NCBI RefSeq assembly: GCF_947568905.1
Contig: NC_079173.1
Location: 30,752,001 to 30,816,000 of the forward strand
Direction: 5' to 3'
From: Ostrea edulis
Lineage: Eukaryota
DNA: 64,000 bases
The notes beneath the pieces are model-generated. The model saw nothing but the letters and a program-made list of their open reading frames with translations, was not told the origin of the DNA and ran no database searches. Position 1 is the stretch's first letter. Every line of letters begins with the position of its first letter. Below, in pieces: positions 1-64,000 of the stretch. Made by a program: the position numbers and the translations under genes.

Positions 1-3000
1 CAGTGAATCAAAAAGTTAACGTTTCTTTTGTTTAATACACGAATCACTGAAATATTCTAATCTTCCACACACACAAAAATGGTTTCAGTTATAAATTTGT
101 TCGTTTTTTTTCTAAATACAAATACTCTAGCTGTTATAAGAATATATTTGTTTTAGGAATATTTCTAACTCTTGGTGAAATCGAATCTATTGAATGCCAG
201 TAGTAATAATAAGCCTTTAATTTAGCTGAATTATATTTTGTGCATTTAGGGATTTTGAAGAAAAAGGTAATTGATAGAAGATTAGGAATATGATAATACT
301 AATAATTACAATATAGGGGTTGTTGTGGTGTCATAGAACATATAATGTTCAAAGCTGAAAATATGTAATAATCATGTATTGTGTTAATATAATATTATTT
401 TTCATGTTTTGTTGTGTGGAAAAAGCTTTGTTTATATAAGTTTTAGTTTCTGAATCCATTTTGTTGTTTTTCTCATTTGTTTCATCGCACCTCACAAGCG
501 AAGAGTGGAACAGACATACAGTTTCATTCCTGCATTGTTTTGGTGTATCACAATTGAACTCTTGAGTTTTGTATCTAATACTCACACTCAATAATGAACT
601 TGTTTTGTTTTGTTTGAAGTATATATTTTTGGAAAACAGAAATTATCATTGTTAGAAGTTCTTAATCAATTTACAATGGAAGGTGATGATTGAGTTGATG
701 AGTAATTTGACGGCCCTAATGATTAGCTTATACATGTACATTGTGGCTTAATTTTGATTATAACATCTAGGGTTACTCTGTTTGACTTTTTTAAAACGTG
801 AAAATAATGGTGGAGTTCTGACATAATCCTGGTCAAATTTTTGCTTTGGAGAACAGATTTGGTGGTAAACTATGTTTTAGGAAAATATCGCTTTAAAAAA
901 TAAACCGAATTAAGTTCCTCTGAAATTCAACAGGATTTTTATGTTGAGTTCTGTAATGCATATTTAACATTAAATTAATGCTGGTTAACAGATAATACCC
1001 CATCATGTGGTCTCTTAAGTACATTGTAGGTGTACAATACACATATTTTGTCAATCAAGGTCTTTTAAATTTTGTTGTTTTCAGCCGTTTTCTTTTTGAA
1101 ACCTGTGTTATTATGAAGTCTAATCATATGATGAATATGAAATCAATCCGATAATTCAATGCTAAAGATGTCCTGTATTGTTCAATAGATGTAAACTTTC
1201 ATAAAATCAAAAAAAATGTTATATGAACATGATATTATTTTTGTAAGTCAGTTGTATATAAAATATGACGGACCTCTTCCTTAATGATTACATTTTAAAT
1301 CTAAATTTAGAATTCAGATATTTTCACTAAAGATACAAATTTAGTATTAGCGGATCATGTGATTAAAGGATTTGTGTGTGTATATTTTAAATCGTATTTA
1401 GATAGGTTAGAGTGGTAAATGAATTACCTGTACATTTTCGACACGGTCTGTTGACTTTGGTACATGTATGTATTTACCTGACATGGTCTGTTGACTTTGG
1501 TATGTATAATTACCAACAGAAGTCTCACATTGGATGGATTGTTAGAATCGCAATATATTTTGTTAGAGCTATAATTTAATGCACTGTTGTTAACTGATAT
1601 GGATAAGAAAATCTGTTACTGTCGGGGTTTTGTTTTTTAAAAAAATTTGCTTTTTGCTGTTGTAAAAGGGATGTTTTAAGGCCTCTAATTCTCTATACCT
1701 TGGATAGAAAATATTACCTTTAGTTGTTTTTTTTTTTTCTAGAATGCTGAAAAATAAAGAATAGGTATTATGATTTGAACTCACAATATAAATAGTGTGC
1801 CCTTCCCAATTCTGTACCAGGATATGTACAGTGTGAAGTATTTTATGGCACAAATTAGTCAAAAGTTTTTTTGTTTTATTTTTCAGTTATATTTGTAACA
1901 TACTAGTAAAATCCTACAGACTTCAGTAAATTCTATAACGTAAATGCAATCTATATTTTTGGGGTGTTTGTTTGTTTGTTTGTTTATGGGATCAAGTTTC
2001 TCATTTGATGAAGCTGTATTTATTATCAGTAAGTGTTGTCGTGTATATATGATCTCGTTTTTCGTGGAAAGGAAGTTGGTTGGCTTTAAGTTTACTCTTG
2101 ACATCCAGTGAACCAACTCTTCATTAAGAAACAAATATTTTTCTTTTAATGGATATCAATTTTATAATGATAATGAATATCTATTATCAAATTAAGTGAA
2201 ACCCAAGTCCCTGTTGGATTTGATATTTACAAAATCACAGAGTCAGACATCGTAATTAGCCGTAATAAACAATTCAATCCACCATATTATCATCTACTAT
2301 CCAGCAAGTCACACTGTGTACGGCCCTTGCAGGGACTTTGTAAAAGATCAAAACATTTTTTTTCATGAATGTGTTCCAGTTTTGTAATAATAGGTGGAGT
2401 TCGACAGGTCAGGTTAGATGACATGTATTTTAGAGTATAGTTTTATCCTTTTAAATCATCTGTTGTTTGTTGCCTTGACTTCTAATTTTGGAAATTAGAA
2501 ATTATAAGTAATATTTTTAAACCACAGTTTATTCCTAACATATTTTTAAGATAGTAGTAGTTTGGTTTGAGTTTCATAACATGTGTAAATAATTTGATCA
2601 GTTTCCTAAATTACAATGCAACTTTCAAAGAGTCCAAATATTTAAAAAATTTTAATTTAGTATAGACTTGGTAAAGACTCCATATTTTGTTCTGTAAACA
2701 TCATTTTCTGATATTGAAGTATTTGCCCCTTAAAAATATTCTCCACAAACTTAAAAATGATTTGACTTCTCCCACCTTTTCACAGAAACAAATGAGTATT
2801 TGAGTATTATGGTTTCTGACCACACACACATGTTCCGGTCCTGTTTACTGAGTCTGTGATCGTGTTTTGTAATTGTGATATCATGGTTTGTAGAATTCAT
2901 TAATCATTGATGTTGAATGTGATATAGTATTTTTGTCAATCTGTAAATTAATAAATCATCTCTATTTTAATTATCTCTGTGTATTTGTTTAAAGAACAAG

Positions 3001-3154
3001 GGATGATGAGAGGCTGTTTTTGACATGGTTGACTCAAAAACAGTCAGTACAAGGAATTATGTTGCATTCTAGTATATTGCATCGTGGCAACAAACAAAGT
3101 AGTTTATACACCAAAATGTAAAAAGAAATGCAACCCCCAACTATAGATCAATAA

Positions 3155-3762
3155 TTTTTATGCCCCTTTTCAAAAGGGAGCATATTGGATTGTACTTGTT
3201 AGTTGGTTGGTCGAGTAGACCAAGTGATCTCAAGAACCCTTATTGCTAAACTGACAGACATCAAACTTGTTGTACTGGTAATCCCTAGTGATTTTGAAGT
3301 GACAAGGTCTGGACATAGGAAGATATTCCTTGAGAATCCTTTGCTTGACACACACAAAACATGGTGCACTGGTTTTCCCATAAGTAGGATGTTCCCTATT
3401 GATTTGGAGGTTCACATGTCAATTAAGGCAAACTGGACATGGTAAGATATTTTTTCCTTGAAATCTTGAGAATGCTTTGAGATATATCAAACTTGGTACA
3501 TTTGTTCTACCTGAGGAGCAGATGACCCAATTGATTTGGAGGTCAAGGATCAAACTAATCTGGACATGGGAAGATATTGTCAGGTCAATATCTATGAAGA
3601 AGATACTGTCTATGAAACCCTTTGATTGCTAGAGATCAAACCTTAAGTGTTGTGGTTTTTCCTGACTAGTAGATAACTCAAAATTATTCACCTTCATTAC
3701 ATTCTAAAGTTGATCCTTGTCAATATTTCCATATGGGGGGGGGGGGGGGCATATATGTTTCT
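3155..3762 (+). mobile_element. Non-autonomous Helitron-like element
   Basis: tttttatgcccc left end, ggggcatatatgtttc right end, internal repeated aaacttggtac/tgacccaattgatttggaggtca motifs. Confidence 0.55.
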
Positions 3763-3849
3763 AGTACGATGATTTATAATTGTTGAATAATATACACATT
3801 CCCAATAAATTCACTGTAGAATATTTACATTTCCAATGTTTTTCCCTAT

Positions 3850-4017
3850 ATCATTACAAATTTAGTAAACACCACTCTGATTCCGTGCACAAGTACTCTG
3901 AAGTTGATATCAAAAATATGCTGGAGTTCCTCATTGACAATATCTATGTAGTCTTTGGTGATCAGGTCTTCCAACAGTCTGTTGGGAGTCCCATGAGCAC
4001 GAATTGTGCTCCTTTAA
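3850..4017 (+). mobile_element. Naiad-type Penelope-like RT fragment
   Basis: HSDSVHKYSEVDIKNMLEFLIDNIYVVFGDQVFQQSVGSPMSTNCAPL corresponds to the GIPMGTNCAPL motif. Confidence 0.8.
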
Positions 4018-4320
4018 TAACAATAATAAAATGTGTATAGCGCTTCATATAAAAGAAATTACTCTAAAGTGCTTTACAAGGGTAGAGAAGAAAAGCAACA
4101 ATAAAACACAATTAGATGACACTATGATTAAGATCAATAGCTAATGGGTTTTCTTATGTAGAGCACTATGCAGTGTTTAACAAAAGTACCACCAACGGTA
4201 CATAATATGCCTGTGAAAAGCTAATATAGGGTGTTTTTCTTACACCATGATTTGTAGAACTTGCCTTCAAGTGGTATCAGCAATCATCAGGGTGTGACAT
4301 ACTTTCTTTGCATCGAAAGA

Positions 4321-4745
4321 AAACAAGACCAATCATGTACTCTCTATGTAATATTTTCACTTGGCATAAGATGTATGTGTACCAAGTTTAATGGTCCTTG
4401 TCCCAATGAATCAGTCTGTCTCCTGCTACTCTGACTATGACCTTGACCTTAAGAAACAATAGGCATCCTCCACTTGCCATAAAGTGTATGTGTACAAAGT
4501 TTGACGGTCCTAGCCCCAACATTTTGGTTTGTATACTGCCTACAAGATTTTTCTACTAAGTGATACTGTGACTTTGACCTTGAAAAAGTAATAGGCATCT
4601 TCCTCTCATCATGGACATCAAATATACCAAGATGTAATATCCTGGAGCTTATGGTTAGGTCTGTATCCTACCCACAAGGTCCGGATAGACAGACGGATGA
4701 CACCATGCCATAATATGTCCTGTATTCGACGGTCGTATAAAAAAT
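4321..4745 (-). mobile_element. Non-autonomous Helitron-like element with internal tandem units
   Basis: aaacaagacc end, repeated accaagtttgatggtcc...tgaccttga units, gacagacgga tract and cggtcgtataaaaa end. A related copy lies at about 12270-12740. Confidence 0.6.
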
Positions 4746-4852
4746 CAACGAAATAAAATATAAGAAGATTTAGAAATTTGCATTAAAAACAAAAAATTTG
4801 AACTGTGTAAGAAGCTTAAGAGTCGGGAAAAGCAATTTTTAAAAGGCGGGTT

Positions 4853-6920
4853 TTTAAGTTTTTAGCTCACTTGAGGTTTTCTGATCACTTTTTGTCCAGC
4901 ATCCTCTTGTCTGTCTGTCCGTCCGTAAACTTTTTACATTTTGGACTTTTTCTCCAGAACTATAACCAAACTTGGCACAAGCATCCTTTAGTGAAGGGCT
5001 TTCAAGTTTGTTCACATGAAGAACCAGACTCCCTTTAAAGGGGAGATAATCACAAAAATAAGGTGGGGTCATTTAAAAATCTTCTCAAGAACCACTGGGC
5101 CAGAAAAGTTGAAATTTACATGAATGGTCTCGGATGGAAGGGTGGGGCCACAATAGGGGATATATAGGGAAAATCTTCTTGACTCAAGAACTACTGGGCC
5201 AGAAAAGTTTACATTTACAAGGTAGCTTCCTGATATAGTGCAGATTCAAGTTTATTAAAATCAAGATCCCCAGGGTTAGGGTGGAGCCACAATAGGGGAT
5301 CAAAATTTTACATGTAAATATATAGAGAAAAACTTTTAAAATTTTCTTTTCAAGAACCACTGGGCTAAAAAAGTTAATATCAAAATGGCAACTTCCTGAC
5401 ATAGTGCAGATTCAATTTAGTAAAAATCATGGTCCCGGGGGGTTGGGTGGAACCACAATAGGGGATCAAAGTTTAACATACAAATATATAAGGAAAAAAT
5501 TTTAAAAGTCTTTTATCAAGATAGAACCACTGGGCCAGAAAAAGTTCAAAATTACATGAAAGTTTCCTGATATAGTGCAAATTCACATTTGCAAAAATCA
5601 TGGTCCCTTAGGGTAGGGTGGGTCACAATAGAAGATCAAAGTGATATACATGTATAGGAAAAATCTTTAAAAATATCTTTTGAACTATTTAAGCAAAGGG
5701 CTTTCAAATTTTGTATGCATATTTCTTATCATGACCTTTGTCCTTGTGACCTTGAACTCCGGAGTTTGGCCTACTTTTAAGAAAACATAACCTATTTTTA
5801 AAATATATTTGTAGGTATTTTAGGTGGGGCTTTCATTTTTTGTACATAGATTTGTTATGGCAGGACCTTATTTGTAAAATTTTGACCTTGACCTGGGAGT
5901 TGGACCTATTCAATATCTGAACTATTTAAGAAAGATCTTTCATATTTTGTTAATAAATTTCTTAAGACAATACCTTTTATTTCATCCTATAACATTTGAC
6001 CTTGAAATTTGACCTACTCTTAAGAAAAAGTAATCTTTTAGATTATTTAGTATTTAAGGTAGGGCTTTCATATTTTATTTTAGTCCCGTTGGGATCTGGG
6101 TTAGAAGAGGTCCTCAGTACCCCTTGCTTGTCGTAAGAGGTGACTAAATGGGGCAGTCCTTGGAATGAGATCGCAAAAGCAGAGGTCCCGTGTCACAGTA
6201 GGTGTGACATGATAAAGATCCCTCCCTGCTCCAAGGCCATATGCACCGAAAATAGGCCTTCACCTGCAATCGTGACGTTTCCATACGAGTGAAATATTCT
6301 CAAAAGGGACTTTAAACAATATTCAATCAATCATATATAAATTGTTTATGACAAGACGACCTTGTGAAACAATCATATTTGATCTTGTGACCTTGACCTA
6401 CTTTCTTTAAAAAAAAAAACTACGGTAACCTAATCAATATCTCCTGAACTATTTAATGGAAAGTTTTTTTTATATTTTGTATATAGATTTTTATGACAAG
6501 ACGTTGATTTACTTCAGTGTTTGACCTTGACCTGGAAGTTTGACCTACTTTTCAAAAAAATCTTACCTAATCAATATCTCCTGAACTATTCAAGATAGAG
6601 CTTTAGGCTATATTTTGTATATAGATTTCTTATGACAGGGTCTTTCATAGATGTATCATAACCTTGTGACAGTGGTCTTATCCACAATAAGATTATGTTA
6701 GTCATGTTTGGTGTGAGGCATTTCTGGGTTATGTGAATTCATTTTCAGTGATGTTGTGATCCTTTGGGGCTATATGTAGGTTAGGGCCACAATAGAGGGT
6801 CCAAATTTTTCATGGGAATAAAGATTGATATTACAAAAAATCCTTTTAGAATCTAAACAGGTAAACAACGACAGGGCCAAGGTGCCTTTGGCGAGCAATG
6901 TGACCCTTGGGTCTCGTTTT
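4853..6920 (+). mobile_element. Non-autonomous Helitron/Helentron-like element containing Cg170-like 166-bp satellite units
   Basis: Left end tttttagctcac...tctgtccgtccgtaaac; units aagaaccactgggccagaaaag at about 5088, 5186, 5352 and 5523 (166-170 bp spacing); right end ggcgagcaatgtgacccttgggtctcgttt. A SINE is nested at 6085-6335. Confidence 0.75.
6085..6335 (+). mobile_element. SINE family B (Deu/Nin-like core)
   Basis: gggttagaagaggtcctcagtaccccttgcttgtcgtaagagg...catacgagtgaaatattctc with a (caat)n tail; other copies at 43572, 49858 and 54000. Confidence 0.7.
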
Positions 6921-7054
6921 AAAAACGTTTTTGTTTTTGGCAGCTTTAATATGTTTCGGAAGGTTATTCCACAAACTGCCTGCAGCCCAACTAAAGACTA
7001 TGTTAGCTGACTATATAGCTGTTTTTATATTCTTATGAGGCAGAATTAATTCAA

Positions 7055-7737
7055 AAGATTATAACGATCTAGTTCGTAAATACAACCTATCATTGCGTCA
7101 AATGCTGTCTGACGTGTTTCATACCGATTGTTAGGCCGTTCTTGGCACACTGATTTTGACTACGAATAACTCCGTTTACCTGATCAAGATATAGGACTAA
7201 CGGCGGGTGTGATATGCCGACAGGGGATACTTAATAATAATGATTGGTTTTATATAGCGCCTTATCCAGCGTATGCTGCTCAAAGCGCCTTACAATTATC
7301 AATGTACATTATTACTCCGGCAGACCTTATATCAATCTAGAACTTACTCCTCCTAGACACCTGATCCTACCTCTGGTGTGTCCAGGGGTCCGTGTTTGCC
7401 CGACTATCTATTTTGTATTGCTTATAGGAGTTATGAGATTGATCATTGTTCGTTATCTTCGCCTTTCATTCTACTTGAGAACAAAAAATTTCTAGCTGTT
7501 GCCTTCAACTTGACATTTAAGTATATACCTCTGGTGTGTTCAGGGGTCCTTGTTTGCCGAACTACCTATTTTGTATTACTTATGGGATTTATGAGATTTA
7601 TCACTGTTAGTTATCTTCACCTTTCACGATGTTTTATCTATAAACAATAATCATTTTCTTTTCATATGTCGATTCGATATGTCTCAGTGAACTCGAAATA
7701 AAGACACCATGTGTAGAGTTTCATATCTGCTTCGTCC
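7055..7737 (+). mobile_element. Naiad-type Penelope-like mosaic: 3' end, RT fragment and a second 3' end
   Basis: RT C-terminus YNDLVRKYNLSLRQMLSDVFHTDC*, then the 3' UTR ending ...gttatcttcgccttt. This is followed by RT codons LLENKKFLAVAFNLTFKYI | DVLSINNNH...YVDSICLSELEIK, split by a second 3'-end copy at about 7528-7625. Confidence 0.8.
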
Positions 7738-10219
7738 TTGGATAGTTTATTGAACACAAGAATACAGAGCATCGTCTCAAGCCACGGTCCGGAGTCTGCA
7801 TCTAGCTCTCTCCCCAAGCTACGGCCCAGTGTCCGCATATAGCTCTCTCCTACATCGTCTGAAGCCACAGTCCACATATAGCTCTCTCCAGATGGGAGAA
7901 GATCGTACATAATGACTGTGGTTTACGACGATGGACACAGATACTAGTAGAAATCAACAGAACTCTTTGTATTATGACATCCAACTGCTAATTCAAAGAT
8001 GCCGGGGACGAACACGTGTCGATGGTACTCTGCATACAGATTACAGAACAGCAACCCCCGAAAATGGATTTGTTATATTAGATTATGGACGAACAGCAGG
8101 ATTGCCTGTAAAACATGAACACCCCCCTAGTTCTAGCACGCTTTAAGAAGATGAAAACTTGTTAAAATGACGTGCTGAAGCGTTCAAAAAATAAAACAGG
8201 ACAAAATATGCAAAATCAAGTATCATGACAATGGTTTTTAAGAAAGGAAAAACAATACAAGTCAGTCGAAAAAAGTGGGGGGAGAGAAAAGAAATAGCAG
8301 CTCAGTGGAAGTTCAGAACGGCGGATAAAGAGAGGGAGTCCTTCGGTGATACTAATGATGTCATTCTGTATTTCAAAGATGAAGAAAATCAAGGCCACTC
8401 TGAAGATTCGTCAGGTGAACCATACCAAAGTTCCTCTAATGATAAACTATGTGAACCAAGCGGCCAAATCAGTCACCCGAGTATTAGTTAAAAGTGTCAC
8501 TAGACTTAAGGGCCAATCATGAAATCTATGCATCTAAGCTGAATTTAAAATACAAGTGCCCATACTAATGAAAAACTTCACATTGTATACATGTAAGTTG
8601 CATTAACACTACATGACTATATTTTGGACCCGCGGTCCTAAAGTTGCAACATTTACAATTTTAATTTGGTACATGTACACCCCTTTCCGACTTCCTTAAA
8701 TATGCATTAAATTTTAGTTTTTATCCAGTATCAAAAGAATTAGAATAATCACTAATTTTGGCCCCACCCTGGAACCAAAACCAAAAAAAAAAAAGGTTAT
8801 CTGCTTCTCAAAATAGTATCAAAAGCACTAAAGAAGATATAATTCAAATGTTTCCACATAAACACTATATGTCAAATCTGGCCCTGTCCTGGTGTCAGAA
8901 CCCTGCAGATCACCAAATTAAAACTTTAATAGAGGCATTTCCATGCTTTAGGTTTTCTAACAGATGTGCTGTTGTAGAGAAGAATTTTGAAAATTTATTA
9001 ATTTTTGGCATTCTTTGTGCCATTCCCAAGGCTCTGTAGCAACCATTAATGATATAAACACCACCAATACCTCATGCAGGGCACACTATATTATGGATAA
9101 AACAAACTTCCTCAGATCAAACCAAAAGTTGTCTTATCAGATGGTCATCTAGGATTTTTTTAATGAGAGTGTTGCTTTAAAAATCAAGAGGCCCACATGC
9201 CTTATCAGTCACCTGAGTACTAGTTAAAAGTATCACTACTTCCAAGGGCTAATGGAATCTAGAAAAAATTTCCTCAGTAAACTCAGACCTACAGCAATTC
9301 TTACTCCCTGGGGCATATTAAGATTCATTTAAGAAATGAACAGCACTTTTGAGCTGTTCATGGTCAGTATGTGAGGCAAATTCTGTGAATAGCGCTGGCG
9401 ATTCACAGAGAATTTGCCTCAAATCCAAATCCGCTCAAAAGTGCTGTTCATTTCTTATACATGTATTTATCTTCATTTACTAAATCACCATTTGTTTACA
9501 TTGCTTGGATAAGTCAGGAAATATTTTCTTGCATAAAACGAACTCTTAAGATCCACTTATGTCACAGTCGTATTGTGACGTACGTCAAAACATAGACATG
9601 ACGTCACACTTCATCTCACCACGTCTTTTATATCAACATTGCACGGTGCACTGTATTTTGGAGCTAGGAGACCGCAATATTGGGATGGTAATCCACGTAA
9701 GTTCACAATCTTAATCCGAGGTGTGACTTGCGAGATCTTTGTTACACATGTTGTATTTTTTCAAATCATTACGCTCTCTCAGTCCCGTGCTTTAAGCTAG
9801 ACGTTCATAATCCGTTCACAGTCAATATTAACGGATTGTGTCAGTGCTGCAATTGGTTGGTTCATAGAGGAAAATGTGATTTGTACTATAAATATAACAC
9901 AGTAAATACAAGTAAATTGTCCCAGATTTTATATTCACTGTACAAAATCGTGAACTAACAAGTAAGAAGTCATATCTCAGGATTCCTGTAGTGTATTAGG
10001 TACATGTACATAATACCCTAAATCTTTAAACTGTCAATAATTCTAACAACTCCATCACAATCCTAATCCATTACCTCAATATTAAACACATGAAGACTAC
10101 ATATGTAATACTGCAAGAATTATGATCATATTGCTTTTAAACATGAATAGCAGCATTGTATTTGTGAATACAATATGAAACCAGGAAATTCTCCCTCCTT
10201 AAAAGCCAATCAGAGTTCA

Positions 10220-13200
10220 TCAACTCCTGGGGGTTTCCGTGTTACGATTTTTTTCAAAGTCTTTTTTGGTATAGTACTTTCGGTGTTTCCTCTTGGATGG
10301 CTTCTGCTGCTGTAGTTCAGATTTCCAAAACTCCTCAAACGATCCAGGGGCTTGATACCTAGGAACATAATTATACAAATGTTGTGAAGTACGTATTACT
10401 GCAATATCTACATGTATACTACTAGGTGGCTTCTGACCATCTGCAGCACAGGAGCATTACTTTAATAAGTAGAGAAATGATGACTGGGAATCGAACCTGG
10501 CACCCCTGCATCAGTTGTCTGGAGCTCTAACCACTGAGCTGTCCACGCTGATATCCGCAGTACATTTATCTGCCACCTTAACAATACTGATGATTCCTCC
10601 CCCCCATTTCTCTTGAGATTTTACAACCCTAGAGATCTCATACATGAGACTCTTTAAACCACTACATGTGGAACATTTTGTTTGGTGCCAAATAAATAGG
10701 AGGAGAAATGATTGACAAATATGTGGCCACACCCAGAATTGAACCTAGGACCTCATACTCATTTGTTTGGGGCTCTACCACTGAGTGATCTAGGCTAATG
10801 TCCATGCTCCATTTGAATGCCACCAATACTACCTCCAATCTCCCTTGTAATTATTACCACAATGCAAAATACTTCCACTATTACCTTTAAACTAGAAATA
10901 TACTTACTCCACTGTAGTACTGGGGAAGTGTGGAGTCTGGACCCTGCACACCCCTCATTATTTAATCCAGTGTAGGACAGGAGAGATGTGAACCCCAGCA
11001 CACCCCTCATTACTTAATCCAGTGTAGACAGGAGATGTGTGGACCCCTGCACACCCCTCATTACTTAACCCAGTGTAGACAGGAGAGATGTGGACCCCTG
11101 CACACCCCTCATTACTTAATCCAGTGTAGACAGGAGAGATGTGGACCCCTGCACACCCCTCATTACTTAACCCAGTGTAGACAGGAGATGTGTGGACCCC
11201 TGCACACCCCTCATTACTTAATCCAGTGTAGACAGGAGAGATGTGAACCCCTGCACACCCCTCATTACTTAATCCAGTGTAGGACAGGAGAGATGTGAAC
11301 CCCTGCACATCCCTCATTACTTAATCCAGTTTTGATGATTACTAAATAAGTTACAGCTGAATTTAACACTTGTGTCAATGATTTTTCTTGTATTGTTTTA
11401 TATTCATACCCAGGAGTGTTGGCATCCAGAGGGTCTTTAGACAACAAAATGGAAATGGCAGAAATGTCTCTATTGACTTTCAATCTGAAATAAAAATGAT
11501 CCATATAAAACTTTATAATTTAAAAATATATAACTAACATATTCATACAAAAGAATAAAGCAAAATGTGTATCAATCGTGTTTACCTTTCCAGCCCTTCA
11601 ATATTAGGTTCCCAGTACTCTTCAATTCTAAAGAAGAAGAAAAAATCAGAAAATACCTTTTAAAGAAGTTAGCTCCTGAGCACAGCTGTGCAGGATGCTA
11701 TAACTAAGTATTTATTGATTCAATACTGATCCCATTGGGGCAAACATATTAAACACCTATTACAGAACCCTATCCAGTTGAATTTTTTTGTGTCAATTCA
11801 AATTTTGAAAGGGTTTAGCAAGGACTATATTTTGATTTAATATGGTAATCAAAGTTTTAAATCTGCATGATTTTGTAGTTTATGTTTCACCCAATATATC
11901 TTCTATTTTTATATCCCTATACCAGGCTATACGTGATTTCAGTTTTATAATTTATGATACAAGTAGTTGGGACTTGGAACTAGTTCAAATGTTGTATTTA
12001 TCAATTTGGTTGATATATTTTTCCAAACAAAACACCAATTCTTTAAGAAGTCTAAATTAATTTTCTGATAATTTCACTTTTTAAAGTTCCATTTCAAATT
12101 TTAAGACAAGACCTTGAAAATTATGTGAAATTTCAGAAATTGACATTTCTTCTAACATGTCCTTTTAAACTCCCAAATTCAATATCATGAATTGAAATCC
12201 AGCTGAAATGCAAACTGAACATATTCCTCCAAGAGGACTGAATTTCAAGGCAATTTCTGTATCTGTAACAAAACAAGGTTTTCCTACTAACTGATACTAT
12301 TACCTTGACCTTTGACCTTGAGAAACAAGCATTCTATCATTGGCCAAACTTCCGCCAGAGGTCGTTTGCACACAAACCAATGAAGACGCAGAGGACTATG
12401 TGTGGTATGATGATTGGCATGAGGAGTATGTGTACCAAGTTTAATGGTCCTAGCCCCTATGGTTCAGTCATTATACGTCCATCACCTTTGACCCTGAAGA
12501 TCAAAAGGTGTCCTCCACTTGGCATGAGGAATGTGTCCCAAGTTTGATGGTCCTAGCCCCAATGGTTTGGTATGTATCCTGTCTACAAGGTTCTCCTATC
12601 AAGTGATACTATGACCTTAACCCTTGACCTTGAAAAACAATAGGTATTTTCCTCTCATCATGATCATCAAATGTACCAAGTTATAAGATCCTGGATCTTA
12701 CAGTTCATTTGCATTTTGCCTACAAGGTCCAGACAGACCAATTTGCATGCCTTTGATATCACTACAGATTGCAGTGATAATGATTTCCTAATGAATGTGG
12801 TACATTTGTGAACAATGTTCGAATAAATGTTAATAAATATAGTACCTCTGTTTTAACAGCTGCAAATTCTGACAGAAATGAAATTAAAATGTAAATATAA
12901 GCATGATAAAAAATAAATTTCATTTCTGAAAATACATGAGGGTATGAACTGCAACGCTTCATGAGGGTATGAACTGCAACGCTTCATGCCGTCATAATTT
13001 TCATGAACAGTTTATGCTTACCCTCCTGTATTTTCAAAAATGAAATTTCTTAAATATCTCAAATTTCATTAATCAGATGATACTTCTTCCTATCGTCTCC
13101 AAAACTATAATGACTACCATTCTGAAATGTACTCATTATAATGATTTGTGCTGATTTCAAGTGATAATTCAAATAATCTTTCACTTCTATTTCAATTACA

Positions 13201-15720
13201 TCTCTGCATATTTACCTTCTGTTTCTGAGCTTGGTGATCTGGTGAAGGTCCTAAAAAATAATGAACACTGTACTTCAGTGATGATGGTAGATAATATTAA
13301 ACAGTGCAATTTTACATCAAAATCTTCATGTACATTCCATTAAAAAAAACCCATTTTTCTAGCATATGAGAATTCTTTTTGTTTTGTTTCAGGTTTTTTC
13401 TTTGTTTGAATATAGGATTTATAACTCTGCTTTTGTAATATTTATTCTCTAAATTCAAAGTCAAATTCATACATGAAGCCAACTTTGTTAGCTCTCAATA
13501 TGCATTATCCATAAAATGCAAAAGCAGCAAACAAAAAGTACTATTAAGAATTTAACATGAATGAGTGACACAAGGTGGGGCATATCCCCACGCAGTGAAT
13601 GTCTACAAGCTTTTTCTGTGAAGTTCCATAATGACCTTGACCTTTGGACCCCAAAATCAATAGGTTTCTTCCTCTCTTGGTTCTGTATGTGAAGAATCAA
13701 ATCAATCGAGCAAAAAATGTGGCCTGTAGAGTGTCTACAAGCTTTTTCTAAGAAGTCCCTTAGTGTCCTTGACCTTTTGACCCCACAATCGATTGCATCC
13801 TTTCCCTCTTGACAACAAAGGTACATGTGAAGTATCAAATCAATTGAGCAGAGAATTTGGTCTGTAGAGCGTATAAAACCTCAGTGTTATACACACACTC
13901 ACCCCAGCACACACGAATGGTCCCATGAGTTCATAACAGATTTCCAGCTGCTTAATATCTCAAAGTTAATATATATATATGGTGATAATAATTCAGTCAC
14001 CTTCCTTAGTCTGACCCCCCCCCCCCCCCCCCCCCATTCAATTTTTGAAACTGGTTTTTAATGATTCATGCCTTGATGTATAAAATGTTTAAATCATTAC
14101 CACACTGATCAACAGATGATGTCACACTTTTAAAACACTAGACCACATAGTTAGATACCAATCTAATTAAAATTAGATGTTAGATCCGCTCGCGTACTCG
14201 CATACATAACGTTATGTATGCGAGCGTATCTAACATCTAATTTTAATTTGATTGAGTTTGATACATGAATTCAGTGTTTTTTCCCAGTACTTTGGGACTG
14301 GGGCCCTTACAGTTTGGAAAATTAGCGACAAAACAAGAAAAATGGGAAAATTCATTTTTAATAAAAATTTGTGATATTCATCAATCATACATGTAGAATG
14401 AAGTGTCTTTAAGATATAATTAATATATAACAACCATGCTTCATATCTAATAAATACCAGTACTCACTGTACTGTGACAGCGTCCACTGTACTAAAACCA
14501 TGATCTGGTTTTCCTCACAGGAAGTAAAGTGTACACAATATAAACATTGATTTTACATAAGTCATACAAAGAAATTTCGGAATTTACGATTGGGAATTTT
14601 TTGGTCAGATCTTGGGAAAATTTCAGATTGAGACTGGGGCTGAATATCGGCCCCCAAAAAACCAAACACTGATGATATAAAGCCAATTTTGCTAATGCAT
14701 GTGTGCCATTGAAATAGTTTTCTTTTCAAACGATACCTTAATCTTCCTTTTCATGATTTCTGCACAGGTGACTGTTTTGGTTATAGCCTTGCCCGATCCA
14801 TTCCAAACAATTTTCTTCACTGAAGGATTCTGGGAAGGGTAAAAGGGAGATAACAATCATACAATATAACATTTATAATTGTGATGTACTGTTTGTTTAA
14901 TATCTTACTATTTGATTCTGTTCACTCAGGATGTTAAAACTTTTGAAACATGTTCCCCAACTTGGTTTTATTTTTTGATCAACCGTAATTATACTTGTGT
15001 TAATTAATGTCGTCCTGGTTTTATCAATTGCAAAAGCTAATTTTTGGTGTCTATAAAACTTTATACCACAGTGTAACACAGTATACATGTATATCAAATG
15101 ATGAAAGCACTTCAGAACACTGCTTTTTTGAAGATTATATAGATCTACAGAAAAAGAATTGTAATCATGAATGAATACAAAACTCAAATGCTTCCTACTG
15201 TAATGTTTGCAAAATCTAATGTTTAACTATGGTAAATGGAGATAGTATGGACTATCAAACAGGCTTGTTAGTGAGATGCTTATTTCAGACCAACATTTTT
15301 CTGCCAAATCAAGAAGTTGGGGCAAGCTAGATACAACGATATGCAGAATTATATGGAAACCAACCACAATTCAACAAGAATTATACTGAAACCAACCACA
15401 ATTCAACAAGAATTTTCAGAAGTAAACTTTGAGGTACTATCACAAGATTTGGTGCAGACATCAGTCAAAGTATCTAAATAGTATTAATATTATTATTAAA
15501 TGCAGCCACCTGGCACGATCAGTTCAGATACTGCAGACGGAGATAAATCCCATCCAGAACATTAAGTTTATCATCTTACCTTGACTTTGTTCATGGCATA
15601 TCCCATCAGGTTTCTGATTTTGCTGCCAGCATTAACCTTCATATCCACACAATCCTTGTCAATCTCAAACACAGGCTCCATTTCAACTTCTCTCGTCTCT
15701 CCCCTTGTGTAGTTCTCCAT
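10220..15720 (-). CDS. RPP25L: Ribonuclease P/MRP protein subunit p25-like (Alba family), 6 coding exons, 174 aa
   Basis: Coding exons (minus): 15720-15580, 14829-14737, 13250-13216, 11627-11586, 11484-11410, 10358-10220. All introns are GT-AG with matching phases; total 525 nt. Translation MENYTRGETREVEMEPVFEIDKDCVDMKVNAGSKIRNLMGYAMNKVK-NPSVKKIVWNGSGKAITKTVTCAEIMKRKIK-DLHQITKLRNRRIEEYWEPNIEGLERLKVNRDISAISILLSKDPLDANTPGYQAPG... carries the RPP25 motifs GSKIRNLM, KTVTCAEI, LHQIT and ILLSKDPLD. An AG acceptor lies 2 nt before the ATG, so an upstream 5'UTR exon is implied. Confidence 0.93.
10480..10800 (-). mobile_element. Two degenerate tRNA-derived (SINE-like) heads in RPP25L intron 5
   Basis: On the minus strand: agctcagtggttagagc...ggttcgattccca (about 10545-10488) and tcagtggtagagc...ggttcaattctggg (about 10790-10730). 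Acceptor and anticodon arms are not intact. Confidence 0.55.
10897..11330. repeat. 51-53-bp minisatellite, about 8 copies (RPP25L intron 5)
   Basis: Unit aatccagtgtagacaggagagatgtggacccctgcacacccctcattactt. Confidence 0.9.
12270..12740 (-). mobile_element. Non-autonomous Helitron-like element (same family as 4321-4745)
   Basis: Shared units tgtgtaccaagtttaatggtcctagcccc and gaccttgaaaaacaataggt. Confidence 0.55.
13560..13880 (-). mobile_element. Non-autonomous Helitron-like fragment
   Basis: acaaggtggggcatatcccc end plus tandem gagtgtctacaagctttt...tgacctttgacccc units. Confidence 0.5.
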
Positions 15721-16337
15721 GCCTGATGTTGTTTTTAAATATGATACCTGTCCAAAGCAAAGTTCTGTGAGTTTTATATAATAACTAAAGAATGGCTGAT
15801 CTTAAGGTTAATATATTATCACTATATTCAGCATTATTTTTAAGTCATCTTCAAACTTCCCAAAACAGTTTGAAATTTTATCAATCAAGTCAATAAAATT
15901 CACTCTATTGACCAAGCCATGAGCTCTGTGTGAATTCTACAGGTACACTACAATCCCTGTATCTATCTATATAGCTTTAAAAAGCCATTTGAATAGAGCC
16001 AACTTGTTTTAGCTATTTCAAATCTTTTATCATATTAATTTCTAACACCATAAAAATCAAATTTCACTGAGTGAAAATATTTCATCCTTTTACTCCATAC
16101 AAAATAAATAAATATTTTGTCCTATATGCATACAAACATACATACATAAATACCAAGGATAACCCATGAAAGCTCGAAAGTCTATTTCCTATGGGGTCCT
16201 TTGATGCACTGATGCTTGCGCCTTTAACAGAAAAGGAGACAATGCAATGGAACAGACCGGTCTTGTCCGTTGCATTTTCTCCCTTCCTCGTTCCTGTTAC
16301 ATTTGGTGTCGTAGACCACCCCTGGACTGTTGGTGAA

Positions 16338-16910
16338 CAGGTTGGGAACACTTCCCCTACAGCGAGATATTCTCGCTAAAACGCGATTATCCCTCTTTAG
16401 TGAGAGACTAAACATTACCATAAACAGGTGTTTTGGCGTCTTTATTGAAAATTATGGCAAATCCCGTGCAACGCTGAATAAGTGCGACATACACTCAACA
16501 TGATGCGAACTGTTTCTATGAAATTGACAACATAGTCAAGAAATTTCATATCAAAGTTGCTGCGTAAGAGGGAAGCAGTCTGAAATCCAATACACATCGT
16601 GAGTGTTTTTGTTTTGATTAATATATTTGCAGCACTTTTTCTTCGTTTCACGTGAAACACGAAGAGACGTACTCCACGGGTTTTTTTCTGGGTTGTACGG
16701 GATATATCTAATCTCGCTAGAGAGGAATAAGAATATCTCACTATAGGGGAAGTGTTCCCAACCTGCTTAATCAGAGTTGCACAGGATTTGCCATTATTTT
16801 CAATAAAAACGCCAAAACACCTGTTTATGGTAATGTTTACTTTCTGGCTAAAGAGGGATAATCGCGTTTTAGCGAGAATATCTCGTTATAGGGGAAGTGT
16901 TCCCAACCTT
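16338..16910. mobile_element. MITE with CAGG termini and 5-bp TSD (hAT-like), carrying an extra internal end
   Basis: TIR caggttgggaacacttcccct; TSD GTGAA at 16333-16337 and 16911-16915; an additional right end finishes at 16765. Confidence 0.8.
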
Positions 16911-17058
16911 GTGAAATCTGGGAGGAATTCCTGCTACTATGTCACTACACTTAAGGAATTAAATCTACTTTAATCAAGCTATTTCGAATAGTTTTATAAA
17001 GCTATATAGCTTAATATAGAGATTGTGCTGGACCTGCTCTATTTACTGTACCAGGCTG

Positions 17059-17408
17059 CAGTGTTCAAAATTAACCATAGACCGATTCTATATCAAATGA
17101 CACTGGTCTATGCATGCCAACTGTAATTGCGATAGACCAAATTGTCTATGCCGATTTTCTAGGTTTAGAGCAATAAAGTTATCCCAAAGGACACTACATG
17201 GTCTGATAAATATTATGAGGAAAGGAGGACATTGTTATGGAAAGAAATTATGCTTTCTACTAAGTACATTACAAGCGGGTAACAATGTTTTAGATTTGTG
17301 TTATTTTTTTCAATGTTGTGATCTATGTCAATACAATAAAGTCTACGTCATCTTGTTTTGGCATAGACTCGTGGTCTATACCAAGTTTCAAACCAATTTT
17401 GAACACTG
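17059..17408. mobile_element. MITE with 14-bp TIR
   Basis: cagtgttcaaaatt ... aattttgaacactg; possible 6-bp TSD aggctg/aggttg with one mismatch. Confidence 0.6.
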
Positions 17409-18046
17409 AGGTTGCAGGCAGAATAACTGAAAATTTCTTTTCCCGTAAACTGTGTTAAAAATTAAGCTTATATTTGTTGGGAGTAGAATGGTTTTAGCAT
17501 TAATGAACGTTTCATATTCTTTTTAAAAAGTCAACAAACTTCATATCATACCATATCACTGTCAGCTTGCTGGGATTTGCCTCAATTCTTCTTGCGCCAT
17601 CCCTTAAGGAAATTCGGAACTCTGCCGATTTTAGGTGTATGTCGTAATAGGCTAATGAAAGATCTGTAAATTTGATTTGATTTGAAAACAGAAAAAATTG
17701 GTATGAGATTATCGGTAATGATATCTGTTTTTATGAATTGCTTGTTTGTGAGACCTCAAATTCGAATTAAAACGATATTTTATATTTTGTGAAATTACGA
17801 CATCTATCGCATCCGAAAATTGTTATTCACATGTGCAGCTCGAAAGCCGACAGTCAGTGCTGTATCATTTAGCTGTTAATATTTTTATTTCAAGGTAAAT
17901 GAGTGAACATTTGTTGCATATGTATATGTAATGCTAAATGACATGCAATTGTGCATCCACCTAAATTACAGACCGATGAAATTTGCAGTCTAGCATTCAC
18001 AGCTCAGTAACTGAGTATTTAAATCGATTCAGAAGTGTTAGTTATA

Positions 18047-18505
18047 CAGGTTGGGAACACTTCCCCTATAGCGAGATATTCTCGCTAAAACGCGATTATC
18101 CCTCTCTAGCGAGAGTAAATATATCCCGTACAACCGAGATAAACACCCGTGGAGTACATCTCTTCGTGTTTCACGTGAAAAGAAGAAAAAGTGCTAAAAT
18201 GTGTGATACTTCTGCAGATATATAAATCAAAACAAAAACACTCACTATGTGTATCGGATTTCAGACTGCTTCCCTCTTATGCAGCAACTTTGATATGAAA
18301 TTTGTTGACTATGTTGTCAATTTCATAGAATCAATTCGCATCATGTTGAGTGTGTGTTGCACTTATTCAGCGTTGCACGGGATTTGCCATTATTTTCAAT
18401 AAAGACGCCAAAACACCTGTTTATGGTAATGTTTATTTCTCACTAAAGAGGGATAATTGCGTTTTAGCGAGAATATCTCGCTATAGGGGAAGTGTTCCCA
18501 ACCTG
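18047..18505. mobile_element. MITE, inverted copy of the 16338-16765 element
   Basis: Same TIR; TSD TTATA at 18042-18046 and 18506-18510. Confidence 0.85.
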
Positions 18506-20819
18506 TTATAAGCCTGAAAAATATGGAGGGGAACAGCGCATTTTAAGTCTACTCTTCCGTACTTTGCATTGCAGGAGTGTCCCAAATTGCAAAAACGTAA
18601 ATCTCCCCAGATTTGTAACCTCCAGTCTTGCTCAATGTTTTGTAGACGGATCTAATCTCGATGAGATTCTTTGAGTCCATTCTCAAGGAATCTCAATGAA
18701 AATGAAATCACAAAATCCTTATTAATGTCATTGGAATGTGCACATTTGTGAAAGAACAGGGTTTGAAGTTAACTTTTTCAATTTTTCAAGCCCAAGTTTG
18801 TATGGACTTGTTGATGTTCACTAGTCCACAAAGCATTTCACTAGCCTGTCCAGTATATCATATAAAATGATCTTCATTTTATTCAATAGTATTTAATCAA
18901 ACCGAACACATCACAGTTGCAAACAATTCAGTTTTTGACACCCACAGAAGAAAAAGACCACCATACATTATTTTGTATTCAAGATCTTCAGAATTAAGCA
19001 TACAGTAACCTCCGAGTTAATCACGTAACTGCTTTTATAAATGTCCATTAATGATTTATAAGTGCGTTTGAGATTGACGTTTCCATTGTTCTCATGCTTA
19101 GTTCTGATAGTCACAGGAGTTCGAAATTTTATCAATAAAGTCAATAAAATTCCCTCGACTGACCAAGCCTTGAGCTATGTGTTACGAACTCCTGTGTTAA
19201 GAATTGCGAATGACGAGAACATGTGCGCATGAACGATCGAATGTGTTCTTTGATCACACTTCTTACAGAGGTGGTGTAAGTTCTTGCACCTCATTCTCAT
19301 GATGCGTACTTGGCGTTCGGAATCAGCAGGAATTTGTACTTGTGTGAAGAACGGCAGTCTCGAACGCACTCCATGTGTTCGGAAGATCAGCATGTCTTTG
19401 TCATGCAAACACTTAACCATGCAGGTAATCGACCATAAGTTCGAACATCAAAGAAACTAAGACAAATTTGCTAAAATCTTATTAACCACTTCAAGATTGA
19501 TCTCCGGATTTTCACTAGTCCGTACAAACTAGTACTATAGAGAGTTTACTGGTCCGACATATTTTTTTTATTAGTCTCGGACTTACGGGCATGAGGTAAT
19601 TTCGAACCCTGAAGAATGTGAAAATATTTTAAAATCAGGCATCGACCTAGCGGGTCTACAACTGAATACAGTTGGAAGAAGATATAAAAGCAGACATTGC
19701 ATGTCTTTCATTGAGTTTAAGATTTGTTAATAAAATTATGTATGATTTATTCAAATTTAGCCAAACAATATGGTGAAAAACTTATGAAGTCTATGGATAT
19801 AATAATATTTTTTAATCATGCATGAATATAATTAGGGGAGGGTTAGGAGAATAAGGACTTAGTATTACTTGATATATTGCATTTAACTCTCCGTGAAAAT
19901 AATGGTATGGCCATTCTTGAACAAATATTCTTACAGAATTCTGAGAAAATATATCTGAAATTAATTAACAAATATTGTATTTGCTTTCAGATTTTTAAAT
20001 AAATAAACAACGAATGAGCTAATATCATTTACATACACATGGGATACATTTTTTGCGGGAACACTTAATGTAAACTAGACAAAGAAAGAGGCGATCAAGA
20101 TATCTGAAGAGTGCAAGAGAATAATTTGTATTGACACCTGCTACAAATTGTGTCTGGGCTGTTACTTTTATGTCTTTGTGGTAGGCTTTGATATTTGACA
20201 TACAAGTACTGATAAATGATCATCTCATGTAGATGTGCTGGGTACCATGGATAGTGACCTTTGATTTTAACATATTGTTCACACAACTATTGAAGCTTTT
20301 ATGGGTAAATTCTTCTAGCCAATGTGTCATGTTCCAAGTTTGTGACGTTGAAATTCCATAGATATATATAGTTAAGCATAATACTTATGCAAGTACGTTT
20401 TGTTTTACCATACTTTAAAGGTTCAGAATTAAAGCTCATATTATGGTGGTGTGTATACCCTCCTTTGTTGGAGATTGTGGACGAGTCGACTCTGAGGCCT
20501 TTGATTATATTTATATTCATCAGGATCGGGAAACGCAGTTAATATTACTGCACTGTACCAATGACGTACATGTAACCATGATCAAAATATTGTAGCTCAA
20601 GTTTTCACCCTTCTTTGTGAGGCATTGGCCTGTATGCATTTTTATAAGCCATAATTAATGCAGGTTTTGGGAAATTCTTAATCAGTTGTGGAAGAATGAA
20701 AAGGTAAAGGCATTTTTTTTTAAGTTTGAAAGATTTGCATTCCTGAAAGACTGCAGAGTTTGAGCTTCCAAGAAAATGAACTTGTATTTGTTTAATGAAT
20801 CTTATATTCTTTTATCCAG

Positions 20820-23800
20820 ATGGCATTAATTCCTCCAGGAAAGACGCCTATTAGCTTTCTTCAAGAAATCAGCACTAAAAGGGGGATAACTCCACAGTAT
20901 GATTTGCTGGCAAATGAGGGAGCTGTTCACGAACCTGTGTTTATCATGAGGGTTACTATTGGTGAAGTGATTGCCACGGGCAAAGGTGAGGCACATTGTA
21001 AATGATATATTGATATTTCATTGCTCCTAAGCCATGCATAATCATTATATCAATATATATGTGGATAATGATTATATGAATATATATGTGGAGGGTTACA
21101 TCAACATATATGTGGATAATGGTTATATCAATATATATGTGGATAATGGTTATATCAATATATATGTGAATAATCCACTTCCAGTGCTGTTTATTGATGA
21201 ACCTTTAGTTAGGCCACATAAAATTAATTCTCTGGTTCTATTTGGCCATAATTGATCAAGTTTTGTTAACGCTTTCAAAATGTACACTTGATATTCATTT
21301 GATTTACTTGCAAGTTCAGTCTGAAAGTGTCTTTCAGCAATGTGATTTAATATGTGTTTATATACAGTGATGTAATGAGCTGGTGTTTATATACAGTGAT
21401 GTAATGAGCTGGTGTTTATATACAGTGATGTAATGAGCTGGTGTTGATATACAGTGATGTAATGAGCTGGTGTTGATATACAGTGATGTAATGAGCTGGT
21501 GTTTATATACAGTGATGTAATGAGCTGGTGTTTATATACAGTGATGTAATGAGCTGGCGTTTATATACGGTGATGTAATGAGCTGGCGTTTATATACAGT
21601 GATGTAATGAGCTGGTGTTTATATACGGTGATGTAATGAGCTGGTGTTTATATACAGTGATGTAATGAGCTGGTGTTTATATACAGTGATGTAATGAGCT
21701 GGTGTTTATATACAGTGATGTAATGAGCTGGTGTTTATATACAGTGATGTAATGAGCCGCTGTGTCCCGGTATGTTGTAGGAACAAGCAAGAAGAAGGCA
21801 AAGCACGGAGCGGCACTGGCAGCTCTTCAGCAGATCCTGGGGCTGGGTGAAGGTCGAACCCCAGAACAACAACCTTCAGAACCTGGACAGTAAGTCAGTT
21901 AAACACGAAAGACACGGGTTCCATCACGTACAGTATAACTAATGAACAATATAGCATTGTTACAGTGAACAGGCTTATAAGGAATTAACAGCTATAATGA
22001 AGGGGTTTTCATTCCTCACATAGATAGAAATAACAATTATACAATTACAGACATTGAGGTATATTGCTTAGTCATGAATTGACATTTTCAATATTTTTGC
22101 CGTTCGCATATGAATGAAGGTTGATTACAGGGATTCTATGCAGATTATTGAAATGCATAACATCCATTTAAAATTTCCATTGTACGTATTCTGGGCATGT
22201 TCATGTAAGTATCGGTTATATGTGGTATGTGCTGGGTAGGATCGTCGACTATGTCATTACGTTGTGACGTTATGTATTGCTTATTATGGAGGAAAACAAA
22301 CTGTCCAAAAAAACCGACTTCAGCTGAGGAAATACACTAGATAAATTAAGGCAATTTTAGAATGAGAATAAACCGAGGTCTCTACACAATATCGTTATTG
22401 CTACCCAAATGCTATCAGTTAATCACATAAATATTGAAAGTAAATGAGGGTATGAATTGCAATGCTTCCCACCAGCATACATTTTTGGAAGCGTTAACAC
22501 ACATCCTGAAACATGCAGGCATGAAGCATTACAGTTCATACCCTCATATATTTTCATAAATTTCTTTCTTTATCATATACCTTCTGTTGCGATGAATTAC
22601 ATACTGTGACAAAAGTAACACAGTAGAGCAGGCTGTAAAGCAAGTCGCTGGGAACAAACAACTTTGATTCATTATGAATGTAATTCATTATATGCAATAA
22701 GTACAGGCTATATTTTAACTCTGCAGGGAATAAAAATCACTCTGCTGTAAGCATGAATTCGTTATAAATGAGTTTGCTGTAACCATGTTTTACTGTAAGT
22801 ACATGTCCCCCATTCCAGACCGTCCGGAAACATGATGGAAAGTGATGTTGCGGGTAATCCTGTCGGAGAGCTACAAGAATTTACACAAAAGAAACTCATT
22901 AAGCCGCCAATCTACGAGTTTGGCAATGAGGACGGTCCCCCTCACAACCGGGAGTTTATCTGTACAGTGAAGCTTGGGAAATTCACGGAGAAAGGCAGGT
23001 TTTTTGTGAGAGGGGAATGAAAAGTGAATTTGATATCTTTCCCAAGTGATAATTATGGAATTGTGAAGAATTTTCTTCTCTGACAAAGATATTGTGACAA
23101 GATTAAAGATACATATAAATATTTTGTGAAATATGCTGCTCCTGGAAGGGAGTTGTAATGGGCTTATTATGATAACTGTTGTTTTGACTCTCAAGCTTTA
23201 AAATGTCCTTTAAGATGTAATAAAACTCTTAAACAAATAATTGTATAAACATTGGATAAGGTTATCGAAGTTTCATCTTAAAACATTAATGAATTAAAGG
23301 ATCTGGAAGGTCGAAGAAGACAGCTAAACGATCTGCAGCGAGTGCTATGTTGGTCCACTTAAAGAACATTACACAGGACGGAGAAAACAACACTAAGATT
23401 GAAGACTCGGAGGAGGAAGATGAAATCCCACTGGTAAGTTTCACTGCTGCCTAATGTACGAATTTTATCATTTTTAATGACTTGATAGGAGCTGATGCAT
23501 AATTTGGCATAATCCTGATTTAGCATTTTCTATGTATGATGATGGATAAACAGAGATTTTCATTTTTAGTTCAATCATGAATTGGCACTCTCATTTCACA
23601 GCAATAGGTATTAAAATCGGAATGCTGCTGATTTAGGTACACATTTAATATTGCTATTATGGCTATGCAGGGCTCACACTGGACCAAAATTTTGTGTTGC
23701 AATCTGGCGTGTGCGCATCGACTCATACATGTTTACTGTAGATCTATATTTCATGTACAGTACACGACACGAGTTTTATGCGTGTTCCACGCAACGCGGT

Positions 23801-25049
23801 GGAACAAATTTGCCCCAAACACGGTGGACCTTTAAAATTGTCGGCACCTTTGAAGTCCTATTTTTCCGCGCGAGCTAGACATTGAAGTCCACGGAGGATC
23901 TCCGTGGATGCCACCGCGCATCTCCGTGGATGTCACCTGTACCTCCGTCGATGTCACCGTGTACCTCCGTGTGATAAAACAAAGAAATAATTTCCGAAAT
24001 GATTCACCCCAAAGACCTTTTTGCTTAGCCAGCATGCAAGCCCCCACCCCATTACTTATTTAGAAATTAGCTATCAATCATTCAATTCTTGTAATTGTTG
24101 TTTAATGATACGTTGGTTTTTTCGGTACATATCCGATTGTAGACTTCCCTGCAGACGTTCACAACTTTTTATGAAACGCCCAATTTCTCGACATCCTGTA
24201 TATAACCACCTGTGTTATTCCTACCACTCGTCGGTACATTGTTTCACGGCACGTGCAGCACAATTTCACCAAATAAAAGAAGGGTCATGAACAACGACAA
24301 TCACATGCCAGTAATTTCAATTTGATAAACAAGCAGTTCAAAGAAATGTGTACCATAAGCAATAGTTTATTTTTACGTAAGGTTTTCATTGTAATTAGGA
24401 ATATGTGATTAAGGTCAGCTATATACATGTACATGTTTACATCGGATATGAATTTCATTATGTACTCAACTGTGAAGCAATGTGAGCAAAGAATCAAATT
24501 TTTATCACTTAAACAAATAAATATTAAAACTATCTTTACTTTTAAACAAACCTTTAGAAAACTCTGTACTTTCATTAGGAAAATTTCATTAGAATGCCCA
24601 TACTTCACATTAATAATAACACGTTTTTTTTTTTTAGTTTTTTTTTCTAACTTGATAAATACTTTATTACACGCATGTATTATTTACTAAATGTATATAT
24701 AACAGCTTTTTGTCTTTATATTTTTATATACCATTGCATAATGGTGATGAGATCCAATAAATTGAATTGAGTACATGTAGTCTTCAAATATCACAAAGTA
24801 AAGAGTTGACAACGATTGAAATAAAAATGCAGACGTTTTCTCGTTTATTCAGTAACTCAATAACTTGCGCGTCTTCTGAATGAAAGTTGTAAAACAAACG
24901 TACTAGGTTTTGGTCAGTTATAACATAATACGGGAGTAAAATTCATCTAATCTCCGCTAGCAATGGGTTTTGAGTCAACTGTGCCTTCGTTCACGAATAA
25001 TCTCGGCTAACGAAGATGAAAAAAAACCCTATTTTTTATGATTACCAAT

Positions 25050-25096
<47 letters not shown>

Positions 25097-26133
25097 CTTT
25101 CATTATCTAATGCATCTAAAGATTAAATTAAAGATTTTAATAATCGATAGTGAAAATGAATAAAAGCAAATAATCGTTAAGTCATTTCTGTTTATATTTA
25201 TATTAGTTTTTTTTCATGAACTAGTTGCATTTGACACCGAGGATTTACATCCTTAAATATTGATTACAAGCACGTAGAATCGGAGAGGGTGTACTTTGAA
25301 AACTTGAAAGGTTTTCGTAATCGGACAATTTAAGCACCATTTTTGTTGTTATTTTATTGCTTGTCAAGAAATTTACACAACTTAACCGGCAACATACCCC
25401 TTCTGATACATTGAAAAATATAAGTAATGTTAGCACGGGGCTCTATAAAGTTCAATCTGCTGTTTGGTCATACTTCGTCATTCAATAACTTATTCAAAAT
25501 TAAAAAAAATGTTTGTCGGGTTAGCGGTACTATGATGTATGACTATAACAATGACCTGTGTATAACTTGTACATTCCATGCAAATTCGAAGGGGTTTTCG
25601 CCTCAGTAGAACAATGGGAGTCAGCTAATCCGTGTATTTGAAATCAACAGAAGTGCTTAGCTTCTTGCGGAAAGTGTGAAATATATTGGGTCGGCGTAAG
25701 ATACCCGTGATCTTAGACTAGATCTGATATCGCGCCGACCCAATATATTTCACACTTTTCATGAGAAGTCAAAACCCAAACTAGCTAACCGTAATTTAGT
25801 TATACTGTGAGAAAGACCCTAGGAATTTGCATGGTATATACTTATTATACAAAAATCATTGCATTATCCAGACACTCCCGATGAACATTTTTTTTTATGA
25901 AAACCTCTATCAAAGTACATCGAATATAAGTCTCGGTCAAATGTAATTAACTCGGGATTTTAAAAATAAATCATTCGATGGTTTGTATTTTTGCTTCTAT
26001 TAATTACGTAATAAATTAATTCCAATTTGTTAATCATCGACAATGCTCTAATTTCTATATTGGATAAAGTTATATTTGTCAAGATGCATATCAACACAAT
26101 ATGATGGAGGTAATTATGTTAAACAGCGCATTT

Positions 26134-26167
<34 letters not shown>

Positions 26168-29100
26168 ACATCGGTAATTATTAAATATCCCTATCACATG
26201 TTGTACATGTATGTTTTTCATTTACTGAATATACTAATTCGCATTCAAAACAGGAATTGCCTGCAAGTACGCATTATTTAAACATAGAATTTAAGAATAT
26301 TTTAATGAAGAAAGAAGACTAAAAGAAAAAAAGTCAAAACCAGGTTTTCTTAAAAACATAATATATAGTGTTTGGTATCGTTGGAATCGGCTCAATATGC
26401 TGAAAAACAATATAAGTATCAGGGGGGAAAATATTGACATTTTTTCTTTTCTTAAAATTCCACCCTTATCTTGATTATTTGGCCTGCGGCACATTTTCAC
26501 ATCTCCCGCAAGGCGCCCATGGCCAGAACAAAGCTCTTAGCAGCTGTGTGTATTCGCAAATAACACACAGTGGAACACGGAGGACACGGTGTATCTCCGT
26601 GGATTTTCCTCCGTGGTCTTTCCACGGTGGGGTGTATAAAACTCGTGTCGTGTACTGTATATTATTCAAGAGGCATATACAACATGTCATATATATGTCT
26701 CTTATTACTCTTACATAAGTTGACTCAATTCTATTTCATACAAGAAAAATTTAGGAGTATTTCATAGCCTATACTTGGCTACATTAACCTTAAATAAAGA
26801 CAAGAAATGAGTTTCTATATGTTTATTAATCATGTTGGTAGTGTAAATGACATATAATACTCATCATTAACATTAAATTTGCAGTCTAGAAAAAGTCACT
26901 GATGACAAAGTTATTGAAGATTAATTACTGTAATCATGCATAACACATCATCATAGTTCACATCACATTTTTAAAAGAATTCTCTTAAGAATCCTGATTT
27001 CATCTTGAAATCCAGAATGACAAGGTGGTCCTTTAGTGAATATCATCATGTAGAGGAGAAGGGACTGAAATAAATTTTAAATGGTTTGAGATGATGTGAA
27101 GTCAAAAGATGACAGCATAGCAATTTCAGAAGAACCTACAATTTTGCGTTTCTTCATGGCCATTTTCTAAATAGTTCAAACCAAAGACCTAAAGAATGAT
27201 GCAATTTTCCAACATTCCTCCATTTATACACTATACCACCATCAAATGGATTAGAAAATGTAGCTGAACATTCAATAGTTTAACTTTCTTGCTGAAATCC
27301 TTATTGTACTGTGATGAACCGACAAATTACATTTTATGTTTTTATTGTCACGGAAGTATTTTAAATTATCTAGCTTGTGTGCACAATCACACGCTTTTTA
27401 TTCCACCCAGTCCAAAACAGGCAGCTCCCCATTAAATTGAGTAATGACTTGGGGTATCTCCCTAGTATATTACGATATGTAGGCAACTCGCATGTGCAAA
27501 GTTCATTTCATTCACACCTACCTGCACATCAAGGATCAACCCTTTGTATTGTGTAAACTGCTAAATAAACAAGACACCCCTAAGTCTATTGTTCCCATGC
27601 GACAGGGTATCCACATTCTGCACAAGTAAAACAGCCCTGAGGCTGTTTGGATGCCAACAGATGAAATTCAAGATGGCGCTGCGATTTTCTAAAATACGAA
27701 ATGTCCGTGTCGCTTTTCCGGAATATCTGTCGCATTTTTTTCTGAAAAATCGCAAAATGCGACAAATGCGATGGGCAGCGCAAGCCCTGCTATGGGACTT
27801 TGTATTTCTATGTCAGATGCAAAGTTCACAAAACACAAGTTCCAAATCCAGGGGGTGGGGGGGGGGGGGGGGGGGGGGGGGGGTGGGGGGGTAATTTTTA
27901 ACAAATTCTTTGTCCTTTTCTATCAAGAAATTATTGTGAAGTTGATCGCAGCTTTTGGGAACAAAGTTATATTTGATGTTGTAAATATGCTTATGTACCA
28001 AGAATGTGTTGCTCTCATTAACTATCACGCTCAAATACATGTACTACTTCTCCCAGAATGCATCAGAACTGCGAGCATCATATACTGCTTTGAAGGAAGG
28101 CAAGGCAAAAATTCCTATTCCGAGTGCTCAGGAAAACACGGAATTCCAGCAGTTCTATCAGAAAATTAAAAATAATCAGAAGATCAAAAGCACCAAGCTG
28201 ACCACACCCGCTACCAATTACTGCCAAATGCTGCAGGAAATCTCAGAGGTTCAGCGGTTTGAGGTCACCTATATGGATATAGCTGAAATTAGTGCAAAAG
28301 GTGAGTGGGGAACAGATAGAGGTCACTTGCACAATTCTATTGGTCAGGAAATGCTATGTATTTTTACTTTAAATGTAGAACTACAACTCCCCGCACTAAA
28401 TTATAATGATTGTAACTAGAAAACTATGTCAGAAGAAAAAAATCAGCAATCAGAAAAATAAGACATCAAATTATATGGACTAGTGGTATTGATGTAAAAA
28501 TGATAAGTTGTACATATGCATATGTTGTACATGTTATTGACTGATTTTAATGTTACTAGACTGTTGTACATGTTATTGACCTGATTTAAATGATACTGGA
28601 CTGTTGTACACATTATTGAATGATTTTAGCATTACTTGGCTGTTTTACATGTTATTGACCTGATTTTAATGTTACTGGACAATTATAAATGTCATTGACT
28701 GATTTTGATGTTACTGGACTGTTGTACATGTTATTGACTGATTATAATGTTACTGGACTGTTGTACATGTTATTGACCTGATTTTAATGTTATTGACTGA
28801 TTTTATTGTTACTGGACTGCTATATACGTTATTGACCTGATTTAAATGTTCCTGGACTGTTGTACATGTTATTGACCTGCTTATAATGTTACTGGACTGT
28901 TGTGCATGTTATTGACCTGATTTTAATGTTACTGGACTATTATACATGTTATTGACCTGATTTTAATGTTACTGGACTGTTGTACATGTTATTGACCTGA
29001 TTTTGATGTTACTGGACTATTATACATGTTGTTGACTGATTTTGATGTTACTGGACTGTTGTGCATGTTATTGACTGATTTTGATATTACTAGACTGTTG

Positions 29101-29359
29101 TACATGTTATTGACCTGATTTTAATGTTATTGGACAGTTGTACATGTTATTGACTGATGTTAGATATTCTGGATGAGTTGGGAGAAGATATGTTCTTAAG
29201 AAATATTCCTCTTTTCATTTAGGTCAGCGGCAGTGCTTGGTGCAGCTATCCACAATGCCAGTAGCTGTTTGTCATGGCGTGGGTCCAACAGTGGACGAGG
29301 CCCACGCACATGCAGCCCACAATGCATTGCATTACCTCAAGCTTATGACAAAAACGTAA
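20820..29359 (+). CDS. TARBP2: RISC-loading complex subunit TARBP2/PRKRA (loquacious)-like, three dsRNA-binding domains, 6 coding exons, 321 aa
   Basis: Coding exons: 20820-20985, 21781-21889, 22819-22994, 23300-23433, 28057-28300, 29223-29359; total 966 nt. dsRBD1: GKTPISFLQE...GTSKKKAKHGAA. dsRBD2: GNPVGELQE...GPPHNREFICTV...GSGRSKKTAKRSAA. dsRBD3: NYCQMLQEISEVQRF...CLVQLSTMPVAVCHG...AAHNALHYLK. Intron 3 must use a GC donor. TARBP2 versus PRKRA orthology cannot be settled from the sequence alone. Confidence 0.93.
21040..21172. repeat. 27-bp minisatellite, about 5 copies
   Basis: Unit atatatgtggataatggttatatcaat. Confidence 0.8.
21352..21757. repeat. 29-bp minisatellite, about 14 copies (TARBP2 intron 1)
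   Basis: Unit gtgtttatatacagtgatgtaatgagctg. Confidence 0.95.
23758..26657. mobile_element. 2.9-kb TA-flanked non-autonomous TIR element (Tc1/mariner-like) in TARBP2 intron 4
   Basis: Perfect 22-bp TIR cagtacacgacacgagttttat; TA on both sides; subterminal ccacgg/ctccgtgg repeats at both ends; no transposase ORF. Confidence 0.75.
28510..29160. repeat. 39-40-bp minisatellite, about 16 copies (TARBP2 intron 5)
   Basis: Unit atgttactggactgttgtacatgttattgacctgatttta. Confidence 0.9.
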
Positions 29360-30409
29360 TAGTGGCTCCCAGGAAATATCATAGCTTCACTGTGTACACA
29401 TGGTCTCTATGGTAATCTGTTGTCTTATCTGAAAACTATTTTTAGTATTTTGGTTTATTGGGTTTAGGTAGACTTTATCTAGACCTGGTCTTGAATTTGA
29501 AATATTTTCGATATATTTTGATATTATCTGACTGATTCTGGAAATTATTTTTTGACTTTTTACATTTTATGATGTTAAAAACTATTAAAGAGAAGTTTCA
29601 GGTTTGGAGAGCAGCGTTAACCATGGATTTTGGTTCCATTGTGCAATATGTGAAGTTATCCTATAGCCTGGGTGTAAATAGATTTTACATTTTTTTTTAT
29701 GATTGTAGTATTGTGATAGTTTGTATGTGCTCCCATTCATTATAGGTAATTAAAACCCATTTGTGCTTTTGATATGAATGTTATGATACCGTTATGTTTT
29801 GTTGTGCTTAAATATCCTCATCTTTGCAAAAAGTTTTTGAAGTTCATTTAAGTGCTGTAAATGAAAACTGAAACTACATGTTTATATATCATGTGTTTAA
29901 AGAAATTTTGGAATAATACCAGCTGATACACACACACACACACACACACAAATGCACACATTCATTTCATATAAGAGGACATGTGCAATTTTGAATTTGA
30001 ATATTCATTAATTGTGTATTAGAATTTTTATATATTTCTATTATATCATTTATTATGTGTAAAATTAAATACTTGATATTCTGAGAAGTTGTACAATTGG
30101 TTTTTTTTTATTTTTTACTGTGCATTGTCTATACAACTTGCATTTATATCTAGATGCATAATGATATTATTCTATGAACTGAATGAAGTCAGGAATTTTG
30201 ATAACATGATATAATAAAGCACAAGTCGTAAATATCCATTTTAATGATTTGTGTGGGTGGGGAGGGGGTATTGGAGTTGCTCGTTTTTAATATTCAAGGT
30301 GTTGCTTTTCATTTTGGCAGGTGAAATAAAGGTGCAAAACAAAATCGCAAAATTTCCATATTTTGTGCAAAATGTAAATCTGACACAAAAGTGCCTATTC
30401 TTGAGGAAA

Positions 30410-31222
30410 ATGAACTAGATATTCTCCACACTCAAACTAAATACCGGTATTCTCCACACCAGAACTAAATATTCTCTACACTCAGACTAAATATTCTCCA
30501 CACCGAAACTAAATATTCTCTTCACCAGAACTAAATATTCTCCACACCAAAACTAAATATTCTCTTCACCAGAACTAAATATTCTCCTCACCAGAACTAA
30601 ATATTCTCCACATTAGAACTAAATATACTCCACACCAAAACTAAATATTCTCTACACCCAAACTAAATATTCTCCACACCAAAACTAAATATTCTCACCC
30701 AAACTAAATAATCTCCACACCAGAACTAAATATTCTCCACACTCAAATTAAATATTTTTCACACCCAAACTAAATATTCTCTACACCAAAAGTAAATATT
30801 CTCCACACCAGAACTAAATATTCTCTACACCCAAACTAAATATTCTCTACACCCAAACTAAATATTCTCCACACCAGAACTAAATATTCTCCACACCAAA
30901 ACTAAATATTCTCCAAGCCAAAACTAAATATTCTCCAAACCAAAACTAAATATTCTCCAAGCCAAAACTAAATATTCTCCACACCAAAACTAAATAATCT
31001 CCACATCAAAACTAAATAATCTCACCAGAACTAAAATTCTCCACATCAGGACTAAATATTTTCCGCACCCAAACGAAAAATATTCTCTACACCAAAACTA
31101 AATATTCTCCACACCAGAACTAAATATTCTCCTCACCAGAACTAAATATTCTCCTCAGCAGAAATAAATATTCTCACCAGAACTAAATATTCTCACCAGA
31201 AATATTTTTCTCACCAGAACTA
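30410..31222. repeat. 22-bp minisatellite, about 37 copies
   Basis: Unit ccaaaactaaatattctccaca. Confidence 0.92.
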
Positions 31223-32039
31223 CATTCAGTGTAGATACTGTATAAGAATCCATCATGAATGATCATTTTGTTATTGAAATGCCATTAAGTGTTCACTGTG
31301 AGAGAAAGAACTGTTTGAGGAAAGTAAGCCCGAGACCACCTCTCTGAATGGACAGCTTGAGGTGTTTTTATATGCCCATCAAAGATGGGACGTATTGTGG
31401 TATGGCGTCAATTTGTCTGCACTGTCTGGACTTCATATGCAAAATGAACCGTAAGCTCCAAGATCTTGCAACTTGGTACATTTGATCACCATTATGAGAG
31501 GAAGTTGCCTATTTGTCAAAGATCAAGGTTACAGTATCAATTAATAGGAAAACCTTGTAGACAGAATACAAACTGAACTGTTTGGGATAGGACCATCAAC
31601 TTGGTACACGTACACCTTATTCAAAGTGGAGGATGCTTATTGTTCCTCAAGGTTGTAGTATCGCTGTAGAAAAACCTTGTCATCGTTATGGATACAGAGA
31701 TTACCCTTAAGTTTAGTCACAAAGTTCTTCTTTGGGGAAAATGAATTCAGTTTGCAGTTCAGCTGGATTAGTGCACCATGACTTATATGTACTTCAGAGG
31801 TAAAAGTAGGTCAAACAGTATTCCAGATTTTTTCTCTCTTTTTGGTTGACTGTCAAATATTCTTCAGTCATTTAAAAATTTGTAACGGACATTGTTTGAT
31901 TTTTTATGATGGTGAAATAAAATTATCAGTTGTCGATTTCATTGTTGCATAAGCAACAAGAGCACAGCAAACTGTACAATATACAAATTCAACCTGGAAA
32001 CTTATAATACACTCTGAATTGATATAACACACATTCTGA

Positions 32040-33202
32040 ATAGAAAACGTTAAAAGTAAGCCATGGTGCACTAATCCATCTGACATGTGAACTAATATGT
32101 ATTTCTTTGAGAGGGAGGTTGTAACAAAACATCGGTGCAATATCTATGATTAAAAGTCCTAGAAAACATTTGATCTACTTTTAGCCCTAAAGTAGGTCAT
32201 GGTGCACCAATTAAGTTGAAATGTGAACGGATTATGTATTTCTTTGAGAGGGAGGTTGTAACAAAACATCGGTGCAATATCTATGATTAAAAGTCCTAGA
32301 AAACATTTGATCTACTTTTAGCCCTAAAGTAGGTCATGGTGCACCAATTAAGTTGAAATGTGAACGGATTATGTATTTCTTTGAGAGGGAGGTTGTAACA
32401 AAACATCGGTGCAATATCTATGATTAAAAGTCCTAGAAAACATTTGATCTACTTTTAGCCCTAAAGTAGGTCATAGTGCACCAATCCAGTTGAAATGCTA
32501 ACTGCACTTGTATACTTCCGAGAGGAAGCCTTTGACTAAATACCAGGGCAATATCTGTATCCGTAATGAAAAGAAGCCTGGAAAATTGTTTGACATATTT
32601 TAGCCCAAAAGTAGATCAAGGATGGACCAATCCAGCTGAAATGCAAAACGAACTTGTAATCCAGCAAGATCTGTTTTCATAACGAGAAAAAAGCCCGGTA
32701 AACTGTTTGGCCTATTGTTAGCCCAAGAATGGGTTAATCCAGCTGAAATGCATACTGAACTTGTATTCCTCCAAGAGGAAGCCTGTGACTAAATTTCAGG
32801 GCAATATCGGTACCCATAATGAAAAAATCCCGGAAAACTGTTTGACCTACTTTTAGTCCTAATGTAGGTCACAGACGGACGGGCCAATCCAGTTGACATG
32901 CAAACTGAACTTGTTTTCCTTTGAGAGGAAGCTTATGTGTAAATTTTAGTATCTGTAACGAAAAATGTCCGGAAAACTGTATGACATACTTATAGTCCTA
33001 AAGTAGGTCAACGACGGACCAATCCAGCTGACATGCAAACTTACACTTATTGAGGGAGAAATTGTGATCAAATTTTAAAGTCGAACATGCATTTGTTACG
33101 GAAAAAAGTTCCGAAAACATGACCTCGGACGAACAGCCAGACAGACGCACGGACAGCGCCATAAAATGATACGTCCCGTCTAATGACGGGTGTATAAAAA
33201 CC
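32040..33202 (-). mobile_element. Non-autonomous Helitron-like element with a 137-bp tandem array
   Basis: Near-identical 137-bp units (atttctttgagagggagg at 32101, 32238, 32375) decay into older units. Terminal cgtcccgtctaatgacggg hairpin followed by gtataaaa. Confidence 0.7.
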
Positions 33203-33363
33203 CGAGGTGTAAAAACAGTAGATAGGACCGCGGAAAAGCCATAAAATAGTTCTAAATTTAACAACGGGTTTAAGGAAATACACTGCGTCCAACCAAGTTG
33301 AAGACATGCATGAAACCGATATGGTCTCAATAAGTATTACATTTTTAACCCATGCATGAGATG

Positions 33364-35560
33364 TGAAGATAACGAACAGTGATCAATCTCATAACTCCTA
33401 TAAGGAATACAAATTGAGAGTTGAGCAAACACGGATCCCTGGACACACCAGATATAGGATCAGGTGCTTCAGAGGAGTAAGCATTCCCTGTCGACTGAGA
33501 CCTATATCTTGAGCAGGTAAACGGAGTAATCTGTAATCAAAATCAGTGTGCCAAAGACAGCCTAGCAAGTGGTAGGAAGCTAGTCATACACCATTTGAAC
33601 TAAAGGTAGGTTGTATTGGCAAAATAGGTCATTATAATGACCATAGAATTTGCGAAATGTTGGCTTTAAACGAGCTTGTTTGTCGTTAGCCTGCCTCGAT
33701 TTCAAAATTGATCATATGCACAAGCTCTTGTGTGTTGAAGCAGTTGAGAGATATAAACACCATATTCAGGTGATGACGGAATATTGCTATATAAATGTGG
33801 GAACTTGACGATGGAGAAGCTGAAATCATCCCGTTTGTCATTATACGCCCGTTTTTAGATGTGGCGTATTGTGTTTATTTGAAAATTATTGTTATATTGA
33901 GTGTACATAATTTGTCCGGCTAACTCCTCCCACAATTTTCAAGTGAGGATCATCTTGTTTTACAGAGTGTCTGTATGGATATTGAAGATGTGCATGTGGC
34001 AAGGATTTTGGTTTTCTTCAATTTTTGAGAAAATTATAGGTTGTTTAACTTGATCCCTTTTTGAGAAAATATTGCAAAGAGAGTACATGTACATGATTTG
34101 TTCAGTGAACTCCTCCCACAGTTTTCAAGACATAATCTTCCTTTACGGAGTGTTTATATAGGTATTAAAAATGTGCATGTGGCAAGGATGTTGATTTCCT
34201 TCAATTTTTAAGAAAATTACAGGTTGTTGAACTTGGTCAGTTTTGAGGAATATTGTATTGAGATTACATGATTTATCTTTTATTTTTCCTTCTACAGTTT
34301 TCAAGTGAGGACCTTCTTATTTTACAGAATATTTGTATGAGTATGGAAGATGTGCATGTGGCAAGGATTTTTGATGTTCTTAAATTTTTAAGAAAATTAC
34401 AGATTGTTGAACATAGTCTTTTTATAGGAAATATTCATATTATGCAAAGAAAGTATGTCACAGCCTGATGATGGCTGATTCTACCTGAAGCAAAGTTCTA
34501 CAAAATATGACTTAAGAAAAACACCCTATGTAAGCATTTTCACGGGCGTATTATGTACCGTTTGCGGTACTCTTGTTTATATTTCTTGTGGAAGTTTATA
34601 ATATGTATCTTTGTAATGATAATCTTTGATTAATCCTTATATATTGGAGAATAATGGACGCAGTATTGCTTTGATCTTTGCAATAACCCTGGTAGAATTG
34701 TCGTTATGTTCAGTGAAACATCCAAATATGTAATATATTGTAGAAGACTTTGGTATGTTCTTTTTTAGATCATCAGTATATGGTGATAATAGAGAAAGTC
34801 GATGTATTTTTTTTAACTTTCGAGTAGAAGGGCACAGGTCAGCTAAGAAAGGAGCACAATTTGTGGCATTAGGAATTCCAATAGATTTCTTTTAGACTAA
34901 ATAATAGATATTGTCAATGAGAAACTCCAGCATCTTTTTAACAATTTTAGTGTACTTGTGTCCAGAATCAGAATGGCGTTTTTCAAAGTAATTTTTAAAC
35001 GATTGATGATAAGATACTAGACATTTCCTTGTGCCATCTTTAATGGAAGCAGCAAATGATGTCGAAGAGGCTAGTCTTTAATTCATCATGAGGAATGGTG
35101 GTGTAAAGTATAAAAACAAAAAACAAAAAAAAAACACCATTCACTGGATACTGCAATGTATCTTCTGTTGTAAGGCTTTTTTGTGAAATTTGTTAATCCA
35201 GTATAGGTAAGGCAATTTCTCAAACTCATTCGTCCCATTCACTTGGATATAAAATGTGTTTAAAACTGAAACGAGATTTTGAAGAGTTTCATATTTTGAA
35301 AGAGAACTTGTTTACTAGATATGGAATTAAAGCTAAGCTCTTTTAAAATACAGTTGTAATAATGAGGTTTACAAACAAAGACAATGTTGTTACAAGCTTT
35401 GTCAGCTGGAACGAAAACATATTCCTCGTGTAACTTACATGTATTTAGCTCTTTCATCACTTCTGGTTTAATAAACACAGAAGGATAGATGGTATGCATG
35501 TTTGTTTTAATGTGTCTAATACAAGATTTAGATGTTCCTCAGATACTTGTTATAATATCC
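33364..35560 (-). mobile_element. Naiad-type Penelope-like element, 5'-truncated and degenerate, interrupted by a Helitron-like insert (33841-34540)
   Basis: 3' end gtgaagataacgaacagtgatcaatc at 33364; RT C-terminus to 33840. Further remnants: GIPNATNCAPFLADL near 34840, and IYPSVFIKPEVMKELN...LHEEYVFVPADKACNNIVFVCK at 35260-35499. Confidence 0.8.
33841..34540 (+). mobile_element. Non-autonomous Helitron-like element inserted into the Penelope-like element
   Basis: ttatacgcccg left end, repeated gatgtgcatgtggcaaggatt units, cacgggcgtattatgtaccgtttgcggtactcttgttt right end. Confidence 0.65.
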
Positions 35561-36034
35561 ATTCTGAAAAAAATTCAAGTCCTTCCTCTTCATATTTAGT
35601 TCATCGTTGAGCCTAATCTAACATATTTCATAATGAAGATGAAATTCTGTTGCCATTGAAAGGTCGGTGGTCCCTGAATTTCTAACCTTTTATAATGAGT
35701 GATTTGAGGTAATCAATTTCACCTACATTTACCTGACCAATAGTGACCTGTCCATTTTGAACTAAATTAGTTGAATGAAGAACAGGAAGATTTTGTTTAG
35801 ATGTTCCAAGCACTGTAAACTATACCTATAATTAAATATTTTGAATGTATTGATTGATTGATGTTTTGAATGTAATAGTTGCAGAATATTTGTATGAAAT
35901 ACAGGGTGTAGACATGAACTTGAAATACGATGGAATACAAGACTGAACTTGTTTATGACTAAGAATTTCAGTTTAAGAAACTGACAGCGTAATTTAATTG
36001 AAAGAATTTTCCTCCGTGACCCCTGCTGATTTAA

Positions 36035-36517
36035 AGAGGCATGGACACGATTTGAGCTAAAAAATTTCAAATTTTATTTTTCCATTTTTATTGTTTACAA
36101 TGATTAACTAAAGTATTTCTAATGGTCAACCAAAATTTGAATATCAGTTGTTGAGTTACAAGCGAGATACAGCACCCACAATTCTTTGTTATGTAAACAA
36201 GGCTCGTGCCATGTTTTTGTTTACATATAGATGGTTTAATAGAAAATAGCATGTTTAAAACGAGATGTGCCAAACACTAGAAACTATTTAACTGTACGAA
36301 TGATACGAATACTATTATATTTACCTACGTAAACAAAACATTGCACAAGCCTTGTTTACATAACAAAGAATTGTGAGCTCTGTATCTCTCATGTACCTTG
36401 ACAACTGACATTCAAATTTTTGCCAACCATTAGAAATACCTTCGTTATGCTTTCTAAACATTAAAAATGGAAAAATAAAAAATTTTAATTTTCGGCTCAA
36501 ATCGTGTCCATGTCCCT
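36035..36517. mobile_element. Kolobok-like MITE
   Basis: ttaa|agaggcatggacacgatttgagc ... gctcaaatcgtgtccatgtccct|tcaa. Confidence 0.65.
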
Positions 36518-36748
36518 TCAAATGTATGATGGGCGACATCAATGATCACAAAATTCAGTCTTTATTCTGATGTTGAAAAATTGAAATATGGGCTTGTTTT
36601 AGCTTCTTCAAATACGTTTAAAGAAACAAAGTAAAGAATTGTGCGAATATGATGTAGACCTAATTGGTTGGGTTTTTTTTTTACGCAAGGTAAAGACGAG
36701 TCCGATGATACACACTGTGCACATATGTTCCAACATTGTAACTGTCAT

Positions 36749-37733
36749 GATAACGAACAGTGATCAATTTCATAACTCCTATTAAGGTGAAGATAACGAA
36801 CAGTGATCGATCTCATAACTCCTATAAAGGTGAAGATAACGAACAGTGATCAATCTCGTAACTCCTATAAAGGTGAAGATAACGAACAGTGATCGATCTC
36901 ATAACTCCTATAAAGGTGAAGATAACGAACAGTGATCGATCTCATAACTCCTATAAAGGTGAAGATAACGAACAGTGATCGATCTCATAACTCCTATAAA
37001 GGTGAAGATAACGAACAGTGATCGATCTCGTAACTCCTATAAAGGTGAAGATAACGAACAGTGATCGATCTCGTAACTCCTATAAAGGTGAAGATAACGA
37101 ACAGTGATCGATCTCCTAACTCCTATAAAGGTGAAGACAACGAACAGTGATCGATCTCGTAACTCCTATAAAGGTGAAGATAATGAACAGTGATCAATCT
37201 CGTAACTCCTATAAAAGTGAAGATAACGAACAGTGATCAATCTCGTAACTCCTATAAAGGTGAAGATAACGAACAGTGATCAATCTCGTAACTCCTATAA
37301 AGGTGAAGGTAACGAACAGTGATCAATCATATAACACCTATAAAGGTGAAGATAACGAACAGTGATCAATCTCGTAACTCCTATAAAGGTGAAGGTAACG
37401 AACAGTGATCAATCATATAACACCTATAAAGGTGAAGATAACGAACAGTGATCAATCTCGTAACTCCTATAAAGGTGAAGGTAACGAACAGTGATCAATC
37501 ATATAACACCTATAAAGGTGAAGATTACGAACAGTGATCAATCTCGTAACTCCTATAAGCAATACAAAATAGAGAGTTGGGCAAACACAGACTCCCTGGA
37601 TATACCAGAGGTGTAATCAGGTGCCTAAGACGAGTAAGCATCCCCTGTCGACCGGTCACACCCGCCGTGAGCCCTATATCCTGATCAGGTAAATGGAGTT
37701 ATCCGTAGTCAAAATCAGTGTGCCAAGAACATG
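36749..37733 (-). mobile_element. Naiad-type Penelope-like 3' end carrying about 19 tandem copies of its terminal 43 nt
   Basis: 43-bp unit aaggtgaagataacgaacagtgatcgatctcataactcctata at 36749-37558, continuing without a break into the same family's 3' UTR at 37559-37733. Confidence 0.88.
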
Positions 37734-38028
37734 CTTGAGATGCAGATAAAAGAGGAGATGCAGATAAAAGAGGCGATACAGACACAGATAAAAAGTAATT
37801 CACTTTTCTACCAAATTTAATAGGACTTGGTATGTTGACAATGTATGAATTTTATACATTGTATGATATAGTTCTACAGAAAAATGCATTTCATCATTTG
37901 AAGAGAAATTCTATTTCAGAGAGCAGTTAAGTATATTGCCCTTAAATGCATTGAGGATATCATGGCTTGATTCTCAAATAAACTCCTTAATGTTAGATAG
38001 AATTTTAAATGGAATGAAAAAACAACAT

Positions 38029-41000
38029 TCATTTAATCGACGAATCTTCATCAATTTTCCTTGTCCAAATCCACTTTTGATTGGCACTATTATTACAGGG
38101 CAACACATTGAGTGAGTTCTTATTTAAGCTTAAACAGCTGTCTGTGTGCTGCATCCGAATCTCGTTTTTCTAGAAATAAAAAAATGAAAACATATCATCA
38201 TGCAATGCATTTAGTTTTACAGTTTGAGTGAAAAAGTCTTCATACACAATAAAAATTTACATTGAAGGAAATGTCTAATTAATGTTTAAATGGGTAGTTT
38301 TTAAAATTGAAATCTGTCTCTTTCTAAGGTAAGTGTGAAAATTGGATTGATTTGTTTGAGATTTATCTTTTTAGAATTTCTTCTTACCTGTGTGTACTCC
38401 CAGTTTGTGACATTTGCTTTACACAAAATATAAAATACACTGCCATCTTTGTCTGTTAAACATGCTGCATCTCTCTCGATTCGACCACTAACGGTATATC
38501 TGAAAAACTAAGCAAGGAGTGTCGTGAAATTCACAATTTTAACAAAATGGCTTTTTATATATGCATTTCGTAAATACATGTATATTTATTTTTCTAAGTG
38601 TTAAAACCCATAAATTACGCAATTTTGACAATAATTCGAATCAATACTAATTGAAAAGTACATATTTTAGACCATCGTCGGAAACCCACGGTTGATTACG
38701 CTTTGTTCCTCTCTCCATCACCCGTGGATCCATTCATTCCTACTCGCTCGTTCTCATGAATAAATATTTAAAAATATCGTCCAATCAAAGAAATCGTTGT
38801 AGTAACAGAACTCTTCTGTTTTTAAAGGTAGCATCAACTTAACTTTGCTATTACAAGAATTGTATACCGAAATTGGGCTGAAAGTGTCGTGTTGATTGGA
38901 CAAATTCGTTCAGGGTATACGATGAGCGCCCAATCAAACTGCCTCATTAATTATTCATGAGAACGAGCGAGTAGGAATGAATGGACCCACGGGTGATGGA
39001 GAGAGGAACAAGCGCAATCAACCGTGGGTTTCCGACGATGATTTTAGACATATGTTAGTTGGAATCAAATAAATGGAAATGATACTGTGTACTATTTATA
39101 CGTATATGTAATCGGAAATTCATGGCTCATTCTTTAATATTGGAGTTAACATGCAATATACATTTAATGCATGCTAGTGTGGAGTAAATGAAGCTTATTC
39201 GTCCAAGAAAAACCCGATGCATGCTATTAATTGTTCTATATTCTCTTCAAGTGTACTTTTTGATAAATTTTATTTCAATCTACTGACATTTCAATATGAT
39301 ATAATTAGAAGGGATATGGTGGAACGGAACCCGTAGAGATGCGTGCAACACAATTTTTTCAGGGAAATCGATAATTGACACTAGTCCCCTAAGTAGAAGG
39401 AACAATAAAGGTATCCTTATTTGTGAGAATTACAGGATTCCATTAAAAAAATCAGTATCCAGGGACGATAACCGGGTAATTACTGGATTCAATATATCAG
39501 TATCCAGGGACGATAACCGGGTAATTACTGGATTCAATACAACATCAGTATCCAGGGACGATAACCGGGTAATTACTGGATTCAATATAATATCAGTATT
39601 CAGGGATGATAACCGGGTAATTACTGGATTCAATATAATATCAGTATTCAGGGATGATAACCGGGTAATTACTGAATTCAATATAATATCAGTATTCAGG
39701 GATGATAACCGGGTAATTACTGAATTCAATATAATATCAGTATTCAGGGATGATAACCGGGTAATTACTAGATTCAATATATAATGAGTATCCAGGGAAC
39801 CTTACCTGGTTGCCACCTAGTCCGTGACATGGAATAGCCTGGATTCTGTTGCCGGCTACTGTTCCCATTGTGTCGAGACAGAGACCAGTTTCCATATTGC
39901 GGACCTGAAAATTTCACTGAGAGATAAAACGGATCTTTCTTTTAATTTTAGCATGTCTATTCGAATTCTTCTCCATTTACATATCATTCGTTATGCACCT
40001 ATATGTGTGTCTAAAAATAGCTCCTACGACTTGGAAATTCAAATCGATTTCTCTTTAATGCTACTTGGGGGAAATCCGATGAATTCATGCCAATGTTTAG
40101 TTATGTTTCTGTAATTTTTACTCACTTCTCCGCTGTATAAGGCCTTGTCTGGCAGTTTCATACCCGGTAAAAGGGTATTTAAATACCATTCGAAACTTTT
40201 ACACCCCAAACGTTGTCGTAGATTTTTTCTGTGTGAAACGTCACCGTAATTACCCTAAAAGAACAAACTTACATTAGTACTGTTGAACACAAGCGAGGAA
40301 GAGTACACAACTTACCTTGATCAGATGACATAATTCAAATTGAGTCAGCTGTGCAGATTCGAGTTTGAAAAAATACCTTTTGCATGCCGTTAATAGTGGA
40401 CGCCATAAAGGAAAGTTCTTAAGTTGAATTATATGCCGATTTGCAAAACTTTCAAATATGTTTGTATTACGCCCCTTCTAGAATTTTTCTCTTCTATCGA
40501 GACGTCGCCATTTTAAGTTGAGAACGACCAATTTAGACCTATGCTCGGGACCGTAGGAGTGAGGGTTCTTTATGAGATACGGGGCCTCCATTGTTAATGT
40601 CTTTCCGAAAGTCCCGCGATTCTCTCTTCGAAATACGGTGATTCTCACTGCTAAATGCCGTGATTCTCACTGCTACCTGGTAAATGCCGTGATTCTCACT
40701 GCTAAATGCCGTGAGTTTGGTGAATGAGCAATCTGACGCGACCATACCACGAGAGGGGCTCGAACTCACGAGATCAAGGTCACGAAGCGAACGCTCTACC
40801 ACTGGGTTACCGTGACCACCTCACGCAGCTTTAGAGAAAACACAATTACAGTAGTGAATAAAATTCAGTGCAATTTTCCACAGAGGAGAAAATTCAAATC
40901 CCACGCAAACGATAAATATAATGCTTCACTCAAATTGACTCAACACATTCAGAATGAACGTATACAGGATTATGTCTCGGGAGACATATTGTTTGTATAC

Positions 41001-41968
41001 TTTCTGTCCGTCCGTCTGTCTGACTGTCTGTCACAAAATCTTGTGAACGCTTCTCCTCCTATATGGCTTATCGGATAGACTTGAAACTTTGTGCAATGCT
41101 TCATTTCTATTTGTAGATGTGCATATTAGTAGGACAGGAGGTTTACAAGGTGTTTTACAAGGTGAACAAAATTCGGATCATACAACTCTAACATAATCAA
41201 AATTTCAACAAAAAATTTTTTGCAACTCGAAATCCACTTTATTATTTTAAAATAGCCTCCTTACCAGGTTATAATTGATTCTTTCATAATACAGATGTTT
41301 AAATCCATCCAACCAGACTTCTGCGGTTCGAACTGCATTTTTGCGCAATATCTCCGCAAAACTTTTACCCCATTTATACGGACTGACAGACCGAAAAATG
41401 TGAGCAACATGGGAGCAGGGGTGGATCTCAAGACTTCCGCCACACATCCAAGTCTGAAAATCAAAGTGAGGGACCAGTAGAGAATTTACTCGACGTGTTA
41501 AGGACGGGAAATATACAATGAATCCATACAGAGACATACATGATAGCGTTTGTTTTTTCTCTAAAGATACATCGAATTCAAATACTAGTGTACGATACGT
41601 GTATATCAATATAATGAAAACCCATTAACTGGTAGAGAAAATGTCCGTATTTTTCTTAACATCTTATATTTGAAAGCATTTACATTTTGTTTAGATATAT
41701 ACACACTACCCATCATAAATAAGTATACACAATCGCTTTTTACACATTTTTGCATGAAATATATTTAATTTAATGAAAAGAGCTGAATTCATTGTGTATA
41801 ACTTTCAATTTATCTCAGTAAAATAATCAGTTAAATACTTCAATATATATGAAACAATGATGGACATTAAATATTTTGGCATAGTCTGTTAAATTGTGAT
41901 CTTGATTTATCTAAATTGAAAAATCAAAGGATATTATATTGATTGATTGTATCTTGCTTAACGTCTCG

Positions 41969-42003
<35 letters not shown>

Positions 42004-43875
42004 AGACCGGTGAAGCCTTCAAATTTATGCCTATGCTCGGCGTTTATGGCTATTGAGCAGTGAGGGTTCTTAAGCGTGCCACACCTACTGTGACATATAA
42101 TCACAATATCAAAACATCATAATTAAAAATATGAACACTAACATTAAATAAACAAATCATGCACGTTGAAAGTGACATTTTGCATCGAAAGATCTGTATC
42201 CGTGATGTAACCCATGTTTTATTCGCAAGTAACTTATTTTGGTGAGTGTATACTTATTTACGGTGGGCAGCTGTACAATGGAAACCCTTATTGTGAATTA
42301 TTTATCCCAAATCTCTCATTATTTTATCAGTATAACATTTAGGAAATACATGTAATTACATTTGTACATTCTTATGTGTTAGCTGCGGCTGTTGATGCTA
42401 ATTTAGCGATTATTAAACTGATTTAGCGATTACTAAGCTGATTTAGTGGTTACTAAGCTGATTTGGCGGTTACTAAGCTGATTTAGCGGTTACTAAACTG
42501 ATTTAGCGATTACTAAGCTGATTTAGCGGTTACTAAGCTGATTTAGCGGTTACTAAGCTGATTTAGTGATTACTAAGCTGATTTAGCGGTTACTAAGCTG
42601 ATTTAGCGGTTACTAAGCTAATGTAGCGGTTACTAAGCTGCTATCTATTTTAAATGTCGGCTCCGCTAAAGCGTCGTCGGTAACTTAGCATTAACTTCCG
42701 CAAATAACGAATGAGGAGAAAGTTATCGCCATTCTTTCGTATTTTGTCTTCGTGTCACAGGATTCGATCGCCATATTATGACGAATACAGAAACTATTTC
42801 GGAATCTTAATGCTGACTTAATGGTCGCGGAAACGTCAAGTTGTTAGCCAATCAAAATACAGTACACGCACAAGTTTCGGCATTAGAATAGTAGATACGC
42901 TTACTCTGAACGAAATCTCCAGATTTTCTCCTCCCCAGATATCCATACCTTGGTCATATGTTCCCATCTTTGTGAAGTAGTCTCGGTTTATTGAGAACAA
43001 GCCACCAGCTATTGTAGGTGTTCTTTAATTAGAAAAGCCCCAACAGTTAGTATTTACAATTTTAAAATATAAATTTATGAAAAATTAAAGATAACGAACA
43101 GTGATCAATCTCATAACTCCTATAAGCAATACAAAATAGAGCGTTGGGCAAACACGGACCTCTGGATGTACCAGAGGTGGGATTAGGTCCATAGGAGGAA
43201 TAAACATCCCCTGTCGACCGGTCACACCAGTTGTGATTCCTACATCTTGACCAGTTAAACGGAGTAATTATTAGCTAAAATTGGTATGTAAAGAATGGCC
43301 TAACCATTGACCTATGCAACACACTAGACAGCATTTTACATAATGGTAGTTTGTGTTGGCAAATTAGATCATAATATCTACCATAGAATCTGAGAAATGC
43401 TGATGTTAAACGAGACTGTTGAAGATCGTGTGACATCAACTTATTTAAAAACTGATCATATTCAGAACATGTAAAGATAGGGGTAGAAAATTTACTGGAT
43501 CCAGCAACATATCTCTTGTTTGTAAGGGGGTCTATGAAGTTTTGGAATCCAGCACAGGTAACTCATAACCATTGGTTGGATTGGTTGGTTCCACTCGAGA
43601 ATATTTCATTCATATGGAGATATCACCATTGCCGGTGAATGGCTGGAAAATTTAGGCCTATGCTCGGCCCTTACGACCTTTGAGCAGGATCGGGGGATCT
43701 TTCTCGTGCCACACCTGCTGTAACACGGGGTATCTGTTTTTGCGGTCTCATCCGAAGGACCGCGCCATTTAGTTACCTCTTACGACAAGCAAGGGGTACT
43801 GAGGACCTATTCTAACCCGGATCTCCACGGAAAGATTGGATTGGATTGTATTTTGTTTAACGTCTCTCTCTCTCA

Positions 43876-43906
<31 letters not shown>

Positions 43907-45677
43907 AGACCGGTGAAGGGCTTCAAATTTAGGCCTTTGCACAGCGCTTACAGCAATTGAGCAATGAGGGTTCTTTAGCGTGCCATACCTACTGTGACAC
44001 AGAACATCAATTTTTAAGGTCATCTCCGAGGACCCGTGACATTCACACCTGATGCCGAGCCTTTGGCGATGAAACTGTCACTACCTGTGTTAACGACTTA
44101 GGTTTGTCGCGGCCGGGATAGGAACCCCGGTCTTCCGCATGCGGGGTATACGCTCAAACCTCTAGACCACCGACTGGATGGGATATTTCACTAACTCGAA
44201 TGAAAGTTGATTTACAGCGTATCCTAATCTTCCACTTACTGCCATGGCCTGGTGGGATGGTGATTTTCTTTCTGTTTCTTTTCTAAATTTAGCCACTTGA
44301 ACCCCATTATGGTCAAGTCAAATGTCCCTACTGCTCCAATCTCATTCCCCCAACAACCCATGGTATGGTCACTTATCATGTCTATAACAGGTGCTATAAC
44401 TCTCGTGTGATCTTCCGCAATTCTCGCCAGCAATGGCTCAAGCCAACCTAAAAGAGCAATCTCTATATTGCAATAAAATCGCAATATGAAGAGTTTAAAT
44501 AATAGGAATATATTAAGCATATCTATAAATAAAAGGATTTAATATTCACAATATGCTAAATTATTATAGCAAAATTGAACGAGATCCCTTTTTTCAGTCC
44601 AAAATATACTCTACATGTTGGGTTTTCCTAACAGACTAATAACAAATGTTGGAAAAACGTGCGCTGGAGAGATATTTCAGTCAGAAAGTGCATTCTACCC
44701 ATATTTAGCAAATGTTTCACACCTCGAACGAAAGACTTTACCTATACCAAATCACTTGCCTGATGGTTGGTTATAACCATGCTCTTGAATTTGTAATTTT
44801 TGCACAAGAGAAAAGTTTACCAAGATATACTTAATTTAACAAGAACACTCTTCGGTCTTCACATTTGACTTTCTGTAAACCACAAGTATATTTTGATTAG
44901 CTCATAATGAAAATTAAGGTATATACTTATGCGAAGTTTATAAAGGTTCCTTAAACGTGATATAGTAGAGAAAACATAGCATACAACCTGGAAAGCACTC
45001 GATGTGAGAATCCAAAAACGTGAGTATTTCACCACTAGAAGCTTCGTATCCTAACAGCCGAGCACGGATCAAACCTTCCCGTTTAGCTGTTCGTAAAACC
45101 CGAACCTTCCCGGATCCATTTTCCAATAAATATTCGTCTAGCTCGTCTTTAAGGAAATCTTAAATTACAAGATTTCATTTTCTGAACTATGTTTCTACAG
45201 ACTTTTTATTCCCTGTCATATCATGCAATGTTTTTGATAACCATTTGAATGTTTAATCAAAACTTAACATTAGAAATGAGCTATCATTTTCTCTGAAAAT
45301 GTCTACCAATAATTAAATATCATTACCTAAATCAGAAAAGTCGTCCACCAGTATGATTTCATAAATAAGTTCTGGCGGTGTTCGATTCAATATGCTGTGA
45401 ACTGTACGTAGCAGGACGGACCAAGCCTCGTTATGAAAGCAGATGATGACGCTCGTGGCGGGTAGTTTCTTGGGGTAAGTTTCTTGCTTACAACTGTTAT
45501 AGTGGAAAACGTAAGCCTGCATTTCGATTGCATCGCATTTATACATGTAATTCAAATCGAACTCAAGTAGCCCATATCTTCAAAATTGACTATTAACTTC
45601 GTTTTTTTCTCTTCAATATCCTACTCTTGAAAAATACTAGTAAACGAATTGATTGATTGATTGATTGATTGAGAAAG

Positions 45678-45734
<57 letters not shown>

Positions 45735-46837
45735 CGTACACATACCTTGGATTGCGTATGTCACGAAGTCTCCTGTGGAGCGAGATCATGTCGCTAGCGT
45801 ACTGATTAAAGGAATTTCGTTTGAAGAGTTCGTTATAAACCTTTTGTTGTTCTAAGGAAAGTTCTTTTTTGTTAATACGTACGGGGTTTCCATATTCTCC
45901 TGAAAGTGTCGAGAATCTTATCGCTAGATGTGTACATGTATCAACACTATACGTTACAATGAACTGATATATGCTATGAAAACAAGTATACTGAACTGCA
46001 TTTGCAGATATATCTAGTTTTACTTATAAAGTGCTATTGTTGAAAATACCCTTCCAATATGTTTCATTTTCAACCCCACCCCCCAAAAGAGAAATGAAAA
46101 ATAACCCAATTTTTATGCGACTATTTTACAATTCAAAATTACCACCAATCTTAATATTCTTTTACTAGTATACATGTGACTAGGGATTTATTTTTACTTC
46201 AATAAACAGATTGAAATACAAGTAACTTCAATATAAGTGGAATAGACTGCACAGACAAGTATTAAGGAGATCAGGTCTACGTACCTGGTGCATCTGGTAA
46301 GGCCACTTTCTCAAGGTGTCGAAGTCTCTCTCTCTCGGAAACTTTACGAGACGCCGTTTCCATGGAATCTCTTCTATTTTTGATGTGAGTTATATTTCGT
46401 TGCAGCAGATTTTGCAAAACCTCTTTATGGTGTCTGTTAAACACTCTCTGTGTTGTTTTTAACCTGGAGTTTGTCAATTGAGCTTTTACATCATAACTGC
46501 TCTTATTTGAATCGTGGTTAGTCCTCATACCTCGATCCGGAATCAAAAGGTCCTCCCTCCATTTTCTTAATATTGCTTTTCGTTTCATTTTTTCTTCATA
46601 TTTCGTCCGTGATAATTTATCTAAGCTTGCATTACTAAAGGTATCGCTGAGATTAATGAAGTCATTTGCTTTTTTGATTAAATTTCTAAATTTATTAACT
46701 TTAGGATCGTCTGCACTCACTCTATTTGTTTTCTTTATTTCATCCTCTACGTCGAAAAGAAATAAAGTTACAAACAGCCAAATTGAAGACACAAAGAAAA
46801 TAATTGCTAAAAATCTTGTTCGCAATAATTTGGCCAT
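38029..46837 (-). CDS. GALNT: Polypeptide N-acetylgalactosaminyltransferase (GT27) with ricin-B lectin domain, 11 coding exons, 682 aa
   Basis: Coding exons (minus): 46837-46285, 45899-45746, 45493-45327, 45158-44988, 44447-44240, 43022-42905, 41453-41265, 40254-40126, 39904-39806, 38507-38388, 38169-38029; total 2049 nt, all GT-AG and phase-consistent. N-terminal TM anchor; motifs [35 protein letters not shown] (DXH), [54 protein letters not shown]; lectin repeats CLD...CHGLGGNQ and CNNSANQKW. Subfamily not assigned. Confidence 0.95.
38673..39040. mobile_element. MITE with 9-bp TSD (Mutator-like) in GALNT intron 9
   Basis: TIRs of about 90 bp (catcgtcggaaacccacggttgatt...); TSD ATTTTAGAC at 38664-38672 and 39041-39049. 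Confidence 0.85.
39447..39797. repeat. 45-bp minisatellite, about 8 copies (GALNT intron 9)
   Basis: Unit atcagtattcagggatgataaccgggtaattactggattcaatata. Confidence 0.92.
40460..40812 (-). mobile_element. tRNA-headed SINE family A (GALNT intron 7)
   Basis: Head with A-box cagtggtagagc and B-box gagttcgagccc; internal tandem ttagcagtgagaatcacggca; shared 3' end ...ggcgacgtctc...aaaaattct. Confidence 0.65.
41937..42095 (-). mobile_element. SINE 3' fragment (family A)
   Basis: (ttga)n tail plus gagaatttttcactcatatggagacgtcaccaagaccggtgaag. Confidence 0.65.
42405..42640. repeat. 20-bp minisatellite, about 11 copies
   Basis: Unit atttagcggttactaagctg. Confidence 0.92.
43085..43460 (-). mobile_element. 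Naiad-type Penelope-like 3' fragment (GALNT intron 5)
   Basis: Same 3'-end sequence (gataacgaacagtgatcaatctcataactcctataagcaatac...) as the other copies. Confidence 0.8.
43572..43830 (-). mobile_element. SINE family B
   Basis: Reverse complement of the 6085 element with an (aacc)n tail. Confidence 0.75.
43834..44172 (-). mobile_element. Full-length tRNA-headed SINE family A
   Basis: Head ggtggtctagagg...ggttcctatcccggccgcgac; core gtagtgacagtttcatcgccaaaggctcggc; (caatc)n tail. Confidence 0.75.
45655..45734. repeat. (TTGA)n plus (GA)n microsatellite next to the GALNT exon 2 donor
   Basis: Seen directly in the sequence. Confidence 0.9.
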
Positions 46838-47529
46838 TTCCTGCTCTAACCTCGATTCCAGCGAAGATACAGTCGGACATGTGATCTATTCTTTCCTAAA
46901 GGAAAAATAAAAAAAATGTTTCACTGCTCACAAAGGAAACCCACACGCTACGCACTAATAACTTAAAATCGAAACTGCTATAATGATGATGTTAGTTAGA
47001 GAAACACACAGGACCTTAGTCTTAAAGAAAATCAAATTGGTGTTTTGCATATGCATGAGGAGACGATTTCTATAGAATTTTCCAATATACATATATCCTT
47101 ATGTCAAATCCCGACTGGGGGAGGGGGTGTCAAGATTTGAACAAAGTTTATTCTAGATGAAATGAGTTGATGAACTGCACCTGTGCTATTCATTTTCAAA
47201 TATTTCCCTCATGCCTTCCTTTGTAAAACTTTGTAGAAGTTGTCCTATGTAAAATTTACAAAAGATCAAATATGTTATAAAACGGTTTCCTATTAGACGT
47301 TTATCAATTTCATGGAACAGAATGTATATTAGTGTAATGGAAGATGTAATGTGCTAGAAAGTATTGTTAAAGATCAAATTAATGCTGATTTGATTCAATT
47401 GCTACATATCATGAAGTTTTTATCTCTTCTTAAGCAATCCCTATTGTACTGAAAAGCGCGTGCCCCTTTTAAATGATAAAGTTCAAATATAATACGGAGA
47501 TAAATTTCATGAATTCCATCAACCTTATA

Positions 47530-48510
47530 AAAAATGCAATATTTAGATTAAGATTGGACCTCTGGTCACACCCAAGGTGGGAAGTGTCCAAGAGGAGTAA
47601 GCATCCATTATTGACCGGTCGCAACAGCAGTGAGTCCTACCAGGTAAACGCAGTAATCCGTAGTCAAAATCAGTAAAGAGAGGCCTAACAATTGGCATGA
47701 AACATGTCAGACGGCATTCGATCTAATGACAGATTGTATTTGGAATATCATATCATTATAATTACCATAGAATTTGCAGAATGTTGATTTAAACGAAATT
47801 GTTGAATCCCCCTGAAACACCAACTTATTTGTCAGTAGCCTATCTGCATTTTAAGATTGATCATACGCAGAACAAACTCTCGCGAATCAAATCAGTTGAG
47901 ACATAAACGCAATCTGCAGGTGATGATGGAATATTGCTACATAAATATGGAAAATTTACTACGATGGAGAAGCTGAAGTCGGGACTTGTGCGTAAAATCG
48001 GGGGGGGGGGGGGGGGTTGTAACAAATATTTTTTTTTAGATCAAAAGATATTAATATTTCTTATACACCAGGGTCCCTTTCCAAAGACGAATTTCTTGAA
48101 AATCACGATTCATTTTTCAACACATTTGATATCCCAGTCTATGAATGTGACTTACCGTGCCTTTGCTGGATTCTACTGGATTTCCAAATTCACAAAAATC
48201 CTTACAGTTATACATGTACATATTAAACGAACTTACCAAAATGCAGGGTAATGATAAACCTCACAAAGACAATGTTGTCAACTGGAATCAATACGTATTC
48301 CTCATCTAATCTAATTCTTACCTCCTTTTAATAAACACAGAAGGTACGCACTTTTGTGTTAATGTGTTTAATACGAGATTTCAGTGTTCCTCTTATACTA
48401 TTTATCCATTCTGACAAGTTGTGCAGTGAAAAGGTGAAGATAAAGAACAGCGATCAATCTCGTAATTCCCACAAAGAATACAAAATTAAGAGTAGGGCAA
48501 ACACGGCCCC
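47530..48510. mobile_element. Naiad-type Penelope-like mosaic with an inverted internal segment
   Basis: Minus-strand 3' part at 47530-47995. Plus-strand YTPGSLSKDEFLENH...DLPCLCWI at 48062-48207. Minus-strand SEWINSIRGTLKSRIKH...EEYVLIPVD at 48250-48415. Minus-strand terminus at 48428-48510. Confidence 0.72.
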
Positions 48511-48663
48511 CTTGACTCACCAGACGTCAACAGAGTTTTTTACAGAGATGAAGTTCTGTCGCGAATTGAAAGATATGGGGCTCTCTCAAATTGGGACCTT
48601 TTAAAATAAATGGTTTTAAGACGTCATTTTCAATTGCATGTAAATCGACATCACTAGGTGAGA

Positions 48664-49035
48664 CATGGCTGTCATGTGTCCGTGGATATCGTACTACTGT
48701 AGAGTTACACATGTCTGTCATGTGACCGTGGATATCGTGCTACTGTAGAATTACATGTGTCTGTCACGTGACCGTGGATATCGTGCTACCGTAAACTTAC
48801 ACATCTCTGTCACGTGACCGTGGATATCGTGCTATTGTAGAGTTATACATGTCTGTCACGTGACCGTGGATATCATGCTACTGTAAACTTACACATGTCT
48901 GTCACGTGACCGTGGATATCGTGCTATTGTAGAGTTATACATGTCTGTCACGTGACCGTGGATATCATGCTACTGTAGAGTTACACATGTCTGTCACGTG
49001 ACCGTAGATATCGTGTTATACTATAGAGTTACACA
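48664..49035. repeat. 46-bp minisatellite, about 8 copies
   Basis: Unit catgtctgtcacgtgaccgtggatatcgtgctactgtagagttaca. Confidence 0.92.
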
Positions 49036-49346
49036 GCTGTCTCAATTTTACACACAAAGTAGGAAGTTGTACAGGTTTTGTTATTTTGATGTCTTTCCTG
49101 TCTAATGACCTAATAAGTATATCGAATATGTGTAATGTGAAATTCATTAATATGATATATTACTTACATAGTAAAGTTATAAGATACTTTGTCGTTTTGC
49201 AAGTCGCATGTATATGAACATTAATGTTTGTCTTGAGACAATATATCGTGCGTTTGACAAATCAAGGGATCATAATCAGTACCCAGAGTTTGTTTTCCAA
49301 AATGCAGAATTACATCATTTTTTAAAAATGCACCCAAACAACGAAT

Positions 49347-49572
49347 TCTAATGATTTTGATGTCTGGTACAGTCTAATGATTTTGATGTCTGGTACAGTC
49401 TAATGATTTTGATGTTTGGTACAGTCGATGATTTTGATGTCTGGTACAGTCTAATGATTTTGATGTCTGGTACAGTCTAATGATTTTGATGTCTGGTACA
49501 GTCGATGATTTTAATGTCTGGTACAGTCTAATGATTTTGATGTCTGGTACAGTCTAATGATTTTGATGTCAG
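49347..49572. repeat. 26-bp minisatellite, about 9 copies
   Basis: Unit ctaatgattttgatgtctggtacagt. Confidence 0.92.
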
Positions 49573-49857
49573 TCGATACATGTTTTCAAAACTTTTCTAC
49601 TAGTGTACAAGTTTACGATTTTAAAGATTTCATTCAAACTTCCTCTCTCTTTCTCTCTCTCATGCATTATTCATTTGCTTTTTCCTTTCTCCATATTGTC
49701 TGATGCTAAGTTATGCATCCGGCACTCAAAATAGAAATCAAGAATATCCTATTTTATACATGTACGTATTTTTACTACAGTTATATTTTATTTATTTCCA
49801 CTGTATGGCAAAACCATGAAGTTAAAAATAAATCTATAACATTCATAGGATAATTGA

Positions 49858-50120
49858 CTCGCTGGTTGTATATTGTTTAAGCGGGACGCTTGAGAAATTT
49901 CATTCATATGGAGACGTCACCATTGCCGGTGAAGGGTTGCAAAATTTAGGCCTATGCTCGGCGCTTACGGACTTTGAGCAGGGAGGGATCTTTATTGTGC
50001 CACCACTGCTGTGACACGGGCCATCCGGTTTTGCAATCTTATTCGAAGGACCGTCCTATTTAGTCGCTTCTTACGACAAGCAAGGGGTACTGAGGACCTA
50101 TTCTAACCCGGACCCACGGA
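49858..50120 (-). mobile_element. SINE family B
   Basis: Same sequence as 43572-43830. Confidence 0.75.
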
Positions 50121-51627
50121 ACTATAGGATATATGAGATTGATTACTGTTCACCTTTTGATATAATAAAATGTGTATTAAAAACCGCGAACTTAAACTTT
50201 GCAAAAGATTCGTTGTACGAAAAGGACATACCAACTGTGAAATTCAAAGTACAGTGAACATCATCCTGATCCTGATCAGAGCATTTATATGAACATGAAA
50301 CTGTGAACTGACGACTGTGAAAACACGCTTAAGACAATAATCCGCATAAACAAGAATAAGCAGGAGACACTCATGTAGTAAGATTTTTGGGTTGAATTTG
50401 GTTTCGGACTTATTGGTTAATATACATCATCTCCAGTGTTAAAGTTGGTTCTTGGGTTAAAAAGAGCGTAAGTATGAAACGTATAGCTTACCTGTAGTGA
50501 ATATCCACCTTAAATTTTCTGGATCAATCACGGCACGGTAAGATCCACGTGGTCAGAAATTGATCTTCAGACAGCCAGATGTTGCTCCTCGTCATCTTTT
50601 CCTTTTGTGTATAGACAACACCCATATGTTTTACACGCTGTTAAGTAATTCTATTTTAATATTACCATTTCAATCAACCATCATAAAGAACCCAGGCTGT
50701 TTTACTAATTATAATTTCGTAAAAAAAAATATCGATATTTAGTAAATATGAATTGTTTTATGGTGTAGATTTCACTGACAAGTCCTTGTTTACTTTTTCA
50801 GACGTACATCAAAATCATATTCCCGATAATCCACTTTAAATTCGCCATACATGACAACTCCGGCCCGTGTCTTACAAAAGTTGTCTCCCCGGTTTCCCTA
50901 TAATCTTCTCCTCCAAAGAGTATTTCATCCATAGGTCTCGTGGTGTCTATGTACCTTACTAAGTCTTACCACCTATAGTGAAACCCTTGAGATGTAGTCC
51001 GTATATTAGTAGGCAACAAGCAATATATATAAGGCGTTGATCGACCATCTGCAGTATGTATAGATTAGGAAGTAGACTTTATCTAAAACCAATAACCTAT
51101 ACATAATACTGCGCCATGATTAAAATATATATCGAGACTATATGGTTTTTTTTTATTGAATCATTTATCTATTTTGATCATTTACATTGTATTTGCTTGA
51201 CATAATTTGGAATAATATTGAGTAGTTGTAACGAGTTTGCAATGATGACCATCGAATTGGTTTTTAAATCAATTTGATATAACAATGAATATTGACATGG
51301 GGTTAGACTACAAAAACGAAAACCTAATTCTATAAGCAATATATTTATACGTGTAAATAAAAGAACAACCCAAAATGAAAAGGAACGTACTGTAAATTTG
51401 AAATTGATTTCCTATAGTTTTAATTTTTTCTAATAGTAAGCAGTCTTCCATCTTAATATCAGCTGTAGCGATGCTAGAAATTATTTACAAAATGTATTAT
51501 GTATTATTGTATATATCAAAGTAATTCCGCTGGGTTAAAAAAAATCAATATTGATTTATCTTCTCTACACAGTTCACACTGATTTAATGAATCATTTGCT
51601 CTATGCAAAAACTCTGGATCAATGGAT

Positions 51628-52330
51628 ATTTACTATGGGTAGAGGCCCAGGCGTGTTAACTATGGGTAGAGGCCCAGACGTCTTAACTATGGGTAGATAC
51701 CCAGACATGTTAATTATGGGTAGAGACCCAGGCATGTTAACTATGAGTAGAGGCCCAGGCGTGTTAACTATGCGTAGAGGCCCAGACGTCTTAACTATGG
51801 GTAGAGGCCCAGGCGTCTTAACTATGGGTAGAGGCCCAGGCGTCTTAACTATGGGTAGAGGCCCAGACGTCTTAACTATGGGTAGAGGCCCAGGCGTGTT
51901 AACTATGGGTAGAGGCTCAGACGTGTTAACTATGGATAGAGACACAGACGTGTTAACTATGGGTAGAGACCCAGACGTGTTAACTATGGGTAGAGATCCA
52001 GACATGTTAACTATGGGTAGAGATCCAGACGTGTTAACTATGGGTAGAGACTCAGACGTGTTAACTATGGGTAGAGATCCAGACGTGTTAACTATGGATA
52101 GAGGCCCAGACATGTTAACTATGGGTAGAGACCCAGACGTGTTAACTATGGGTAGAGACCCAGACGTGTTAACTATGGGTAGAGGCCCAGACATGTTAAC
52201 TATGGGTAGAGGCCCAGGCGTGTTAACTATGGGTAGAGGCCCAGGCGTGTTAACTATGGGTAGAGACCCAGACGTGTTAACTATGGGTAGAGACCCAGGC
52301 GTGCTAACAATAGGTAGACCTAGGCGTGTT
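51628..52330. repeat. 27-bp minisatellite, about 26 copies
   Basis: Unit ttaactatgggtagaggcccaggcgtg and variants. Confidence 0.95.
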
Positions 52331-52877
52331 ACGGTGTATATCCCTGTAATCAGCGTATTTGATATCGTGCCTGGCGTGCGATACTCTTTTACAATTATAA
52401 AAGAAAATACTTCTTTCCTATCATTTGGTAAAACGAACATATTTCATGAGCGGATACAGAGGGAGAGGGGGACTGGAAACCCCTCCCCACGAGATTTGTC
52501 AAGAGGTGAGGTCCTCGGACCCCATTTCTAACAAGTCGCAAGGGAGGGGGGGGGGGTCCGGACCCAACATGAGGTTTGTTTATGGGTTTGTTTTGGCTCG
52601 CTTTTGCTTGCCAATTTCATAAAAACTCTTGTACAGAAGAGAACTAAGGACCCTCTATCGACATTTTATTACATTTTAGTAGAGATGAACAAATTATGAT
52701 ATTAGTATTAATGACAATGAAGTGACTAAATTGTATATGGCATGTCAAACGTTGCAATATTTGATCTTTTTCATTTGTATTGTATATTTTTCCATTTGTA
52801 TTCTATATGTTCTGTTTGTTTGTTGTTGTTTTTTTATCCAGTGGACATCGAGGATGTGGAAGCATTCATTCTTATTA

Positions 52878-53826
52878 TCTGAAAAAAATATTGGGACGGA
52901 TCAGAGGGCTACAGATCCACCCCTTGAAAAACCCTTCCATTTACAGCGCACAAAAACATGAACACGGTTGAGGCCTCATATCGTTGTATACTTGCATTGC
53001 CGTCTCATAAATTTAATACCAAAAAAATTCCAACATTTTTTTCTACTATACTTGTGTCCAAACATACCTTCAAATATTAACTAATTCCTCATACGACCCT
53101 AAAATCTACAGTTTCAATTGAATTCGTTTGTTGAAGTAGCCATGTTAGGTAGCCAGTCAATTCGTATCCCGGTTCATTTCCATACTTACACAATAACGTC
53201 TAGATCTATGAGAATTAATGTCCTCGCAAATATTCTAGTCAATATTTTAGATAATATATCATCCCAGTTCGATAAATGATAATTATTGAAATAGGTAAAC
53301 TCACGGCTTCGCGGCTTTCATTAGTCTGACGCGGTCCCCATCCCTGTCATACGAGCGTAGGGGACCAGACTCGGCTTAAATTGTAGCATTTTCAATAATC
53401 AAGATCTTATTCTACCTTTAGATGAGCTGCTTTTTAAAAAACAAAAAATTCTATTAATCATTAGTGTTTATGATAAATGAAGACCAAATACATATTATAA
53501 ATAGATACCAAGAGCAACAGGGTTCGAATTGACTGGCTACCTAACATGGCTACGTCAACAAACGGTATCGTCTGAAGCTGCGAGTTTTCGGGTCGTATCG
53601 GGATTTAATGAATATATCTGAAGGTATGTTTGGACACACGTATAGAAGGAAAATATATTAGGATTTTTTTAGTATTAAATTTATGAGAATGCAATGCAAG
53701 AATATAGCGATATTAGGCCTCAGCCGTGCGCAGCTTTTTGTGACCCGTAAATCGAAGGTTTTTTTTTTTTTTTTTTTTATAAGGGGTGGATCGGTAGCTC
53801 TCTGATCCGTCCCAATATTTTTTCAG
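52878..53826. mobile_element. Foldback element with inverted arms of about 320 bp
   Basis: ctgaaaaaaatattgggacggatcaga... mirrored at 53826; arms at about 52878-53195 and 53515-53826; no TSD found. Confidence 0.7.
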
Positions 53827-53999
53827 AGTGCTACAGTTATGCAGCTATTAGATACACGATTCATAGTTTTAGATAATTTTCATTTTCTACTAAATATATG
53901 ATTTATAGTTTTAGTTATGAGAAAGTCCAGCGTTTTAGAAGTTTCCCCCGAGAAAAAATATCAACTAACGAGTTATCTAAAATGTTATTAATAACTACC

Positions 54000-54203
54000 T
54001 TGTGTTTGTCGTAAGAGGCGACTGAATGGGGACAGTCTTTCGGTTGAGACCGCAAAAACCGAGGTCCCGTGTCACAGTAGATGTACCAAGATAAAGATCC
54101 CGCCTTGCTCAATGTCCGTAAGCGCCGTGCATAGGTCTAGATTTTGCATCCCTTTACCGGTAATGGTGACGTCTCTTTATGAGTGATAAATTCTCGAGCG
54201 TCC
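54000..54203 (+). mobile_element. SINE family B, 5'-truncated
   Basis: ttgtcgtaagaggcgactgaatgggg...gtgacgtctctttatgagtgataaattctcgagcg. Confidence 0.7.
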
Positions 54204-54319
54204 AGGATGTTATGATATCTGATATTCGAAACAAAGAGAAACAATACGTACACGTGGAAACTTTTAGAATGGTGTAGGAGCTTGGATACCTCGTGTACTG
54301 CTGCTTTTTCCTACGATAG

Positions 54320-54630
54320 GTGAAGATAACAAACAGTGATCAATCTCAGAACTCCCACAAGGAATACGAAATTAAAAGTTGTCAAACACGGACCCCTAGA
54401 CATACCAGAGGTGGGATCGGGTACCTAGGAGGAGTAAGCATCCCCTGTCGACCGGTCAAACCCGCCTTGAGCCCTATGTCTTGATCAGTTAAACGGAGTA
54501 ATCCGTAGTCAAAATCAGAGTGCCAAGAGCGGCCTAACAATCGGTATGAAACACGTCAGACAGCTTTTGACCCAATGATAGGTCATATGGGCAAACTAGA
54601 TCATTATAAAGACAACAGAATTTGCGAATT
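54320..54630 (-). mobile_element. Naiad-type Penelope-like 3' fragment
   Basis: ggtgaagataacaaacagtgatcaatctc...gagtaagcatcccctgtcgaccggtc...gaaacacgtcagacagc matches the other copies. Confidence 0.8.
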
Positions 54631-55475
54631 TGCTATATATTTTTACGATCAATAAGGAATGTTCGCAAAGATTAAGACTATACTGAGTTTAATTGTTTTA
54701 ATTTGATTAACAATGAAAACGTTTGATTTTGTAAACTCACAAGAAGCTTGTTTTCGTTTTTAACCTGTTTGTGTTACATCCATCTGACTAAACACGTCGA
54801 ACTTTCCAACTATGATACGCATGCGCACTTCGCCACGTGTCTGTTACTAAGTAAATCAATCGTCTTTCCTGCAACATATATCTTTTTTGTTCTATTCTCG
54901 GCTTAGCATCTTACCTTCTTTCACTATGTTTTCCAATGACACCGTCCACAAACCGTTCATCCGGGATTTTGACTGTGTTACATATTTCTGTAGAAACTGA
55001 GCACGCTTCGCAGGTAAGATTTCTGTGTTACAAGAGTGGAAAACAATTTCTTGTCTTTCGAACAGCGATTTCTTAAATGAATTCATACCAAATTACGTAA
55101 AACGTATATCTAGAAACTGAGAGATAGTATTACAAATAAATAAAGGTATCGAGTATTATTCAGCTCATTTCATGACAGTCCTAGAAGAGTCACTGTTACA
55201 TTTTCAAGCGACAATTTAGAATTAAATGTTTACAAAATATTACTGATGACTCTGGAAAGGACTAGATATCATTAATCCACCGAAATCAACCGTCGTGCAT
55301 TCGTTGATAGATTTTCATTCACAGTTGAAAAAATTATGTTGCTGAAAAACTGCAGGTATAGGGAGTTTGAAAGATACTAGCAAAAAATTTATGGTAAATT
55401 ATGACTGTGTGAAAGATTTTTAAAAATTATTTTTTCAACCTAAGATTGTGTAATATGCCCTATCCTACTTTATGT

Positions 55476-55518
<43 letters not shown>

Positions 55519-56739
55519 ACAATGTATCTTATATCATTGAAGATTCCGTTCGCCTATAAATATTGATGATGTTACTGTGTAGTGCTAAATTACATGTAAT
55601 CTATGTACATATGTGAAAATCAATTAAAAAACAATAAATTAAAAAAAAAGACGCAGGTTGTGTCGAGTGAGGTTTGAAAAGCCACAGTGTCGTGGCAGTC
55701 GTGTCGTGTCGGGGCTCTCTGACTGGTAATGGTGTTTTTTTAATTTGTGTGAATTTTTTCTTGAACCTTTTGAGCCTTTCACTTTTTGAAAATCGATATG
55801 TTCTACTGAATAACAATTGGATGATAACTACTTTTTTAAGGTAGTCTATGCTCTGCATAATCTATATCAATTTGTTTGAAATTTAAATATCATTTCTTAG
55901 TATTTTTATGCATGAAAACATGTCAAGTAATAACTGTATAAAATCTTAAAAAGATCAAAGGAAAGAATAGGAAAAAATAATAGGTCTTGATATTACAGTC
56001 TCAAGAGTGGTTTCAAATTAAATGTACCATACATACTGTTTAACAGGGCATTGTTAGTGTACCTTGAAGCATCGAACTTTTGATGGAATGTTTAATCAAT
56101 TGCAGCCTAAAAGCAAATGATATTCATCTTTGCAAAAAAAAAACTTATATCTATTTCTTATTTACTCTTGGTTTATATCGATTTAAAATAGCCTATACGT
56201 CAGTTTTAAGAAGAATCAAATAGTTTGTCACTGCAGTAAACATCTTTAAAATCGATTATTCAATATGTTATATTTGATACAGAAGACTACATTGTTGTAT
56301 TGAACACTTCTTGAAGCTTCCAAGAAGGCAAATTATTTAAAATTCAATCCATTATTAAGATTTCTTGCGTGGCGGAATTGAATATCCATATTCATTATAT
56401 TAAAGTAAATCTTCCTGCTAATATTCACTATTTCTTCACTACAGTATTCATTATCATAAAACAAAAACATACAACAACAAAAAAACATACCAAAAACAAA
56501 AAACAAAAACAAAAAACCACCCCTAAGCCGATAATTGAATTTTCTCATTACCCAGCCTTAGCTACCGTCAGGTAAACACAAATGTTAAATTCAACATCCG
56601 CGCCCTTGTTGTGACTAGCTCTTTATTTGATCGAAAACATTTAATCCACAATTATTTCTTATAAAACATTATATTCCCTATCCAAGTCGTCCAGATCATG
56701 ATACTCATAATTTTGCATTTACGGTAGCTCACCGAAATA

Positions 56740-57142
56740 CCGTATAACGGGATATTTTTGCGTATCACAAATTTTGCGAAAATACCCATAAAACACTGTT
56801 AATTTTTATTTGCGTAGTTCTTTGTTTGCGATTCTCCAAGTTACAAATTAATTAACACTTGACAGGTTTCAATTTTGTACAAAACAGACATTACTGTTAC
56901 GCGTGTCGTCGCTCAGCAAATTAACAGGTGCGTGTACAGAGTGATAACACCTGACCACCGTTTAAGATAATTCAGTACTACATCCGAGGGGGTGAGTTTC
57001 TACTCACTGAGTTATTTTTATCTTGTAAAGTATGGTACACAATCGGTGTAAATATTTTGCAAATCTAAATGTTTGCGATTCAAAAATACTCGCAAAGAAA
57101 GCGAAAATTGGATTATCGCGAGAGAAAAAAACCGTTATACGG
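56740..57142. mobile_element. TA-flanked Tc1/mariner-like MITE
   Basis: ta|ccgtataacgg ... ccgttatacgg|ta with subterminal tttgcga repeats. Confidence 0.7.
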
Positions 57143-60100
57143 TAATATTTGTTTTCTTCTTGCGAAATTGCGAGAACAAGATCTCATGTTTCTCCTGCTC
57201 ATATATATCATCCCATTTTAAGCCTTTATACCTTTCGTGATTCAAAATTACTGCCGTAACACTTAACGACAAATTTCCGCTCTGCTCTGTTTTGGAACTA
57301 TTGTTATAAAAATATCATTAGTGTCCTCTTCGTCAGTAGAGATTATCAACAGACGTATATGTGATGTCGATCCTGATAGGTCGATGGTACCGGATTTAAC
57401 CGTAGTATCGAGATACAAGACATCATTAAAGGTTTAGGTAGCAGGGGACAGTTTCGCACTATAGGCCCGGTCAAGTTTCTTAAAAATGGAGATACCCCAT
57501 ATTTGAAGTGATATTACATGTGTAAAAATGTGTAGAATAATTTTAGGATACATTACAAGTGTATCTGAGTGCTTAGTGAAAAAAAATATGATATGCAACA
57601 TGTAGGTGTCACCATGATGCCTAGTATATAGATGGGTGCAAATGCGAAACTAAGACACGTGGTCAGCAGCTGAAGAAATTCAGATTAAAACCTAGAGGGT
57701 CCAGGAAAAGGTAGGTAGCTCAGAGGGAAGGTGGATGGCCCCATATAAAAGGTAGATTTTAAGAAGGTTAGACAGGGTTCTTGATTGTGCACATCGTCTA
57801 TATCGCCTCGCTTGGTACTGTGGTGGTGTGGGGGTGGTGCGGATTTAGCCCAAATGACAGAAAATCAGAGCAAGAAGGGGGCACCTGCTCAGGGCATGTT
57901 TTGTGCAGCAACACCTGCATATATGGATGACATTTAATTTAGGGCCCTAATTTAATAACTACACTAATATGAAATACAAATATTGAGAAAACAGGTTAGT
58001 ATGATTTTTCATTAACCTGTCATAACCTGATTTAGATGTATACCCCCTTCCCACATGTTGAAAAACCAAAACAAAAAACAAAAACAAAAAAAACTCGATC
58101 TCTGCCATTTTAATAACAGAGACACACAACAACTCGTACATAAATACATTCGTACTTATTATAAACACTACAATCCTCCCCTAACTGAATATAAGCTATC
58201 AGCAGCATTTATACAACAAAAACTCATAATTGAACTATCTGTTAATTATCAAACAAAATCCTTTCAAATTCTTTCTAAAGGCAGCTGAGTTCTTATCATG
58301 GGTTCTGGTTTAGACGGTGCACTAACTAATTGACATCCATGACAACTACGACAGGTTTTTTCTACGCTTCTGGCCACCATAGTTTTGAACGCAAGTTTCT
58401 CTTCATCACAATAATTCCGGGATATCCCTCATGTCCTAATTCAAGAATCCTGGCACGCAGATTTTTCGGTATTACAATTCTGGTGCCTCGCAGAATAATT
58501 GACCAATAGCACAAAGTTCATTCCTGACAGGTAGATATTCCTTGAATTGACAACGCTCCCATTGTCCTGATAAGATACATTTACGTACATCACTCAGTTC
58601 ATCATCATTTTCTGACGCGCGTTCGATTTCTTTAGTTGTGATTGCTATAGGAGTTGCAGCTACTGTAATACTACGAATATACTCCTCAGTGTCATCATTA
58701 TCCGATTGTTTTTTAACCAGTTTTGGAACAAGTCTTGATAATGAGTCTGCAATGTTCTTGGTTCCTGAAATGTACTTCACATGGTAATCAAATGATTGTA
58801 ACCGAAGAACCCAACGTTCTATCCTAGCTCTCGGTTTTGACTTGACAGACAATATACACTCCAGCGGTCGATGATCTGTCCACAATTCGAATTTTGATCC
58901 AATGAGATACATGTGAAAACGTTCACATCCCCAAATCAGACCTAATGCTTCCTTTTCAGTTTGAGAGTATCGCCTCTCAACATCAGAGTTCTACTTGCGT
59001 ACATGATAACTCGATAGTCAGTCCCTTGTTTTTGAACAAGTACAGCTCCAAGTCCAACTGGGCTTGCATCGGTAATCACAATGGTCTGCGCTAAAGGATC
59101 AAAGTATCCCAATGTACTAGCTTGTGACAACTGGTCTTTCAGTTCCTGAAATGACTTAGCTTGTTCTGGTCCCCACTTAAATGGAGCATTCTTACGGGTC
59201 AACTTCCTCAATGGTTCCGCTATAGTGGCTAAATTTGCAATGAATCTACCACTAAAATTCACCAATCCCAAGAAACTTCGTACCTCTGAAATAGTTTCAG
59301 GTTGTCTAGCCTCCATAATGGCCTCCAATTTAGATTTAGCCATGCCGATACCGTGTTGAGAGAGAACATGTCCCATAAATTCAATGTGCGTCATGTTAAA
59401 TTGACATTTTTCAATGTTCAATGTTAGTCCTCGGTCACAAAGTTTTTGAAGCACAGCATCTAATCGTTTATCATGCTCATCTGTAGTTTTCCCTGCACAA
59501 CAATATAATCAAAGATACTCTGAACACCATCACGTCCATCCAGTGTTTGTTGAATGATCTTATTATACAGTTCTGGCGCGCAACTTATACCAAACAGAAG
59601 TCTTTTATAACGATACATGCCCTTGTGAGTCATGAATGTAGTAATCTTTTGCGACTCTAGATCTAGTACAATGTGGTGGTATGCAAGTTTGATATCCAGT
59701 TTGGAAAATACAGTGCTTTGATTAAAGTCCTGTAACACTTCTTCAACGGTGGGTATAAGATACCTTTCACGCATAACAGCCCGATTTGCTTGCCCCATGT
59801 CAACACATAAGCGAATATCATTCTTCTTCGGAACAACTACCACAGGTGAAACCCAAGGACTCGGTTCATCGACTTTCTCAAAGATATCTTGAGAAACAAG
59901 TTCATCTAGTTTGTGTTCTAATTTTTCACGCAAATGGTATGCTACACGCCGGACAGGTTGTACCACAGGTCATACATCTGAATCAATTGGAATTTTGAGA
60001 GAATATTTTCTGAGTTTTCCGATTCCTGTGAAACATTTTGGAAATTTCTCCTTCAATTCTGATTTTCTATCAACGACATTCATGTTAATGTGTGGTATCT

Positions 60101-61282
60101 CCATTTTCTGCAATCCTAGCTCTGTTGCCGAATCTTTACAAAGAATTCCTGGTCCTTCCTCCTGAATAACATAGAATTCAGTATTAATCGTCCTGATCGT
60201 TCCCATAACTTGAACATCAGTTTGGAATATACCTAGAACAGTTAGTTGTTTCCCTCCATATTTAAACCGTCAGGTTTTTTTTTGTTGTTGTTGATTTCTG
60301 ACTTGTACATTTCACCTTGTTTGCCTTTAAGGATTCCCATAGCTTGTTTCCCATCACATTAACTGTTGCTCCAGAGTCAACTAATAATTTGGTCTCAACT
60401 CCTCCTACAGTTAAGTTGACAAACACATTATTGGACACAATGAATGCGTATTCAGCGTCATCAACAGTTCTAACACTCTGTCGTTGTGCTTTTTTGATGT
60501 ATGACTCTGCTTTTCACTTTTACACATTTTTTCAAAATGTCCTTGTTTACCACACTTGTGACATGACAGTGTCTTGGCGGGACAGTTTGTATCACGTTTC
60601 ATATGGCCTCTTCTTCCACATGCGAAACAAATTGTATCGGACGTTTTCTTTGCTGGCTTGTTTCTATACCTTGATTCCTGAATTCTATTCACCGATTTTG
60701 TTGATACCTCGTAACTTTCCTTCCCTTCCATTGCGAGAGCTTGTTTTTCCGAAAACTCGATGGTCTGAGCCGTTTGTCTGACAAGTTCAAGAGTAAGGTT
60801 TTTCATTTCTAAGAGTTTCCTTCTTAATCTATGAGACAAACATTTTTCAATGACTTGGTCTCTTATCATTTCATCTTGGGCTACACCTAATTCACAATAC
60901 ACAGCTTTTCAGTTTCATTCACTTGCTGAGATGTAGCTCTGAATAAAGAACGTTCGTAAGGCACATTTTTCAATGGTGAAAAATGGTCTGTGAGCAACTT
61001 GCACGTGACATCATAAACAGTTTCATCTTCTCTTTGGGCACGTTCCTCTAACGTATAATAAATATCTTGAACTTCATTACCTGCAGAATGTAGCAGCACT
61101 GCTGTCAATTGTCCTGGTTCCTGGACTCCTTTTCCAAGACTGTATAAACCGAAACTACGAAGCCATTTTTTCCAGCGAAATCCCACGTTGTGTACATCTC
61201 CACTTGGATCGAATTTCGTCATTCCCCCAATTTCCACAGCCTTCATCTTAAATGTGGGCTAACTATGGCCTTTGTTCGATTT

Positions 61283-61295
61283 ATCCTCGTCGCCA
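61283..61295 (-). promoter_or_regulatory. Primer binding site of the Gypsy element (tRNA-Ser-like)
   Basis: TGGCGACGAGGAT, 5 nt inside the 5' LTR end, is complementary to a tRNA-Ser 3' end of the form ...ATCCTCGTCGCCA. Confidence 0.75.
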
Positions 61296-61300
61296 CTTTA

Positions 61301-61469
61301 TGTGATGTCGACCCTGATAGGTTGATGGTACCGGATTTAACCGTAGTATCGAGATACAAGACACCATTAAAGGTTTATCATTTTAATAACAACACAGACA
61401 CACAACAACTCGTACATAAACACATTCGTACTTATTATAAACACATTCGTACTTATTATAAACACTACA
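61301..61469 (-). repeat. Gypsy 5' LTR (169 bp, with a 21-bp internal duplication)
   Basis: Near-identical to 57360-57436 plus 58106-58172; acacattcgtacttattataa occurs twice. Confidence 0.9.
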
Positions 61470-61544
61470 GTATAGACATGAACAATAAGTGGAAAAGTTT
61501 GGAATAATAGGCTCATACAATGTCCTTCAACTGAATCACTCATT

Positions 61545-62210
61545 TAGCTACAGGAACCCACGTTTAATAACTTCACCGTTCAACCTTACCTGCAAATCAG
61601 TGGCACGGCTATGGGAACTAAGATGACACCATCTTTATGACGAGACTGGAACGGAGCCTCCTATATTATTCACCAGTTAAACTCCTTTGTTGGCTACGTT
61701 TCATAGATGACATTGAGATGAAATGGGTTGACGATCGTGAAAGCTTCAACGACTTTATCATCAAGCTCATTGTGGAAATTTCAAGAATACTTTGTTGGAT
61801 GCCAGAGCCACACTTACAAACGGGGAAAATGAGTTTAATCTCCACACTAAAGATTTATACTTTGTGCCATCCAGCCACCCCACCCCAGAATTCTACTCCT
61901 ACTGCTTTCCAAGAGCAAGAACAAATTCTTAAAACTCATCTGGAAAAGAGAGGATACGATACTTGCACGATACAATCCGTATTTGATGAAATGTCACGGC
62001 AGGACTGACAGTCTCTCGGACTCTCTCCTTCAATACAAAGAAAGACCACAGACTGACAAGGTAACACTAGTAACCATGTATCATCCCGCTCTCAAGAACC
62101 TCACACAGTAATCTGACAAAACATCCGCCTATTATGTGTGCCAATAAACTGATGTTTTCAAAGAACCGCCTATGGCATCCTTCAGACGCCGCAGAAACCT
62201 GAAGGACATG
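61545..62210 (+). mobile_element. Penelope-like element RT/thumb fragment (canonical domain order), degenerate
   Basis: Frameshifted translation gives FNNFT...[47 protein letters not shown] and VFKEPPMASFRRRRNLKDM, all typical PLE RT motifs. Confidence 0.8.
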
Positions 62211-63640
62211 ATACCAGATTCTGATAATAAACCCATAGTCTTCACCGTGACTTTACTAGATTTTGATACTAAACCCATTGACTTCACCATGACTTTACTA
62301 GATTATGATAATAAACCCATTGACTTCACCATGACTTTACTAGATTCTTATAATAAACCCATTGACTTCACTGTGACTTTACCAGATTCTGATAATAAAT
62401 CCATTGACTTCACCGTGACTTTACCAGATTCTGATAATAAACCCATTGACTTCACCATGACTTTACCAGATTCTGATAATAAAACCATTGACTTCACCAG
62501 ATTCTGATAATAAAACCATTGACTTCACCATGACTTTACTATATTCTGATAATAAAACCATTGACTTCACCAGATTCTGATGATAAACCCATTGACTTCA
62601 CCATGACTTTACCAGATTCTGATAATAAACCCATTGACTTCACCGTGACTTTACCAGAATCTGATAATAGACTCATTGACTTCACCATGACTTTTCCAGA
62701 TTCTGATAATAAACCCATTGACTTCACCATGACTTTACCAGATTCTGATGATAAACTCATTGACTTCACCAGGTTCTGATACTAAACCCATTGACTTCAC
62801 CATGACTTTACCAGATTCTGATAATAAACCCATTGACTTCACCCGTGACATTCACATATGATGCCGAGCGTTTGACGATGGAACTATCACTACCTGTTTT
62901 AACGACTTAGGTGTGTCGCGGCCGGGATTCGAATCCCGGGCCTTCCGCATGACTTCACCATGACTTTACCAGATTCTGATATTAAACTCATTGACTTCAC
63001 CATGACTTTACTAGATTCTGATAATAAAACCATTGACTTCACCATGACTTTACCAGATTCTGATAATAAACCCATTGACTTCACCATGACTTTACCAGAT
63101 TCTGATAATAAACCCATTGACTTCACCATGACTTTACCAGATTCTGATAATAAACCCATTGACTTCACCATGACTTTACCAGATTCTGATAATAAACTCA
63201 TTGACTTCACCATGAATTTACTATATTCTGATAATAAACCCATTGACTTCACCATGACTTTACCAGATTCTGATAATAAACCCATTGACTTCACCATGAC
63301 TTTACTAGATTCTGATAATAAAACCATTGACTTCACCATGACTTTACTATATTCTGATAATAAACCTATTGACTTCACCATGACTTTACCAGATTCTGAT
63401 AATAAACCCATTGACTTCACCATGGCTTTACCAGGTTCTGATAATAAACCCATTGACTTCACCATGGCTTTACCAGGTTCTGATAATAAACCCATTGACT
63501 TCACCATGACTTTACTATATTCTGATAATAAAACCATTGACTTCACCAGATTCTGATGATAAACCCATTGACTTCACCATGACTTTACTAGATTCTGATA
63601 CTAAACCCATTGACTTCACCGTTACTTTACCAGGTTCTGA
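62211..63640. repeat. 42-bp minisatellite, about 30 copies, interrupted by a SINE fragment
   Basis: Unit atgactttaccagattctgataataaacccattgacttcacc. Confidence 0.95.
62841..62950 (-). mobile_element. SINE family A 5' fragment embedded in the 42-bp array
   Basis: cccgtgacattcacatatgatgccgagcg...gccgggattcgaatcccgggccttccgcatg matches 44033-44142. Confidence 0.75.
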
Positions 63641-64000
63641 GCTGTATCCACCCGATTGATCATGTCCACAACATTATACTTACTACTTAATCCTGTTCGT
63701 GCTCGTGAGCGCATAAGGCCGTCATCAGAGACTATAGCCACATCTTATTTCTAAAGTAAAACTTGTCTACGAATTTCACATGCTAATTTTCAATTGACAG
63801 GACTGCGTGCAAATCGTATTTCCCTATGCTTTGTATACGCACTCTTCATGGCAGAATAATCCATCAGTTCACTGAGGCCATGATCAGACTATAACTTTGA
63901 TCTGTGTTGTGGTTTTATGTGGGTATGTCTGATGATTATTAACAGGCTTCTAATCCTCTGTTTCATGATTTGATCTTTCAATCCACTTTGTTTACTTTCA

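What the first reader, a model, noticed from the sequence alone, without database searches (positions are those of the whole stretch)
36749..37733. Penelope-like element ends in about 19 tandem copies of exactly its last 43 nt: possible telomerase-like reiterative reverse transcription
Seen: on the element strand (minus) the 3' UTR runs into tataggagttacgagattgatcactgttcgttatcttcacctt repeated about 19 times. Other copies in the window (about 7466, 7624, 33364, 48428, 54320) end at or within a few nt of ...cttcacctt. The unit is therefore the element's terminal segment, and the junction has only 1-2 nt of microhomology. Known: PLE RTs are the closest retroelement relatives of telomerase RT, and TPRT starts at the RNA 3' end. 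Inference: repeated copying of the RNA 3' end (realignment or template jumping) before read-through would produce this layout. An alternating A/B variant pattern at about 37260-37530 shows that at least part of the array expanded later by DNA-level slippage or unequal exchange.
Basis: partly seen in the sequence, partly recalled or inferred. Interest (0 to 1): 0.72.

Follow-up and report, generated by a model that had tools for sequence, protein, structure and literature searches.

The report
Penelope-like element's fixed-register terminal minisatellite
A 43-base piece next to the 3' end of a very abundant oyster Penelope-like retrotransposon is repeated 19 times here and, in exactly the same register, at about 1,450 other places; the extra copies grew by ordinary DNA slippage, but the fixed starting point suggests that the element's own copying machinery makes the first duplication.

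Summary
The array is real: window 36749-37558, minus strand, 43 nt x 18.8. It follows 171 nt of 3' UTR of a 5'-truncated Naiad-type Penelope-like element (PLE). Full-length copies encode 1025 aa, with GIY-YIG at the N-terminus and RT at the C-terminus.

One correction. The unit is sub-terminal, not the last 43 nt. Intact copies carry 4 more nt, (T/G)CAT, after the last unit, and these are never repeated.

The unit-unit junction occurs 9,714 times in the genome. 1,454 of about 33,000 3' ends (4.4%) have two or more units, always after the UTR and in one register. Only about 6 loci hold arrays in other registers across the UTR/unit boundary.

The 19 copies here are not fossils of reverse transcription:
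- Units 2/4/6 and 3/5/7 alternate as an 86-nt higher-order repeat.
- Eight distal units share one substitution.
- Private substitutions run at 0.65% against 4.1% in the adjoining UTR.
- Paralogous loci hold 10 vs 6 and 16 vs 5 units.
- Shared unit variants are private to each locus.

Best reading: a rare seeding duplication specific to the element, then ordinary DNA-level minisatellite growth. RT re-alignment over 43 nt with 1-2 nt of homology is the most likely seed, but it is unproven. Inheritance from array-bearing templates is not excluded.

The parts
36749..37557 (-). Array of 19 units of 43 nt. Unit 1 is 37557-37515. Unit 19 is 36783-36749 and is cut after 35 nt.
   Evidence: TRF, pattern search, unit table.
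37300..37514 (-). Higher-order repeat. Units 2-6, continued by unit 7, alternate B, A, B, A, B with a period of 86 nt. B differs from A at 5 positions.
   Evidence: units 2, 4 and 6 are identical, and units 3, 5 and 7 are identical.
36784..37170 (-). Distal block, units 10-18. Eight of these nine units share the substitution T18C. Four of them (units 14-16 and 18) also share C12T. Unit 17 matches the array consensus.
   Evidence: Among the sampled arrays, T18C is shared by several units only in this one (one unit of L036 also has it).
37558..37733 (-). 5'-truncated remnant of the element's 3' UTR. About 171 nt align to the family UTR, with 7 differences. No coding part is left.
   Evidence: Alignment A1, distance to the UTR majority sequence, extent against the full-length copy.
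36741..36748 (-). 3' junction: ...CGTTATC|AT then unique flank. The canonical end ...CTTCACCTT-TCAT is missing 10 nt.
   Evidence: The same junction lies in contigs of 4 runs covering 36489-36776 with 0 differences.
7423..7469 (+). Single-unit 3' end of another copy, ending in TCAT.
7581..7627 (+). Single-unit 3' end of a very short copy (about 54 nt upstream of the unit), ending in TCAC.
33356..33402 (-). Single-unit 3' end of a copy that reaches into the ORF, ending in TCAT.
43078..43124 (-). Single-unit 3' end of an older copy.
48427..48473 (-). Single-unit 3' end of a non-autonomous relative. It shares only the last ~90 nt with the PLE.
54313..54359 (-). Single-unit 3' end of a divergent sub-lineage copy.

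Best explanation
The window holds an old, heavily 5'-truncated copy of a Naiad-type Penelope-like retrotransposon of an oyster genome. Its conserved sub-terminal 43-nt module has become a minisatellite. I propose two steps.

Step 1 is seeding, and it is inferred. In a few percent of copies the module is duplicated once, in a fixed register: CACCTT joined to TATAGG, with the last 4 nt (T/G)CAT left out. The register is the same at about 1,450 loci and in several sub-lineages, while other registers are about 300 times rarer. The duplication is therefore made by something specific to the element. Most likely the RT starts at ...CAT, copies the 43-nt module, then re-aligns its cDNA end 43 nt back using 1-2 nt of homology and copies the module again before reading on into the UTR.

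Step 2 is growth, and it is shown. Once two units exist, ordinary DNA-level slippage and unequal exchange expand, contract and homogenise the array locally. The 19 units seen here are almost all products of this second step.
For: Identity of the element:
- Full-length copies have one ORF of 1025 aa with GIY-YIG at residues 156-245 and RT at about 764-875. The CxC, GxKY and DKA motifs are present.
- There is no hammerhead ribozyme.
- Partial tandems and inverted stubs occur.

Fixed register, genome-wide:
- The junction 25-mer gives 9,714 hits against 0 in the control.
- 1,454 arrays stand against 31,499 single-unit ends.
- Seven of the eight independently flanked arrays read start directly after ...TTGTATTGCT (the eighth keeps only GCT). 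Four end in a whole unit plus TCA, two in a whole unit plus other letters, and two inside a unit.
- Arrays end in GCAT as well as TCAT (44 exact GCAT ends). They also occur in a divergent sub-lineage and in a non-autonomous relative.
- Arrays in other registers that span the UTR/unit boundary occur at only about 6 loci.
- There is no direct repeat beyond 1-2 nt at the unit boundaries, and no notable DNA or RNA structure.
- Arrays are about 2.5 times enriched in the TCAT type, which offers one more base of homology (my estimate).

Growth at the DNA level:
- The window array has a higher-order repeat and variant blocks. It has 5 private substitutions in 774 nt (0.65%), against 4.1% in the UTR.
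- The larger arrays show the same deficit (0.4-1.6% against 4-9% in the UTR); the small arrays L060 (5 units) and L046 (10 units) do not.
- Paralog pairs with 97.7% and 95% identical flanks hold 10 vs 6 and 16 vs 5 units.
- Shared variants are private to each locus, and 70% of nearest-neighbour units lie in the same array.
- Array sizes paired from coordinates run from 2 to 20 units. The first step is rare (4.4%) and later steps are common.
Against: - No direct evidence ties the first duplication to reverse transcription. A by-eye estimate (about 5.7% between the two units) fits either duplication at insertion or later.
- Arrays are more frequent in the older TCAT lineage (about 5.4%) than in the young GCAT lineage (about 2.3%). 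A process acting after insertion would give the same pattern.
- In L036 the first and fifteenth units share two substitutions that the units between them lack. This hints that an array with two unit types existed early, as an inherited array would.
- Re-alignment lands 4 nt inside the start site with only 1-2 nt of pairing.
- Arrays at the internal pLTR/5'-end junction were seen at 2 of about 138 junctions. That number is too small to say whether they are depleted.
Confidence: 0.5

Rival explanations
1. Processive telomerase-like reiteration. The RT laid down the whole array of about 19 units at insertion by repeated re-copying of the RNA end. Only a minor part was added later at the DNA level.
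For: The register is fixed at about 1,450 loci. Once repeated, arrays are usually long: 60-80% of arrays have three or more units. PLE RTs are the sister group of TERT (PMC8557442).
Against: - If all 18 full units dated from the insertion, about 27 private substitutions would be expected from the UTR divergence. Five are seen.
- Variant blocks and the A/B higher-order repeat cannot come from one RNA template.
- Paralogs differ by 4 and 11 units.
- The same deficit of private changes appears in the other large arrays.
Confidence: 0.08
2. Inheritance. The duplication arose once or a few times. Array-bearing copies, including dead copies transcribed by read-through and mobilised in trans, then served as RNA templates, so the arrays and their register spread by retro-copying.
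For: Non-autonomous relatives share the 3' module, so trans-mobilisation is plausible. L036 suggests an early array with two unit types. Several loci on contig C1 show the same 602-nt span between their first and last exact junctions.
Against: - Arrays occur in TCAT and GCAT lineages, in a divergent sub-lineage and in a non-autonomous relative, so at least four separate seedings in the same register are still needed.
- None of the ~6 other-register arrays has spread.
- Independent arrays share no internal variants.
- Only 2 of about 138 pLTR/5'-end junctions carry an array.
Confidence: 0.2
3. Pure DNA-level minisatellite. Both the first duplication and the growth come from replication slippage or unequal exchange at a sequence-specific hotspot, with no role for the element's enzymes.
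For: The genome is very rich in minisatellites: 52 TRF rows in 64 kb. Growth is clearly at the DNA level. Arrays are commoner in older copies.
Against: One register at 1,454 loci stands against about 6 loci for all other registers across the boundary. The boundaries share only 1-2 nt, and no hairpin or other structure marks them.
Confidence: 0.12
4. Endonuclease-driven duplication of resident copies. The element's RNP binds the module in an existing copy. Its GIY-YIG nuclease nicks the two strands at the two unit boundaries, and fill-in without insertion leaves a 43-bp duplication, like a target-site duplication.
For: A PLE protein cuts both strands and can act on its own pLTR, and the Penelope nuclease needs the terminal 'tail' sequence for recognition (PMC11167929). 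This reading would explain a fixed register and a frequency that rises with the age of the copy.
Against: There is no shared motif at the two boundaries and no direct evidence. Nothing comparable has been described for any PLE.
Confidence: 0.1

Closest known systems
Naiad clade of Penelope-like elements (Craig et al. 2021, PMC8557442)
   Same: A single ORF with N-terminal GIY-YIG and C-terminal RT. CxC and DKA motifs. No hammerhead ribozyme. Strong 5' truncation. Partial tandems (pLTR) and inverted stubs. Tens of thousands of copies in a mollusc genome.
   Different: No fixed-register array of a sub-terminal module is described for Naiads. The paper mentions only that tandem repeats lengthen some Chlamys families and that a 30-40 bp 'tail' occurs at one end of insertions.
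The PLE 'tail' between two internal RT start sites (Frangieh et al. 2024, PMC11167929)
   Same: A discrete terminal segment of 30-40 nt whose borders are set by where the RT starts. The RT starts inside a longer RNA without homology to the target.
   Different: Here the 43-nt module is not optional. Copies ending at its 5' border are at most about 1% and are heterogeneous. The tail is not reported to form arrays.
3' tail repeats of LINEs made by RT slippage at initiation (stringent-type LINEs such as eel UnaL2, CR1, I factor; from my own knowledge)
   Same: Tandem repeats at the extreme 3' end of a retroelement that integrates by target-primed reverse transcription. Their number varies among copies and is attributed to RT re-alignment.
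   Different: Those units are 3-8 nt long and present in essentially every copy. Here the unit is 43 nt, repeated in 4.4% of copies, and 4 unrepeated nt follow it.
Telomerase repeat addition, and DRT2-type concatemer synthesis (PMC12039810)
   Same: An RT re-copies a bounded internal template to give head-to-tail repeats in one register.
   Different: Telomerase has a dedicated alignment region and template boundary element. DRT2 brings the template ends together with an RNA stem. No such stem or alignment region was found here, and the present arrays are mostly DNA-level products.
Transposon-derived minisatellites and satellites (VNTRs inside transposable elements)
   Same: Higher-order repeats, variant blocks, locus-specific homogenisation and unit-number differences between paralogs.
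   Different: Ordinary transposon-derived minisatellites arise in arbitrary registers at single loci. This one recurs in one register at about 1,450 loci.

Membership tests
Naiad-type Penelope-like element | One ORF with N-terminal GIY-YIG endonuclease and C-terminal reverse transcriptase (permuted order) | tested here: met
   L076:3434-6511 encodes 1025 aa. GIY-YIG lies at 156-245 (E 2e-4) and RVT_1 at 764-875 (E 5e-4). Both score just under Pfam's own cut-offs. The nearest Atlas clusters are mollusc proteins of about 1000 aa with GIY-YIG and RVT_1.
Naiad-type Penelope-like element | CxC linker motif, GxKF/Y motif, and DKA in place of DKG | tested here: met
   Read in the translation...PPTCSCSS......LKGPKYREP......VPADKASNN...; motif list from PMC8557442.
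Naiad-type Penelope-like element | No canonical hammerhead ribozyme in the pLTR | tested here: met
   No Rfam family reaches its gathering score in two full-length loci.
Naiad-type Penelope-like element | Frequent 5' truncation, partial tandems (pLTR), adjacent inverted copies | tested here: met
   The median 5' extent of incidental copies is about 100 nt. L077 has a 135-nt partial copy abutting a full-length copy. L076 has an inverted unit before the 5' end and an inverted stub after the 3' end.
Naiad-type Penelope-like element | Placement of the RT inside the Naiad clade in a phylogeny | not tested
Telomerase-like reiterative reverse transcription | All repeats copied from one template, so identical at birth and equally old | tested here: not met
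   The window array has variant blocks, a higher-order repeat, and 0.65% private changes against 4.1% in the UTR. This holds for the present array. It says nothing about a possible first duplication.
Telomerase-like reiterative reverse transcription | Fixed template boundaries, that is, the same register wherever it acts | tested here: met
   One junction occurs 9,714 times. There are 1,454 arrays, against about 6 loci in other registers.
Telomerase-like reiterative reverse transcription | An alignment region that pairs the product end with the template for the next round | tested here: inconclusive
   Only 1 nt (GCAT type) or 2 nt (TCAT type) of homology is available. Arrays are about 2.5 times commoner in the TCAT type.
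Telomerase-like reiterative reverse transcription | Repeat addition shown with the enzyme | not testable with these tools
   Needs recombinant protein and the RNA of the 3' module.
Ordinary DNA-level minisatellite (VNTR) | Head-to-tail units of 10-100 bp with locus-specific variants, higher-order repeats and changing unit number | tested here: met
Ordinary DNA-level minisatellite (VNTR) | Origin by chance slippage, so register and period differ among independent loci | tested here: not met
   The same register and period occur at about 1,450 loci in at least 4 sub-lineages.
PLE 'tail' (optional 30-40 nt terminal extension) | A sizeable share of copies ends at the inner border, without the segment | tested here: not met
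   At most 348 copies (41 exact) lack the unit after ...TTGTATTGCT. Many of these are internal deletions or variants. This compares with about 33,000 copies that have it.

The most novel reading that the evidence does not exclude
The reverse transcriptase of an endonuclease-bearing Penelope-like element has an intrinsic template boundary 43 nt upstream of its start site. In a few percent of integrations it translocates back and re-copies that bounded template. This would be a telomerase-like repeat-addition step retained in a transposing relative of TERT. The roughly 1,450 fixed-register arrays would be its genomic traces, later enlarged by DNA slippage.
Probability: 0.3. Interest if true: 0.85.

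Novelty: new variant of a known kind. Interest (0 to 1): 0.55.

Why it matters
How Penelope-like elements integrate is still largely unknown, and they are the closest transposing relatives of telomerase.

A family with about 33,000 readable 3' ends, where one bounded 43-nt segment is re-duplicated in a single register about 300 times more often than any neighbouring register, gives a concrete prediction to test. The prediction is that the RT, or the RNP as a whole, recognises both borders of this module.

If the seeding is RT-made, it would be a natural record of template re-alignment by a PLE RT. It would also point to a route by which a retroelement seeds dispersed minisatellites across a genome.

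If it is not RT-made, the case still shows how one transposon module can account for about 1,450 minisatellite loci in a bivalve genome. That matters for repeat annotation and for marker design.

Tried and rejected
1. The unit as the PLE 'tail' between two RT start sites. Copies ending at the unit's 5' border are at most about 1% and heterogeneous. Rejected as a general feature. One inverted stub in L076 does stop near that border.

2. Arrays at internal pLTR/5'-end junctions as a test of RT against DNA seeding. 136 junctions have a single unit, and 5 hits at 2 loci have an array. The numbers are too small to decide.

3. RNA or DNA structure that would bring the unit's borders together or stall a polymerase. 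The strong hairpins in L076 come from adjacent inverted copies, not from the element's own 3' end. Three array units fold no better than shuffles, z = -1.1. The alignment of 14 diverse 3' modules gives no supported consensus structure.

4. A link between arrays and extreme 5' truncation. Array copies extend 0-251 nt upstream of the unit, and incidental single copies have the same median of about 100 nt. No link.

5. Are array units younger than the host copy? The unit/UTR divergence ratio is about 0.5 in arrays and about 0.8 in single copies. Suggestive, but not significant with 7 arrays.

6. Dating two-unit copies by eye from the printed matches. I estimate about 5.7% between the two units. 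This fits both duplication at insertion and later duplication, depending on calibration. Inconclusive.

7. Target-site duplication around the window copy. None found.

8. Reads. All four runs laid are short-read contigs. They confirm both junctions but cannot span the array, so they say nothing on unit-number polymorphism.

With 2 mismatches allowed, the prefix GCT also matches CTT inside arrays, so the totals are inflated. I used only the rows with 0-1 mismatch.

After one search matched letters were no longer shown, so a full survey of arrays was not possible.

For the distance estimates I used only a 172-nt majority sequence of the non-coding UTR and the 43-nt unit. I built no full-length consensus of the element.

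Full report
**What is in the window**

Tandem Repeats Finder reports one array at 36749-37558, period 43, 18.8 copies, 93% matches. An exact copy is window:37429-37471:-. Fifteen units match it within 3 mismatches, where chance gives none.

Upstream on the element strand, at 37558-37733, lie about 171 nt that align to the 3' UTR of a repeated element. There is no coding sequence.

Six further copies of the same 3' end lie in the window, at 7465, 7623, 33360, 43082, 48431 and 54317. Each has one unit.

Contigs of four public runs from four studies contain both flank junctions of the array-bearing copy without a single difference, at 36489-36776 and 37705-38000. The insertion and its ends are therefore real and shared among individuals. 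The contigs cannot cross the array.

**What the element is**

The RT-like end of the ORF recurs about 80,000 times in a first look at the 895-Mb genome. Earlier notes of this scan call it an oyster genome.

Full-length copies, such as L076:3434-6511, encode 1025 aa. A GIY-YIG domain lies at residues 156-245 and a reverse transcriptase at about 764-875. Both Pfam matches fall just under the curated cut-offs. The translation shows the CxC, GxKY and DKA motifs that Craig et al. give as diagnostic for Naiads (PMC8557442). The nearest protein-atlas clusters are mollusc proteins of about 1000 aa with GIY-YIG and RVT_1.

No Rfam family, and so no hammerhead ribozyme, is found. Partial tandems, inverted stubs and strong 5' truncation are present. 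I did not make a phylogeny. On architecture and motifs this is a Naiad-type Penelope-like element.

**Correction to the observation**

The unit is not the very end of the element. In 28 of 29 other loci fetched with the UTR, a single unit is followed by TCAT or GCAT (occasionally a one-letter variant) and then by unrelated flank. Genome-wide, 31,499 copies read UTR, one unit, (T/G)CAT.

The T or G goes with diagnostic UTR variants. It is GCAT with the young lineage and TCAT with an older one. These letters are therefore encoded by the element and are not target sequence. In full-length partial tandems, unit + GCAT abuts the 5' end of the next copy.

In arrays the 4 nt occur once, after the last unit. 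The repeated segment is thus the 43 nt just inside the last 4 nt.

The window's own array ends ...CGTTATC|AT. A 10-nt deletion between two TC dinucleotides of the canonical end would give this. That step is inference.

None of these holds.
- The 25-nt unit-unit junction occurs 9,714 times, and the reversed control gives 0.
- UTR + unit + start of a second unit occurs 1,454 times, against 31,499 single-unit ends. That is 4.4%.
- I read eleven arrays with eight independent flank pairs. Seven start directly after ...TTGTATTGCT and the eighth keeps only GCT. Four end in a whole unit followed by TCA, two in a whole unit followed by other letters, and two inside a unit.
- Arrays end in GCAT as well as TCAT (44 exact GCAT ends). 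They also occur in a divergent sub-lineage (L055) and in a non-autonomous relative that shares only the last ~90 nt (L045/L046).
- As a control for register, I searched for any tandem duplication of period 24-54 that spans the UTR/unit boundary. It occurs at about 6 loci, 5 of them independent.

The canonical register is therefore roughly 300 times commoner than all neighbouring registers together. Yet its borders share only 1-2 nt and show no special DNA or RNA structure. Random slippage cannot explain where the repeat begins.

**The 19 copies are not RT fossils**

In the window, units 2, 4 and 6 are identical to each other and differ from units 3, 5 and 7 at five positions. This is an 86-nt higher-order repeat. 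Units 10-16 and 18 share T18C, and units 14-16 and 18 also share C12T.

Only 5 substitutions are private to one of the 18 full units. That is 0.65% of 774 nt. The adjoining UTR differs from its lineage's majority sequence at 4.1%. In single-unit copies the unit diverges about 0.8 times as fast as the UTR. Units as old as the insertion should therefore carry about 27 private changes.

The larger arrays show the same deficit: 0.4-1.6% private changes against 4-9% in the UTR. The small arrays L060 (5 units) and L046 (10 units) do not show it.

Two pairs of paralogous loci, with flanks 97.7% and 95% identical, hold 10 vs 6 and 16 vs 5 units. Variants shared by several units are almost always private to one locus, and 70% of nearest-neighbour units lie in the same array. 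Growth and turnover are thus ordinary DNA-level minisatellite dynamics.

**Size distribution**

I paired start and end coordinates. This gives arrays of 2, 2, 2, 2, 2, 2, 2, 2, 3, 3, 3, 3, 4, 6, 6, 7, 8, 13, 14, 15 and 20 units. The arrays I read directly have 3-19 units.

Among exact matches, two-unit copies number 32 and copies with three or more units exceed 100. The first step is therefore rare (4.4%) and further steps are common. A rare seeding event followed by easy, homology-driven expansion would give this. A rarely entered but processive RT mode would give it too.

**What seeds the array**

Three facts favour a process tied to the element:
- There is one register.
- It recurs in at least four sub-lineages.
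- Arrays are 2.5 times commoner in the TCAT type, which offers 2 nt of homology for re-alignment rather than 1 (my estimate).

The simplest such process is one re-alignment of the nascent cDNA by the RT. It starts at ...CAT, copies the 43-nt module, then jumps back 43 nt and copies it again before continuing into the UTR. Known PLE biochemistry makes this plausible but does not show it. A Poseidon-clade protein starts reverse transcription at defined internal sites of a longer RNA, without homology to the target (PMC11167929).

I tested whether the unit is the optional 'tail' of that work. It is not, because copies lacking it are at most about 1%.

**Rivals that remain**

- Inheritance from array-bearing templates. 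L036 has an early-looking two-type pattern, and three C1 loci show equal spans. However, at least four seedings are still needed, no other-register array has spread, and independent arrays share no internal variants.
- A hidden DNA-level hotspot, for which I found no basis.
- Nicking of resident copies at both unit borders by the element's nuclease, followed by fill-in. This fits the higher frequency in older copies: about 5.4% in the TCAT lineage at 7.2% UTR divergence, against about 2.3% in the GCAT lineage at 1.8%.

The test I consider decisive is to date the two-unit copies against their own UTRs. My by-eye estimate from printed matches is inconclusive.

**Verdict**

The family-wide fixed register is a genuine, unusual and apparently undescribed property of this Naiad family. 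No paper in the library holds a 21-nt core of the unit, and none links PLEs with such arrays. However, the telomerase-like step is at most a single seeding duplication, and it remains an inference. The array in this window is mostly an ordinary minisatellite.

Noticed in passing
L076:3330-3416 (G000 C2, about 67.861 Mb): Directly before the 5' end of a full-length copy, an inverted copy of 32 nt of the unit, an 11-nt spacer and a forward unit form a near-perfect hairpin. Folded as RNA it gives -73.6 kcal/mol, z = -8.6. This replaces the usual partial tandem.
   Followed up: partly
L076:6686-6760: After the 3' end (unit + GCAT) of the same full-length copy comes an inverted stub of the UTR. It stops near the unit's 5' border, so the unit sits in the loop of a long hairpin. 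This is the only sign of a 'tail at one end only' arrangement that I saw.
   Followed up: partly
window 48427-49035: A non-autonomous element shares only the last ~90 nt (conserved block plus unit) with the PLE. Immediately upstream of it lies a separate 46-nt x 8 minisatellite at 48663-49035.
   Followed up: no
window 7340-7630: Two 3' ends of the family lie 158 nt apart on the plus strand. The first copy has an insertion of about 115 nt inside its UTR (alignment A1, columns 503-615).
   Followed up: no
G000 C3 40.52-41.11 Mb, and C1 25.69-26.01 Mb: The same two-unit copy recurs 13 times at spacings of 45-68 kb on C3. A similar series lies on C1 at about 49-kb steps. These look like large tandem segmental duplications. 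They inflate locus counts slightly.
   Followed up: no
G000 C1:46482162-46482712: Four hits 122 nt apart of unit + GCAT + element 5' end. This is a tandem array with a different, longer period built across the pLTR/5'-end junction.
   Followed up: no
L062:2210-3572 (G000 C4, about 87.318 Mb): Next to a PLE copy lie ORF pieces with DUF3504, Phage_integrase and QRICH1-like matches. They look like a Crypton-type tyrosine-recombinase element.
   Followed up: no
window, whole: The window is very rich in minisatellites, with 52 TRF rows. Examples: 42 nt x 35 at 62212-63640, 22 nt x 34 at 30448-31194, 27 nt x 25 at 51632-52318, and 29 nt x 14 at 21354-21757. I did not examine whether any is the terminal module of another retroelement.
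   Followed up: no
window 37737-37782: An 18-nt x 2.6 repeat lies in the flank directly upstream of the truncated copy's 5' junction.
   Followed up: no
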